A DNA stretch of 64,000 bases from Trichodelitschia bisporula (Eukaryota). Below are positions 1 to 64,000 of this stretch, piece after piece. The notes below the pieces were generated by a model, which had not been told where the DNA came from, did no database searches, and was given only the letters and a program-made list of their open reading frames with translations. Where the stretch lies: contig ML996700.1 of NCBI GenBank assembly GCA_010356995.1, positions 124,001 through 188,000 on the forward strand, written 5' to 3'. Each line of letters starts with the position of its first letter. Within the stretch, counting starts at the first letter, position 1. Position numbers and translations under genes: made by a program.

Positions 1-462
1 GCTTTCCATGACGCTTACGACTTGACGATGCCATGTGATGACCCGTTTACGACTGTGATGCCGGCATAGAGAAATATCCTTTGGCTCTTTTTGAAGATAC
101 CCATCTTATTGTGCAATATAGGCGAGCGAAAAGGTTGGGCATATATTCACCTCAATCCAAATTGTTGATAGATGGTTCTTTTGTCCCAAACACTCAGCTC
201 AGGCGTGTCATCATACTGTACTGCTGCCTGTGCTTAGAGTTCGCCTTTCCAGGAAGGGTTCCTTCAAGTCGCTTCTCGGGATGGCTGCGCTCTTAAGTAT
301 GACCTTCAAAGACTGCCAGGCGCAGAACGAAGGCTAAATATCAGTCCGCAATATTTTCACGTGGCACCGAGAGCTAGTAGTTTTAGACAGAAGACTAGCC
401 GTTGGCATAGGCAAGGCTATCAAAGTATGTAGATACCAATGTTTGAGACAACAGTCCCATCT

Positions 463-2115
463 TCAAACAACCCTCCGGCTAAGTCTCTTATTCTCTCTCT
501 TCCTCTTCAGCTTCATTGCCTCCCTCTTCCTCGCCTTCCAAGCCCGATTGTTCTCCCCACGATGCTCCCAAAACCATTTCGAGAACTCGCTCTCATCCTC
601 ACCATCCTTTGCCGTTCCATTACCCTCAATGGCCCCCTTACTAGCTGGAGGAGCCTCAGCTCCGACGTCAGTCTCAGACTCCGAGTCCTTTCCGTCCTGC
701 ATTTCCTCATCCTCGTCTTCTTCACTCCGCTCTTCCGCGAAGAAAAACTGACGGTCGACAGCCGCCGTATCGGGCGTAGGTGCCGCACTGCGAATGCGTC
801 GCTGGCGATCCTGACCGAAGGGCGTCTGCGGAAAGTCTTCGGGCACTGCATGGGCATCCTCCATGTCCTCCTGGTCTTCGCCGATAGCGTCGAAAAACTT
901 GAATGAGGTGTTGATAGGGGCTGGCTTGGGAGTTCCTACGGTGGGGTCGGGGCGCTTGAAGAGCGCTTCCAGGGGGTGAACCTCCGTAGCCTCAGAAGTC
1001 GGTTCAGCAGAGGGTTTCGATGTAGACTTAAGCGACTCCAGATCGTCCAATGCCTGTTCAGACACAGAATCGTGCTCCGAACTATCAGAGTCACCCTCGG
1101 ATTCGTCTTCGCTGGACGAAGATGTGTCTCCGACAGAGCTCTCTGAATGATCCGATTCAACCTCCACACTAGACTTGTTCCCCACGGCTTTTTGGGCGGC
1201 GAGAGCGTCCTCTTCAGCTTGGGCTTTCCTCTTTGCCTCCTCAGCTTCCTTCCGACGTTGCTCCTCCTGCGCCGCTTTCCCTTCCCTACGCCTCTGTTTA
1301 GACTCGGACTCTTGTTCAATAACATTGCCATCCTCGTCGGCCCAACCTTTGCCTTCAAGGTATTCATGGGCCATCTTAGCATCTCCGGAGACCTTGGTGG
1401 TTTTGAGGAATGTCGCATGCTTCTGCGTCCTCTCGAACTCATGCACAACAAGCTCGCGGCTTTTGCTCTTCTTCTTTGACCTTTCCACGGGTGCTGGGAC
1501 ATTCGGCGGCAGTTTAGTGCGAAAGAGTACCTCCGGCTCATTGGTATATTTGGACGGCTCCCGTTTCCGCTTCTTGTCGTCCTTGGTTGAAGCCTCACTC
1601 TTCTTCTCTTTCTTGTCCCTCTTGGCCTTCTGCTTCTCCGACTCTGGCTCCGTGCGCCCACGCTTCACGACTCTGCCTTCCGGAAGCTCATATCCGAGCA
1701 AAACGCCGTCGCCGCGCTTGACCTTCTTGGACTTCTTCTTCGGCTCATCATCTTCAGCCACCGCAGCAGGTTGCTCTTCCTCCTTCAACTTGCGTTTCTT
1801 GTCCTTCTTATTCTCCTTCTCCTCGCGTGCCTCCTCGATCTTGACTTTGCTGCCTTTGAGGATGGCGCCGTTGAGCTTCTTGCGCAGCTTCTCCGCTTCC
1901 GTCTTGGGCATTTCGACGTATCCAAATCCCTTCTCCGGGAATGTTTGCAGGGTATGAAACGAGATGTTTGTCGCAAGAGGAAGTAGACTAGGCGGCAAAT
2001 ATGTTTTCAACAGTTCGGGAGTGAAAGGCGTGATATGTAGGCGCACGCGGTCGTCTGAGTTGGGCGTTTGCGGGTCGTTGTGAGGGGCAGGCTTTGTGTT
2101 CAAAGTCATGCTCAT
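463..2115 (-). CDS. Nucleolar RRM-domain protein (Nop8-like), K/E/S-rich
   Basis: Single long ORF, first ATG at 2115. N-terminal RRM-like segment (VRLHITPF...KGFGYVEM...LNGAILKGSKVKIEEAR), then low-complexity basic/acidic regions and a conserved-looking tail (FSKWFWEHRGENNRAWKARKREA). Confidence 0.7.
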   Translation of the reverse strand: MSMTLNTKPAPHNDPQTPNSDDRVRLHITPFTPELLKTYLPPSLLPLATNISFHTLQTFPEKGFGYVEMPKTEAEKLRKKLNGAILKGSKVKIEEAREEKENKKDKKRKLKEEEQPAAVAEDDEPKKKSKKVKRGDGVLLGYELPEGRVVKRGRTEPESEKQKAKRDKKEKKSEASTKDDKKRKREPSKYTNEPEVLFRTKLPPNVPAPVERSKKKSKSRELVVHEFERTQKHATFLKTTKVSGDAKMAHEYLEGKGWADEDGNVIEQESESKQRRREGKAAQEEQRRKEAEEAKRKAQAEEDALAAQKAVGNKSSVEVESDHSESSVGDTSSSSEDESEGDSDSSEHDSVSEQALDDLESLKSTSKPSAEPTSEATEVHPLEALFKRPDPTVGTPKPAPINTSFKFFDAIGEDQEDMEDAHAVPEDFPQTPFGQDRQRRIRSAAPTPDTAAVDRQFFFAEERSEEDEDEEMQDGKDSESETDVGAEAPPASKGAIEGNGTAKDGEDESEFSKWFWEHRGENNRAWKARKREAMKLKRKRENKRLSRRVV

Positions 2116-2476
2116 GTCGGAGACTGTGTCGCACAAAGCTCTAAGATCCGGAATTAGACATTATAGGGCTCTCTCCAGTCCCTCCTCTTCTTTGTGTCGG
2201 AGGTGAAGCAGGACGAGAAAGCTTTGGATGTGGACTCGGCGCTTCCAACCGCCGATTTTCACGCCAAGCTATTCAAGCGTCGAGGGTCCGCCGACCCTTG
2301 ACCCTGAGGCTGTGTGTGGCGCAAGCGCCATCGGGATGGAACTTCCCGGCTTCCCCATCACGACCATCGCTTGGTGCTCCGAGTCGCATTCCTGAGTCGC
2401 GTTCATGATCTTAGTTTAGACTCCACCTCGTCATCGTCACTGTCGACAGTTCTTCTATGTAACAGAACCTCTAGTA

Positions 2477-3100
2477 ATGGCCCGATATGGATTCACGCTC
2501 TTCCTCGTGCTCCTAACGGTCCTCAGCCTCAGTCATCTCTCATATGCAGCCTGTCAGTCCAGAAAGCTTATCCCCATGATAGTAGAGCCACTAACCAACG
2601 ACGCCGTTCGTAGCCGCGACCTCCTTCTGCAAGTGCACCTGCTTCTCCAACAGCACTATCATCCAACTCGACGGTCTTCCTGCCTCATCGTCTGGTGACG
2701 CCCCCGCGACGCACCGCGACTCCAAGCAAACGCGCGGCACATGCAATGACTGCAACCGCAAATTCTGTTTAAGCTACAACTTGCCGATATGCAAGGGCGC
2801 GAAGGAAGATGATGTTCTGACGACGTGTTTCCGTATGCGGCTCCTCCCAGCTGGGTTGAGGATGCTAACCTTGGACAGAACGAGATTCTGCAAAGGATGA
2901 AGCTGTCGTGTTTATCTTCATCATCGCAACCACAGGGTTGCTGATATGGGCTGCTGTGCAGTCATGGGTGAAGCAATATGCTGGCGTAAGATCTCTGGCA
3001 GCTCTTGGGGGATTCCTGCTGACATGTGTTCCAGTCGTGGCGTGAAAGACGCACAGCCGTCTATGAGCCCATATCCAATGCGGGGGCAGATGAATCATAA
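2477..3100 (+). CDS. Small secreted/membrane Cys-rich protein, 4 exons
   Basis: Signal peptide MARYGFTLFLVLLTVLSL. Introns ~2553-2613, 2833-2878 and ~2986-3034 with branch sites. Spliced product contains FCKCTCFSNSTII...CNDCNRKFCL..NLPIC...TTCFQRDS and a TM helix (AVVFIFIIATTGLLIWA). Stop TAA 3098-3100. Confidence 0.7.
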
Positions 3101-3292
3101 TACAGGCGTTTGGGATTACGCTTTTGGGTTTATTATGGAGTTTGGCTGGGATACCCAAAACCGCCATGCTAGCAGATCTTGAGTCTAGATGGGGGACGCC
3201 GTTAATGCTACAGACGGATATGCTGGGCACTATGTACAGTGACAAAGTGGAGTTTGTCCATCGAATGTCGATTCCATTGCAACAAAGTGCGA

Positions 3293-4137
3293 CTACCGGC
3301 CGGTAATCCAGCTTGTCCAGCTTTTTGATGACTTTTCCACTGCCTCCGCCGTCTCTTCGCCCAACTGGTCGAGTGGGCCTCCTACGCTGGGTTGGCTGGT
3401 TTGCGGTGACAATGCAGCAGCCTCGGATTTGAGCATCTCTTTGTGCTCCCGTACCGAGTCTTGAACGGCTTTTGTGATGCCAAAACCTTGGTCTGAGCTA
3501 TGCGAATTGTTCGCGGCGACCCCTAGCTTTCCTCCCTTTTGCTCTTCTCTTGACAGGCCGCTAAACATGTAATCCTTGACGCGCTTCATGACGCCAGCCT
3601 TGGCTGCCTTCTCCCGCACGGCCTTTTGAATCTCCTGCTCCTCATGAATGAGGAGAATCTGGTCCTCGTTCGCTGTGCCCTTGGAGACGGCCTCGTAGGC
3701 AGCCGACAGATCGACTTCGCGTTGCGCCTGCTGCTGGGCATACCAGTCGTTCCGCTTGCGGCGGTTGTAGATCATCATATCACCGAGAGATACCGCCGTT
3801 ATGACCGTGGCCACAGCTGCAATTCCAATTAGCCAATGTCTGGTTGATTGCCGTACTCTGTACCGGTGAAGCCGATCAAGCCCAGGGTTGTGAACCGATG
3901 CGCCCTGTCCGCCCATACCCGTCCTCTGGCAACCACCCGGTCAAATGTAGTACCACTCTCCTGGCTCAGCTTTGCTCTTCGGGCCGCTTCGCGCAGCCGC
4001 GCAACCTTCTGCTGTGGTGTTTCATTCGTCGGAGCGGGGCCACTGATGGGGATGGTTGTGGCGCGTGGTTGAGGTTTTGCAGCGGCGTACGGGCCTGTAG
4101 GCGTGAACAGCGTCGCATCGCGCGCGGAGCGGACCAT
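3293..4137 (-). CDS. COX14: Cytochrome c oxidase assembly factor, COX14 family
   Basis: MVRSARDAT...ETPQQKVARLR...RVWADRAHR, TM segment across intron 3817-3863, then DMMIYNRRKR; resembles filamentous-fungal COX14 as I recall it. Confidence 0.7.
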
Positions 4138-4733
4138 CTTGGTTAATGTACGGAGGAGATGGATATCGTGAGCGGGGTTGTGCAGGTTCTTGGTATGGAC
4201 TGATGTTCGGAGCAGAACTTCGAAAGCTCCTGTGCGCACGCCACTTGGAGATGGATGGACGGATTTGGCGATTTCAGAGAAGGACCCACGCCCTAAAGTC
4301 AATAGCAGCTCAAAGGGAGCTTGCGCTTTGCAATAGAGCTCGGCGTAGTGATTGAGTGGCTTGACCTAAGGTGAGGCCATGAACTTTTTTGGGGCGCTTG
4401 TCTCGGTGACCAGTGGCCGAGTCTCCGAGAAGAGTCCGAGCCCTGGGCGTCAAGAGACGACATCCCAAGTATGTTCAACTGTATATACCCCGCAAGTGCT
4501 ACTGTTCGATGCAAAATTGGATTCTTCGAGTATACTATGAAGGAGGCAAATGCTCAATGAGAGTTCAGATCTCACGCAACACCAGTGCCATGGAAGTGAC
4601 GGCTCGCCTTCAGGATTAAGTCGATTTCGCGTCAATGCTAAATACACAAACGGTTCGCGCAACTTGCACTCCGTAGTCAACACCCTCCGCACCTATCGTC
4701 AAAAGTTCGCCCGTTCACGGCACTATCCTGAAG

Positions 4734-5734
4734 ATGGACCAACCCAATGATTCTGGTGGCTCAAGCCTAGATATCGATGCAATCCTGAGATCCATTTCTC
4801 AGTTCATCCCTCAGCAACAGCCTCAGCTTGACCACGCTCCTACTGCTCAACCAGGACAGCAACAAGCTCAGCCTCAATTACACCATGGCAGTTCTTTTCA
4901 GAACCTAGAGCAGCAGCAAGTTCAGCTGTCAACCAAGTATACCGACACTCCTGCCTCAACCCCGACGTCCGCAACCAGCCTGTACGGCGTGATCTCTGGA
5001 CAGCAGCGGCGGCAATCGGACCCAGACGCCCAGCCACCGGCACGAACTCTATCGCCTACAATCAACCCAGCGACTATTACAGAATGGCGGACTGCCGTTC
5101 GCTGTGTGACCACGATGATGCAGCAAAATCCCCAGTTCGCCGCTCATGTTCGGAAGGTAAATGGCCTTCTTATGAAGCGGAGGCTGAAGCTTACAACTTC
5201 ATAGATGATAGCAGATCAAGATCAGAACTTGAAGCAGTGGTATGCGCGCAATCTTCTGATTCCGACGAATCTAACACTCCCTTAGGTGGAAAGACCGGGA
5301 AGCACTGATTGTTAAGCAAAAGTCACGGATTCAGCGAACCAAGGAGCTTAACAACACGCTGTAAGGAAATTACGCGGTCAGGTTATCATTCATCTAACCG
5401 ACATATAGGAAAGCACTTGGTGCCGCTCCTGCGAGTGATCCGGTATGTTGCTCCTTTGCGATATCCCTCAAACTCTAACCTTATGTAGACCGATGAAGAG
5501 AACATAGCTGAACTAGCCCATTTTGACGTGAAGGTATACAAGGCCTCGCAGCGTATGGTGGACGTTCACACTGGCGAGCTGAAGAGACTTGGAGTCCCTT
5601 TCTTTGGGATCAAACCTGAACGCGTCACTAAGACCCCCAGCAATGACCCGAACGACACCCGTATCACGGAAGAGCAACTGCTGCAGTTGCAGCGCAGGAT
5701 GATTGAATATCTAGAAGACCTTTACAGAGATTGA
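4734..5734 (+). CDS. Hypothetical protein (DUF2458-like), multi-exon
   Basis: Q-rich N-terminus, PATITEW motif, GT..AG introns near 5157, 5361 and 5443; last exon FDVKVYKAS...LKRLGVPFFGI...LQRRMIEYLEDLY. Confidence 0.65.
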
Positions 5735-6550
5735 GCCGTAATCTGGCTTGAGCTAGCCAGCGCTGTTGTGGAAGTGCTCCTGACCAGCTCTGCATACGCT
5801 CTTGTAACTTGCAATGGACTCGGAAGTCGAATGGGCACGGAGAGCGTCATAGGGGTGACGCACACGGAGGCAAACGGAGATTATCCGAAGGGGAATTAGA
5901 TAGCCTGCGAACCACGCGTGCTGTAGCAAGGTAACCTCACCCTCCGTTACACCACCTCTTTTGGCCAAGCCATTAACATAATACAGGAGAACTGAGCAGC
6001 AAGAGAGAATGGACAGCAAGAATATGCAAGCATCCTGTTTATTCTGACCAGTGAGAGACCATGTGAGAGTGAACTCATGTCATCCCAACCCTCATAGGGC
6101 GATATTTGGTGTTTGATATCCCTCGTAGACGGCCACGGGGGGTCATCGTTGGGAAATTGGGCTTAGGGGTGGAAGGAGAAGGAAGGTGCCTTTGCGGGGG
6201 GGGCGAGTTTGTACGACGAGCATGCGATGGTGGGCGCGCCGACCGGGAAACGGAAGGCACGGTGGGTAGCCGCCCGGCTCGTTCCTTCCTCAATCAGCAA
6301 CAGTGCCACGACTCCGCGCAAGTAGGCGACACACGCCAAGAACGTGCTCCAGAGGGTCTTGCGCAGACGAGTACAAGACCCATTTCCTCTTCTCCTCAAC
6401 CTAAACCCAAACATCACTCTCGCCATTCCTTTTCAAATTCCTTGATCCATCTCACAGCCCCCAACACTCTTTTTGTCATTCACACTATCATTCGCTCCAT
6501 CTTACATTCATCGGACCTACCCTAGTTTAGTCCTTGCTGTTGTCACAAAC

Positions 6551-8046
6551 ATGTACTTTGCTAAGCTTGTCCTTTTCGGAGGCGCGCTCACTGCCTATGG
6601 CGGTGCGGCCGCGCGCTTCGTTGGTCCTGTCGAGAGCGCTAGCTTCGGTGGCTATGTAAGTACTCCAGTGCATACTCCACTAGCTCTTGCTAACTATAGC
6701 AGTCTAAGGTCGTTGGTTCCGCCGTCGCTCCGACCGGTGTTCAGGTTGTCCCGTTCATCGAGGTCAAGAAGCCGATCGCTACTAACGCGCATTGGGACGT
6801 GATTGCTGGCCGCGCTGTTACTCCGGGTATGTCTTATGATGATTCAAGATTCCCCTGCGTTGTGTGCCAACTTTCCGTTTTGGAAGCGCATGGCGTAATA
6901 TCTCGTATCCTGGTACAATGCTAATACTACTTTGAAGTGTGCGACTCTTGCAGCGTTGGGCCTGGAGCGTTCTACCCTCCTTTTTCTTATTACGGAGGAA
7001 ACGAGCTAACGCATTATCAAGAAACTTTGGGCACCGCGTCCGATAGTACCCAGAGCACCGATAGCACCACGACCATCAAGGAGACGACCACCATCCAGCA
7101 CACGCGGACTACCGTCGTCACAACTCATCCCACGTCTGACGTATCAGCCTCGAGCAGCTGCACTAGTGCAACTTCGTCGACAATCGAGAGCTTGTCCAGC
7201 AGCGAGACGTACACGTCGACTATCACTAAGTCTGTGGTCAGCGTGACAGCGTTTTCCGCTTCAACCAACACAACCGACGCCACGCAAGCATCCCCGGTTC
7301 CTACCTCTTCCTCTTGCACTTCGTCTGTGGTTGTTGTCACGGCTACCGTCTCTACGTTTCGCTCTGATGTCGCCGGCTCACTTTCGCCTCAGATCACTCG
7401 CGCGGCTGCACCTGAGACCACTGGCTCCTCTGCATCTGAGAGCACTAGCCCACCGGCACCTGAGATTGCTAGCTCGGCTGTACTTGAGAGTACGAGCTCG
7501 GCGGCACCTGAGATGGCTAGCGCTCCGGTGCCTGAGGCTGTCGGCTCCCCTACGGTCAGCTGCTTTAATCCTTATGGCACTTTGAGTCTCCAACCGGGCC
7601 AGGCGTTTAACGGGAACATGTCGACTTTGATGTCGGTATGTGTCACGGCCGTTCAAACTCTCAGCAGCACGTCGTTCATGACCGTCACTCAGTCGGTCAA
7701 TCGGACCACTGTTGGTTTCCTCGGCACGGCTATTCCTCAAAACATGACGCAACCCTTCAGCAATTCAACTCGCACGGGAAACAGCACCGTGGCTCCTATG
7801 ACAACTGAATCCACTGCGTCCACCTCCACCGCCGATGCTCAATTCACCAACCAGACGGCTCCGGTTACCGCCACCGGTACTAGCACCTGCTGGGACGAAC
7901 CGCACAGCACATTCGGATCTTGCTCTGCGCCAAATGCGACCAAGACGCCTCTGCACAGCAATGCTTCACGCACTTCCGAGTTCAGAAACGGCATTGGCTG
8001 GACCGTTCTTGCGGTGGTCTGTGTCATCTACTTTCTGGGAATCTAA
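6551..8046 (+). CDS. Ser/Thr-rich secreted, probably GPI-anchored cell-wall protein
   Basis: Signal peptide MYFAKLVLFGGALTAYGGAAA; introns starting 6656 (GTAAGT) and 6827 (GTATGT); long S/T-rich exon with many N-x-S/T sites; hydrophobic C-terminus (GIGWTVLAVVCVIYFLGI). Confidence 0.75.
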
Positions 8047-8747
8047 ACTCTCTAACATCTAAAACGACACATTCAGCGACAGGGTTATGATGGTGTAGAG
8101 GTACGCTCTTGCTATTTTGCTACTCTGATGGGGCGAATGTTCGGTTTGATGTTCTACGGTAGTTTAGGTGGCCGCTTCTCACAGAAATAAAACCCATGCT
8201 TTCATGAACCAGCAACCGTGATGCTTGAGTGTATTGTGATATTTAGCCTTTAATCTGGCACTGTCCTTGGAAGGAGTGTCGTCCAGCATTGGCGGCCAGT
8301 TCAAGGAGATTGACTCCACGAGCAAGTTGACAGCCTTCACTTCTGATTGGCTGTTGACAATCTAAGGTTACTGACGCCAATCATGGAGACTCTCCATCTC
8401 TGTCGCTGTGATGAAGCAACTATTTTACCAAAACTCCGCAGCTCTGGAGTACTCTAGTTCTAGAACTAAAGCTTGAACACTGATTAGCGATGGATCCACG
8501 TGCTTCGCGCGCTAGCCCAACACCCAATCCGAGCACATCCAGAGCAACCGACGATCCCATACCCGATCCCAGGTCAGCCTTGGACAAGGCGGCTTGACGT
8601 CATGCCGGTTCGCGACTGACTCCGTCATAAGTATCGGCGACTTCCCGCGAACCCATCCCAAGTACCAAGCCACAGCGAACTCTACTACCGCAAGCTTAAT
8701 ATCTACCAAACACGCACCTAAACTTTAACCATCCACTCCACAACACA

Positions 8748-9261
8748 ATGGCAAACAACGCAGGCCACTCCGCCAGCAACGTCCTCAAGCAAGGCTGGGC
8801 CAAAATTCACGTCCGTCCTCCCCCTTGTGCACTAAGTTTCCCACTAACCCACCCAGGGCGCCGGCGAAGTCATCCGCGGCAATGTCAACACCTTCGCGGA
8901 CGACGTCACGGGCACGAAGAACCCGCAGGACGCGGCTACCACCGAAGCCGGCGTCCGGGAGTTCGAAACGGGCAAGCCGAACCCGAGTACCGGCATCTCC
9001 GGTACTAACCCCCCGCGGGGTCCCCCGAATGCCAGTCACCCGGCCCAGGCGCCTGAGTTCTCGGCCGGTGCGACGACGGGGTCTTCTGGCCGTGCGCCGG
9101 ACCTCCCTCCTCGGCAGGCGGCTGGAACGGGGCCAGCGCCGCATCTCTCTGGACAGGCGGAGATGGGGCAGGGGGGTGTGACTGGGCAGCAGACGTTTGA
9201 TGGGACAGGGAGCTCTGGATATGCGGAGCAGCAGCCTGGGATGGCGGGGAGGAAGTTGTAG
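8748..9261 (+). CDS. Small hydrophilic Gly/Pro-rich hypothetical protein
   Basis: MANNAGHSASNVLKQGWAKIH, intron 8811-8856 (GTCCGT..CTAAC..CAG), then GAGEVIRGNVNTFADD...GMAGRKL, TAG 9259-9261. Confidence 0.65.
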
Positions 9262-9538
9262 AGAGGGCAGAGTGTCACGGCCGAACCTTTAGACTGATGA
9301 TTCCTTCTTGTTAGCGTTAAAGAAGACAGTGTATTCGCACATTCCTATCCAAACGCTCATGTCCAAATGCTCTACCGCCTAGGTGCTTACAAATCCGACT
9401 TCCGAGTACTCCGAATCCAGTTCCTCCATGCGTAAAGGTATCGTCAAAACAGCCCACGTGCAAGCGCCTAACCCGATCCCTCCTTCCCATGCCCAAGCTC
9501 CATCAAACAGTTACTCTAAACTCGAAGTTACAACGATA

Positions 9539-12076
9539 TCAATACACATCCCAAGTGCCAATTTGATTGGCAATCAGCCGACTCTTCGGCCAATCGTATC
9601 CGTGCTTGTAAGACGCCAAAAGAGGCTCCTCATCGATACCGCAATGGTCCTCACCATCGCGCCCGTTGAACCATCCAAGCCCATACGTTTTCTTCAGGCT
9701 CTCCAAATGCTTCGTCATCTGGCGGCCATCCATGCGATGTGTATTGACGAACGAACTTAACATGCGGCTCTGATGGATGTACGCCAAAATCCCGGCAATG
9801 GTACCCGGCTGACGTGGGAGGAACTTGTGCCGACGGTAAGCGTACACAAGCGACGCGACGGCACAAAGGTAGGCAATAATGATCATGACGAGCGCGAATG
9901 ACACCCAAAACGACTTGAACGTCTCGCTCGTGTTGTATCGGTCGTTGTTGTCGTGGTCGGTTGGATTTCCACCGTGGCCGCTGATGAACTTGCGCCCATC
10001 TACACTGAATGATGACACACATACGGTCAGCACTTCGGTGAGGATGGAGCCAAACCCCACCATGGCAATAAGCCAGTGCTTGTTCGTGAAGGCTTTGACC
10101 GTTAGCCAGCCGGGGACTGTGCCGGTGTAGTCGAGAGTGAGGGTCCGCGGAGCAGCGTGGCGCCGCGAGAGGACATAGTATGGTTCCACGACGCGCAGGT
10201 TCATATCCATGGAGCCCCAGAGGAGCTTGACAATGGTCGCCAAAGCAGTGAGGAGGAAGGAAACCTTCTCGGTGACCAGGTTCGCAGTGGGGACGAAGAC
10301 GAAGACGGGTACAACGCAAGCGAAAGCGACCATGTAGACGATGAATGGAACACCAAACAGGAGCCGAAGCATGGGAGGATGTGGATTCTCGACCTTGATG
10401 GCCTGGAGCTTCTCGTCGTGACGGATGTACTCACCCTGCCACAGCGAGGATTTGTGCAGATTGTAGCGGCGCTGGTTGAGTTGTTTGTCGATGTCGGCGT
10501 TGGAGGCTAAGTCAAGACCTTTCAGATCGTTCAGAATGTGGGATTTGGTGGCCATAGCTGCGATACCGGCGATTCCTTGAGGGTCACTGAGAAGTCCGCT
10601 CTTACGACGCAGCTGGATGAGCAAGAGAACGCCGTAGATGGCGATGCACAAGAGGGCCCCGCTCATCGCGCGAGACCAGATACCGTTGATCCGGACAAAC
10701 TTAGGCTCGTCATCCTGGCGCTTCTTTTTGTCCGGGAGCAGCACTACTGAACCGGATTGCAGGACCGGGACGATACCGCCGGCGAGGAGAGTCGCAACGG
10801 ATGAGAAGAACACGGCCCATTGCTTGCATCTTAGCGCTTTGAAGGGAATCAGATAGGTGATGGAGGTGAGGTAGTCCTGGTTCAAGGAATCCCGAGCCGT
10901 TGCACCGGATCGTTTCGATAACTGATAGAAGGGCTCAAGACGCTTTATTTCGAAGTCGGCCACCTGCCACATCACGCCGTATGTGACCAGGACGAGGGTC
11001 GGCAAGTACTTCCACACAAAATACTGCATGATGCTTAGTTCGTTCGGGTGCTTGAACTCTAGGAGACCGGTGTTTTTGCTGGCCCTCCTGATGGAGAGCT
11101 GACACAGGACTTCTTGTACAACAGCCAGCGCCGCAGCAATGACAATGAGCAAGGTGATATACGGCCATTTCATCGAGAAGGGTCGCCACGCCGGTTTTTC
11201 AGGATCCTCAGGGAAGAAGTAGCTTTTCTGTGTGTCGCTTCCATCTTGAGTTGGCACCGAGCCAGGCTTGGTGGATTGACTGTAGTCGGCGCCGCCAAAG
11301 TTGCTAATGTCGACCGTCGGCTCTTCGACTACGATGATTTCCCCCTTGGCTTCGGCTATCTTTTGTACAGCTGCGCGGGTCTCCTGATCCGTCGCCGATA
11401 AACCTCTTTTGTGTCTGCGTTGGCCAGGACTGGGATCGAAGGACCGCACATCGTTCATTCCCCCACCAAGAGCGCCATGTCCCGCAACCTCTTGCCCCAG
11501 ATGAGTGTAACCGTCCAGACCACTAATGTCATAGTCGATGCTTTCTGTCTCGGCAAAGGTCTGGAGCTCCTGATGTCCGTGCGCCTCGGCGTCATCGTGT
11601 AAGACGCCATATCGGTTTCGTTTCGACAGTCGATTCGTCCGTATGGACCCCAGTTTGCTTATCAGACTTTGTTTCTTAACGGGTTGGGATGCCGGCGTCG
11701 AGCCTTCCGACTCAAATGGGGAAATCGGTGAATAGCTCGTCTCCCTCGAGAACGAGGGCAAAGGCGGTGCCGACGGTAAGGTGAAGGGAGACGAGGAGGG
11801 AGCACTCTGCACAGGGCTTTCGCAGAGACTGTCGACCGTGGAGAAGCGCTTCGGAGGTCGTGCGTCGACGGACGTCCATTGCTCTGCCGCCGCCGATGCG
11901 CGACGCGACGACGAATAACTGGAGATGTTGGTGCCTCCACGCGAATAAGACTCGGGTATAGGGCTGACTGCGGACGATGGCCGCCGCGGACCGGACGATG
12001 TGCTTTCACGGCGGTTGTCGTCTCGTTCGTTGAGGGGACTGCCGACACGCAGCGCGGCAGGGAGCGCGTCATCCAT
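9539..12076 (-). CDS. Multi-pass membrane protein (DUF3433-like)
   Basis: 845-aa intronless ORF with disordered N-terminus and two related units (YLPT..W...DFEIKRLEPFYQLS; WGSMDMNLRVVEPYYVLS..TLTLDY) and several TM helices. Confidence 0.75.
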   Translation of the reverse strand: MDDALPAALRVGSPLNERDDNRRESTSSGPRRPSSAVSPIPESYSRGGTNISSYSSSRRASAAAEQWTSVDARPPKRFSTVDSLCESPVQSAPSSSPFTLPSAPPLPSFSRETSYSPISPFESEGSTPASQPVKKQSLISKLGSIRTNRLSKRNRYGVLHDDAEAHGHQELQTFAETESIDYDISGLDGYTHLGQEVAGHGALGGGMNDVRSFDPSPGQRRHKRGLSATDQETRAAVQKIAEAKGEIIVVEEPTVDISNFGGADYSQSTKPGSVPTQDGSDTQKSYFFPEDPEKPAWRPFSMKWPYITLLIVIAAALAVVQEVLCQLSIRRASKNTGLLEFKHPNELSIMQYFVWKYLPTLVLVTYGVMWQVADFEIKRLEPFYQLSKRSGATARDSLNQDYLTSITYLIPFKALRCKQWAVFFSSVATLLAGGIVPVLQSGSVVLLPDKKKRQDDEPKFVRINGIWSRAMSGALLCIAIYGVLLLIQLRRKSGLLSDPQGIAGIAAMATKSHILNDLKGLDLASNADIDKQLNQRRYNLHKSSLWQGEYIRHDEKLQAIKVENPHPPMLRLLFGVPFIVYMVAFACVVPVFVFVPTANLVTEKVSFLLTALATIVKLLWGSMDMNLRVVEPYYVLSRRHAAPRTLTLDYTGTVPGWLTVKAFTNKHWLIAMVGFGSILTEVLTVCVSSFSVDGRKFISGHGGNPTDHDNNDRYNTSETFKSFWVSFALVMIIIAYLCAVASLVYAYRRHKFLPRQPGTIAGILAYIHQSRMLSSFVNTHRMDGRQMTKHLESLKKTYGLGWFNGRDGEDHCGIDEEPLLASYKHGYDWPKSRLIANQIGTWDVY

Positions 12077-14940
12077 GACCGGCGCTTAGCGTGGTCGTGC
12101 GACCTCAGCTGCCCCAAGCGGCCAAGTTCAGACCAAGGTGACAGGCAAGCTTAAGGCGTAAATGAAAGCGGAGAAATACGGTAGCAAGAAACAGAAACAT
12201 GGGACAAGAATGAAGTGCGGCACTGTTCATAGCCAGTTCGAAGGGGCGCCAGGGAAGGTGGGGAGTACTCCATGACTTAAGGCTGAATATTGGGGTCCGA
12301 AATGGGCGAGACGACGCCGCAGTGCTGCATGGGATGCGCTGTGGCTGAAAGGGGCGAATGGTGTTTGGTGGGGTTGTGCATCGCGATATATCGGTAGCTA
12401 TTTTTCGTTCATTCTACAAATGAGAGAGGCACAGTCAGCATGAGATGTAGTACCAAAGTCCATAGAATCGTTCTCGGCGACCCTGCTGCTCATGACATTC
12501 TAAAAGGTAACATTTTGCTCATCCAGATAGTAACATCTTGATGGCCATCGTCGTTTCACCTTGACCGGTCAGGCGTAATTGGCTAGAATGCCATGGCCCC
12601 CAGTGATCCCCCCCAGTGATCGCCCGCAGCAAGGGCTTTGCCGAAACGTGTGACGGGATGAGCGGGATGACGCTGCTCCACCAGCAACGACGTCCTTTGA
12701 CTGGAGGACACACTGTCCATAGGGGTGAACCTGCATGTCTTGCCAGGGCCGAGAAGCGGCTCTGCTTGGTGGAAAGACAGAACATTACCAAATATCAATG
12801 GAGAACAAAAGGGGGTTTGCAGATGAGACAGAGAGCTGTGAAGCGATAGGCTCGCGAAAAAAGATCGAGGAGCGCGAGAGCTGAATGCAATCGAAGCGAT
12901 CTCGCTTCGATAATGAAATGCGGCGACATCTCCGGTGCTGAGAGAGAGAACTTGGAGATGGACGCTTCCAGGCGCAGCCGACCGGCTCTCAACTCGCTTC
13001 TCGTTTCTAAAAATAGGAGACTCGTCGTCCAACACCACCTCTTCTTCAGCCAACAAATCTTGACTGGGCTGCGCAATACATAATCTTTGAATGGAAGTTC
13101 ACGTCTCCATGTACGGAGTACTGTAGGCGAAGACAGGAAAGACGACGTATGGTGAGTTCGTTGATGCTGATTCCGTCCATGTTACATAGCCTCATCTTGA
13201 CAATTCTCAAACTAGTACGGTACAGAGGCCAGGACTGTCTTGTGGCATGCGGAGCAGATTCCAGATTCGTGTGTTCATACTGCGGGCTTGACGGCTTCAC
13301 AGCGTTACACTAATGCTTTCATTTAGCACTTATCGTCTACCGTATGGCATGCGTGAATATCATTACCGGCTTGGGACTTCGCCATTGACGTCCTACGTTC
13401 TCAGCTTGATGAGGCAGTCTCCGACTGCTTTCCATGGTGCCCATAGACATTTCCGCCTGGATGTCGTTCTGAGAACATGCTGATGATACCGGCAATACGG
13501 CTAGATCATGATAGGAGTGAGGTCCGTCGTGGGTTAGGGATCAGGCAATCTTATCCACTTCTGTGGTGCAATGCGAGCGTCAGCAGGCTGCCTTTTCGCC
13601 CGCATAAGGTTATCGGATTCTGCCCTTCGGAACCCCGTGGTCAAGAAAACACACCCCTCAGTTTGGATGGACCGAGCTGTTGGGACATGACAGGCCCATG
13701 GCTTTGCTTTGTTGGCCTCTTACCGTGAAGGCATCTCCTCATCAGCTGCAGGAACCCTCAGTCAGCATACGGTACGGTAGTGCACCAAGGCCCAGGGGTG
13801 TCTGCTCCTTATGGTATGTGCGCATGAATGAAACAAAAAAGAGAAAATTTGACAGTTTGTTTGGCAAAGAGAGATTTTCGCCTCTCGGTGAGCGCGACTA
13901 CCGTACGGTAGCAGCCGCCCATGACAGCCAATGCACCCCACGAACTTCAGCGGTAGAAAGATCACGGGGAAGCGTGCATACTGGCGGCAAAAATGCCGCG
14001 CGAAAAGTCTGCGCGGCCAAGTGCCCCAAGGCAGTCCAGACTCTAGCTTCGTGAATTACCGCCGTAGTGAATACCGTATGTGCGATACCGTACCGTAGAA
14101 GGGGTTTCTCTGTCCACGCGTGTGAGAATAGGATAGGCATTGGACAGCCGCAGGTCGTAGTTTTCATGGAGATTAACGCTGACATGAGCTGGTGGTATGA
14201 GATCAACCGATTGCGACGTAGGACATACGGTGGGTTCACCCTGCTAGGACTCCTCGCTGATCTCGGAGGTTGAAGAGAGTTAAGGACGCCTGCTAAATAA
14301 CGTCATGCTTGTGTTGGAGGGTCTATCAGGATATCCGACTTGTTTTTACAGTGAGGGGTGTACAATGCTTATCGCAACTCTTATCGGCTTGCCCCGCGTT
14401 CTGGTGGCGGGTGGAGAGAAAACTGATGGCGAAAGGCGATGCAAGACGATCGGCAGGCTTGGGGACTGGGGGTGGGGTGGGGCTTTGGTGGGGTGGAGCT
14501 CTCTTGGGAGCTTCAGAAGTCCGTCCGCGCTCCGAAAGTTCGCTCGCCGAACTGCACACCTACGTATCACACCACATCATCATCCTCGTCCGCCGCACAT
14601 AGCCTACGGTACTGTCCCATACATACCGTACAGGACCCCTGGGTTCCATCCTTCCTTTTTCTCTCTGAGAAACAGATAAATCTCGTGTCGGCGCTGAAAG
14701 TGATCAGTGACCACACCCAGGCTCCTTAACCCCTCCGCTGCCCCAAAGATACATTCACAGGCTTTCATTCACCAAACTCTAGCAACTACTTCCCACCTCC
14801 CCCGCTACTCGCCTTCCACTCCTAATTGTCAAACCCACATAGCAAAACGTGCGAACATCTCGGAGTGAGCAGCCTTTCCCCGCTTCATTTCCCCATACCC
14901 CGCAGTCCGTTGACTAGTATTTGGACCCCAGCAAACGAAC

Positions 14941-17566
14941 ATGTCTACCGAACTCCCTTTCCTTGCGCCCTCCGAGGCCAAGAAGCGGAAGATTGCTGTC
15001 ATGACCAGCGGCGGCGATGCTCCTGGCATGAACGGCGCTGTGCGTGCAGTTGTTAGGATGGCAATTGCAAAGTTAGTCTTCTCTCACAGGCCGCTACCTA
15101 GTCGGGGCAATTGCTAATGCTCGACACAGGGGCTGTGATGCGTTCTGTATCCACGAGGGCTACGACGGCCTTGTCAAGGGCGGTGATATGATCAAGAAGA
15201 CAGAGTGGGACGATGTGCGTGGATACCTGGCAGAGGGCGGAACACTTATCGGAACTGCTCGGTGTGCGGCATTCCGCGAGCGGTGGGGGCGTTTGAAGGC
15301 GGCCAAGAACTTGGTTGGTGACCCCTGGGCATAACACTCGCAAGTCGAGGCAATCCTGAACGCCTACTGATACCGCCATTTACAGATCGAGAAAGGGATC
15401 GATGCTCTCATCGTCTGCGGAGGTGACGGCTCCCTTACCGGCGCTGACCTGTTCCGCAAAGAGTGGCCCAGCCTCCTGGCTGAATTGGTCGAGAAGAAGG
15501 AGCTCACTGCGGAGCAGACCGAAGGGCACGGGAATCTGAACATCGTGGGTTTGGTGGGTTCAATCGACAACGACATGTGCTCGACAGATGCCACCATTGG
15601 GTGCTACTCGTCCCTTCATCGGATTTGCGACTCGGTTGACTGTATTGCGGACACCGCGCAGTCTCATCAGCGTGCCTTCGTTGTCGAAGTCATGGGCCGC
15701 CACTGCGGCTGGCTTGCGCTGATGTCAGCCATCAGCACGGGTGCCGACTTCCTATTCATCCCCGAGGTTCCTCCCGCTAGAGATTGGAAGAAGGGGATGT
15801 GCAACATCATCACCGAGGTGAGCATTGACGAGGAAGGAAGGCTGGTAGAGCTAACGAGAGTAATAGCATCGCAAGATGGGTAAGCGTACAACCATCGTCA
15901 TTGTTGCCGAAGGTGCTCAGGACCTCGATCTGAAGAAGATCTCTCCCGAGGATGTCCGGAAACTTCTTGCTGAAGAGCTGGGCCTGGACACGCGTGTCAC
16001 TACGCTTGGCCACGTGCAGCGCGGCGGGCAGCCTTGCGCATACGACCGCATGCTATCGACGCTCCAGGGTGCGGATGCCGTAAACGCCGTCCTGGAGGCC
16101 ACTCCGGAGACCCCCAGCCCGGTTATTTCCATCATCGAGAACAAGATAGTCCGCAATCCTCTGGTTCAGGCGGTTCAACTTACCCAGCAGGTCGCCGACA
16201 CAATTGCACGGAAGGAGTTTGACAAGGCCTTACATCTGCGTGACTCCGAATTCGCCGAGTACTTCAAGTCGTACCTCATCACCAGCTCCGTTGACCAGCC
16301 GGATCTCAAGCTTCCCGAGGACAAGCGGATGCGTGTAGGTATCATACACGTTGGAGCGCCGGCCGGTGGGATGAACGCTGCGACGCGTGCAGCTGTCTCT
16401 TACTGCGTCGGGCGCGGCCATACGCCCGTTGCCTTGTATAATGGCTTTAGTGGTCTCATCAGGCACCACGGAGACAAGCCTTTGGGTGCGGTTCGGGAGC
16501 TCACTTGGCTTGACTGCGTTCAATGGACGAGCAGGGGTGGCTCTGAGATCGGAACGTAAGTGGTGTGGAGCGTGACTGACGACAAAAGGCTGACGCTTAC
16601 AGCAACCGTACACTGCCATCTGATAATATGGACACAGTTGCGTATTGCATGGAGCACTACAAGATTGATGCTCTCCTCATCGTCGGTGGTTTCGAGGCCT
16701 TCACTGCTCTGAGCGAGCTTCGGCAAGCGCGTGCCACTCACCCGCAGCTCAAGATCCCGATGGTGATCCTTCCGGCCACGGTGAGCAACAACGTCCCGGG
16801 TACGGAGTACTCTCTCGGCAGCGACACTTGCCTCAACGCTCTGATCGAGTTCTGCGACACGTGTCGGCAGTCGGCATCTTCGTCGCGGCGGCGTGTCTTC
16901 GTCATCGAAACCCAGGGTGGCGAGTCTGGTTACGTTGCGACGATCGCCGGGCTGTCTATGGGCGCCATGGCTGTGTACACTCCGGAAGAGGGCATCAACA
17001 TCAAGATGCTGGATCGCGACATCGACAGCCTGCGCGCAGTGTTCGCCAAGGACAAGGGCCAGAGCCGTGCTGGTAAGCAACACAGCACCTGTTTGACAGG
17101 TAGTGGTTAACCAAAAGCAGGCAAAATCATCCTCCGCAACGAAAAGGCGTCAGACACGTACACGACGGAGGTTATCGCCAACATCATCCGCGCTGAGGCC
17201 AAGGGCCGCTTCGAAGCGCGTGTCGGTATTCCAGGCCACTTCCAGCAAGGGAAGCAGCCGTCGCCGATGGACCGCATTCGTGGTGTGCGCTTTGGCGTTA
17301 AGAGCCTGCAGCACCTCGAGACGTTCTTCGGCAAGACGCCCGACGAGATTGCTGCGGACCCCATGAGCACTGCTGTGATTGGCATCCGTGGAGCGCGTCT
17401 CAAGTTCTCGCCCATGGAGACGATTGAGCGGACGGAGACTGACTGGAAGCACCGTCGTCCGAAGGACGAGTTCTGGCTGGGGTTCAAGGACCTGGTTGAT
17501 ACTCTCAGTGGGCGTCGGCCTCCGAGCGAGGTGCACATGCATGTTCCTGTGCTGATGCCAGAATAG
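14941..17566 (+). CDS. pfkA: ATP-dependent 6-phosphofructokinase
   Basis: [46 protein letters not shown] and duplicated regulatory half ([18 protein letters not shown]). Introns 15072-15129, 15314-15385, 15818-15866, 16556-16602, 17073-17120. Confidence 0.97.
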
Positions 17567-19164
17567 ATGGCGAGTGTTGGGCCTGGCTGTGGTTTATATT
17601 GTCCTTGTTGAACAGACTTGTATCCTAGGCGCAAAATGCGACCGGTGGCGGATGATGGTATGGACTCAAATGCATGGCACCGGTGGTGCACTCTTCATTT
17701 CCGTGCAGCAATGTTTTGCTGCTGTGAGGGATGTCGGGCGATAGTGAAGCTGCATACTGTATGCACGTCAAGTGCGATGGTCCGAGGTTCGATGAATTCG
17801 TAAACCGACCAATCCAGGATTAACGGCGATGCTTTCGGACTTCGGACCCCCACTAAATATCCATTTTGGGGCAACACAGGTCTCCAATTGGCCGCTCTCA
17901 CCTGCAGGACGTGAAGGAGCAAGTACAGAAAAAGGCGAGAGGTGAGCCATGGTTCGTCAGGAAAGGCTTTTCTCAATGAGTAGATCTGCGTCTTTTTGCA
18001 GGGCAAGCGAAACCAGGCAGACGCAAGACGCACGGCGCGGGGATGCGTCCTTCAGGGATGGGAGCCGGAGAGGCTTGCAGGTGGGGGATGGAGAGATGGG
18101 GTTACTCCGACTTTTTATATCCTAGGATATGCGGACCGCGTACTCTAGCCAACAACCCGGTGCAACTGCGGAGTGGCGAGAGAGAGGCTTACCGTAGTAT
18201 AAACGATGAAGCAATAGGAAGAGGGAATGAAGATGGAGATGATGAAATAGGTTGGAATTGAAGTCTCAACAGTACCTGTTGTTTTGCTGGAGGACGAGGC
18301 AAAAGCAAAAGACAGGAGAGTTCGAAAAACGCCATTTGCAGGGGACGTTGGAAGTTGAAGATTGGCTGGAGCCCAATGGGTGGAACTTTGAGCCTGATGG
18401 CGGCCTTGCGGACTTTTTAGTCCCTGAGCCAGGGCAAGTTCTTTCCACCAACATCACCAACTCCCTTCCCTTCCTCCCACCCACCCCCTCCCAGACCACT
18501 CCACACCTCCTCCCCCCTCCCCTCCCCTTCTTCTCCGCATCAACCACTCCCCGCCTAGTGGTATTCCCCTCCTCCTACACCACCACTTCAAACCTCCAAC
18601 CTTTTTTTTTCTCCCCATCGCGTCTCATCGCGTCTCAACTTCTACCTTCTACATCTCGACGCGTCATTGTCTACCACACACTATATTCTACTCCCCCTCC
18701 CCCAAAAAAAAACCGTCGAGAGACATAGCAAGCGTACAGGTCTTCGTTTGTTCATCGTCCTCTTCCCCGTATCCATCTCCTTGGACCCTGTATTTCCTTC
18801 AATTGCTCTCTCTCGCCAGTTCTCGTCCTTTCCGCCTATCCATCAGGGTCTCAAGTGCCTCTTGACGACTGGTTCTAGCCCGCCACCTTCTCATCCCATC
18901 CACCTACTTTGCTACCACACACGCTCGCAACGTCGACACGCTGGATCTGTCATCACGCTGCAGAAATTACCAGCATCCCATAAACTCCGTTCGTTGCAAC
19001 AAGCTGGCCAATATAAATCTAGAGGTGAGCTTTAGCTCCAGTCATTTGGTCCGCTTGTCGCGTCTCTCAACGATTGGAGGCTGATTCGTCGGTTAGATCT
19101 CCAACAACACACCACCCAAGTCAACCTCCAACTTAGCGAGGAAAGTCTCTTCAACTGTTCCATC

Positions 19165-19824
19165 ATGGCCTCTTCATCTACCGCAAACTTCAAACCCCTC
19201 ACCTTCACTCCTGTCAACTTCTCTCTTACGGCTGGGACTCCTATCCCCGCGCCGCCAGACTCACCACCAGACAGTCCCCGCCCTTCTACCCCTGTTGGCG
19301 GCCCCCTCTCGTCGCACCCCACGACGCCCAACGATGTCGAAACTAAGCAACCCGAAGTCAAGCCCAAGCCAGTCGTCCCCCAGAAGCGGCCTTCGTCCGT
19401 GCGCAAACTACTTTCGCTGCGATCTATCCGTCACCGTGACGGCAGCAACGGTCCTCTGAGTCCGGCAAGCATCACGGACAAGGCGTCTACAGACTCTCTG
19501 CGTCCCGGCTCTCCATACACTACGAACACCGTGTTTAGCGGCGCAACCTCGGCGTCAAGCTCGAGACAGAGCGTGTTGCTGAACGGATCCATGTCGCCCG
19601 GTGGAAGCCGGAAACGCAGTGGGTGGTTCGGCAGTGGAGGATCGAGGCGCAAGAGCGGCTTCTTCCCACTGGGAGGCAAGGTCGATGAGCACGGAATGGC
19701 GGTCAACCCAGTGGAAGAGGAGACCGTCAAAGGCCCGCCTCCGCCTACGCTACCCGAATTTCGCGAATTTGCAAGCTTCGAGGCGACGCTTAGTAGCGGC
19801 GATATCTTCAAGGATATCAAGTAG
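19165..19824 (+). CDS. Hypothetical Pro/Ser-rich protein
   Basis: 219-aa ORF with good ATG context (atcATGG); NFSLTAGTPIPAPP..GGPLSSHPTTP and PPPTLPE..DIFKDI segments; probable 5'UTR intron ~19025-19097. Confidence 0.65.
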   Translation: MASSSTANFKPLTFTPVNFSLTAGTPIPAPPDSPPDSPRPSTPVGGPLSSHPTTPNDVETKQPEVKPKPVVPQKRPSSVRKLLSLRSIRHRDGSNGPLSPASITDKASTDSLRPGSPYTTNTVFSGATSASSSRQSVLLNGSMSPGGSRKRSGWFGSGGSRRKSGFFPLGGKVDEHGMAVNPVEEETVKGPPPPTLPEFREFASFEATLSSGDIFKDIK

Positions 19825-20899
19825 GCTGTGGGAATGGGGGTAGACGGGAGGTTGCGGGCTGGCTGTGCTCCAAGAGGAGCCTGTCGCTCTGCTGGATGGC
19901 TCGCTGAGCCGTCTAATGGGAGGAATATGAGATATGTCCTGCGGCAGACGGTTCGGCTGCATTCAAAGAGGTTTTCTTTGCTTTTCGTTACAAGGCGGGG
20001 AAGTGTGGTTTGTTTTGTTACTATATCTTGGAATGGGCTGAGAAGACTGCTGAGATATTTACACATCTAGGGGTCAGTCGGATATCGGTGAGCGGGATCT
20101 GCCGAGAGAGCAGTGGGAAGAGGACATACCCGGTTGCTGCTGTCTATATACCCCTTTGCTTTTTGCGCGGTTTGGCTTCACGTTCGTTATCACCACCAGC
20201 TGCTGCTATCAGGTGCAACCATTCTCTTCTTTCCTTTTGTCATTGGTGGGAACTGGGGGAGGTACCTAGGGGATGGGTCAAAAGTTTCCACTGCACTGAT
20301 TTTCTTGGTCCGCAACTTTAGGCAACTGGGGTGAGGGTTTATCAACCCCTCAGACAGGGAAGCATAAGAGCGATATCTCATTCCACGCCCCCGTAATGTG
20401 GGGGGGAGCCGTGGTTATGTAGCTCCTGCTTGCGGCCCGAGCGGCTGCGAGGCCTGAAATCGATTGATCTGTTTTCCTGCACCTCCCCCACAAAATCCCT
20501 TTTGCTGACGTTCCGTAACGGCGCGGGACGCCCCGCTTTCAATGCACCCGGCTTCGCTCCCGCTGCCGCTTGTCGGATGAACGCAGGGGATGTGGCGCCC
20601 ACGGTGGGTGAAACGCAGCCTCGCGGACTTGGCGGGAGGCTGATGGTGGAGTTTGCGGGGGAGGCGCTATCGGTGGCGGAGGGGGTACAAGTTAGGATAA
20701 AGAGACTATGGGAATAGACTACTGATACAGATTACCGTCTGCGAAGGAGATTTGAACGCCGTGTTTGTCGTCCGCCATTACCGCCTACTCCGATGCAGAA
20801 GCCAGTCGCAAGAAAAGCCCAGTGTATGCGCCAGAAACCCCACTCCCTCCCTCCCTTCCTTCCTCTCCACTACCATCATCCAAACCAACAACCAAACCA

Positions 20900-21912
20900 C
20901 TAAACCAGCCCGCCCACAACCACAACCGCAACAACAACCGCCACCACCCTCCCCCCTGCCCTCCCCATCGGTGCTGCCCCATTCCCATTCCTAACCAGCT
21001 GCGTCGCCGTACACCTATTATCGGGACACGTACTCGTCACCAGCTTCCACCCGGGACTAACCACCGTGCTAACCTGCCCATTAACCACCACCGTCGTCGC
21101 GCCCACCAGCTGCTGCCCAGGCACAACAGGCGCCACATAGCCTGCCGGATAGGCGGCCGCAGCCGCGCCCGGTGGCGGTGCGCCCCCGTATGGCGCGGGG
21201 TGCGCAACCGGTGGCTGAGGGTAGAACTGGTAGCCGGGATTGTGCGGCGGAACGGCGCCGGGGGGTATGAGCGTCGGTGCGGTGGGAATGAATACTGTCT
21301 CGTCAGCCTCAAACAGCCTCTATGTGTCTCAATCGAAGAGCAGGGCCACATACCTGTAGTCGCCGCGCCCCCCAGGCCCGGAATCACACTCCCCACCAAT
21401 CCGGCATACGACCACCCCCCCACCCCAGGCACACTCCCCGTACACGCCGCGCGACAAGCGCAGCACGCAACACCCCCCGCGCCCACACCGTTGCCATACA
21501 CAACAGGCCGTGTGAGAGTCGCCCCTGAAGGACAACACCCGCGCCCGCCGTCAACGGCGTGATAGTCCAAAGCACGTCCGCGATCGTGCGGGCACCCGTG
21601 GTCGGGGGATGGATGGGCGGCGATCAGGGTCTGGAACGGGAGGGTGTAGGTCGCGGGGCCAGGGTAGCAGGAGGGATGGACGGCCCAGGGGGCTGCGTAG
21701 CCGGGGTGCGGCCAGCCGGTGTCGGGGGAGAAGCCGCCGTGGGGGAAGTGGTGGGCTGCCGGGCTGGGAATGGAGTCTGTGGGTGGTGCTGGGGGAGCCG
21801 GAGCGGCGGTTGCGCTGGGGAGAGGAGCGGGGACGGGGGAAGCTGCTGGGGCGGCGGAGGGGAGGGCGTGGGCTCCGCGGAGGAGGAGGGCGAGGAGGAG
21901 GATGTGCATCAT
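20900..21912 (-). CDS. Secreted Pro/Cys-rich, probably GPI-anchored protein
   Basis: Signal peptide MMHILLLALLLRGAHA; Cys cluster; intron 21295-21353 (GTATGT..CTGAC..CAG) joins in frame to the ORF ending at 20900 with hydrophobic tail VVAVVVAVVVVGGLV. Confidence 0.65.
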
Positions 21913-22823
21913 GGGTTCTTGGTGGGGTGGAGGATGGCGGGCGGGCGAGGCGGGGTGGTGGTTCGTCTTAAGGCAGCGCTGGGACCGGGGCTGCAGAAGA
22001 AGCTTTAGTCGTTACCGGGTGCGCAAGTCTGAGGCCATAGTGCGCGGACGAGGGCGTGGCGTGGGTTTGAGGAAATATAGAGGCCATCGTGGGGTCTGCG
22101 GGTACCGAACCGAAGAGGAGTAGTGAGCTGCGAATCGTTCGGCCGGAGGATCCTAGGCGAGTGTTTATCTGGAGGTGAGAGAAAGTGTAACGAAGAGGGC
22201 AGTCGTTTGGGATGAAACGAAACGCGGGAGACTGACCAATGGTAGGGCGAAGAATCAGAGCATCCCAGAGTCTAGAAGGCTAGCCATAGTACAAGTTCGC
22301 AGAAATGTCCGCGGCTGCCTCTGTGCGCTGCAAATTGTTCACGGTATCATGTTGCGATCAGGGCTCAGTTAGTCGAGTGATATGACACAAGGCAGAATTG
22401 TGTTCGCAATGCGGAATTGACAGCAGTGAAACCAAACAGAAACCGCTTGATTGGGAAGCCCACGAGTTGGCAGGTCTAAACGGGCTGTTTGTTTCAAGTT
22501 TCAACCATGTGGTCCATTCACGCCTAAGCGTCAGAACTCGTGGCCTGGGGGGCTAGATCTAGGGTGTTGGCGATCTGATATGTATCGGTGCATTGCCGGC
22601 ACAAGCTGATCAGCCAAACTAGTAGTCCCTGTAAGCAGTTAGCTAGCATGCTCCAAGGAAGCAAATGTGGACCACGGCGAACAGCCATACCGATGTAGAA
22701 TCGGCCCTGTCGTGCGCGCTCCTATTCCAGGCTCATTGGACCCAGTAGAGGTGAGGCAGATATCGCCTTTGCCGCAAAGGGCGTGCCCGAAGGCAGCATG
22801 ATAAGAAAGGTTCTCAAATCGTC

Positions 22824-23979
22824 TTACTCAAGGGCCCCCTCATCTCCATCGTCTCCGTCATCATCGTCGCCGTTCTCGAAGTACTGCTCGGCATTGTAGT
22901 CGTCCTTCGTCCGTTCGGCATAGTCCATCTCCTCGTCCTCGTCTTCTTCCCAGTTCTCGTCCTTCTCCTCCTCGGGCACCTCCTCCTCGTCCTTCTCTTC
23001 AGAGTCGCCCTCCTTGCCCTCTGCCCCCTCGAGATCCTCGTCGTCGAGCTCGCCCAACCGCATCAGGCGCGTCTTCGCGAGCATTGCCTTGCGCTTTGCT
23101 GTGACCGTTGAGGCGTCCTTGGCCAGGGAGGGATCGATGGCGGGCCAAAGCTCCTCCGGGAAATACTCCTTCACTAACACCAATTAGCGTATACACTTGT
23201 CCAGACGGCAGCAAACGTACAGTAGGTCCGCGCCTTCAGCCCAGGCACCGTGCGCTTCGGCTTCGAGTACTTGGCGGTGTACACGGGCATGCCCTCGAAG
23301 GGATTGTACTTGGACTTGATCTTGGACGGCTGCTGCGGTCCCGACTTGGTGATGCGCGAGTTATTTCCGGCTAAGACGACATGAAGCGGGCCCTGACGGA
23401 TGCGCGACCGCAGGGAACGGAAGTAGGAGAGGCCCTGGCGCTCCGCGAGGTTCGCGGGAGGGGCAATGGGAGTAGTGGTCTCCTTCTCGGGGGTTAGCAT
23501 ATCTTTTTGCTTGCTCGAAAGCCGTGACATCATATGGATGTAGTCGATGTTCGCCTATGCTTGGGGAGTGGGAGAAGCGGATATGGTGAAAAGGCGTCCC
23601 AGGATAACAAACGCAGGGCAGAGCGTCGGGGTGGAGGATGAGGATGCGGAGACGGTAAGACCAAGAGGTTGGCGGGGAATGGCTCCAATGCTGGTCCATC
23701 AACGCCGAGTGCAGCCATCCCCTGCGACCATCAGTGGCGCATCTCATTTTCGTGCTGTGAAAGGCAGTGCGACTGTCGTGGCACCTATGATGCCGCCGAA
23801 CGGGCGAGAGGGAGAGAGAGAGAGAGAGAGAGAGGGAAAGAAAGAGACACACGCACCGGATAGCGTTCTTGAGGCTTGAACACAACCTTCAGATTCGGGT
23901 TATTGTCGATGCCGCCTGGGCCCTTGTTGCGACCAGCTCCTCCACCTCCGCGGCCGCCACGGCCTCCTCTACCGGACAT
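22824..23979 (-). CDS. RPC31: DNA-directed RNA polymerase III subunit Rpc31
   Basis: MSGRGGRGG start, KPQERYP, YNPFEGMPVYTAKY, YFPEELW, acidic tail with DDYNAEQYFENGDDD. Introns 23483-23856 and 23174-23220. Confidence 0.85.
23812..23834 (+). repeat. (GA)n microsatellite in RPC31 intron 1
   Basis: About 11 consecutive GA units read directly. Confidence 0.9.
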
Positions 23980-24515
23980 TGTTGTAGGTGTGAGAAGTTG
24001 AAAGAAGCCGGTGTACGCTGGTGAAGGTTGTGAGTAGTTTTGCGGGGGAAGAAGAGTTGTGGTTTGCGAGCAGCGGAGGTTTGAGTAGGGTGGAGTCAAC
24101 GGGGCGAGGGGGGAAGAGAGAAGCTTGACGCGGGCCAAAAACTGCAGTGGGGTACCAAGTGGGGTCCCCCCTCATCTTCCCCTCTACGAACCCCTCTACC
24201 CCACTACCGTCTACTGTACCTTCTGCCTCCTCCTTCACTTCGTCATCCATCATCTATCGTCCTCAAAAACAACAGCGGCTTCGTTGGTGCACCACCTAGC
24301 CCTTACAATCACGCTTTTCAAACTCGATACCAGCTCTGCTTCACTCCGTGACGCGTCTCAGGAGCTGGAGAGCCTCCTCCGCCACCGCGCCAACCGCACT
24401 TGCTGTCGGCGACGCTCCCTCCTGCCAGCACGTCCGGCACCCCACTTCCTAGCCTCCCACAGCTCCTCCACACTCGACATCTACTTCTACCTTGAGGTCA
24501 CACTCATATTTCACC

Positions 24516-26276
24516 ATGTCAGACCTCCAAAGCGTCACCGCGCACCTCCGCGCCGTCCGCGACTCGCCCTCTACCCCGCTTGATGCTCAACAGCTCGAAG
24601 CCGCACGCCTCATTCTTGCACCCACCCTTACACCCGAAGATACTCAAGGTCTCATTCTGGAAATCTACCAGCTCCTACCCACCTTGCAGCAAGATCCAGC
24701 CCCCGCCACTCACCTCCTAGACAAGCTGCTCGAGCCGGTGCCTCTCACCACCATCCTCTCCATGGAACCACCTGTCGACCTCATCAAAGGTCTCGACCTT
24801 GCTGCGATGCCTTTCAACGACATTACACTCCGGCTGCTGGACAAGGCAGATACTGCGTCGGGAAGACAACTGGCGGCCACAATGCCGGAACTCTTCGTTG
24901 CCCTGGTGCGGCTATGGCTGTACGCCGAGGCCGTGAGCACCGGGGACCTGGCCGGCAGGGTGCTCTTGCGCCTGCTGAAGGTGGATAAAATGGACGCCGA
25001 TAAGACTGGATGGGACGGACGGCCGATCTGGAAACGTATTTTCCGTGACAAAGATGTCTATGTACAGATCTTTGCCGCCTGCGACTTGACCAAGGGAGAC
25101 CGGACGCTGAGCAAGAACCGAAAAACCATCGCGCAGGCCCGGCTGCTGTCCTGGCTGCCCGAGGTGGGCGGCATGGACTGGACCTCAATCTCACAGAGCT
25201 ACCATCCAGAGATTGAGAAGCATTTTGGCCTGCAAGAGGGCCGCCAGAGTCTTGTGGATTACGCAGCCTTGAGCATGGTGGACACGAGCGATGTGCTCAT
25301 GCATCGCAGCCTTATTTCCTTCTACTCCAGGTTGCTTCTTTGGGTCACAGCCACGTCGGGACGGCGAACTGTTGCTCTCAGCTTCCTTTCAGATAGGGGC
25401 CTCCACCAGCGGACCATCAACTACTACGCTGAGCCGGGCCATATAACCCATGATCCCCTCGACGCCAGCCTGCTCTACCCCGACGCAGCAGGGTACGTTG
25501 TAAGCTGGGTATCCACTAACTCCCTGGACTTCACCGGCGAATCCTCAACCTACGATCCCATTGTTTCGCGCCTAAACGAAGCCTTCAACAGGCCCCCGTC
25601 AGCCTGGCTCCACGACGACGACCCTGTCGACGACATGCAGGTCCTCACTGCTCTCCCTCGCACTTTCCTCGTGGCACTTGGCTCGCGCTCTCCTCTCAAC
25701 CACATTCCTGTAAAAGTCTCCTCTGCCAACGCCCTCGCCGTACTCGCCGAGATCCTCCGCGGCCCCCTCGAATCCACGGACCTGATCTTCCCCACCCCAT
25801 CAGACGCCGTCATCGCCGATCGCACCGCCGAAATCGACGCCGCCCGCACCTTGTACCGGACCTACACAGCTGAGCATCCACGCTTCTGGAACGATGTAAT
25901 CGGGCACGCTGAGACTGTAGCCTTGACGGACCTTGCTATTGCGGCAAACAATCTCATCAAAGCGATCGTGTCGGCGCCGTGGGACGGTGTGGCGGCTATC
26001 ACGGAGTCGGGGGGTGCGTCGGCGCACCTGGTCCCATACTTGCTGGGCCCGCCACGGCGGTTTGCAAATCTGGTGGGCGGGCGTGGGGATGCGGAGAGCG
26101 CGGCGTACAAGGTTGCTGTCGCCCGGTTTGAGGCGGTGAAGGCGTTTTTGAAGGCGGTGAAGGGGAAGCCGGAGTATAAGATGTTGGAGGAGGCGGCGGC
26201 GAGGAGAGTCGCTGAGGGAGCGTGGGGGGCTGGGGATGCGCCGCCTGGGGGTTTGGTTGCTACGATGGAGATGTAG
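24516..26276 (+). CDS. Helical-repeat hypothetical protein, possibly Hsm3-like proteasome chaperone
   Basis: Intronless ~586-aa Leu-rich ORF, ATG in accATG context; WKRIFRDKDVY and KTIAQARLLSWLP motifs. Family assignment from recall only. Confidence 0.55.
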   Translation: MSDLQSVTAHLRAVRDSPSTPLDAQQLEAARLILAPTLTPEDTQGLILEIYQLLPTLQQDPAPATHLLDKLLEPVPLTTILSMEPPVDLIKGLDLAAMPFNDITLRLLDKADTASGRQLAATMPELFVALVRLWLYAEAVSTGDLAGRVLLRLLKVDKMDADKTGWDGRPIWKRIFRDKDVYVQIFAACDLTKGDRTLSKNRKTIAQARLLSWLPEVGGMDWTSISQSYHPEIEKHFGLQEGRQSLVDYAALSMVDTSDVLMHRSLISFYSRLLLWVTATSGRRTVALSFLSDRGLHQRTINYYAEPGHITHDPLDASLLYPDAAGYVVSWVSTNSLDFTGESSTYDPIVSRLNEAFNRPPSAWLHDDDPVDDMQVLTALPRTFLVALGSRSPLNHIPVKVSSANALAVLAEILRGPLESTDLIFPTPSDAVIADRTAEIDAARTLYRTYTAEHPRFWNDVIGHAETVALTDLAIAANNLIKAIVSAPWDGVAAITESGGASAHLVPYLLGPPRRFANLVGGRGDAESAAYKVAVARFEAVKAFLKAVKGKPEYKMLEEAAARRVAEGAWGAGDAPPGGLVATMEM

Positions 26277-26717
26277 ACGTAAAAGAAGTCCCGGGAGCAT
26301 CAGTACGGGTTCGGAATCCGGTTAATCTGTAGGCTATTCGACGTGGATATATAAACATATCTCAGACCGTAGGACTGCCCACTGGATTCGTTGAGCTCGT
26401 TGATATCGATAGGGTGAACTTGAAACCCGTCTAGACAGAGCGACTAGTTCTGCGCTGGAAGTGGAGAAAGGATGGGACCTTGGGTTATGCAATGGAAAGA
26501 TTGAGAAAGAAGCCGCGGATGGCAGGTAGGAAACGCTTATCGAGACTAAGTTCGACTTGATAGTCGGATGGAAGTTGCGAAAACGTTTTTAAGGTTCACT
26601 TGAACTTGCGAACGACATGCGCATTACTCGTAGACATCAACAGCCGTTATCGTTCATGTTCATGTCCAGCGGTTTGTCGTTCTATCATACAGAAACCACC
26701 CTCCCTCTTCCTGACTC

Positions 26718-26933
26718 TTACTTCGTCTTACTGGTCTTCTCCTCTGACGCCTCAGCCAAAATGTGCTTAGGGTTGGATTCAAGGTTGTCCAGCGCATTCT
26801 TGGACACCTTCTGCGAGTGCTCGGGCGATGGCGCGGCGTTCTGGTCGTTCGGCTTCGCCTGCGGGTCGTTGAGCTGGCCTCCCGACTGGCGGCTGGGGGA
26901 AGGGGACTGGCGGCCAGCGTTTTGATCAGGCAT
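26718..26933 (-). CDS. Small hydrophilic protein (71 aa)
   Basis: acaATG context; NAGRQSP...RQSGGQ and LESNPKH motifs; upstream 5'UTR intron (GTCCGT..CTAAC..CAG). Confidence 0.65.
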   Translation of the reverse strand: MPDQNAGRQSPSPSRQSGGQLNDPQAKPNDQNAAPSPEHSQKVSKNALDNLESNPKHILAEASEEKTSKTK

Positions 26934-27529
26934 TGTGATGCTGCGGGGGTTAGCTGCGAGCTTAGGAGGGGAAACAGCGGGGACGGACTTTATAGGGGTG
27001 GTTGATGGGGTACTTGGTGGTTTGGTGGTTGTGAGGTCTGGGTAGGATTCGGTTGTTTGGTCTGCTTGTCTGCTGTTGGAGGAGAGGTGAGGCTGTTGAT
27101 CCTTTTAACGGTTCTGCTCACCCTTGAGGGGGTGGAGGCATCGACGTCATAGGTACAAGGCCCAACTTGGCAGTGACTGACATCAGATTGATGCCGAACT
27201 TCCCTTGTAAAGCCCGCATTGGAAAATTAGCACTGATTAATGAGCAAGCACATCATTTAGACCGAGCAAAATAACACACAATCGGACCCCTTTCATCCCT
27301 AACCGCCTTATATAATTTCTTTCCTCTTGATTTTCCGCCTCGGTGGCGCATCCCAGCCTTATCACGTGCCTCGCGCCTGAGCGCGTCGCCCCCTTCAGCC
27401 CCTAACCACCACAAGGGCAGGGGCCAGGTGTTCTCAAATCGCATCACCACCACGCGTCTCCGCACCACCGCACTCCGCATCTCTCGTCCTCACTCCACTC
27501 CCTCAATCACACCCACCGCGCACCCCTAA

Positions 27530-28329
<800 letters not shown>

Positions 28330-28510
28330 GGGAGCAAGGGGGACGGTTTGTGCTACGGTCACGGCGTTGAGGGGGCGGATGGGCGATGTCCAGATTTTGT
28401 CCATTTACACATACACTAGCCTAATTCACGCTCAACATAAGAGCGCCCTCGCGAGTCCCATGCTCCATGTCATACATAACGCCTAAACTCCCATCTATGC
28501 AACCACACAA

Positions 28511-29970
28511 TCAAGCCTCTGTGTCTCCATCCGCGTCTCCATCTGCATCTGCCTCAGCGGCCAGGGGGTCCAGCTTCGACACCCACGAGTTGGTCAAACC
28601 CTTGACCGTCTCGTCCGGGTCCGAGATGGTAACCTCCATGAAATCAATCTTACTCTCGTCCCCTTCCCTCTGCTGTGAGCCGCCCATCATTGTATTGGCG
28701 ACCTTGGGGCGAGCGGGACGGATCGTGGTGCGCTGGACAATCGGGTAGATGTACGCCGCCTTCTGCAGCGGCTTCGTGCGCAGGTTCTCCTCCGTCGCCG
28801 GCGCGCCGTCACACATCACCAGCGCCACGCTCTCGTTCCAGCAGTCGTCTGGATCACCGACCTGTTGCGACGTCTCATACTTGCGTAGATGATTGTAGCG
28901 AAAGCTTTGCTTGCCAGTGTCCGGGTTGATGTAGTCGTAGCCGTCCTCATAGTCTCCGTCATTTGGCGCGCCCGGCGTGCCGAACTTGCGCTTAATGGTG
29001 CCCACGGCGTCGCTGCTAGGCAGGTACGCATCGAAGTTGGTCTCCGGACACGGCTTCATCAGCTTCGGGTCTGCCTTGGCGGCGGCAAGTTGCTGCGCGT
29101 ACTTGGTGGCTTGCTCTTGGGTGCGCTCCAAGGGACGCAGGACAGCAACGTCGATACGCGGATCGTAGATCTTGCTGCTGCCGGGGTTGTTGCCAAACCG
29201 GATCACCATATAGTGGCCAACATCTGGAAAGGCCTCGAGATCAGGCAGGATAGGGTAAGCGTCCAGGACTTCCAGCCCCGGGCGCGAGGGGTGCTTCGGC
29301 CGGGCCCACGCGTCCTTCTCTTCATACTGGATCTCTGCGCCGCGGATGCCCTCCTCCGAGTCCTGGCCCGTATAAGCGTCATGGGGATAGGCGACGTTGA
29401 ATCCCTTAGTGATGTTGCGCAGAATAGAGAGCGGATCGTCACGTTGTTCAACCCGGCGGCGTTTGCGCTGCGTGTCGCTGCCACTGCCATTCATCCGCAA
29501 TATGTTGCTGGTGGGCGCGGACCGGGAACTCGCCGCCGAAGTGATGTACTCTGTCCGCCGGAGGAAGCTGACGTTGGCATTCGTAGACAAAGGTTTCCCG
29601 AGGGTGCTGAGTGGGCGCACGAGAGCCCTGTCTTTGGGATCGAGGGGTCCGGATGTTTCCAAGATTGCTATGGCCTGCTTAGCACGCGAATATTGAATCC
29701 GTAAATGCACTTACCAGACTCGTTTCCGTCGAAAACGCCCGGGAGACCGACCAGGTCAATCGGCATGCCCATCTCCGAGTTTGCGACAATGGTGAGCGGC
29801 TGCTCGCGCGCAAGGCGTGATGCATAGCCTGCTGATGTGTACAGTCCGCCTGCAAGCCCGAGACTTGGTATGTCGAGTGTTTTAGGTGGGAGGGCAGGGG
29901 GAGGCACGGCGTTTGAATACCGGACGCGCGCTATGTAGTCCTGATGGACCGGTTTCTGAGCGGACGCCAT
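28511..29970 (-). CDS. PAF1: RNA polymerase II-associated factor Paf1
   Basis: HQDYIARVRYSNAVPPP, MGMPIDLVG, LDPKDRALV, VSFLRRTEYI, KHPS; intron 29668-29714. Confidence 0.9.
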
Positions 29971-30442
29971 GGTGGCGCGGAGGGACAGAGGGTGCGAAAC
30001 GCCTCAAGGTCTGAGGATGCGTAGAAGTGAAAGCAGCTTTGAAGCTGTGGTGAGAAAAATGTTAATGGTGATGAAGGAGAGGTGATGGTGGTGGAGCAAG
30101 TTAGCGAGAGACAAGGCGTCGAAGGAGCTGATGGGGGACCCCGGAAGGCGGTAAAGAGGCTCCGCGTTTCTGCCCCACGAGCACGGGCCACTATCGCGTC
30201 CACCAGAAAAAAGTGACGACAATGACAATTGCGACACAAACACCATTCCGCACTGACCGTCCCATATACGACTTGGCGCCCTTTCAAGACTGAAGACGGG
30301 AACTCTGGCGCGACTATTTCTCCTGTCCCGAGCTTCTTCCCGGGTATGCGCCTTGCTGCATGCGCCCCGCCTCGCCTCCAGCGCACAAGCTACCTGGTCG
30401 CTGTCCCGATTCGCGTCAACCAGCGTCCTTCATAGCAGCACC

Positions 30443-32644
30443 ATGTCCGCCAACACAGAGACTCCAGGCACGGATCGGCCCGAGGCACCGCAGGCCGGAT
30501 CTTTGGACTCCCAGCCGGCAGCTGAACAGATAATCAGACATGAAGACAAGCTCTACACCACCATTAAAGAGGGCCTCGCCTTCATCCTTGCCCCGCCAGA
30601 AGCCCCACTGCTCACTGATCCCAAGACACAACGAGATGGGGCGGCGCCGAAGCAGTCCGTATTCTACAACCCTATCCAACAGTATAACCGGGATCTTACC
30701 GTCCTTGCGATTCGCGGCTTCGGTGAAGAGTTCCTTGCGGCAAAAGAGGCTAAGGGCTCCAGGAAGGGCAACAAGAACAAAGGCAAAAAGGGCCGGTCTG
30801 ATACCAAGGGCAAGGAACAGTCAGGTGAATCTCAAGCTACAGCCAACGGTCGCACTGATGGGCCTCCAGCTACTAAGAGAAAGCGGACAGACGATGGGAG
30901 TGAAGCTGTGGACGAGGTCCAACCCTTAAAGAAAGCCAAGGTTGTAGAGGACAATACAGCTCCTGAAGCGAACGGAGGAGCAGTCAAAGATGTCACTTCC
31001 AAAGGCAGAGACTCCCTTCTTTCGGCATTCGACGAACTAGATGACGAAGACCTGCTTGCTTGCGAAGCCTCCATCCAGGCGACGCAGGCCGGGGCAACTC
31101 AGGCCGAAGCTCAACATAAGCCTCCCGAAGAGCAACAGAAGCCGCCTCAAGAGAAGCCCCAAAATGGGCCCGAGGCCCCCAAAAAGCAGCCTGCTCTTCG
31201 CATCCTCGACGCCCTCTCAGCAACCGGCCTCCGCGCTCTCCGCTATGCCAGCGAGCTTCCGTTCCCCACCATAGTTACCGCCAACGACCTCTCCCCCAAG
31301 GCCGTGGCCACTATAAACCTGAACATCCAGCACAACAAACTATCGAGCCAAATACGCACCACAACGGGCAACGCTAACGCGCACATGTACTCCTTCGCCG
31401 CGCAAGAAGGCGTCGGCGGCCCAGGGCCCAAATACGACGTCATCGACCTCGACCCGTACGGCACGGCTGTCCCCTTCCTGGACGCGGCCCTGCAGGCCCT
31501 CTCCGATGGTGGCCTCCTCTGCGTCACCTGCACCGACTCCGCCGTCTTCAACTCCACAGGCTACCTAGAGAAAACCTACGCCATGTATGGTGGTCTCCCG
31601 ATCAAGGGCGAGCACTACAGCGAAGGCGGCCTGCGCCTCATCCTCCACGCTATCGCCACCTCCGCCGCCAAACTCGGCTGCGCGATCGAGCCCCTCCTCT
31701 CCCTCTCCATCGATTACTACGCCCGCGTCTTTGTGCGCGTGCGCCGCTCCGCCGCTCACGCCAAGTTCCTCGCGAGCAAGACCATGCTCGTGTACACCTG
31801 CGACTCCGGCTGCGGATCCTGGTCCACGCAGCACCTGGCCCGGGCTACGGCCGGAACCGGCACGTCCGGCGGCATGCCGTTCTACAAACACGCGTTTGCG
31901 CAAGGCCCAACCGCCGAGCCGCACTGCGCCCATTGCGGATTCAAGACACACGTCGCGGGGCCCATGTGGGGCGGACCGCTGCACAACCCCTCCTTCGTGT
32001 CGCGACTCCTCGACCTTCTCCCCGTCCTAGACGACGAAACCTACGGCACCAAGACACGCATCGAAGGCATGCTCACCACAGCTTTGGAAGAAACCCGCCT
32101 GCTGAATAGCGAAGTGCTCTTCGCGCCGTACCCACCTTTACCCCGCGAAGGCGCACTTTTCACCCCTATCAGTCCCGCTGCCGCGGACCGGCACCCCTTT
32201 TACTTCATACCGTCTTCGCTGGCGCGCGTACTTAAGACGCAGGCGCCGTCGGGGGAGCAGATGCGCGGCGCGTTGCGGGGCTTGGGGTATACGGCTGTAC
32301 GGAGCCATGCGAAGCCTGGCGCGATCAAAACGGATGCCGGGTGGGGTGCTTTATGGGATGTTATGCGGGCTTGGGTGGCGCAGAAGGCACCGGTGAAGGA
32401 AGGTGCGTTAGGGGAGGGGATGGCGGGGTGGCGGATTATGAATCCTGGAGTTGAGCCAGGACGGAAGGCGAAGGGAGATGAAGGTGATAAAATGGAAGGC
32501 GTAGAGAATGAAGAGAAAGTGGAGGTGGAGGTAAAAGAGATTGTCTTCGACGAGAAGCTGGGCAAGGATCATGATGCGAAGCGCTTGGTGAGGTACCAAC
32601 TCAATCCTCGGGCTAATTGGGGCCCCATGACGAGGGCGAAGTAG
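30443..32644 (+). CDS. TRM1: tRNA (guanine26-N2,N2)-dimethyltransferase
   Basis: VFYNPIQQYNRDL, ILDALSATGLRALRY, DVIDLDPYG, LLCVTCTD, CxxC motifs, GPMWGGPLH, YQLNPRANWGP. First in-frame ATG at 30443; frame open upstream to 30257. Confidence 0.95.
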   Translation: MSANTETPGTDRPEAPQAGSLDSQPAAEQIIRHEDKLYTTIKEGLAFILAPPEAPLLTDPKTQRDGAAPKQSVFYNPIQQYNRDLTVLAIRGFGEEFLAAKEAKGSRKGNKNKGKKGRSDTKGKEQSGESQATANGRTDGPPATKRKRTDDGSEAVDEVQPLKKAKVVEDNTAPEANGGAVKDVTSKGRDSLLSAFDELDDEDLLACEASIQATQAGATQAEAQHKPPEEQQKPPQEKPQNGPEAPKKQPALRILDALSATGLRALRYASELPFPTIVTANDLSPKAVATINLNIQHNKLSSQIRTTTGNANAHMYSFAAQEGVGGPGPKYDVIDLDPYGTAVPFLDAALQALSDGGLLCVTCTDSAVFNSTGYLEKTYAMYGGLPIKGEHYSEGGLRLILHAIATSAAKLGCAIEPLLSLSIDYYARVFVRVRRSAAHAKFLASKTMLVYTCDSGCGSWSTQHLARATAGTGTSGGMPFYKHAFAQGPTAEPHCAHCGFKTHVAGPMWGGPLHNPSFVSRLLDLLPVLDDETYGTKTRIEGMLTTALEETRLLNSEVLFAPYPPLPREGALFTPISPAAADRHPFYFIPSSLARVLKTQAPSGEQMRGALRGLGYTAVRSHAKPGAIKTDAGWGALWDVMRAWVAQKAPVKEGALGEGMAGWRIMNPGVEPGRKAKGDEGDKMEGVENEEKVEVEVKEIVFDEKLGKDHDAKRLVRYQLNPRANWGPMTRAK

Positions 32645-32848
32645 GATCATCACCAGGTCGTTGCGACATTGCACATATAATAATGTCACCATCTCGCACA
32701 CAGCATTGTGGAGTGCAGTCCGATCTTGAAAAAGGCAGCCTCTTGGGCCAGGTATCACATTGCCAAAAAAGTTCTATCAGATCGCCGTCTATGTTATACA
32801 CAACGCTTCATGAGATGGAGCATCTCGGCCAAACAACACAGCCGTTAC

Positions 32849-34513
32849 TCACAGCCTTGCCTTATCCATGTGCCCATACTGGCCCGCAATCAGCTCGGCG
32901 GCACGCTCTCCGACACCAAGCACCGTCAGCATCGGATTGGCCGTCGTCATTACCGGGAAAACTCCCGCATCTGCCACCCGCAACCCCTTCAAACCCCTCA
33001 CCTTGAGTTCATGATCGACGACTGCATTTGCGTCATTTTTTACATCGCCCATACGCGTAGTACCCGCAGGGTGGTAGACAGTATGTGCAGCCTTCCGAGC
33101 GTACTCAGATAGTTCTTCATGTGACTGCACCTGGAGCCCGGGCGCCACCTCACGCTTCAGCCAGGAGCGAAAAGGTTCCTCTTGGGCAACACGCCGAGCT
33201 GCACGAATGCCAGCAACAAGCGTATCAGCATCATAACGGGCCTCATCCGTAAAATAGCGGAAGTCAAGCGCGGGTTTGACGGTCGGGTCTGCGCTCGTGA
33301 GGTAGAGCCGGCCACGGGAGCGAGGGCGCGGGATGTTTGGAGTCATACAGAAGGCGTTGAGGGGTGTATCATAGCCCAGTCTGCCCAGTTAGCTCAGCAG
33401 GCTGATGGAATGAGGTACGTACGGCTTCGTATTCAGACAGAATGGGATCTGATAGCAGTGCAACATGATATCTGCTACTTCGCCGTCGGATCCAGCTGCG
33501 TTGAGAGGCTCCCGGCGCAAGAAGAGGCCGGCATCCGAGTCCATGGTTGTCTGATTGATGGGCACGGGCTGGTTCAACTCCCAGAGGATGATGGTCTCGG
33601 GGTGGTCGAGCAGATTCTCGCCGACGCCAGGGATGTCTTTGACAACTGGGATACCCAGAGCCTCCAGCTGCTCACGCGGCCCGAGTCCCGAATGGAGCAT
33701 GAGACGCGGTGTATCGATGGCGCCGCCGCAGAGTATCGTTTCACACTTGGCCCGGATCGTGCGCTCTTCGCCATTATACAGTGTAAGCGTCACGCCAGTG
33801 GCCCTGTCGCCATCCACATTGACCTTGCCAACCCATGCCTTTGTCAGGATGGTGAGGTTGGGGCGACGCTCCTCCCCGCGCAAAATAGGGTGAATGTAGG
33901 CAACGCTCGCACTGCTGCGCCGGCCGTCGTCGGGGTTATAGGCCACGGAGAAGAAACCGACACCTTCTTTGAACCCTCCTTTCTCGCGAATCTCATGGTT
34001 GAAGTCGTGGATGACGGGGACGTTTAGTGCAGTGGAGCACGCTTTCACCCAGTCACGACACAGTTGATTTCGGTGACGGTAGTGTACGGGCTGTATGGAG
34101 TTGCGGAGATTGTCCAACACGCGCATGAAGGTGTCGAACCCCCATCCCTTACAGCCCATGGCCTCCCACGTGCGACAGTCGTACTCGAAAGGGCGGAATG
34201 AGATAAGGGTATTGTGGCTCGAGCAACCTCCCAGGACTTTGGCACGCGAATGCCGAATGTTTGAGTTTCCCATTGGTTGTTCGGTCGTAGGATAATCGTA
34301 GTCCAGGTCGCCTCCCAGCAGCTTAAGCCAGTCCTTGAGGAGAAGCACGCGATCGTCCATGAAATCGCTGGGACCGGCTTCGATCATGAGAATCGTTTTA
34401 TTCGGGAGATATTCGGCCAGCCTGCTGGCGACGACACAGCCGGCCGTGCCGCCACCGACAATGACGAAGTCATAGTCGCAGACTTGAATTTCTTCGATAT
34501 GCGTAGTCGTCAT
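32849..34513 (-). CDS. codA: Choline oxidase (GMC oxidoreductase)
   Basis: DFVIVGGGTAG FAD motif, RAKVLGGCSSHN, GENLLDHPE, TVYHPAGT, LRVADAGVFP, ANPMLTV; intron 33381-33422; divergent from BADH. Confidence 0.88.
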
Positions 34514-35404
34514 GTTGAATTTAAACTGAGGGTTAGGTGTTGATCTCACACGGGAGGATGCCAGATGGTCAGATCATTTGTAGCTGCATATTGGGCGCTT
34601 CCTTAGGGTCCGAGATTTGAAAGGCTCAAGCTGGACAAGAAAATTCGGCAAATATTACCTGGTGAGCGGTACTATTCCTGCTGGAAAATGGGAACACTTG
34701 ACGCACCGGTGCCGGGGCTTCAATGCTTAATCGAGGTGGAAAACCAGGGGCACCTTTGGCCTTGAGCCTTGTCACCCCATGTATTGGATGGAAAGCCGAT
34801 AGCGATTGGCGGGAACTGCTGCACCGAAGGCGTCTAGAAGCTGAGATAAGCCGCCTCATCCACCCATTGCTCGCAGCTTTGCCGTTCCTGGTGATGGGAC
34901 CCGATCCCAGTGCCACAGAAGACGGAGTGGGGTAGGGTAACTGCAGCAGCTGATATCCGATTCGACAACGGTGGAAGATCCCGTGTGACGGCGGCGACCT
35001 GAAGAGATTTCAGTTAACTTGCCCCACGGCTGCAGGTAGAATCTGGTAAGGAAGCTGATAAGAAGGTGGAAGCAAAAAGACAGAGGAGAAGGAAAGAAGA
35101 AGACGAAAAGGACACGAAGACAAGTCATTATTCAACCATTACATCATCCAGTCCAAGGCCGAAAAGGGAAGATAAGGCACGATCCTTCACATCGACGCCA
35201 ACACTGGCGCCGCCCGGCCCCAAAGACCCGGCCGTGAAGCCAGTCTCCACTCTGACGTCAAAGGGCTCGATCGGAGATTTGATGCGTGGGGCCATTCCTT
35301 CCTGGGTCTCCAGTTCTTATTTCGGCCTGAAGGTGACTCTTATGAGTGGGAGATCAACGTCGTAACTTTCGACAACCGTCAACACGCACGAGATCATCGC
35401 CATC

Positions 35405-36950
35405 ATGGTGCTCTACTCTCCCCAACAGCTCTACTACGATGGTCGGCATCAGGACGCTGCGGTTCCCAATTACTTCCCTGTAACCAATCCCTCAAATGCC
35501 ACTGATCTCGTCATCGTCCACTCTGCCTCCCGTGCCGACATTGACGCTGCAATCAAGTCGGCGCAAAACGCATTCCCGCTCTGGTCGCGAACGCCGCCCG
35601 TCCAGCGTGCCCGAATCCTTCTACGCGCGGCAGAGCTGCTGCGCGAACGTAACGAGTCCTTTGCCCGGGTTGAGACACATGATACGGGGAAGCCATTTTC
35701 GGAAACCAGTACCGTCGACGTCCTTAGCGGCGCCGATGTGTTGGAGTACTATGCCGGACTCGTGGCAAGCGGCGGTCTTAATGGCGAAACGGCGAGGTTG
35801 AGAGACGATGCCTGGGTGTATACCACCAAGGAGGCGCTGGGTGTCTGCGTAGGGATTGGGGCGTGGAATTATCCAATTCAGATGTATGTCCCTGGATATG
35901 GGAAGGCTCGCTGCGGGATATCTGACGCAGATAAGTGCCTTGTGGAAATCGGCACCATGCCTCGCTGCTGGTAACACCATGGTCTACAAACCGAGCGAGT
36001 ACACGCCACTGCACGGCCACCTCCTCGCCTCGCTGTATACAGAGGCCGGAATGCCGCCGGGAGTCTTCAACGTTGTCCATGGTGCCGGTGACGTTGGCGC
36101 ATACCTCACCTCGCACCCGACCGTTGCCAAAGTCAGCTTTACTGGTCAAGTCAGCACTGGCCAAAAGGTTGCAGCCTCGGCAGCTGGACGCCTGAAATAC
36201 GTCACCATGGAGCTGGGCGGCAAGAGTCCCCTTATCGTGCTCCCTGACGCCGGTGTCGAGGACGCGGTCAACGGAGCCATGATGGCCAACTTTTACAGCA
36301 CCGGGCAAGTGTGCACCAACGGTACGCGCGTATTCGTGCCCGAAGACATGAAGGTCGAGTTTCAGCGCGTACTGCTGGAGAAGCTGCGATATGTGCGGAT
36401 GGGAGATCTTATGGACCCCAATACCAACTTTGGTCCGCTGGTGTCCAAGGTTCACTATGATAAGGTAATGGGTTACATCAAGCACGGCATTGAGGTTGAC
36501 GGTGCTACCTTGCTGTACGGCGGCCTTGACAAGCCCTCCGTTCTCAAAGACATGAAGAACGGGTTCTGGATCCAACCTACTGTCTTCACCGACTGCTCAG
36601 ACGAGATGAAGATAGTCAAAGAAGAGATCTTTGGCCCTGTCATGTCCATCTTGACATACAAGACTATCGACGAGGTTGTCGAGCGAGCGAACAACACCCC
36701 CATGGGGCTAGCCGCGGGAGTGTTTACTCGGGATATCAACCAGGCACATGCAGTGACAGCGAAGTTGCAGGCTGGCATCACGTGGATCAACACATGGGGC
36801 GAGAGCCCGGCCGAGATGTCGGTTGGAGGATGGAAGATGAGTGGAATGGGGGTCGAGAACGGACGGCGAGGACTCGAAGCATGGGTCCGGAACAAGAGCA
36901 CACTGGTCGAGAATGGCGGTTCCGTGGCCAGCGTGTTCTGTAAGCTGTAG
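35405..36950 (+). CDS. badA: Betaine aldehyde dehydrogenase
   Basis: [25 protein letters not shown] (catalytic Glu), [13 protein letters not shown] (catalytic Cys), EEIFGPV; intron 35884-35935 with AAG acceptor; adjacent to choline oxidase. Confidence 0.88.
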
Positions 36951-38486
36951 ATGGAATGGGGGCCATAGCCGATATCCAATCGGGCCATTTTGCCTGGATG
37001 CATCGGACGAGATGATGTGGATCGTAACAAGGCGCACGGAGTGACATAACAATCTTTGAAGCTTTCTGCCCGTTTAGGGTTGCGTTGGTGAGGGCTCGCT
37101 ACCCCAAAGGGCGGTACAACACCGGCCGATGATCGATCTGTCACAGGGGCACAAAGCACGCCTCGGAAGCGCAACCGACGCGGCACCCCCACGGTCTACG
37201 GCCATCAATTCAGATTCCAGGCCACCTGCTATCAGCACTTTGTCGGAATCCACTGCCAAGCGGGCCGCCAACCCGTTCGTTGGGTGTGCGCCGTGTGCGC
37301 CGTGGGCAGCAGACGTCGCGGCAAATTGCAAGTCGCAGGCAATGCCGCGTGCAGAGCTATCGCAAAATGGCAGAATCCTCGAAGAGTAGCGCTGACGGTC
37401 GCATCAAGCCCGGACCCGAACAATTGGTGTCGCTCTACGTTGCATTGCGCTTGTCGGCGTGGATTTGGGGCTTGCGTGTCGTTGAAACGGCGGGATGCGG
37501 GAGATGGCCGTGATGGGCTTGTCTTCGACGAGTCGGAGGCGTGGTGATCGGATGCAGACCATGGCCTCACAGAACCATCCCAAGAAGAATCAAGGCAACT
37601 AGCTTGTGGCCGTTAGCATCTCCGGTCTGTCAATGACGCTCTTCTCCAGGTGAGCTCGCCGCATCCCGCCGTCGTCAGCGCCCTCCGTCATGAGGATCAC
37701 GCTCCGGGAGTCCTGTAGGTACACCGCGCACACCAAATACTCAACCACCAGCTAATTTCCCCACAGTATATTCGGCCTGATAAGTCAATCAAAGTGCGGG
37801 CGCTGCATCGCACGCCAGACGCATCTGTTAGCAGCACCAGCAATGTCCCAACACGTCCATCGCCCCCATCCCTCCCCGACCGCAATCTATCCCACACGCC
37901 GCCCACACACTCCGTCTAGATGAGGGCCATCTCGCACACCACGGGTCGCAACCGCCCGGTCGCCCAGCCCGCCACGGCTATCAAAATTGATGAAGCCCCC
38001 ATTTCGTCCATAGCCCTCCCCATTGTCTATCCTTTCTCACGCTCTCATCCGCCACAGAGGCATAGGCTCGGACCCTTCACCCCGAAAGCGTGCGCAATGC
38101 CCTCTCCCCAGTCCGTCGGCTCCGATTCAGCGAGTGCACCCGTGCCCGCCGATATTGATTGCCGTCGAAATTTTACGCAGAGTGTCTGCGAAGTGAAGTG
38201 AGAGCGAGGCATATTGCCCCTCCTCCAGACCACCCCACACAAGGCCACCACCCCCCCTCCCTCCCCGCTCGATATCACCTTCGGCCGGCTCTGCGCTATT
38301 GCTCATATGCGCGTGGGCTGTCTAATATGCCCAGCGCCTTTAACCTACTTCAAAGTGCTTGAAGCATCTCCCGCCCGGCCACCGCCCCTTGCCTTTCGCT
38401 TTTACTCTTTGCTTTCCTGCTGTAAAGCCACTGCTGTACCGCTGCCACTGCTTGTTTTTGATGAACCTACTACGCAGTATGAGAGA

Positions 38487-40054
38487 ATGCGCATTGTTTC
38501 TGTCCTCCTGTTGAGCGGCGTGTGTAGAGGCAGTGCCGCGCTTATACCTGCTCCAAGTAAGTGACAACCGTCTCCAGCCTCGTCTCCACTCTCCCCCTCT
38601 CATCATCATGCAACCCGCCGGCAATTCCACCACAGCAGCACCTCTAACGATGAAAAGGAGCCCATATCAACTACGACATCTCCCGCCGTCCAATCCGGAC
38701 CCACCCCGCCGCCCAACCGACAACAATGGCCATCTTCCCGCGCTCTCCTCTAGACCCGGCCCCACCCTCACCTCCACTCCCCTCCTCCGCTGCCACCTCC
38801 GCCTCGCCAGTACAAGTACCCTCCCCTGCCGACCCCAATAGCGACATCCCCCTTTCGCCAGACGCTGTGGGCGAGCCCTTCAACCAAGACGAGCTGTCCT
38901 ACCCCTTCGAAAGCTACACACCTTCGGAGCCCATCCCAGACCCCGCCAGTAATTGGCCCGAAGCCCAATTAGGGCCCGAATCGCAAGTCGGTAACGAACC
39001 GAACGACCTAAGCAACTACCAGTGGGAAGTCGTAACCGCGCTCCCCACGCTCCCTGCCCTCCCTCGCGCCACCAACACCGTTCCTAACGGAGCCAACGCC
39101 ATCGGGCCGGAGCGCCGGCCCAAAATGATACCCGCGGAGCCGGCTCCCGCTGCCGCCGTGGCCGCATCACCAACCCCCGACGCACGGAGCATGGAAATCG
39201 TGGGTCCGACAGCCGCACACCCGGACGACGCCTACATCACGGCTGTCCCTATGGCCATGGTACATAGCGAATATGGCTCTCAAACCGGCAGCCACATCAT
39301 GCAACCCGGAGACAGCCTGCTCGTCGCCACTGCCTCTCCCGCCGCGATGCCCATCTCTCTCGCCATGGGTGGCGCAAATCCCAACCCTCGACTCGCCACT
39401 AAGGCAGCTCCTACGCCGGTCATCCAAGGTGCTACTTTCGCTGCGGGTGGGAAGACGTATACCGCCTCTGTTGACAAGGACCTCAATATTTTGCTTGATA
39501 GCTCCACCCTCAAACCTGGAGGACCTGGAGCGACCCTCGGTTCTGGCGCCGCCATCGTCAGCGTTGTGCCCGGCGGCGCGCTTGTCGTCGATGGCGGTAC
39601 GCTGACTATGTCCGCTATTCGTCCCGTTCTCACGGGTGCGGTACTGACGCTACATGGTGCCGTGGTGACAGCGACGCAGCGCGGGTCTGGCGCTGGAGAG
39701 CTCGGTCAGGTGCTCGTTGTGGGCGCGGCGACGCTAAGCTCGGGAGGTCCAGCGGCGACGGTGTTCGGGGAACACGTGAGCTATGCGCGTGATGGGGTTC
39801 TGGTAGGAGGAAAGCATGGGACGCCAGGAACAGCGGTGCCGATTTCAACGATTACTGAGGAACTTGTGTATCAAAACGGCCCGGTGGCGAAGTACTCCGC
39901 CTCGATCACGAGTATGCGCGCAAGCGTGACGAGTAGCCTCGCTCGGAGTGGAGTAGCGCAAGTGGGCGGGGCGGGGCCGAGAATGGAGGGATTTCTGGGC
40001 ACGTGGATGCTTGGAATGGTGCTCCTGGGGTGGATATTCAGACTCTGGACGTGA
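38487..40054 (+). CDS. Secreted Pro/Ala/Thr-rich, probably GPI-anchored protein
   Basis: Signal peptide MRIVSVLLLSGVCRGSAA; intron 38557-38657 joins the long ORF in frame; repeated TL..GGP.AT..G segments; hydrophobic C-terminus. Confidence 0.7.
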
Positions 40055-41473
40055 GATTGAGGGATGTCGAAGAGCGGGCGTTTCTGGCGCGGGCTTGGCT
40101 AAGCCTGGGATGATTGCATTTCCAGCGGTCTTGGGCGCTAAATTCCCAAGAGGTGGTAGTGAGAGGGCCCGCTTGGGCGAAGGCTCAGGGCTGGGAGACG
40201 GCGCGACGCTGATGACTTGATCGGAAGTGAAGGCTCTGATGCGTCTAAGGGGGAAAGGGCGCTGGTCGCTTGGACGCTCCCCTGAGGGCTGTCCATAAAA
40301 GATCTATGATACCCATTATGAGATGGTGGTCCCTCTGGAACACGACAGATTCTCATCGAGGCCTGTATTGCTGGGGCGACGGTTAATAGTTAGCGCCTTG
40401 ACCAAATATGGGCATCACATCTTCAAGATTGGCGATATGCCAACTTATCAAACCAAGCAAGTTATAGAGTACGAGCTCTACTTTCAGCAGTAGATTTGTT
40501 GATGCCCCCAAACATCCGTTCGAGCACTTTGACGTGCATTTTTAGGGGAAGTGTGGAAGAGCCAGGTTGAAATGATCGTGTTCCTTGCTGTGAAGTCGCC
40601 TTAGCCAATTAGCAAGCAGCATCACGCCCGCCCTTGCGCGGCCGACGCGCCAAGGCTGACGCTTATCCAGACGACATACGACAAACCATCTCGCAGCGTT
40701 TGACAGATTCACCCTACGTTGTATAATGGAAGAGGACGCGTTAAAGTCCGCTTGTATGAGGAGATACTCGACTCAATGAGGGCTATGATGCCTTTTCAAA
40801 GTTGGCTCGTGAGCAACGACAGTCAGCGGAGATGTTGGGGCAATGATGCTTCATCCCATCATTGAACCGGTCGTGACGATGACGGTGTTTCCCTTTCCTT
40901 AAGTCAGCGCATAAGTCACTGCTAACTCTGCGATGATACTTTAGAGGAGGTTTTTTCTTTTAGCGATGCCTTTAAGCTTTTTGGAGCCATGGCACCGAAG
41001 CTAAGAAGAGTCGTGAGTTGCAAAGGATGTCGATCGTCGAACAAGCGGCCCGGGATATGATGGACACACGGAAGTGGACGGCATGAGACAGAAACAAAAT
41101 GCACGCAGTTGGTGAAGAAGTTGAGACGTGAGAAGCAAAAGAGAGGAGGAGGAGATGTGGGTAGAGAGGAAAAGAAGATGGCAGAAAAGGTTAGACGAGG
41201 TGAAGTGAAGTGAAGCATCAAACAATCGGCAGGACCCATCGCAACTTCCCCTTCAACCCCCCGTCACTGGCAGGCGCCTGGATCAACGCGACACCACAAC
41301 CATCCACCTTGGCACTTTGGTATAATCCTCTACTTGTTGACTACCCCGCTTTGCACCAACTCTTGACAATAGGAAGCTCTCCCCGCTCTCTGCTTCTCCC
41401 TCTCCGTTAACCACTCCTGCTCTCCCTTTTGTTCACCACCTCATTATTCCTTACTGCCCCTTACCTATTTACA

Positions 41474-43812
41474 ATGACGAGGCCTCCAGAACAAACCAAG
41501 TTCAATGCCCTGCGTGCAAAATGGGATCACAATCAACGCCGAGACAGCAATGCTCCCCCGCTAGCTTCAATGCATGCATTAGGCGATACAAAAAGTGAAG
41601 GCCATGGCGACACCGAGAGACATTCACCCCACGACAACCGGAAGAGGACACCAAGTCGACTGCACCGCTTTGGCTCCTTCTCTCTGTTTAGCGGTGCTCT
41701 CAACTCCCTCAAACCGAAGCTCCTCAGCCGCAGCCACAAACCCGAGAGCAAGCCATCGTCGACCTCGGCGTCGACAACAGCACAGAGCGACTCGAGCAAG
41801 ACCACTACGGCGAGTCTCAGGTCTTCACCGCAGTCGACTCCTTTAACCATGCCGTCTGCGCCTGCGCCTGCGCCTGCGGCCGCCTCGATCACGGTCTACT
41901 CTGCGAGAACTCCTTACGAATCTATGGGCCCGCCGCCCCCAAAGCTGCCACGGAACAATTCAACCAGCTTTCTTCCCGTCCCTGTCAAATCGGCGAGTAC
42001 AACGTCTCTAATCCCCCCGCCGAGCGTGAGAACTTTCCCGCAGTCTAAATCCACGAATCTCTTGCCGCGTTTGAAATCGTCGACTATAGCGCCTCCACCG
42101 CCCCCGGAAGAAGCGCGCCTGGTGCGCCCTTTGAGGGTCTCGCTTCCGCCTCAGAGTGGCGCTTCCCTCCAAGCATCTTTGAACCAGGCGCCGCGGCAGT
42201 CTTCGCGGCATCCTTCTCGACAGCCGTCCCTGCAACCGCAGCAGACTCCCCGGAAGCCATCCCAACGGTCTTTGCAGCCGTCCTTCAGACAGTCTTCCCA
42301 GCGGTTTGGCCAGCAGACTCCAAGACATCACTCTCAGCGGTTGGCTCAGCAGCCTCCCCGTGAGCCATCTCAGGGAGTTGGACAACAGCTTCCGAGACAG
42401 TCATCGCAACAATTTCCGCAGCAGCCTTTAGAGCCGCCCTCCCAACAGTTTCCCAGACAGCTGCCCCTGCAGCAGTCTCAGCAGCAGTTCAAGAGGACGT
42501 CTAAACCGCTACCCCAACAGCGGGCTCCGAATAGAAGTCGGATACCGACACCTGTAGGCACCGCGCGGGCCTATGCTTCTGCGCTCAAACAGGATGATCC
42601 GAATGCTCCGCCAATGCCCCGTCCCCTCCCAACTATTCCCCGATCCAAGACGGAACCGAATCTCATTAGCGCCACCTCTCGTAAGCCCCCGGTCCCGAAC
42701 CGCTCACACATTCCACCGGCTCTCCACTCGGAAAGTTCCCTCTTGGGGACAAAGTTGGAGGACGATGATGGTAGCATCAGCCCTAAGACTCTTAGCAAGC
42801 GGCTATCCGACTACACCTGCGCCGATGTTGTACAGAATAAGCGCCAGGAGATGGACTCGAGCCCGACTATGAGTTTGTCGGGGAATCAAAAAGGTAAATA
42901 TTTCATTGGTCAAGAGCATTTCGTTACCAAGAGGAGCCAACCGCCAGGTCACGTCTCTCCCAGAGCAAAGGCGCTGGAGTCAAGGGTCAAGCAACCTCCT
43001 ATAGCCGCAAGGCCTTCGCGTGGAGAACCGAGCGCAAGACACCAGCGCTTTTCTTCTTCTCATGATATCACTCATCACAAACTCCTGGCGCCTATTCAGC
43101 CTACAAGCCCTCCAGCCTCTGACTTACGGACATATATAGCTCCCCAGGATTTCGTGCCCCCCCGCCGGCACGAGTCGCTCCCACACATTAGCAGCGCGCA
43201 TGCGACCGAGGAGGACGAGCTCCCTCCTTTCCTACACTTTCTCGATGCCGATAGCAGTCCGCCAACGCGCGCCACCGACATTGATCGCTCTCCAGCGCTG
43301 CATGACACCGAACCTGAACTTGAACTCCCGCCGCCACCCCCCGTAAGTTGTGGTACCTCCATCATTCAACTATACTGATATCACAGATCGAAACCGAGCA
43401 GCCCACGGCCTACTGGGCCGGCCGCTTCACGTCCATGCGCGACAATATGCTCAACAGCACCTTCGACATGGAAAATCGCCCGCGCGATATAGGAGACCTG
43501 AACCGGCGCATTCCGGGCTTGACCAACTACGAGCAGGGCATCAAGGACGTGTTTGACCGGCTGGAGGGCCTGTGCATTACACCGCCCGCACACCGCAGCC
43601 TGTGTATGTTCCGAAATTCCTACGCGCGGAAGAATGGGATGCGCTTCCTCGAGCGCCCGCTTCCGCCTCTGCCGCGCAGTCCGGGTGATCGGCCGAGTCA
43701 GTCGTCTGAGGAGCAGCCGGTGCAGCGGGAGCGGCGGTTCTCACTGCTTGGGCGTATGGCGAGGAAGGGGCGGAAGGTGAGTGGGGACGAGCAGCGAGAG
43801 ATGCAGGCTTAG
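41474..43812 (+). CDS. Hypothetical low-complexity protein with small C-terminal domain
   Basis: Long S/P/Q-rich exon, intron 43343-43386 (GTAAGT..CTGAT..CAG), terminal exon QPTAYWAGRFTSMRD...VFDRLEGLCIT..A.RSL..F. Confidence 0.7.
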
Positions 43813-44000
43813 TAGATGTGTTGGGTGCTTGGTGTTCGGGCGTCCTTTCTCCGGCTGATTTGTGGCGTGAGGTTGGAGCATATGTGTACATCTGAACGGT
43901 TACCCTAGATATCGATACACCTGCACTGGAGTGGCGCGCATTAGGCATTGAAGTTGATGAGATCTGCAAAATCTGAGCGATTTGTTGCTATGTAATCTTC

Positions 44001-47000
44001 CTATTCCACTGCCACCCACTCCTCGTCCGAGTCGGCGAACATGTCTACAGCCCTCGGCCTCTGCCGTCTGCCTTCGCCGGGCTTGTTCATGAATGAGAAG
44101 CCACCTCCCATAGCTACCGGCCTAATATCTTTTGTTTCAACCGCTGGCGAGGCCCCTGTCGCAGGAGGAGCTTTCGTCTTATCGCCTGTAGGAACGCCTG
44201 CAGGAGTTCCAGCTTCCACGTCCATCGGTTCACCATCAACGTCGTCCAACGGCTCGCCGTCCACATCCTCGTTCATGGGCTCGCCATCGATGTCATCGGC
44301 AATCGGCTCGCCATCGACGTCTTCCCCAATCGGCACCCCGTCAACATCCTCAATTGCCTCGCCATCCACATCCTCCTCAACGGGAACCGTCTGCGCCTCC
44401 ACCGCCTTCCATTTACTCTTCGCCGCCCTGAGCGCCTCAAGCTCTTTTTCCTTGTGCTGTTGCCTAATCCTTTCCCGTAGCGTAGGCGGGGGATTGGTGA
44501 ACCCAGTGACAAACTGCTTGTGCACATCGCCGTCGAACACGCAAGACGTCTCCCAGAACTCGAGTAAGTTGAGCACTTGCGCCTTCCAGCGGTCGGCCTT
44601 CATCTTGCCCCACCCCATCTCCTTGGCTACTCGGCCGAGCCGCTCGAATACGCGGCGGGACTTGAGGCCCCTTTCGAAAAGCTGCCGGTAGCGCCAAGCG
44701 CGGGTTACGCCGGAGCTACTGCTTGCCGCGAGGAGGTCTGAGATGATGTACAGGCCTATGATTTTAGCGGCGACCATGTCTTCACGCTGCTTCTCCTCGA
44801 GGGTCTGCAGCGCCTTTCCCGAGCCGGCGTCCCACAGCCTGACCGTCCTGTCCCNNNNNNNNNNNNNNNNNNNNNNNNNNNNNNNNNNNNNNNNNNNNNN
44901 NNNNNNNNNNNNNNNNNNNNNNNNNNNNNNNNNNNNNNNNNNNNNNNNNNNNNNNNNNNNNNNNNNNNNNNNNNNNNNNNNNNNNNNNNNNNNNNNNNNN
45001 NNNNNNNNNNNNNNNNNNNNNNNNNNNNNNNNNNNNNNNNNNNNNNNNNNNNNNNNNNNNNNNNNNNNNNNNNNNNNNNNNNNNNNNNNNNNNNNNNNNN
45101 NNNNNNNNNNNNNNNNNNNNNNNNNNNNNNNNNNNNNNNNNNNNNNNNNNNNNNNNNNNNNNNNNNNNNNNNNNNNNNNNNNNNNNNNNNNNNNNNNNNN
45201 NNNNNNNNNNNNNNNNNNNNNNNNNNNNNNNNNNNNNNNNNNNNNNNNNNNNNNNNNNNNNNNNNNNNNNNNNNNNNNNNNNNNNNNNNNNNNNNNNNNN
45301 NNNNNNNNNNNNNNNNNNNNNNNNNNNNNNNNNNNNNNNNNNNNNNNNNNNNNNNNNNNNNNNNNNNNNNNNNNNNNNNNNNNNNNNNNNNNNNNNNNNN
45401 NNNNNNNNNNNNNNNNNNNNNNNNNNNNNNNNNNNNNNNNNNNNNNNNNNNNNNNNNNNNNNNNNNNNNNNNNNNNNNNNNNNNNNNNNNNNNNNNNNNN
45501 NNNNNNNNNNNNNNNNNNNNNNNNNNNNNNNNNNNNNNNNNNNNNNNNNNNNNNNNNNNNNNNNNNNNNNNNNNNNNNNNNNNNNNNNNNNNNNCGATGC
45601 CGACGCCAGCTGCTTGCCGTCCGGCGAGAAGGCCACGACCAAGACCGAGTGCGAATGGCCCTCGAGCGTATGCAGCAAGGCATCCCAGTTGCCCCTAACC
45701 TGCGGTAGTCCGGGCATCCACAAAGGCATCTGGCTTTGAAACCGCCTTTTTACAAGGCTTGCTGTCTGGTCATCTTCTTCCACTTGGTTGTCCTGATTTG
45801 AATCTGAGGCCCTCTTCCAGTATCTCTCTGGGTTCGCGCTGGTGAGACAAAATGGCTTCTCCAGGTTCGATATCAACATCTGGACAACCTCTTCTGCACC
45901 CCGTTCCGCATGTTCGATGGCAAAAACAGACACTCGCGCTACATCGCCTTTGCGCAATCGGCCTTTACTCTTTGGTAAGCGGCCAAGCAGAAACGTGAGC
46001 TCGGCCCGTTGCAACGGCGTCAGATACTGCGGCGCCTTCGAGTCTCTTTCAGTCCCTGGTCGCAGTTCATCATCCGAATCTTCATCCTCCGCTGAGTCAT
46101 AGTCTGTGTGGTCGATAATGTTTTCAAAGTCTGGTATGATCTCGAAAGTTAGCGGCTTTTCGGGTGTCTCCCAAAGCGTGGTATTTTCGAAAAGCTCCGT
46201 GATATTTTGGTTCGGTCTGGCTCGTCCAATGCTTGCAGCGCCCGTACGGATCTCCCACAAACGCCAGCGGTACCACACAGCTCCTGGACTGCGTGGGTTC
46301 CAAAACCACGCCCACTTTTCGTCAGTCTGAATATCCCGGCGCTTCTTAAGCAGACTTTCGAATTCGGGCCCGAATTTCAACACAGATTCCACGGTCTGAT
46401 TAATGAGTTTGAGTTGAGTGAGGTCCGCCGGGGGAGTGACCGCAACCCTTATAGTGCCACCTTGACGGTTGTACTGCCCACCACCGCTACCGTAGGAAGG
46501 AGGAGGGAAGCCACGTCCGTAGGGAGGCGGGGGCCGATTCAGAGGGCCACCTGGACCATTGTTTACCGTCCTTGCTCCAAATGGTAGTGACGACGAAGAG
46601 GACGAAAGAGCTGAAGCAGAAAGCCCTCCGAGTGCGGCTGACGAGAGATGTCGAGACAGTGAGAGGTAGTAGCCATAGCCTAGGTAGCGGTCTTGTAGTG
46701 CATTAACAGCAGCGTCAATCTCGCTTGCAGGGGTGTCTTTTGCTAGAGTCACGATGGCAGCGCTTGAGCGCCGCTCAGACGAACCCGGATTCGCAGGAGG
46801 CAGAAATCGTACTCCTTCAACAGTCAAGTTCGCTGGTATTAGGTTCCGGACAGTCGCCTGTGAAGTGCCCGGCGGTAACGATGTGAGATGCATTGTCGGC
46901 TTAGGTGCCGCGCGCTCGGCAGCATTATCCGATCCCATGTTTTCATCCTCGTCGTCCGAAACCTGAAAAACGGCCTTTGCGTCCAGAGGCGCAGCATCCT

Positions 47001-47400
47001 CGAATCCCAGGCCCGCACCCTTCTGGCTCCGAGGTGCGAACGACCCATCTATAGCCCTTTTTCTTGACAAAGAAGGCGGCGGTGGTTGCGCAGGCCCAGG
47101 GCCAGCGCGAGGACCGATGGGCGCAAATCCACGCTTCGGACCACCCGGCGGCGCAAAGTCCCCACCAGTCCTCATACCGGGCCTGTCAAATCCGCTGCCA
47201 TCTCCTCTACCGTCCGAGTATCCGCCCTCGCCTTCGAAGGACTTGACGAAGCTCTCGAGCGCGGCGGCGGTCTCGGCCTCTTCGCGCTGGCGTTTGGCTT
47301 CCGCCTCGGCTTTCTGTCGCTCGAAAAGGGATTTCTTCGTCGGTGCATTGAGTTTTGTCGAGATGTCCGGGAACTCCTTCACTTTGTGATCGTCCGGCAT
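44001..47400 (-). CDS. U2 snRNP-associated SURP/RRM/CID protein (SR140/U2SURP-like), interrupted by a WD40 module and an assembly gap
   Basis: KKSLFERQKAEAEAKR, RRM-like region, SURP (LINQTVESVLKFGPEFESLL..WYRWRLW), CID start (GDVARVSVFAIEHA..GAEEVV) and CID continuation (KIIGLYIISDLL..AWRYRQLFE..MGWGKMKADRWK..LLEFWE), DVDGEP repeats. Confidence 0.85.
44796..45765 (-). repeat. HET-E/HNWD-type NLR WD40 repeat module (mostly hidden in the gap)
   Basis: Left contig end encodes TASLVKRRF...NWDALLHTLEGHSHSVLVVAFSPDGKQLASAS; right end encodes DRTVRLWDAGSGKALQTLE. Together with one missing residue these form an exact 42-aa HET-E-like repeat. Confidence 0.85.
44855..45594. other. Assembly gap (740 N)
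   Basis: Run of N read directly. Confidence 1.
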
Positions 47401-47600
47401 GGTGATCGGTGGATGGTAGCTGGTTTCTGGTAGTAAGGTGTCGAGGGTTCGTCGGGGGAATGCTTGGCGTGGCGACAGAGCCCCTGCTGCTCTGGTCCAG
47501 CCCTACGGTACACGGACCAAATGATACACTTTGGTATGGAAAGTAGAGCTGGATGACGACGTCCTTTTCATCTACTGTACTACGGAGGTATTATTGTCAA

Positions 47601-48572
47601 CTACAGGTCCACCACCTGAACGGGGTTGCTAACTACTCCCGTATTATTGTACATCAATGCTGCATTCACGAAAAGTGTGGAACTCGTCTCTCCACCCCAG
47701 ACTCTATCCCATGCCACACCTATCGCGCCGTAGACCACCATCCTGGCCAGCGCCTTCCACGCTGAGGTATCCAGAATACCAAGGATGAGCCCCTTACGTT
47801 TTGAGGCCTGGATCGCTTCATATTCCTTCTGCGCTTCGTCCCACCAGGCACGCTCCCGTCCCGCACCAACATGAATATGCCCAAAGATATGCAGCTTAGG
47901 CTTCACTCTCCACACCTCTTTCAACAACCATTCGCAACCCAAGGGAATCTGAGCCATATCTCGATGGTACTTAGGGGGGCTGTGTGTGACGAGAATGCTG
48001 GTATCTGCAGGAATCGATTCGCTCCAAGCATCTTGACCGCGGGGGTACTGGAAAGCAAAGTCACTGCCACCGCAAAGTGGAATCTGTGGTGCGCCATATA
48101 CTTTGATGTATCGCGTACGGCCTTGGGATTTGAACGTCAATGTCGTACTGCTGTGCTGAAGGTACTGGATTCCGCGCCAATTCAGGGTTCCATTGCGATC
48201 AGCCTCGTCAAGCGTTTGCCTTGCCCTCGGGTCTAGCCATGTGTCGTGATTTCCAGCTATCGCAATCTTATATGGATGTGGTAGAGAATCCATCCAGTCT
48301 ATCTGCGCCTGCAATTCTGCGATTGTGCCCTTCTGGGTAAGATCTCCAGCATGGATCAGAACGTCGCCGGACGGGATGTCATCAGGTGTTGAACAATGGG
48401 TGTCGGAGATGCAGACAAGTCGCACAGGTGGGTTCTTTGCGCCAGGAGGGGACCGCAGAATATTTGAGAAGCGGTAAATGACTCTGGCCAGATATTTCAT
48501 AGGCGCCGCGAGGATGGATCCCAATCGAGACGGAGGGTCGAATAAGTCGGGTTGCTTGCGGCGGAACAGCAT
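47601..48572 (-). CDS. Calcineurin-like metallophosphoesterase (MPPED-like)
   Basis: CISDTH, IHAGDLT, IAGNHD, LVTHSPP, HIFGHIH motifs in an intronless ORF. Confidence 0.9.
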   Translation of the reverse strand: MLFRRKQPDLFDPPSRLGSILAAPMKYLARVIYRFSNILRSPPGAKNPPVRLVCISDTHCSTPDDIPSGDVLIHAGDLTQKGTIAELQAQIDWMDSLPHPYKIAIAGNHDTWLDPRARQTLDEADRNGTLNWRGIQYLQHSSTTLTFKSQGRTRYIKVYGAPQIPLCGGSDFAFQYPRGQDAWSESIPADTSILVTHSPPKYHRDMAQIPLGCEWLLKEVWRVKPKLHIFGHIHVGAGRERAWWDEAQKEYEAIQASKRKGLILGILDTSAWKALARMVVYGAIGVAWDRVWGGETSSTLFVNAALMYNNTGVVSNPVQVVDL

Positions 48573-48957
48573 CTTGGACCAGCAACCTCAGTATTCTCTT
48601 GGGTTCATCGTGGGAAATGACAACAACGAGAGTTAACAGACGATAGCAGACGGTAGTCAAAGTGGACGATGGCTTGATATCGCAATAGCGTGCGGAGGCG
48701 TGCTGCGGACCGAGGAGTTGCTGGAGCACCACATCTAAATGGCTATGTCATTGTAAGCCTCAGGCACACATGGCATACCTGCATTGAAATATGGTCACGA
48801 AGCACTTCAAAAAGTCAGCTCCACGCAACTATGCTGTACAAACGTATGTACTTCATCGATAGAATTAGGCATGAGCATCCCATTAAGATTATTACCCGCG
48901 ACACCACCGGAGTAGGAGCTGCCATATCCGCCGTCCTCCGGAACCACCATCCAACAA

Positions 48958-49392
48958 TCAGCGCGACGCAGCCACCTCAAGGGAGTCTTGCTTGTCAAAT
49001 ATCAACCTCAACCCTTGCTTGTTCAACACTCGGCTCGACTGTGGCGACGGCGGCGCACTCTGAAGGACTTTCAATCCCGTAGGCTTTGGACTTGTAGGAT
49101 TCGAGAGTTCCAATTTGCTCATTGCTTGGTCAAGCACATGCTGCTGACGCTGTTGAATGTCTTCTTGCTTCGAGTCTTTGTTTGTGGTGGATTGTGAAAT
49201 AATTTGCATGTGGCGCGTCTCGAGATCGCTCCGTGCCTGTGCTCTTCGTGCTGCATTCGAGAGGAATTTGGCAGTATGTTCGCGCATAAGTCTGAGGTTC
49301 ATCAGCATGGTAAATTTAGGACATTCGAGCTGCCACGTCAGGCAAGACGACAGCGGAGTCACTCACTCCTTGTAATCTTGGGTTTTATCCAT
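48958..49392 (-). CDS. Possible small coiled-coil hypothetical protein
   Basis: accATGG start, 26-nt exon, intron 49292-49366 (GTGAGT..CTGAT..CAG) in frame with the ORF ending 48958; no recognisable family. Confidence 0.35.
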
Positions 49393-50114
49393 GGTTGAAG
49401 TCGTTCCTTAACTCCAGCAGTACAGTAACCTCAGTCTACAGCTCAAACCTATCTTTGTGCAAGACTCTGCTATGTACGTAGGCATGTTGGTAATATCAAA
49501 GTCTGATAAGTGGCAACCCACATGCCGTCATAGTTGATCTCATCGTTGATTAACCAATAAAGGAGACGCTTTGGCGATCAATTCCCAATTTAACAGCAGC
49601 ACCTTGAGAGCCTGTCCGTTTTAGTGGGCCCCGGGGGGGGGGCGGGGCGGGCCGCATTCAGACTTGTTATAATCCTCTACTGTGTCTCTAAAATCTGGGG
49701 CTTCGTCGCCTTTCACCACTTAGCCAATCCGTTCGGTTATTCATCCAGCCGGGGCCAGAGTTTGACTGCAGCCAAATGGTGTCTGCCACTGAAAAGCTAA
49801 ATAGGGTTGACCATTCTCCTTGCGGCGCATCCCCAATCCTACCACACAAGCGTCGAGAACGGAAGGAATGCGGCGCATTCCAAACCGCTTTCGGTGGCGT
49901 CAACCGCATGTTCAAGTTCGAAAGAGTAGGATATGGTTCCTGTGGGATTTGGTTGCAGTCAAGCCATGTTTCAAAGGAGGATGAATGCAGGTGCAGAGGA
50001 AGTGATAAAAGGGTGTAGGGTATGAGGAGGATAGCCAGATCACCAGCATCACGAACTTCCTTTACATCCATCGGAAACATCTTCAACTTCAACTACACCT
50101 TTCAGCACACCATT

Positions 50115-50764
50115 ATGCGGTACAACTTCCAAGCCCTCATTGGGCTGTGCTTTGCTGCCCTCACTGCCGCTCAGTCCTTGGACCAGCTTCCGTCCTGCGT
50201 TGTACGTGTGCTCTAGTACCTTCCGAAGGCAATGGCTAATACCGGAATCAAGGTCTCCAAGTTCCTTGCCAACATCCAAGGTTCCGGGTGTGGCTTCACC
50301 GATGTGCAGTGCATCTGCAGCAACAAAAAGCTGTTGGACAATATGCAAACTGCCGTTACTGCGGGATGTCCTCCTGAGGACAAGCAAAGTTAGACGACAC
50401 CCCTCCTCCTTCATGTCCAACGCTAATCCGAACTCAAGAGGCGGTCGACGCTTCCAATGCCTTCTGCCCTAGCCTCTACGCATCTTTGGTGTCTTCGGCG
50501 GTTTCATCTGCATCATCCAGCATCACAGCGCAGTCCATGCCTTTACCAACTTCGACCAGCACTATGAAATCCGGCGTCAAGACAGACACCAAATCCTACC
50601 CCACGACTGGGTCATACAACTTATCAGGCACGGCCACGTACTCTGCAACGAAGACGCCGAGTACTTTCACGGGCAATGCCGATCGTTTCCTGGTTGGAAA
50701 GGATCGGATGGCATGGACGGCTCTTGCGGTGGGCTTGATGGCGCTGGTCTTCGCGGAGTTGTGA
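50115..50764 (+). CDS. CFEM-domain, probably GPI-anchored protein
   Basis: Signal peptide; LPSC...GCGFTDVQCIC...GCP...AFC; introns 50202-50252 and 50389-50438; S/T linker; FTGNA plus hydrophobic tail. Confidence 0.85.
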
Positions 50765-50985
50765 GGCTCTCGGAAGATCAAGGTGCTCACTCATTCCGTC
50801 TTCACTTCTGCGGCAGCACTTTAATACCGCTTCGGTCTCGAATCTTGAGATGTTTAGCTTCCCTAATCTGCCCAGTGGAGATAGGTGGCCTACTAAATGA
50901 ATGAGCATCGCTTTCGTAACTCCATGCCCACATAACTTCTGACGTGATATTGAAGAAGTTTGACGGCAATCCCGATATCTCAAGA

Positions 50986-52303
50986 TTAGAATTCTCGGGT
51001 CTCCCCAATGTCACAAACATCGAACACCCCGGTTTCAGGCATTCCCTGTCGTTGAAGCGCCACTTTGAGTTGTTGCGGTGGCTCCAATACGTCCTCCTCC
51101 GTCAACACCCATGTGCCCCAGTGGATACCCATTGCGCGTTGACATTTTGTGTCTTTGAATATGTTGACCGCATCAAAAGGGTCGGCATGCATAGATGAAA
51201 ACAGAAACCTTGGCTTGTAGGCACCGATCGGGATCAAGCCGAGATCAAACGGACCACGAAGCTCCCCAATCTCTTTGAATGCTGGGCAGTGAGGAAAGTC
51301 GTACTTCGGGTCATAATCGTCCTCGCTGTCCGGAAGTTCAGGTACACTTCGGTATCCAGTATCCCTTTGATGTGAGCCCAATCCAGAAACAGAGGGGACG
51401 CGCTTACCCTCCAAACCAGACTTTCTTGCCTCCACTTTCAATGCTCCAGGAGGCCCAAAGTGTCAGTGCTCTATCCCACAGCGTCCGTGCAGATATGTGC
51501 TGGCATGGTAAACACCCAATGGTGGCACTCATCGCGTTCGGGCTAGCATCCGCGGGGTCCACAACGACAGCCTCGTCATCACCTCCCTCCTTAGTTCGTT
51601 CCAATTTCACCTCCCTCGTCTCCCACCAGTCCAGCTCGGTAACATTGTGGATTCCGGCGTCAACGAACCACTTCTTATTGCCAAGGGGAGCGAAAAAGTG
51701 CACGTTGGGGTGCTTCGCCTTGATTTCCTTGACTGTGGGGTATGAAAGGTGGTCATAGTGATTATGCGATATGACGACAACATCGATGAAGGGAATGTCG
51801 TCAATCTGGCATGGCGGACGAGTGTAGCGCGCTGGCCCAAGGAAGGGAATGGGCGAGCACCGGTGCTCAAAGACGGGATCGAACAGAACTCGTAGTCCTC
51901 CCGGGAACTCCACGTAGTAGCAAGCATGACCTAGCCACGTCGCTCGGAGTTTTGGGGTTTCACGGTTCTGGAGGAAGGCAGGCGCATGAACGGGGATAGT
52001 CGGAGGTGTCGTATCTGGGTTGTTTGCCTTTCCCAGCAAACGCCGCCTACTCAAATTAACACGAGTCTCCACGAACGGCGACTGGTCTTAGACGTACGAC
52101 ACCATAGCCTTCATGATTTGTGGCGCAGATAGCATCTGCCATGATTCCCAAGGGTTCATGAATCCTTTCCCATCTTGAGCATGATGCTTCAGCTCGCCCC
52201 CGTGTTCCGGTTTGACGTCACCAAGCTGAGAGGCCGTGACGACGCAGGCGTAATACGCGGCGGCGCGAGTAGCAGCTGCCATTCCTGCTGCCGTGCGGAA
52301 CAT
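50986..52303 (-). CDS. N-acyl-phosphatidylethanolamine phospholipase D (metallo-beta-lactamase fold, Fmp30-like)
   Basis: [42 protein letters not shown]; introns 52047-52097 and 51365-51407. Confidence 0.9.
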
Positions 52304-53122
52304 GAAGAGAGAGTGTGGGCCGCGATGTCACAACGGAGCAGGTCCTCTGGGAAAGAGAAGAAAGTGGCGCAACCTCTTAGTTTATCAAGCCTGAACCGCT
52401 AGGCGTCCTATGGATTTAAGTATCATCAGAAAAGTAAGAATAGGAAATGAACGTCTGGAAACGCATTCCCAAGCTATGGTGGGTGTGGAACATATCTTCC
52501 ATCTCATGCATATTGCGCCGACTCCGATTCACCCGAGCTTAAATTTATGCAGCCGCCCGCGCCCAGGGCAACCCGTCGAGACCAAGCGGCATGCCAATTG
52601 GTGACCGAGAAGGCACTTGATCTTACGAAACGGGAAGTATAACTCTGATGCCTAGCAATCCCGGAGATATTGATTCCAATTCAAGCAGTATGAAGCGGAA
52701 TTTGAAGCTTATGCTACATCATTGCCAGAAAGCCCCCACACCCATCAGCACCGTATTATGTCTGTTACTGTAAACGAGCGCTTGACGTGCTTGCTGACCT
52801 AAACGCTGAGACACTGGGAACGAGAGTGCGAAAAGACATCCACGAGCTCGTTCAGCAGAGATTTCTGGCTGTGCACCTGAACCACAAAACGTCTACAGAT
52901 ATAGGCAGACATTTTAGAACGATTGAGTTGACCCCGCTTGTGCACAACACTTGGCGACCGGATTTAAGGTCTACACAAAAAGGTTCTTCCGATCGAGCAC
53001 CGGATTTAGTTCTCAAAATTGAGCGGAAGGGCCATACGTATCGAGGGACTCGCCACAAATGCGGACGAAATTTTGCCCAGTATGCTTCGTCCGATCTTGA
53101 CGTGTCTCATTTCCCATGGCTC

Positions 53123-55008
53123 TCAGCTTCCCACAGTCTTCTCTAGTATAGTTTCGATCATCTCGTTGCCGAGAGCGGTTGCCTCAGGGAATCTTGGAGC
53201 GAAGTACTGCTGGATCTCCTCAAACTTCTTCCGGTACCCGTCGAAGTTACCCAGACTGACTCGCTCGCTCCAGTCCTAAATAACGTCAGCGCGGTCGGTG
53301 GGATGAAGAGACGAAGCATACTCTTGCAGCAAACGTGAATTCCAGATCATCTGAACGGAAGGTGTTGTCATTGATCGCCGTGTCGATGACCTCCTCCAGC
53401 AGATCCGGCTTTTTGAAGAGATATTCGGTAATTCCGAGCCACAGACGGAAGAGCTATACACACTTGAGCAGGTGAACAGTGAGTACTTGAAATGCATACC
53501 GGAGTTGAACAGATCATGTGGTGGTACGGAACGATGCCGAGCTGCGACCAGCAGTCCACCATGGCAAGGAGACTCAAGTGATTATTTTTGACACGCTCAG
53601 GTGGCAACTCCCCCAAAGAAAATCGGTCCAGGACATCATCTCGAAGAAGAAGATCTTGGTTCTCGCTGCCTTTGAAAACTCTTTCCCCGGCATACTTTAT
53701 ACGCCTAGTGAATTCATCGCGGTTGCCGGCAAGCATCAGCTTGAAAAGTTCCGTCACGGATGTGGCGTACTGTCGAATTTGCTCCTTCGCTGAGGGATTC
53801 ATGATGGCGAGGCCAGCGTAAACGTGCCATTTGTTGGAGTATATACGCATCATCACATTGATCTTGATGTTCTCAATGCCGCCGATGTAGCGAGCAATTT
53901 CCCATGGGAACTGTCTGTTAGCAGCCCAAGCTCCGCCCATACTGCCAACGTCAGCACACCGGCTACGAAACGGACATGGCTTGCCTCACCTCAGAAATGC
54001 GGCATGCGTAACCGCCTGGGTATCTGCTGTGATGCGATCGTGCTCGTTAGCGGTAAGATATACGTGCTTAGACTGTAGACAAGAAAGGATCCTCTCGACT
54101 CGGTCGAAGCTTTCTTGCGAAGCACGATGTTTGATCAGCACCTTTACCAGCACCTATCAGCAATTATCACGAAATGGAGGGCTCTCATACCAGCGGTTGT
54201 CCCTTAGGATTAACGCCAGGCCCGTGGAGAGAATGGCACGAGACGATATGGACATCCGGGGGAAGATGCTTCTCTAGGGCGGCGATTTCCGGGGCTTTGC
54301 ACGATGTCTGACCACCGACAATGGCATTCAACTTGGTGGCTGGGCGCAAAATTAGTGATGCACGAAACGACGGCAGACGATCGTACAGGGACCATATTCG
54401 GCGACAACGCGGTCGATATTTTCAGCCTCTACACTGTAAATAATATAGTCACTGGACCGGGAAACGAGGTGGCCATTGGGAAGTATGCGTATGTTCTCCT
54501 GTCATTGCTAAGCAAAGTCCAGCTACTGTATATCTGCCGATCATGTGACGCCGTACATTGGCTTTGAACTCCTCTTTCAACTCCTCAAACTTGTCCGGCG
54601 TGTCGCAAGCATTAATGCTGGCCCAAGCTATCAGCAAATTCTACCTGTGAGTTGCCGGTCAGCATGCGCTCCGACATATAATCAGAATGAAAACAGGTGT
54701 TTGTGTAGGATCAGACAAAGTAAAAAATAAGGTAGCTGAGATATTACATCATAGACAGCCCGTCCCTTGCCCTTCGCCAGAATGGAGAGAGAGGTTGGGA
54801 GCAGACCATACTCGAGCCAAATGCACTCAAGTCATCATTTCAAGGGGAGGTAGAGAGCAAAGCAAATACGTACATGAAGTTGCTGAGTGTGCGAGGTGCT
54901 GAGCACTCAGTGAGTAGAAACATACAGCCAGCCTGCCTCGCTGATCCTCCGGGCGTACATTTTGCCCATATCGCCCATGCCGATAATTCCAACTGACATG
55001 TTGGCCAT
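53123..55008 (-). CDS. TYR1: Prephenate dehydrogenase (NADP+), multi-exon
   Basis: VGIIGMGDMGKMYA, INACD, CHSMHGP, HDRITADTQAVTHAAFL, YIGGIENIK, KWHVYAGLAI, NNHLSLLAMVDCW; many short introns plus a 308-nt intron 1; TGA 53123-53125. Confidence 0.92.
54708..54843 (-). ncRNA. snR13: Box C/D snoRNA, snR13 homologue
   Basis: C box ATGATGA (54838-54832); guide GAGTGCATTTGGCT-CGA complementary to LSU rRNA AGCCAAAUGCCUC with one bulge; C'-like ATGATGT (54752-54746); second rRNA-complementary element GCTACCTTA; U-rich run; D box CTGA (54714-54711). Matches yeast snR13 as I recall it (AUGAUGA..GAGUGCAUUUGGCUCGAG...AGCUACCUUUUUUUACUUU..CUGA). Confidence 0.9.
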
Positions 55009-55266
55009 GGCGCCTACAGAATACGTCGCACTGAAATGTTGCGAGGGTGAGAAAGCGTGAGGCTTCGTAAGGTTCGTACAAAAAAAAGCCTTTTAAAAGA
55101 GGGACTGGCGCACGGGCACCATAAGCTCGGCGCCCGTCAGCCGGTGAACACGTGCAAAGCCGGAGGGCCGGAAAAACTTTTTGGGGCTCCACAACCGAAA
55201 ACCCACCTTCACCTTGCGAATTGTACCGCGCATCCCTCTACCATTCATCACCCACAACCCGCAAAG

Positions 55267-55908
<642 letters not shown>

Positions 55909-56364
55909 TTGTGTGGGTGGTCACTCATGGTGGAGGCGCTGATGACAATTACGAGGAGAACGGCGCTTGCCTGGTCTCCGCTTTTACCTTGTCACATAGA
56001 CTCGATGCCATGGTTGAATGGGATATGAACTAGTGATGGGAACCGTATGCTCTCCAAATGTGATTTGTGTGACTTTGGCGATGAATGGCTGGAAATTGAA
56101 GAACTGGTTGATTCGTTTTCTAAGCTCGTTGCATTATGGGTAATACGCTTCAACTCTTCGATAAGGCAAGCAACGCCGCTCATCCTGATGTAATGGTTTT
56201 CTCGTGGTTGGCTGATGCCATGTTGGGTAAAGCTGGTCGCCAAGTCTCTGTCAATTGAGCAGGCGGGAATGACGACATGACAATCGCGCCGAGCCATCTT
56301 TAGGCAATCGAAATATCAGACAACACACATCTTTTTATCGATCCAGAGTATTGATTTCACTTCA

Positions 56365-57654
56365 ATGCCCATGGAAGCCGCAGGCACCGCTAGCGTGCTC
56401 CTCCTTGATCTGTCCACTTCTGCACTTGGGGGGATAGATCTCCTGTCATTCACGACAACACCACGGTTCAAGGGCATCAGAAACGTACCACCGGGCTGGC
56501 ATTTTGTCTTCACAAGCACCACAAGCTCGGTTTCTGTACGTCACGGTGCATGGTTCTTCGTCAAAGAGAAATCTGGGCCGCCAGAGCTCTTCGTCAAAAG
56601 ATGGGATGCTTCCAAAGAAGAACTTGTTGCGGAAACGGACATCGGGGAGCAGCTTCGCTGGAGAAAAACCCTCGGTTCCATATGGAGAGAGAATCTGGCC
56701 CCTTATCGTCAGACTACTGGGAAAGATGCTTCAGAGGCAGAAGCCGAAACCCGTGACTGGCAACACCTAACCAACTGCATCAGCGAAAAGTTGTTATCAC
56801 GAATCACCGGCCCCTCAGACAACCATTGGAGTTTAACGTCCGCCAGCTCAGCTGCACGCGATATGGATGTTATCCCCGGACTCCCGCCAAACATCAGTGA
56901 GATTCAGCGCGAAAAGGAGCTGAATTTCCTGCCCATCGATCTGAAGCGCACTTGGAGACACGGAGCCATCGGTCGCGAGCGCACAGAAGCCGCTTTGGAC
57001 CATTCTTGGGCGCTAGACGATCTGGTCAAGCATCACAGCGACGGGGGTGGGGAGACTCATATTCTGGGCGAACTACAATTCTGCTTTCTTATGGTGCTGA
57101 CCCTCAGCAACTACTCCTGTTTGGAGCAATGGAAGCGGCTTCTCGAGCTCATCTTCACCAGCAAGGCAGCGGTTAAGGAACACGCAGACTTCTTTGTCCA
57201 GGCCGTTACGCTACTAAAGCTGCAGCTGCAACACAGCGGTGATGTGGACGGCGGGCTCTTCGACCTCAGCGATGAGGGAGCTTCGTTTCTCAAGTCATTA
57301 CTTCGGAAGTTCAAACAAAGCTTAAACGACATTTCTGGAAAAGGAAAGAGCGAAGTCATGGATGAATTGGAGGAGTTGGAGGGCTATCTGCGGTCTGAAT
57401 ACCGCTGGGAGCTGGACAACAGCTTCGTAAAACGAGGCCTGGTTGAACTTGAAGACGGAGAAAAGGTTGAGCTCGAGGTTGCAGGTTTTGACGAAGAAGA
57501 TGAAACTGGAGAATATGCTCCGACTGTTGTCAATCTGACACCAGAACAGCTTTCAGCCCTGTCGATGAGTGATTCCACTGGTCGCGGTGCCGCTGAGGTC
57601 GCTGCCGATTCGGAAGAAGATCAAGATCTGGATGACATGGATACTAGGTATTAG
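56365..57654 (+). CDS. AAR2: U5 snRNP assembly factor Aar2
   Basis: GIDLLSF..FKGIRNVPPGWHFVF, RHGAWF, LDHSWAL, ILGELQFCF..L.NYSCLEQWKRLL. Confidence 0.85.
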   Translation: MPMEAAGTASVLLLDLSTSALGGIDLLSFTTTPRFKGIRNVPPGWHFVFTSTTSSVSVRHGAWFFVKEKSGPPELFVKRWDASKEELVAETDIGEQLRWRKTLGSIWRENLAPYRQTTGKDASEAEAETRDWQHLTNCISEKLLSRITGPSDNHWSLTSASSAARDMDVIPGLPPNISEIQREKELNFLPIDLKRTWRHGAIGRERTEAALDHSWALDDLVKHHSDGGGETHILGELQFCFLMVLTLSNYSCLEQWKRLLELIFTSKAAVKEHADFFVQAVTLLKLQLQHSGDVDGGLFDLSDEGASFLKSLLRKFKQSLNDISGKGKSEVMDELEELEGYLRSEYRWELDNSFVKRGLVELEDGEKVELEVAGFDEEDETGEYAPTVVNLTPEQLSALSMSDSTGRGAAEVAADSEEDQDLDDMDTRY

Positions 57655-57900
57655 ACCAGGACTTTCTTTTTACGTTCAAAGGCTTCATGGACGGTAAGAC
57701 GACTGTATTATACATGTAGCAGTCTACAAATAAACCGAAAGAGTCCAAATTGCAAAATATTACTATGACTCAGCCCCTTGCCATGCTACGCAACAGATCC
57801 CCGAAACGCTACCGAATGCTATGCCAGACCGACCCAATGCTATACCATGCTAACGCCAGACCAAGCCGGCCAGACAAATAAGCATGACAATACGGCTTTC

Positions 57901-58470
57901 TCAAGCGTCCAGGATAACGATGCGCGGGCCGGTAACCGCATTGTCCCAATAGATGTTGACCTGGTCAACCGGAGCCAACTCCCCGGCGAATATGCCCTCC
58001 TGGCACAAGAAAGGGGCATGAGGTGCCGGGTGCTCATCAACACAGATGGCGGCACCGGGCCTCGTCTCGACCTTCATACGGCCGAGGTGCTGATCCCGCA
58101 AATTGCCGGACGGCCAGCTAGTCGCCGAAGTCGTCGCCGGCTTCTGCGACAGGAATACGTCGAACTGCTTGGAGCCCTCAAGGACGTCGTAGTCTCCGAG
58201 CGTGAAGCGGAGCTCGCACTGCTTGCCCGCGTACTTCGCCGGGATCTCAAAGGTGCTCAGAGTCGAGTACTCGTCCGGGTCGCCCTGCCGGCGGTGAATC
58301 CATCCGGAGCTGACTCCGTATTCGACGGCTCCGGTGTTGATGTGGTAGCGAGATATGGTTGGGACTATGACGGTCTCGGTCGACTTGGGCGTAGTGGTCG
58401 TGCCATTGACGGGGAGAGAAGAAGCAAGGGCAGCGAAGCCGGCGATGGTGGCAATGGCGGAGAACATCAT
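57901..58470 (-). CDS. Small secreted protein (But2 C-terminal-domain-like)
   Basis: Signal peptide MMFSAIATIAGFAALASS; STLSTFEIP....GKQCELRF...GSKQFDVF pattern; family from recall. Confidence 0.65.
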   Translation of the reverse strand: MMFSAIATIAGFAALASSLPVNGTTTTPKSTETVIVPTISRYHINTGAVEYGVSSGWIHRRQGDPDEYSTLSTFEIPAKYAGKQCELRFTLGDYDVLEGSKQFDVFLSQKPATTSATSWPSGNLRDQHLGRMKVETRPGAAICVDEHPAPHAPFLCQEGIFAGELAPVDQVNIYWDNAVTGPRIVILDA

Positions 58471-61400
58471 TTTTGCTAACTTTGGGTTAATGGGACTGAG
58501 TGTTGTGGATTATGAATGAAGATAGTGGTGTGGGGAAGATTTAGGCTGGGAACTGGAATTTCGAGAGGAAGATAGGCTGGATGAAGCTGGATGAGGCGGT
58601 TGGATGATGAGGAATGCTGTTGTGATGATGATATTTCTTCGTCTCTACCTAGATTCTTATATACGCAGTTTCTCATGATGTTCGATGGCAGCAGGAACAA
58701 TCAGGAGTCTATCAGCCTCCACTGATGGATCAGAAGTGTAGACGCTCAGCCTCGTAGCTCGACATGCGCCTCCACAAGTGCCGCTAAATGGCCGTTTTGG
58801 GAAATCAGCTCTCCTCGGCCAAGGGGAGCTGAAGGGGAGCTGAGGCTGTAAGTGGCTCATATTTTGCTTCCAGAAGCCGAGACGGGAGCAATTGACAGCA
58901 AATTGGCAGTGCTGAAGTCCGTTAGCAGCGTGGCTCGTGCAATTCAGTTACATCGCTTGGGTATTTTCCGTCATCACGAGGGCTGAGTGAAGCTTGGTAG
59001 TGCTCAGCATGCCGAAAGGAGGTCATTTTATGTCCGCAGCGGACGTGGCAACTGGCAACGTCGCCGGCATTACTGAGGCTGTTCGTACACAATTCATGGA
59101 GAACTCCGGCAGGGCTGAGTCGCTAGAGCTAGGTGGTAGAGTTCGTGAGAGCATCTAAGCCATGAACAAGCCGCGGTCTCAAAGGGATTGGCGCAGGGCT
59201 TCACATCCCATCATACGGTATGAGGAGAGAAGTATTGCCGGACAATCGGCCTGTCCGTGTGAGGTCAGCCTCTGCACGGTAACCGAGGATCACCGACTTT
59301 TGGGAAACGTCGCACATCGGTATCAAGGTGGTTCCTCCATTTGTGGCGACTACCGTATCTCAATTGTTCATTGCCGATACTCTCACGTCAGGAGGTCCCA
59401 GGTGATCTGACGGACACTGAGTTTGGTAGCGAGCATTCGATTGTATAGACGTCTAGGTCGATACTGAACGGCTTGAATTGTGAAAGGATAATGAGCTCTA
59501 TTGAGACATCCGAATTTGATTGACGTTGGTAGATCAAGGCAAGATCCCGCAACTTCTCCTTCATCGAAACAATCTGGAAAGATTGACCGATTGCGAAACC
59601 TGCGAATAAGACCAATGAGTGGAAGATGAGAAAAGTGAGATGTCTGATGGTTAAAGATGTTCAGTTTACACAGAGCGAGAGGTCGTTATCTCGTCAAACT
59701 GGCTCGTGGAGGGAGGTAATTTTTCACGTGCTTGACACATGCCACAGCCAGGCTACAATCCTGAATCGGAGACCGCACAAGTCGTCAAAAATCGCATCAT
59801 ACCGCGATCACTGCCCGACCGATGGCCACCGCAAAAATCCCATCTGAAGCCGATAATGACATCTAGCCGACCCGCTGCTCGACGCCTATTTACGCCATTC
59901 AACCTGTTATATCAACGTTGAATTGATACCATGGCTTTACGCTGTGTTGTCGCAATGCCGCATCTTCAACAAGATCCTCTAATGCGTCCTTCCAGCTAAT
60001 GATCCCAAGGAATAGCTCGCGTAACAGCTACTCCACTCTCCCGCGCACATGGTCTTCGGCGAGTCTCTCCAGGAAACTATATGCTATCCCGGGCGCTCCC
60101 GCAAGACGAACTGACCTCTTGCAAATTTGGAACACTATGTATTCGACTCCTGTCGATCGGCACTAACATCCAGTGCGTACTTGCACTATTACAAAAGACC
60201 ACCAGAACCGGCGTCGGATGAAGGGCTTGGGAATGCAAGATCGGGTATCAGTATATTGACTAACGCAAGGACGCCTTCATTAGCACAGAGAACCTGTTGG
60301 GCCCTACTGGGAAGAGTCATTCCTTTTGGCGACAGAGCAGTCGGCTCATGGCATGCCACTTCTCCGAGGACATATTACAACTGTCAGTTATCGAATTTGG
60401 AATGAGCATCCTGAGTGGTTGACTACCAATGTCCTCAGGATCAATGAAACTGGATACAGTCTTTGCTAAGGGGGTAGCCTGAGATAGTATTTCGAAGCGT
60501 TCGAGCGAGACTGGCATCAAAGAGATGGAATCCGAGCAGATCTGCTGCCAAACTCAGACTTGCGCAGAGCTCAGGACCTGAACCTACGGCTTGTATTTAC
60601 GGCTTGATCTAATACGATTATGTTGTCGAAAGACTTATCACCATGGACCTGGCCTCAGGGAGACTGAACTCAAACGATGAAGGTGGCTATGCCGGGCCCC
60701 ACCTACCGTACACTGGCTTGCCACTCAATTCTTCACATCATGATCGAGTCTTCAGGATCTCTGCCATTTCCCTCATCTCACCTGAGCAAGCGCCTGTCCC
60801 TAGTGAGGTCCGCATCTATTCAGTTGCTGGTTTGGACCTTCGGCGTGGGAGCTTCGCCTCAACAGCTCCTACGATCTGCAGCATGCAACAACGGGACAAC
60901 GTCCATTCAACTGTCACAAGGGACTCTGATCAAGCAGCTGTGATCAAGCAGCTGGAGATTCCGAGCGGCTATATGGTGACCGTGATGGCGTCGACGGACT
61001 TGTTTTGATATCACTTGGCATGGGTTGCAGCATATGCTCAACACGGACACAAAAATACCACGAGGTGTATGCCACCGCATTCCTGCCCGACGAGGATTAC
61101 ATCCCGAGCAGCATCTTGTCGGGCGGTCCTGTACTCTTGCGGCGCAGCGTCGGCAACTCTGGAGAGCGGATGCGATGGTCCTGAGCCGAATTGGGTGGTT
61201 GACTACTGCACGACATGGCAAGTCGGGATTATCGGGCGCCTGTATGCTTGTTAATACTTTTTCTCCGGCCATGCATTGCAGCATCGTCTCCCCGCGTTTC
61301 AGCACATGCTGAGGTAAGTGCGTCTTCTTCTTGGAGTGGATGGAAGCTTGCACAAGGCCTCCCAAGCCTCTTGACCTTCAGCTGCGTTCTGCTTCTCGAA

Positions 61401-64000
61401 AAGAGCTGAAAGTGCAAGACAGCTGCAACGGGAACCGGATTTCCAATCTTGACGTTCGAAGCGAAAAGTTTATGCGGAAGCGGTGTGACGGGAAACTGCA
61501 CACAAAGCCGCACATGGGGGCCAATCCTGCGCGCCCGGCGCGGCTATTCGCGTCCTCCGCTGACTGCCGCGCCGCTTGGGATAAATGAATACTCGGGCAG
61601 CAGACGAACCATCAACAGAGTACCCGATTTGCTGTTTGATGCATGTTGGCGGCGGGTAGGATGCCCCAGCGGCCTGAACCTCGTTTTGCGGAGATCCACA
61701 CCGTGCATGCTCACGATAGGCGAGGTTGCGTACTGTATCCCATTCCTGTACAGTGTGGACGGCAGGCCCATCACCAACCGAGGAAGGATGAGGAAGGATG
61801 CTGCCACCGTTCTTGGGGATGTTGGTGGAGGCCGCCCAACGAATTCTGGGAATCGTTAGACGCCCAGTTTGCCCCTGAGTTCGCGATGCAGAGTACCGTA
61901 CACAGCCGACGGTGCAGCCGATCTGGAATCGGGCGATGTGCATTTTCAGGTGTGGTGAGCACCGTCGTTCAGCAAGACCGCCAACGGCATGGCGAAGTGT
62001 GTCCTGATTCATAGGGCGACGGCAATAACGGCGGGGTTGAAGGTGCAGAGGGAGGGGTAGTTCCAGCTCAGTATCGATAAGCCGCAAGAGTGGAAGCAAT
62101 CTCTCCCGACGAACCCCAGGCTCAGGCAAGAGACAAGCGGTGAGATGTGCAAAGCGACGACGCGATGCTCCCATTCGGCGATGGAGTTGAATATCGTGTC
62201 TTTCGATGGAACAACCAGGCACATGGCCTCGGTACCCGTAGACAGCAGCCGCCGCACTGAGCGGAGATGAGGCTCCCCCCCAATCACGATGTCAACCGAG
62301 CATTTTCGACCTCCGTCCCAAGGTCAACGGACGCTCCGCGTGGCTGAAGGATGCAAGTACCGTACTGATACCATGGGCTCTGGGGATTCCGGGTTCACGG
62401 TCGCGGATCGTTCCTTTCGGCGACTCCAGAAGTCCCCGTTTAACGTTTCTGTTCACACGCGAGGGCACAAAGATTGACCGGTCACGATGAGCTCATTTGC
62501 CGCGCTGGTGGTTGCACAGCGCCCGCGGGAGTGGCAGGATGCAGCAGTGATCACGCATAGCGGCGGTCGCTGACCAACGACGCATCGCGGCCGAGGCTCC
62601 CAAGGCTGCGAGGAGGGGGACTCAGATCTGCATGGCGGGTGTCTGCCGTCTCTCCACAGCGGGGTGTGCCAATATTATCACCCCTTCGCTCAGACACACG
62701 CGGTGCCGTGGGCAGCCGATGGCACTTCCCATGCAAAGTCGTCACCACGGTAGTCCCTTGACGGAAGCCGGCAACTAGCCTTCTCCATAATTGCGAGTCA
62801 TAGTTGCTTTTCCCAACGGTCTTTGTGCCGCCAAGTGCGACCGATGTCCGATGACACAATCGCCGGAGATTCTCCCTGAGAAGGTGATCCATGGACGTTG
62901 TACAGTACCAATAGATTGATAGCCGAACTGATAGCTGATACTGTGGCCTTCTTGACTCGAGGCGTAACGATTTCGATAATTTTAGTCTTCTTTAGTCTTT
63001 CGGCTACGGCGACGCGGCGTCGATGTCGTGGAAAAGTGACGGGCCTTGGTAAAATTTGAACTCCCGTTCGCGAGGTCTGATGACCTAAGCCACGCAGTGT
63101 GGAAGGGGGAGAGATAGCAAGTCAAGCTTTGGAACGAGCGCCGTGGCTTTTACGTGGCTTAGGGTCAGCGCACAAGCGGATGTGTCTGCGCTGGAATTCC
63201 ATTTGCCCAGATCAACATATGCCGGTTGAGGGGCCGTGCGTCTCCCGCCGAAAAAGGAAGCAAATCCTATCCGTCAAAGCTAGAACCTTTCCTAACTAGC
63301 GCTATATGGCGCAGTTCACAACCTCGCAAGTTCTTGCTTGCAAAAGACCCAAGTGAAAAGGCGCCGGCCGTTAATCTGACCTTCCTTGCTAACGATCCAA
63401 TAGCACGACACCCGTGCCGTTTCGCTCCCCCAAGAGAATGCGGGCCTTGTGCCCAATAAGGAACGTCTCCTGAGCAGGGCGAACGCCGTAAGCCTTATCA
63501 TTTCCAGAAAAACCCCAGGCTGCCAAAGAGACCCAGAAGAATCATGAAGTCCCAGCTGGAAAAGAGCGGAGAGGGATTGAGCCGCGTGAGGGTCTTAGTT
63601 TCAACTCCGGCCTATCGGAGCTTACAGCCTAGGATGCGAAGCCATGCAACAGCGGGCCCCGTAAGTTGAGAAGGCGAAGTGAGAGTTCGTTTGAGCAGAC
63701 GCTCAAAAAGCCAAAGGGACACTACGGGCGGCCGGCGGCAATCAAGATTAAACCTGCGCTTGCGGCTTGAAGAAGTGGAGGTTTGTTGGACCGCGTGCAG
63801 CCGGCCTGTGCCGCTTGGGACGGATACCGTAGTATGTGGGTGATGCCTGTGGTGGAGTCGCGCGAGCCACATCCCTGGACAGCACGGTAAACTGGAGACA
63901 TTGCACGAGATCTGCACATCAACATCTCACGTTCCCGCTCTGATATTTTCGTCATGGCTCCGAGCCGGGCGTTCGAGTGGCTTCGAGCCCGATCTTCTAG

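Follow-up and report, generated by a model that had tools for sequence, protein, structure and literature searches.

An NLR-derived linker and WD40 repeat fragment inside the U2SURP/SR140 gene of Trichodelitschia bisporula

Introduction

In plant NLRs with integrated decoys, an immune-receptor module has been recombined with an unrelated host protein in one open reading frame. In yeast, ectopic DNA is captured at repaired double-strand breaks; such insertions have no target-site duplication or terminal repeats and show little homology, or none, at the junctions. As far as we know, the exchange of highly similar WD40 repeats is confined to fungal NLR genes, within or between them. The Podospora nwd/HNWD genes contain WD40 repeats of the HIC (highly conserved) type, which are built of 42-residue units encoded by 126 nt. 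The repeats of fungal NACHT-WD40 genes are described as shuffled and exchanged both within and between paralogues (PMC4986451, PMC12222747). The latter paper records two stop codons in a repeat of one Podospora allele and the unreliability of short-read assemblies in NLR WD40 repeat arrays (PMC12222747).

A fragment of this kind, comprising the linker and WD40 sequence of an NLR, is confirmed to sit inside the coding sequence of U2SURP in T. bisporula. Its unit length and its linker and repeat consensus are those of the Podospora repeats. The event differs from the exchange of HIC repeats between NLR paralogues in its recipient, which is a conserved splicing-factor gene. Homologous repeat exchange cannot explain it, because the recipient is not an NLR paralogue and had no prior WD40 sequence. 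Compared with the integrated decoys of plants the direction is reversed: the sensor module has entered a housekeeping protein and is not accompanied by any signalling part. The host gene product resembles human U2SURP (PDB 9r8v chain SR), in which the Surp module and the CID helices follow in the same order and acidic D-x-DG-x-P repeats are located after the CID. The loop that holds the insert in the host contains no domain in any U2SURP examined.

The host gene

The window, i.e. the entire 64,000-nt stretch of DNA that was analysed, carries a U2SURP/SR140 orthologue on its minus strand, with the ATG at 47400 and the stop codon at 44001-44003. The 5' part of the gene (45766..47400) was delineated by translation, Pfam, homologues and orthologue alignment. 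It consists of 545 codons without a stop, ends with the residues ...NQVEEDDQ, and encodes the N-terminal region, an RRM-like region, the Surp module and the first three helices of the CID. The 3' part (44001..44795), delineated by translation and by alignment to 11 orthologues, begins with EKQREDMVAAKIIGLYIISDLL and encodes the remaining CID helices, a coiled region and acidic DVDGEP repeats up to the stop. The 265 host codons downstream of the insert are open and conserved.

The Surp module (PF01805) is found at residues 330-384 (E 1.5e-11; 44.6 bits against a cut-off of 21.1). Of 8000 candidates scored, 1357 are homologues of the host at E<=1e-20, some of them named 'U2-associated protein SR140', and the best is 57% identical across 86% of the query. 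Pfam gives no RRM match at E<=0.01 in the host halves; in the orthologue model, residues 176-258 form a strand-helix-strand-strand-helix-strand unit N-terminal to the Surp module. The Pfam CID model matches neither half in the window, nor the orthologues P0003 and P0006. The AlphaFold2 model of P0003 contains a confident all-helical domain at residues 479-693. P0006 matches human U2SURP (E 2.4e-12) on both sides of the insertion point: in the CID region its residues 472-531 align with human residues 527-580, and 578-661 with 587-666. An earlier, sequence-only reading of the locus had placed the insert inside the CID, and the alignment agrees with it. The orthologues are called 'CID domain-containing protein' in UniRef. 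The genes neighbouring the U2SURP orthologue are ordinary housekeeping genes.

The insertion site

The host sequence is interrupted in an acidic stretch that varies in length among 11 orthologues. The point of insertion maps between residues 553 and 554 of P0003, the closest orthologue. In the AlphaFold2 model of this protein, residues 548-565 have pLDDT values below 50, and the flanking helices (519-531 and 571-590) have values of about 85-91. The corresponding loop has a length of about 6 residues in human U2SURP and of 20-45 residues in fungal orthologues, and it cannot be aligned between the host and its closest, 57% identical orthologue. Judged from the model, the insert occupies a variable acidic loop between two CID helices that is probably disordered.

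Extent and reading frame of the insert

Sequence foreign to U2SURP interrupts the gene from 45765 to 44796. The visible 5' part of the insert (45595..45765, minus strand), recognized by translation, paralogue comparison and contigs, is comprised of the linker between the NOD and the WD40 region of an NLR (TASLVKRRFQSQMPLWMPGLPQVRGNWDALLHTLE) and the first 22 residues of a WD40 unit. It is in frame with the host upstream: the frame opened by the ATG at 47400 reads from NQVEEDDQ into TASLVKRRFQSQMPLWMPGLPQVRGNWDALLHTLEGHSHSVLVVAFSPDGKQLASAS as far as base 45595. A run of 740 N (44855..45594), the sole assembly gap in the 64,000-nt window, follows. The visible 3' part of the insert (44796..44854, minus strand; recognized by translation and contigs) encodes the last 19 residues of a WD40 unit. 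On the far side of the gap, DRTVRLWDAGSGKALQTLE is read in a second frame that runs directly into the host sequence and on to the stop, so that the insert is in frame with the downstream host as well. The insert starts four codons into the linker, immediately after the motif ALVFSP (ALVFSP/TASL), and its end, ..LQTLE, coincides with a repeat boundary. The C-terminal tail which trails the repeats in full NLR paralogues is missing from it.

The 66 nt from the GH motif to the gap and the 59 nt after the gap add up to 125, and one more nucleotide completes a unit of 126 nt. A gap of 126n+1 nt therefore preserves the frame. Both visible junctions are in frame, and the insert as a whole is in frame only if the gap has such a length. 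The gap presumably contains additional 126-nt WD40 units; seven repeats (n=6, an insert of 987 nt) is simply the value closest to the gap estimate of the scaffolder. The chance that sense orientation and the phases of both junctions would fit one open reading frame is 1/18 (1/2 x 1/3 x 1/3).

Relationship of the insert to NLR genes

The 57-residue peptide of the insert matches NACHT-WD40 proteins with E values down to 6e-37 and with 88% identity over 98% coverage, so the resemblance is not due to chance. Eight of the 120 matches listed are NLR models of T. bisporula, with 72-94% identity. In protein sequence, the visible insert ends share 82-94% identity with the linker and 42-residue repeats of the PNP_UDP-NACHT-WD40 NLRs from this species. 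The linker differs from those of the paralogues at 1 of 35 positions (P0182), 2 of 31, 2 of 31, 3 of 35 and 4 of 35, and a composite of the WD40 unit in the window is identical to five intact paralogue units at 33-36 of 41 positions. These figures agree with the derivation from an NLR linker and WD40 repeats which the sequence-only reading had put forward. The Pfam WD40 model scores below its cut-off on the insert (E 2e-4; 22.2 bits against 27), because only a partial unit is visible.

HIC-type WD40 arrays are defined by a 126-nt unit and by at least about 85% identity among the units of one array. The unit length at the locus (66 + 59 + 1 nt) fits the first of these marks, and the paralogue contigs agree. 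They connect the two edges of the gap (44854 to 45595) with one base in between, C or A. In one contig, 45637 is linked back to 44795 by 22 intervening letters, which closes the unit and agrees with a length of about 126 nt. The earlier assignment to the HET-E/HNWD type holds for the repeats. It does not hold for the family, since the closest relatives have a PNP_UDP N-terminal domain, and not HET. This domain is present in the paralogues P0182 and P0236, and P0182 consists of PNP_UDP_1, NPHP3_N/NACHT and WD40 domains.

No NACHT domain was matched by Pfam in either translated half, and no N-terminal effector domain (PNP_UDP in the closest paralogues) was found at the locus in the window, as had been noticed before. 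By sequence comparison, the insert is a fragment derived from the NLR family and not itself an NLR. Searches with both insert ends by blastn and tblastn, aimed at a donor within the window, matched only the ends themselves.

The junctions in independent sequencing data

The presence of a gap at the site brings up an assembly or scaffolding artefact, in which contig ends were wrongly extended into NLR repeats and the true U2SURP is uninterrupted; PMC12222747 describes mis-assembly of such repeats from short reads. The junctions were checked in de Bruijn contigs (k=31) of four public runs, X1-X4, from two samples and two studies. The 5' junction is contained in a 20295-nt contig of X1 (depth 447), which proceeds without mismatch 73 nt into the insert, to 45693; contigs of X2 and X3 extend 42 nt (to 45724) and 24 nt (to 45742) into it. 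The 3' junction is crossed in X2, X3 and X4 by contigs that continue without mismatch for 29 nt in the insert, in each case to 44824. All contigs spanning a junction of host and insert have single-copy depth. The direct joint of 44795 to 45766, which would represent an empty site, is absent from the 15 joints listed of 35; a minor empty-site or spliced form may occur among the others.

Contig sequence deeper in the insert than 45693 and 44824 is not locus-specific, which leaves the artefact some room, and only the assembly supports the stretch 45595-45692, into which paralogue sequence may have been mixed. The host and insert 31-mers at both junctions in three to four independently assembled runs speak against an artefact, as do the lack of a listed empty-site joint and the NLR sequence that both gene halves carry in correct order, orientation and frame. 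An artefact is scarcely credible on this evidence, and the worry about misassembly voiced in the sequence-only reading is largely removed. The four runs may all come from the strain of the assembly itself; they exclude an artefact and do not address the prevalence of the insertion. Two contig ends are unexplained: the 5' host contig of X4 ends at 45764, 2 nt into the insert, and an 8729-nt contig of X1 ends at 44761, 34 nt before the 3' junction.

Paralogue contigs align down to 44795 and diverge there, continuing as ..LEG/H.., which places the 3' break at 44795/44794, give or take one shared base. The microhomology previously suggested at this junction (CTCGAGG into GAGAAG) is thus reduced to a single shared G.

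Transcription and splicing

Runs X2 and X4 are labelled 'RNA?', a guess that is supported by the positions of contig ends. The host contigs of X4 stop at 43965, 36 nt beyond the stop codon, and at 47445, 45 nt before the ATG; the contigs of the DNA runs at the locus are 8.7 to 20 kb long. The depth of X4 is alike on the two halves of the gene (84.5 and 88.1). The junctions of the insert are covered by the contigs of X2 and X4, which would be transcript sequence if the guess about RNA is right. The insert is probably transcribed, as suggested by these putative RNA contigs, which show neither transcript levels nor the absence of internal splicing.

The insert might be mostly or wholly spliced from the mRNA, and a near-normal mature U2SURP would then result. 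Splice sites could sit in the unseen middle, and a weak GTAAAA at 45753 and a CAG whose last base is 44805 would preserve the frame if joined. This reading is very unlikely in view of several observations. The junction sequences (CAG/ACAGCA and CTCGAG/GAGAAG) are not GT..AG, and the visible 5' part of the insert contains no GTRNGH donor; the insert as a spliceosomal intron was rejected on these grounds. The probable RNA contigs are unbranched past the candidate sites (X2 to 45724; X2 and X4 to 44824), and the sequences of the insert are coding in the NLR paralogues.

The predicted gene product

The reading favoured here, which is moderately probable, is an ectopic insertion specific to the lineage. 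The insert is probably translated, as a propeller embedded in U2SURP, and would be tolerated there. Should the hidden units be intact, the product would be a U2SURP with a WD40 beta-propeller nested in the CID loop. The propeller would be a passenger, in a loop that probably accommodates changes of length, rather than an evolved sensor.

The middle 740 nt are N. If they contain a frameshift, a stop or a unit that has degenerated, U2SURP would be cut short behind the RRM, the Surp module and the initial CID helices, with the downstream half of the CID left untranslated. The locus would then be a young pseudogene or a truncated allele, in a fungus that tolerates the loss of the gene. Such repeat arrays are prone to mutation and can hold stops (PMC12222747). 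Several paralogue models of the nearest named species are incomplete or damaged in the repeat region: five of the eight are marked as partial, and aberrant units occur in P0153, P0170 and P0182. The homologue searches yielded neither an annotated protein for the locus nor a second close copy of U2SURP. These points are opposed by the fit of orientation and both visible junction phases to a single reading frame, by the open and conserved state of the downstream host codons, and by the equal depth of the probable RNA contigs on the 3' and 5' halves, which is a weak measure. A broken gene is unlikely on balance, though it deserves to be taken seriously.

That a conserved factor associated with the spliceosome and the CTD of RNA polymerase II would hold an intact, translated and retained hypervariable propeller as a new recognition surface or an NLR-related bait is highly improbable. 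An adaptive fusion, in which the hypervariable NLR-type propeller serves as a new ligand-binding surface, e.g. a sensor or bait tied to the machinery of transcription and splicing, is likewise highly improbable. Its support is circumstantial, namely the preserved frame at both junctions, the presence of the insert in probable RNA contigs, and a position in a loop that should permit independent folding. It is weakened by the missing C-terminal tail, and by the failure to find another U2SURP with WD40 repeats. The 120 orthologues listed carry Surp only, and the six longer U2SURP homologues found are all merged with neighbouring genes, none of them with WD40. A fusion search with a junction-spanning query of 202 residues produced 35578 matches at E<=0.001, and among the best 150 none pairs a host part with a WD part. 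All 150 align best in the insert portion of the query (residues 147-202). Multi-repeat WD40 proteins saturate the list, which makes this search weak evidence on other fusions of U2SURP and WD40. If a recognition surface were nevertheless present, the locus would show, as a live example, how fungal NLR sensor modules seed new architectures beyond their own family; compared with a plant integrated decoy, the arrangement would be reversed.

An open hidden part would make the locus a natural domain-insertion experiment, in which a propeller is nested in the CID loop of a splicing factor, and would offer a view of the beginnings of a new domain architecture. A closed one would make it an example of the incidental damage that a recombination-prone family of immune genes can cause. 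In both cases the locus is a warning that NLR repeat arrays can lie concealed in unexpected genes, behind the gaps of short-read fungal assemblies.

Origin of the insertion

In the proposed course of events, an internal fragment of a paralogue of the PNP_UDP-NACHT-WD40 family was inserted in sense orientation into the U2SURP/SR140 orthologue. The fragment would span the linker from a point four codons inside it and several highly similar 126-nt WD40 units, and would terminate at a unit boundary. As the locus shows, a linker-plus-repeat cassette can also land in an unrelated, deeply conserved gene, in sense orientation, in frame at both visible ends and apparently transcribed. No precedent for an NLR WD40 cassette in a non-NLR gene was found in the literature, as judged from the listings of papers.

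The insertion of a transposable element was considered and rejected: flank and terminal repeats are no better than in shuffled sequence, and no transposase domain was found at the locus by Pfam. In the search for a target-site duplication, the longest direct match between the flanks was 6 nt, which was equalled or exceeded in 104 of 300 shuffles, and the ends of the insert share 7 nt in direct and 5 nt in inverted orientation. The absence of target-site duplication and terminal repeats had already been pointed out and is upheld by these counts. Since these marks and a transposase are missing, an origin other than transposition is inferred, most probably ectopic double-strand-break repair or template switching. 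The locus resembles the ectopic capture of DNA in yeast in the lack of target-site duplication and terminal repeats and in the one base shared at the junction, a likeness in which the mechanism is deduced only from the missing features of a transposon.

The U2SURP gene and its reading frame

The gene that carries the insert is a minus-strand orthologue of U2SURP/SR140. Its 5' part encodes a Surp module (Pfam, residues 330-384, E 1.5e-11), and 1357 of 8000 scored candidates are homologues of its product at E<=1e-20. The 120 of these that were listed are 720-925 residues long, have no precomputed Pfam domain other than Surp and include proteins named 'U2-associated protein SR140' and 'U2 snRNP-associated SURP domain-containing protein'; the closest among the matches listed has just 57% identity to the host. 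Pfam calls no CID or RRM in the host or in the fungal orthologues examined. One such orthologue, P0006, aligns with human U2SURP (PDB 9r8v chain SR) across the Surp region, and its CID stretches 472-531 and 578-661 align with human residues 527-580 and 587-666, respectively. Tandem acidic D-V-D-G-E-P-like motifs are found at the C-terminus (44150-44400, minus strand; EDVDGEAIEDVDGVPIGEDVDGEPIADDIDGEPMNEDVDGEPLDDVDGEPMDVE), and in the alignment an acidic motif of this kind also follows the CID of human U2SURP.

Translation from the ATG at 47400 gives 545 codons up to ...NQVEEDDQ and continues, without a stop or frame change, into the visible 5' part of the insert (45765 down to 45595, minus strand), which reads TASLVKRRFQSQMPLWMPGLPQVRGNWDALLHTLEGHSHSVLVVAFSPDGKQLASAS. 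This part is followed by the sole gap in the window, 740 N at 44855-45594. The visible 3' part of the insert, also on the minus strand, is read in a second frame as DRTVRLWDAGSGKALQTLE, ends at the 44795 border and there passes directly, in the same frame, into the 3' part of the host (EKQREDMVAAKIIGLYIISDLL... and 265 more codons, stop at 44001-44003). The partial repeat pieces flanking the gap are 66 nt and 59 nt long. A gap of 126n+1 nt would result in a single continuous ORF, because 66 + 59 + 1 nt make one 126-nt unit. The sequence-only reading had described an apparently in-frame WD40 insert with this repeat arithmetic; both are correct. The insert is probably translated in frame, as a predicted nested propeller. 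That the insertion breaks the gene is less likely.

WD40 repeats are present in none of 120 U2SURP orthologues among the matches listed and in none of six longer homologues. In a junction-spanning search of 1.84 billion representatives, all 150 listed matches fit best inside the insert part; this is weak evidence of uniqueness because these matches are saturated by WD40 proteins. No described case of such an insertion was found among the paper titles that literature searches listed. The insertion in U2SURP extends the mobility of NLR repeats, which is itself already known; that it represents an adaptive new function is highly improbable.

Evidence for a genuine insertion

The sequence-only reading had left misassembly open. 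Independently built contigs of four public runs (X1-X4; de Bruijn, k=31) were aligned to window 44300-46300. The 5' junction (45765|45766) is crossed by a 20295-nt X1 contig with 0 mismatches and a depth of 447, which enters the insert to 45693 (73 nt), and by host contigs of X2 and X3, which reach 45724 and 45742. The X4 host contig covers just 2 nt of the insert and ends at 45764, whereas those of X1-X3 go 24-73 nt further. At the 3' junction (44795|44796), X2, X3 and X4 have contigs that lead from the host to 44824, covering 29 nt of insert with 0 mismatches; an 8729-nt X1 contig ends at 44761, 34 nt short of it. The X4 end at 45764 and the X1 end at 44761 fit neither an empty-site allele nor a GT donor.

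The junction-crossing contigs have a depth equal to that of their flanks, and in the repeat part hundreds of paralogue contigs add up to depths of 1e5 to 7e5. The paralogue contigs depart from the window sequence exactly behind 45764/45766, going on as ...ALVFSP, and before 44795, going on as LEG|H..., so that the borders of homology are fixed. Every 31-mer of such a contig must occur in reads, and 31-mers that are part host and part insert therefore prove both junctions to be present in libraries from two samples; X1-X4 may share a strain with the assembly, so this evidence does not extend to other isolates. No joint of 44795 to 45766, the empty site, is among the 15 joints listed of 35. Together with the hybrid 31-mers, this makes a mis-join very unlikely, and the insertion is almost certainly real.

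Transcription and splicing

The labelling of X2 and X4 as RNA is a guess ('RNA?'). The X4 host contigs (43965-44824 and 45764-47445, depths 84.5 and 88.1) reach 36 nt past the stop and 45 nt before the ATG, and DNA-run contigs are 8.7 to 20 kb long. The X2 and X4 host contigs behave like transcripts; if these runs are RNA, RNA contains the insert edges and represents both gene halves about equally. This is a hint only, because contigs cannot measure levels. Removal of the insert by splicing is very improbable: the visible 5' part has no GTRNGH donor, the junctions are not GT..AG boundaries, and X2 and X4 contigs pass the sole weak candidate sites unbranched. Splice sites may lie in the hidden part.

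Origin of the insert

The 57-residue insert peptide had 128 matches at E<=1e-5 among 192 longer candidate proteins. Among the 120 listed, eight T. bisporula gene models match the full peptide at high identity (72-94%); the others match chiefly the WD part. In these eight, ...YCSALVFSP|TASLVKRRFQSQMPLWMPGLPQVRDNWDALLHTLEGHS... leads into units of 42 residues. Their linkers differ from that of the window at 1/35 positions (P0182), 2/31 (P0234 and P0236), 3/35 (P0181), 4/35 (P0153), 6/35 (P0197), 7/35 (P0186) and 30/35 (P0170, a model without part of the linker). Of its 41 positions, the composite window unit shares 33-36 with five intact paralogue units and 13-21 with four truncated or broken model 'units'. 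Pfam finds PNP_UDP_1 and NPHP3_N/NACHT in P0182 and P0236, and WD40 also in P0182; the source family is therefore PNP_UDP-NACHT-WD40, listed in passages of PMC4986451 among the common fungal NLR architectures.

The insert starts four codons into the linker and ends at an exact unit boundary (..LQTLE, ahead of the next GH). In complete paralogues the repeats are followed by a C-terminal tail (...GSDPPRFRIIREWV...VLCIEFIC), which is missing from the insert. The insert is an NLR fragment rather than an NLR in itself.

Five of the eight models are marked partial, the three complete ones contain truncated or fused units, and one of the eight passes from a repeat into unrelated sequence. Since repeat arrays are evidently broken in the annotated assembly as well, its repeat numbers are not to be trusted.

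The insertion site

Alignment with 11 orthologues places the insert in an acidic stretch of variable length, bounded by a conserved ...PF..S.ANPDR segment and the helix KEKEDPSSSKLIALYLISDILS. The closest orthologue, P0003, was modelled with AlphaFold2 from a 37-sequence alignment. With much of the protein disordered, the model as a whole is of low confidence (mean pLDDT 56, pTM 0.40), but the region of interest is clearer: helices 519-531 and 571-590 reach a block pLDDT of ~85-91, and between them residues 539-544 and 548-565 fall below 50. The position of the insert corresponds to the step from residue 553 to 554 of P0003, and human U2SURP has ~6 residues at the corresponding place. The low-pLDDT stretch, the variation in length among orthologues and the short human segment indicate that the site is a predicted surface loop already tolerant of length change.

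Mechanism of insertion and neighbouring genes

The insert flanks match each other directly over 6 nt at most, a length reached or surpassed in 104 of 300 shuffles; by this comparison no flank duplication exceeds chance. Terminal repeats are absent from the ends of the insert, and each junction is ambiguous by one base only. That NLR paralogues exchange repeats is well documented in passages of PMC4986451 and PMC12222747. As the source of the insertion such exchange was rejected: it needs homology, and U2SURP offers none. Most economically, an ectopic NLR fragment would have been captured in double-strand-break repair or by a template switch. The prior chance of sense orientation with the right phase at both junctions is ~1/18. 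This would fit a survival filter that lets an insertion into an important gene persist only if it keeps the frame, which is suggestive but not proof.

The neighbouring genes are ordinary (DUF3433, Paf1, Trm1, GMC oxidoreductase, metallophosphoesterase and AAR2), and no NLR or transposon was found near the locus in the window. Two of them, AAR2 (56281-57654, plus strand, both Pfam domains) and Paf1 (28511-29710, minus strand), also belong to RNA processing and transcription; both are single-copy housekeeping genes of an ordinary kind, in which no foreign insertion is visible. A long convergent ORF (41411-43812, plus strand) of Pro/Ser/Gln-rich low complexity, which lacks Pfam domains and seems to contain a short intron near 43344-43386, has its stop ~190 nt from that of U2SURP. 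An X2 contig (43182-44824) spans the 3' ends of both.
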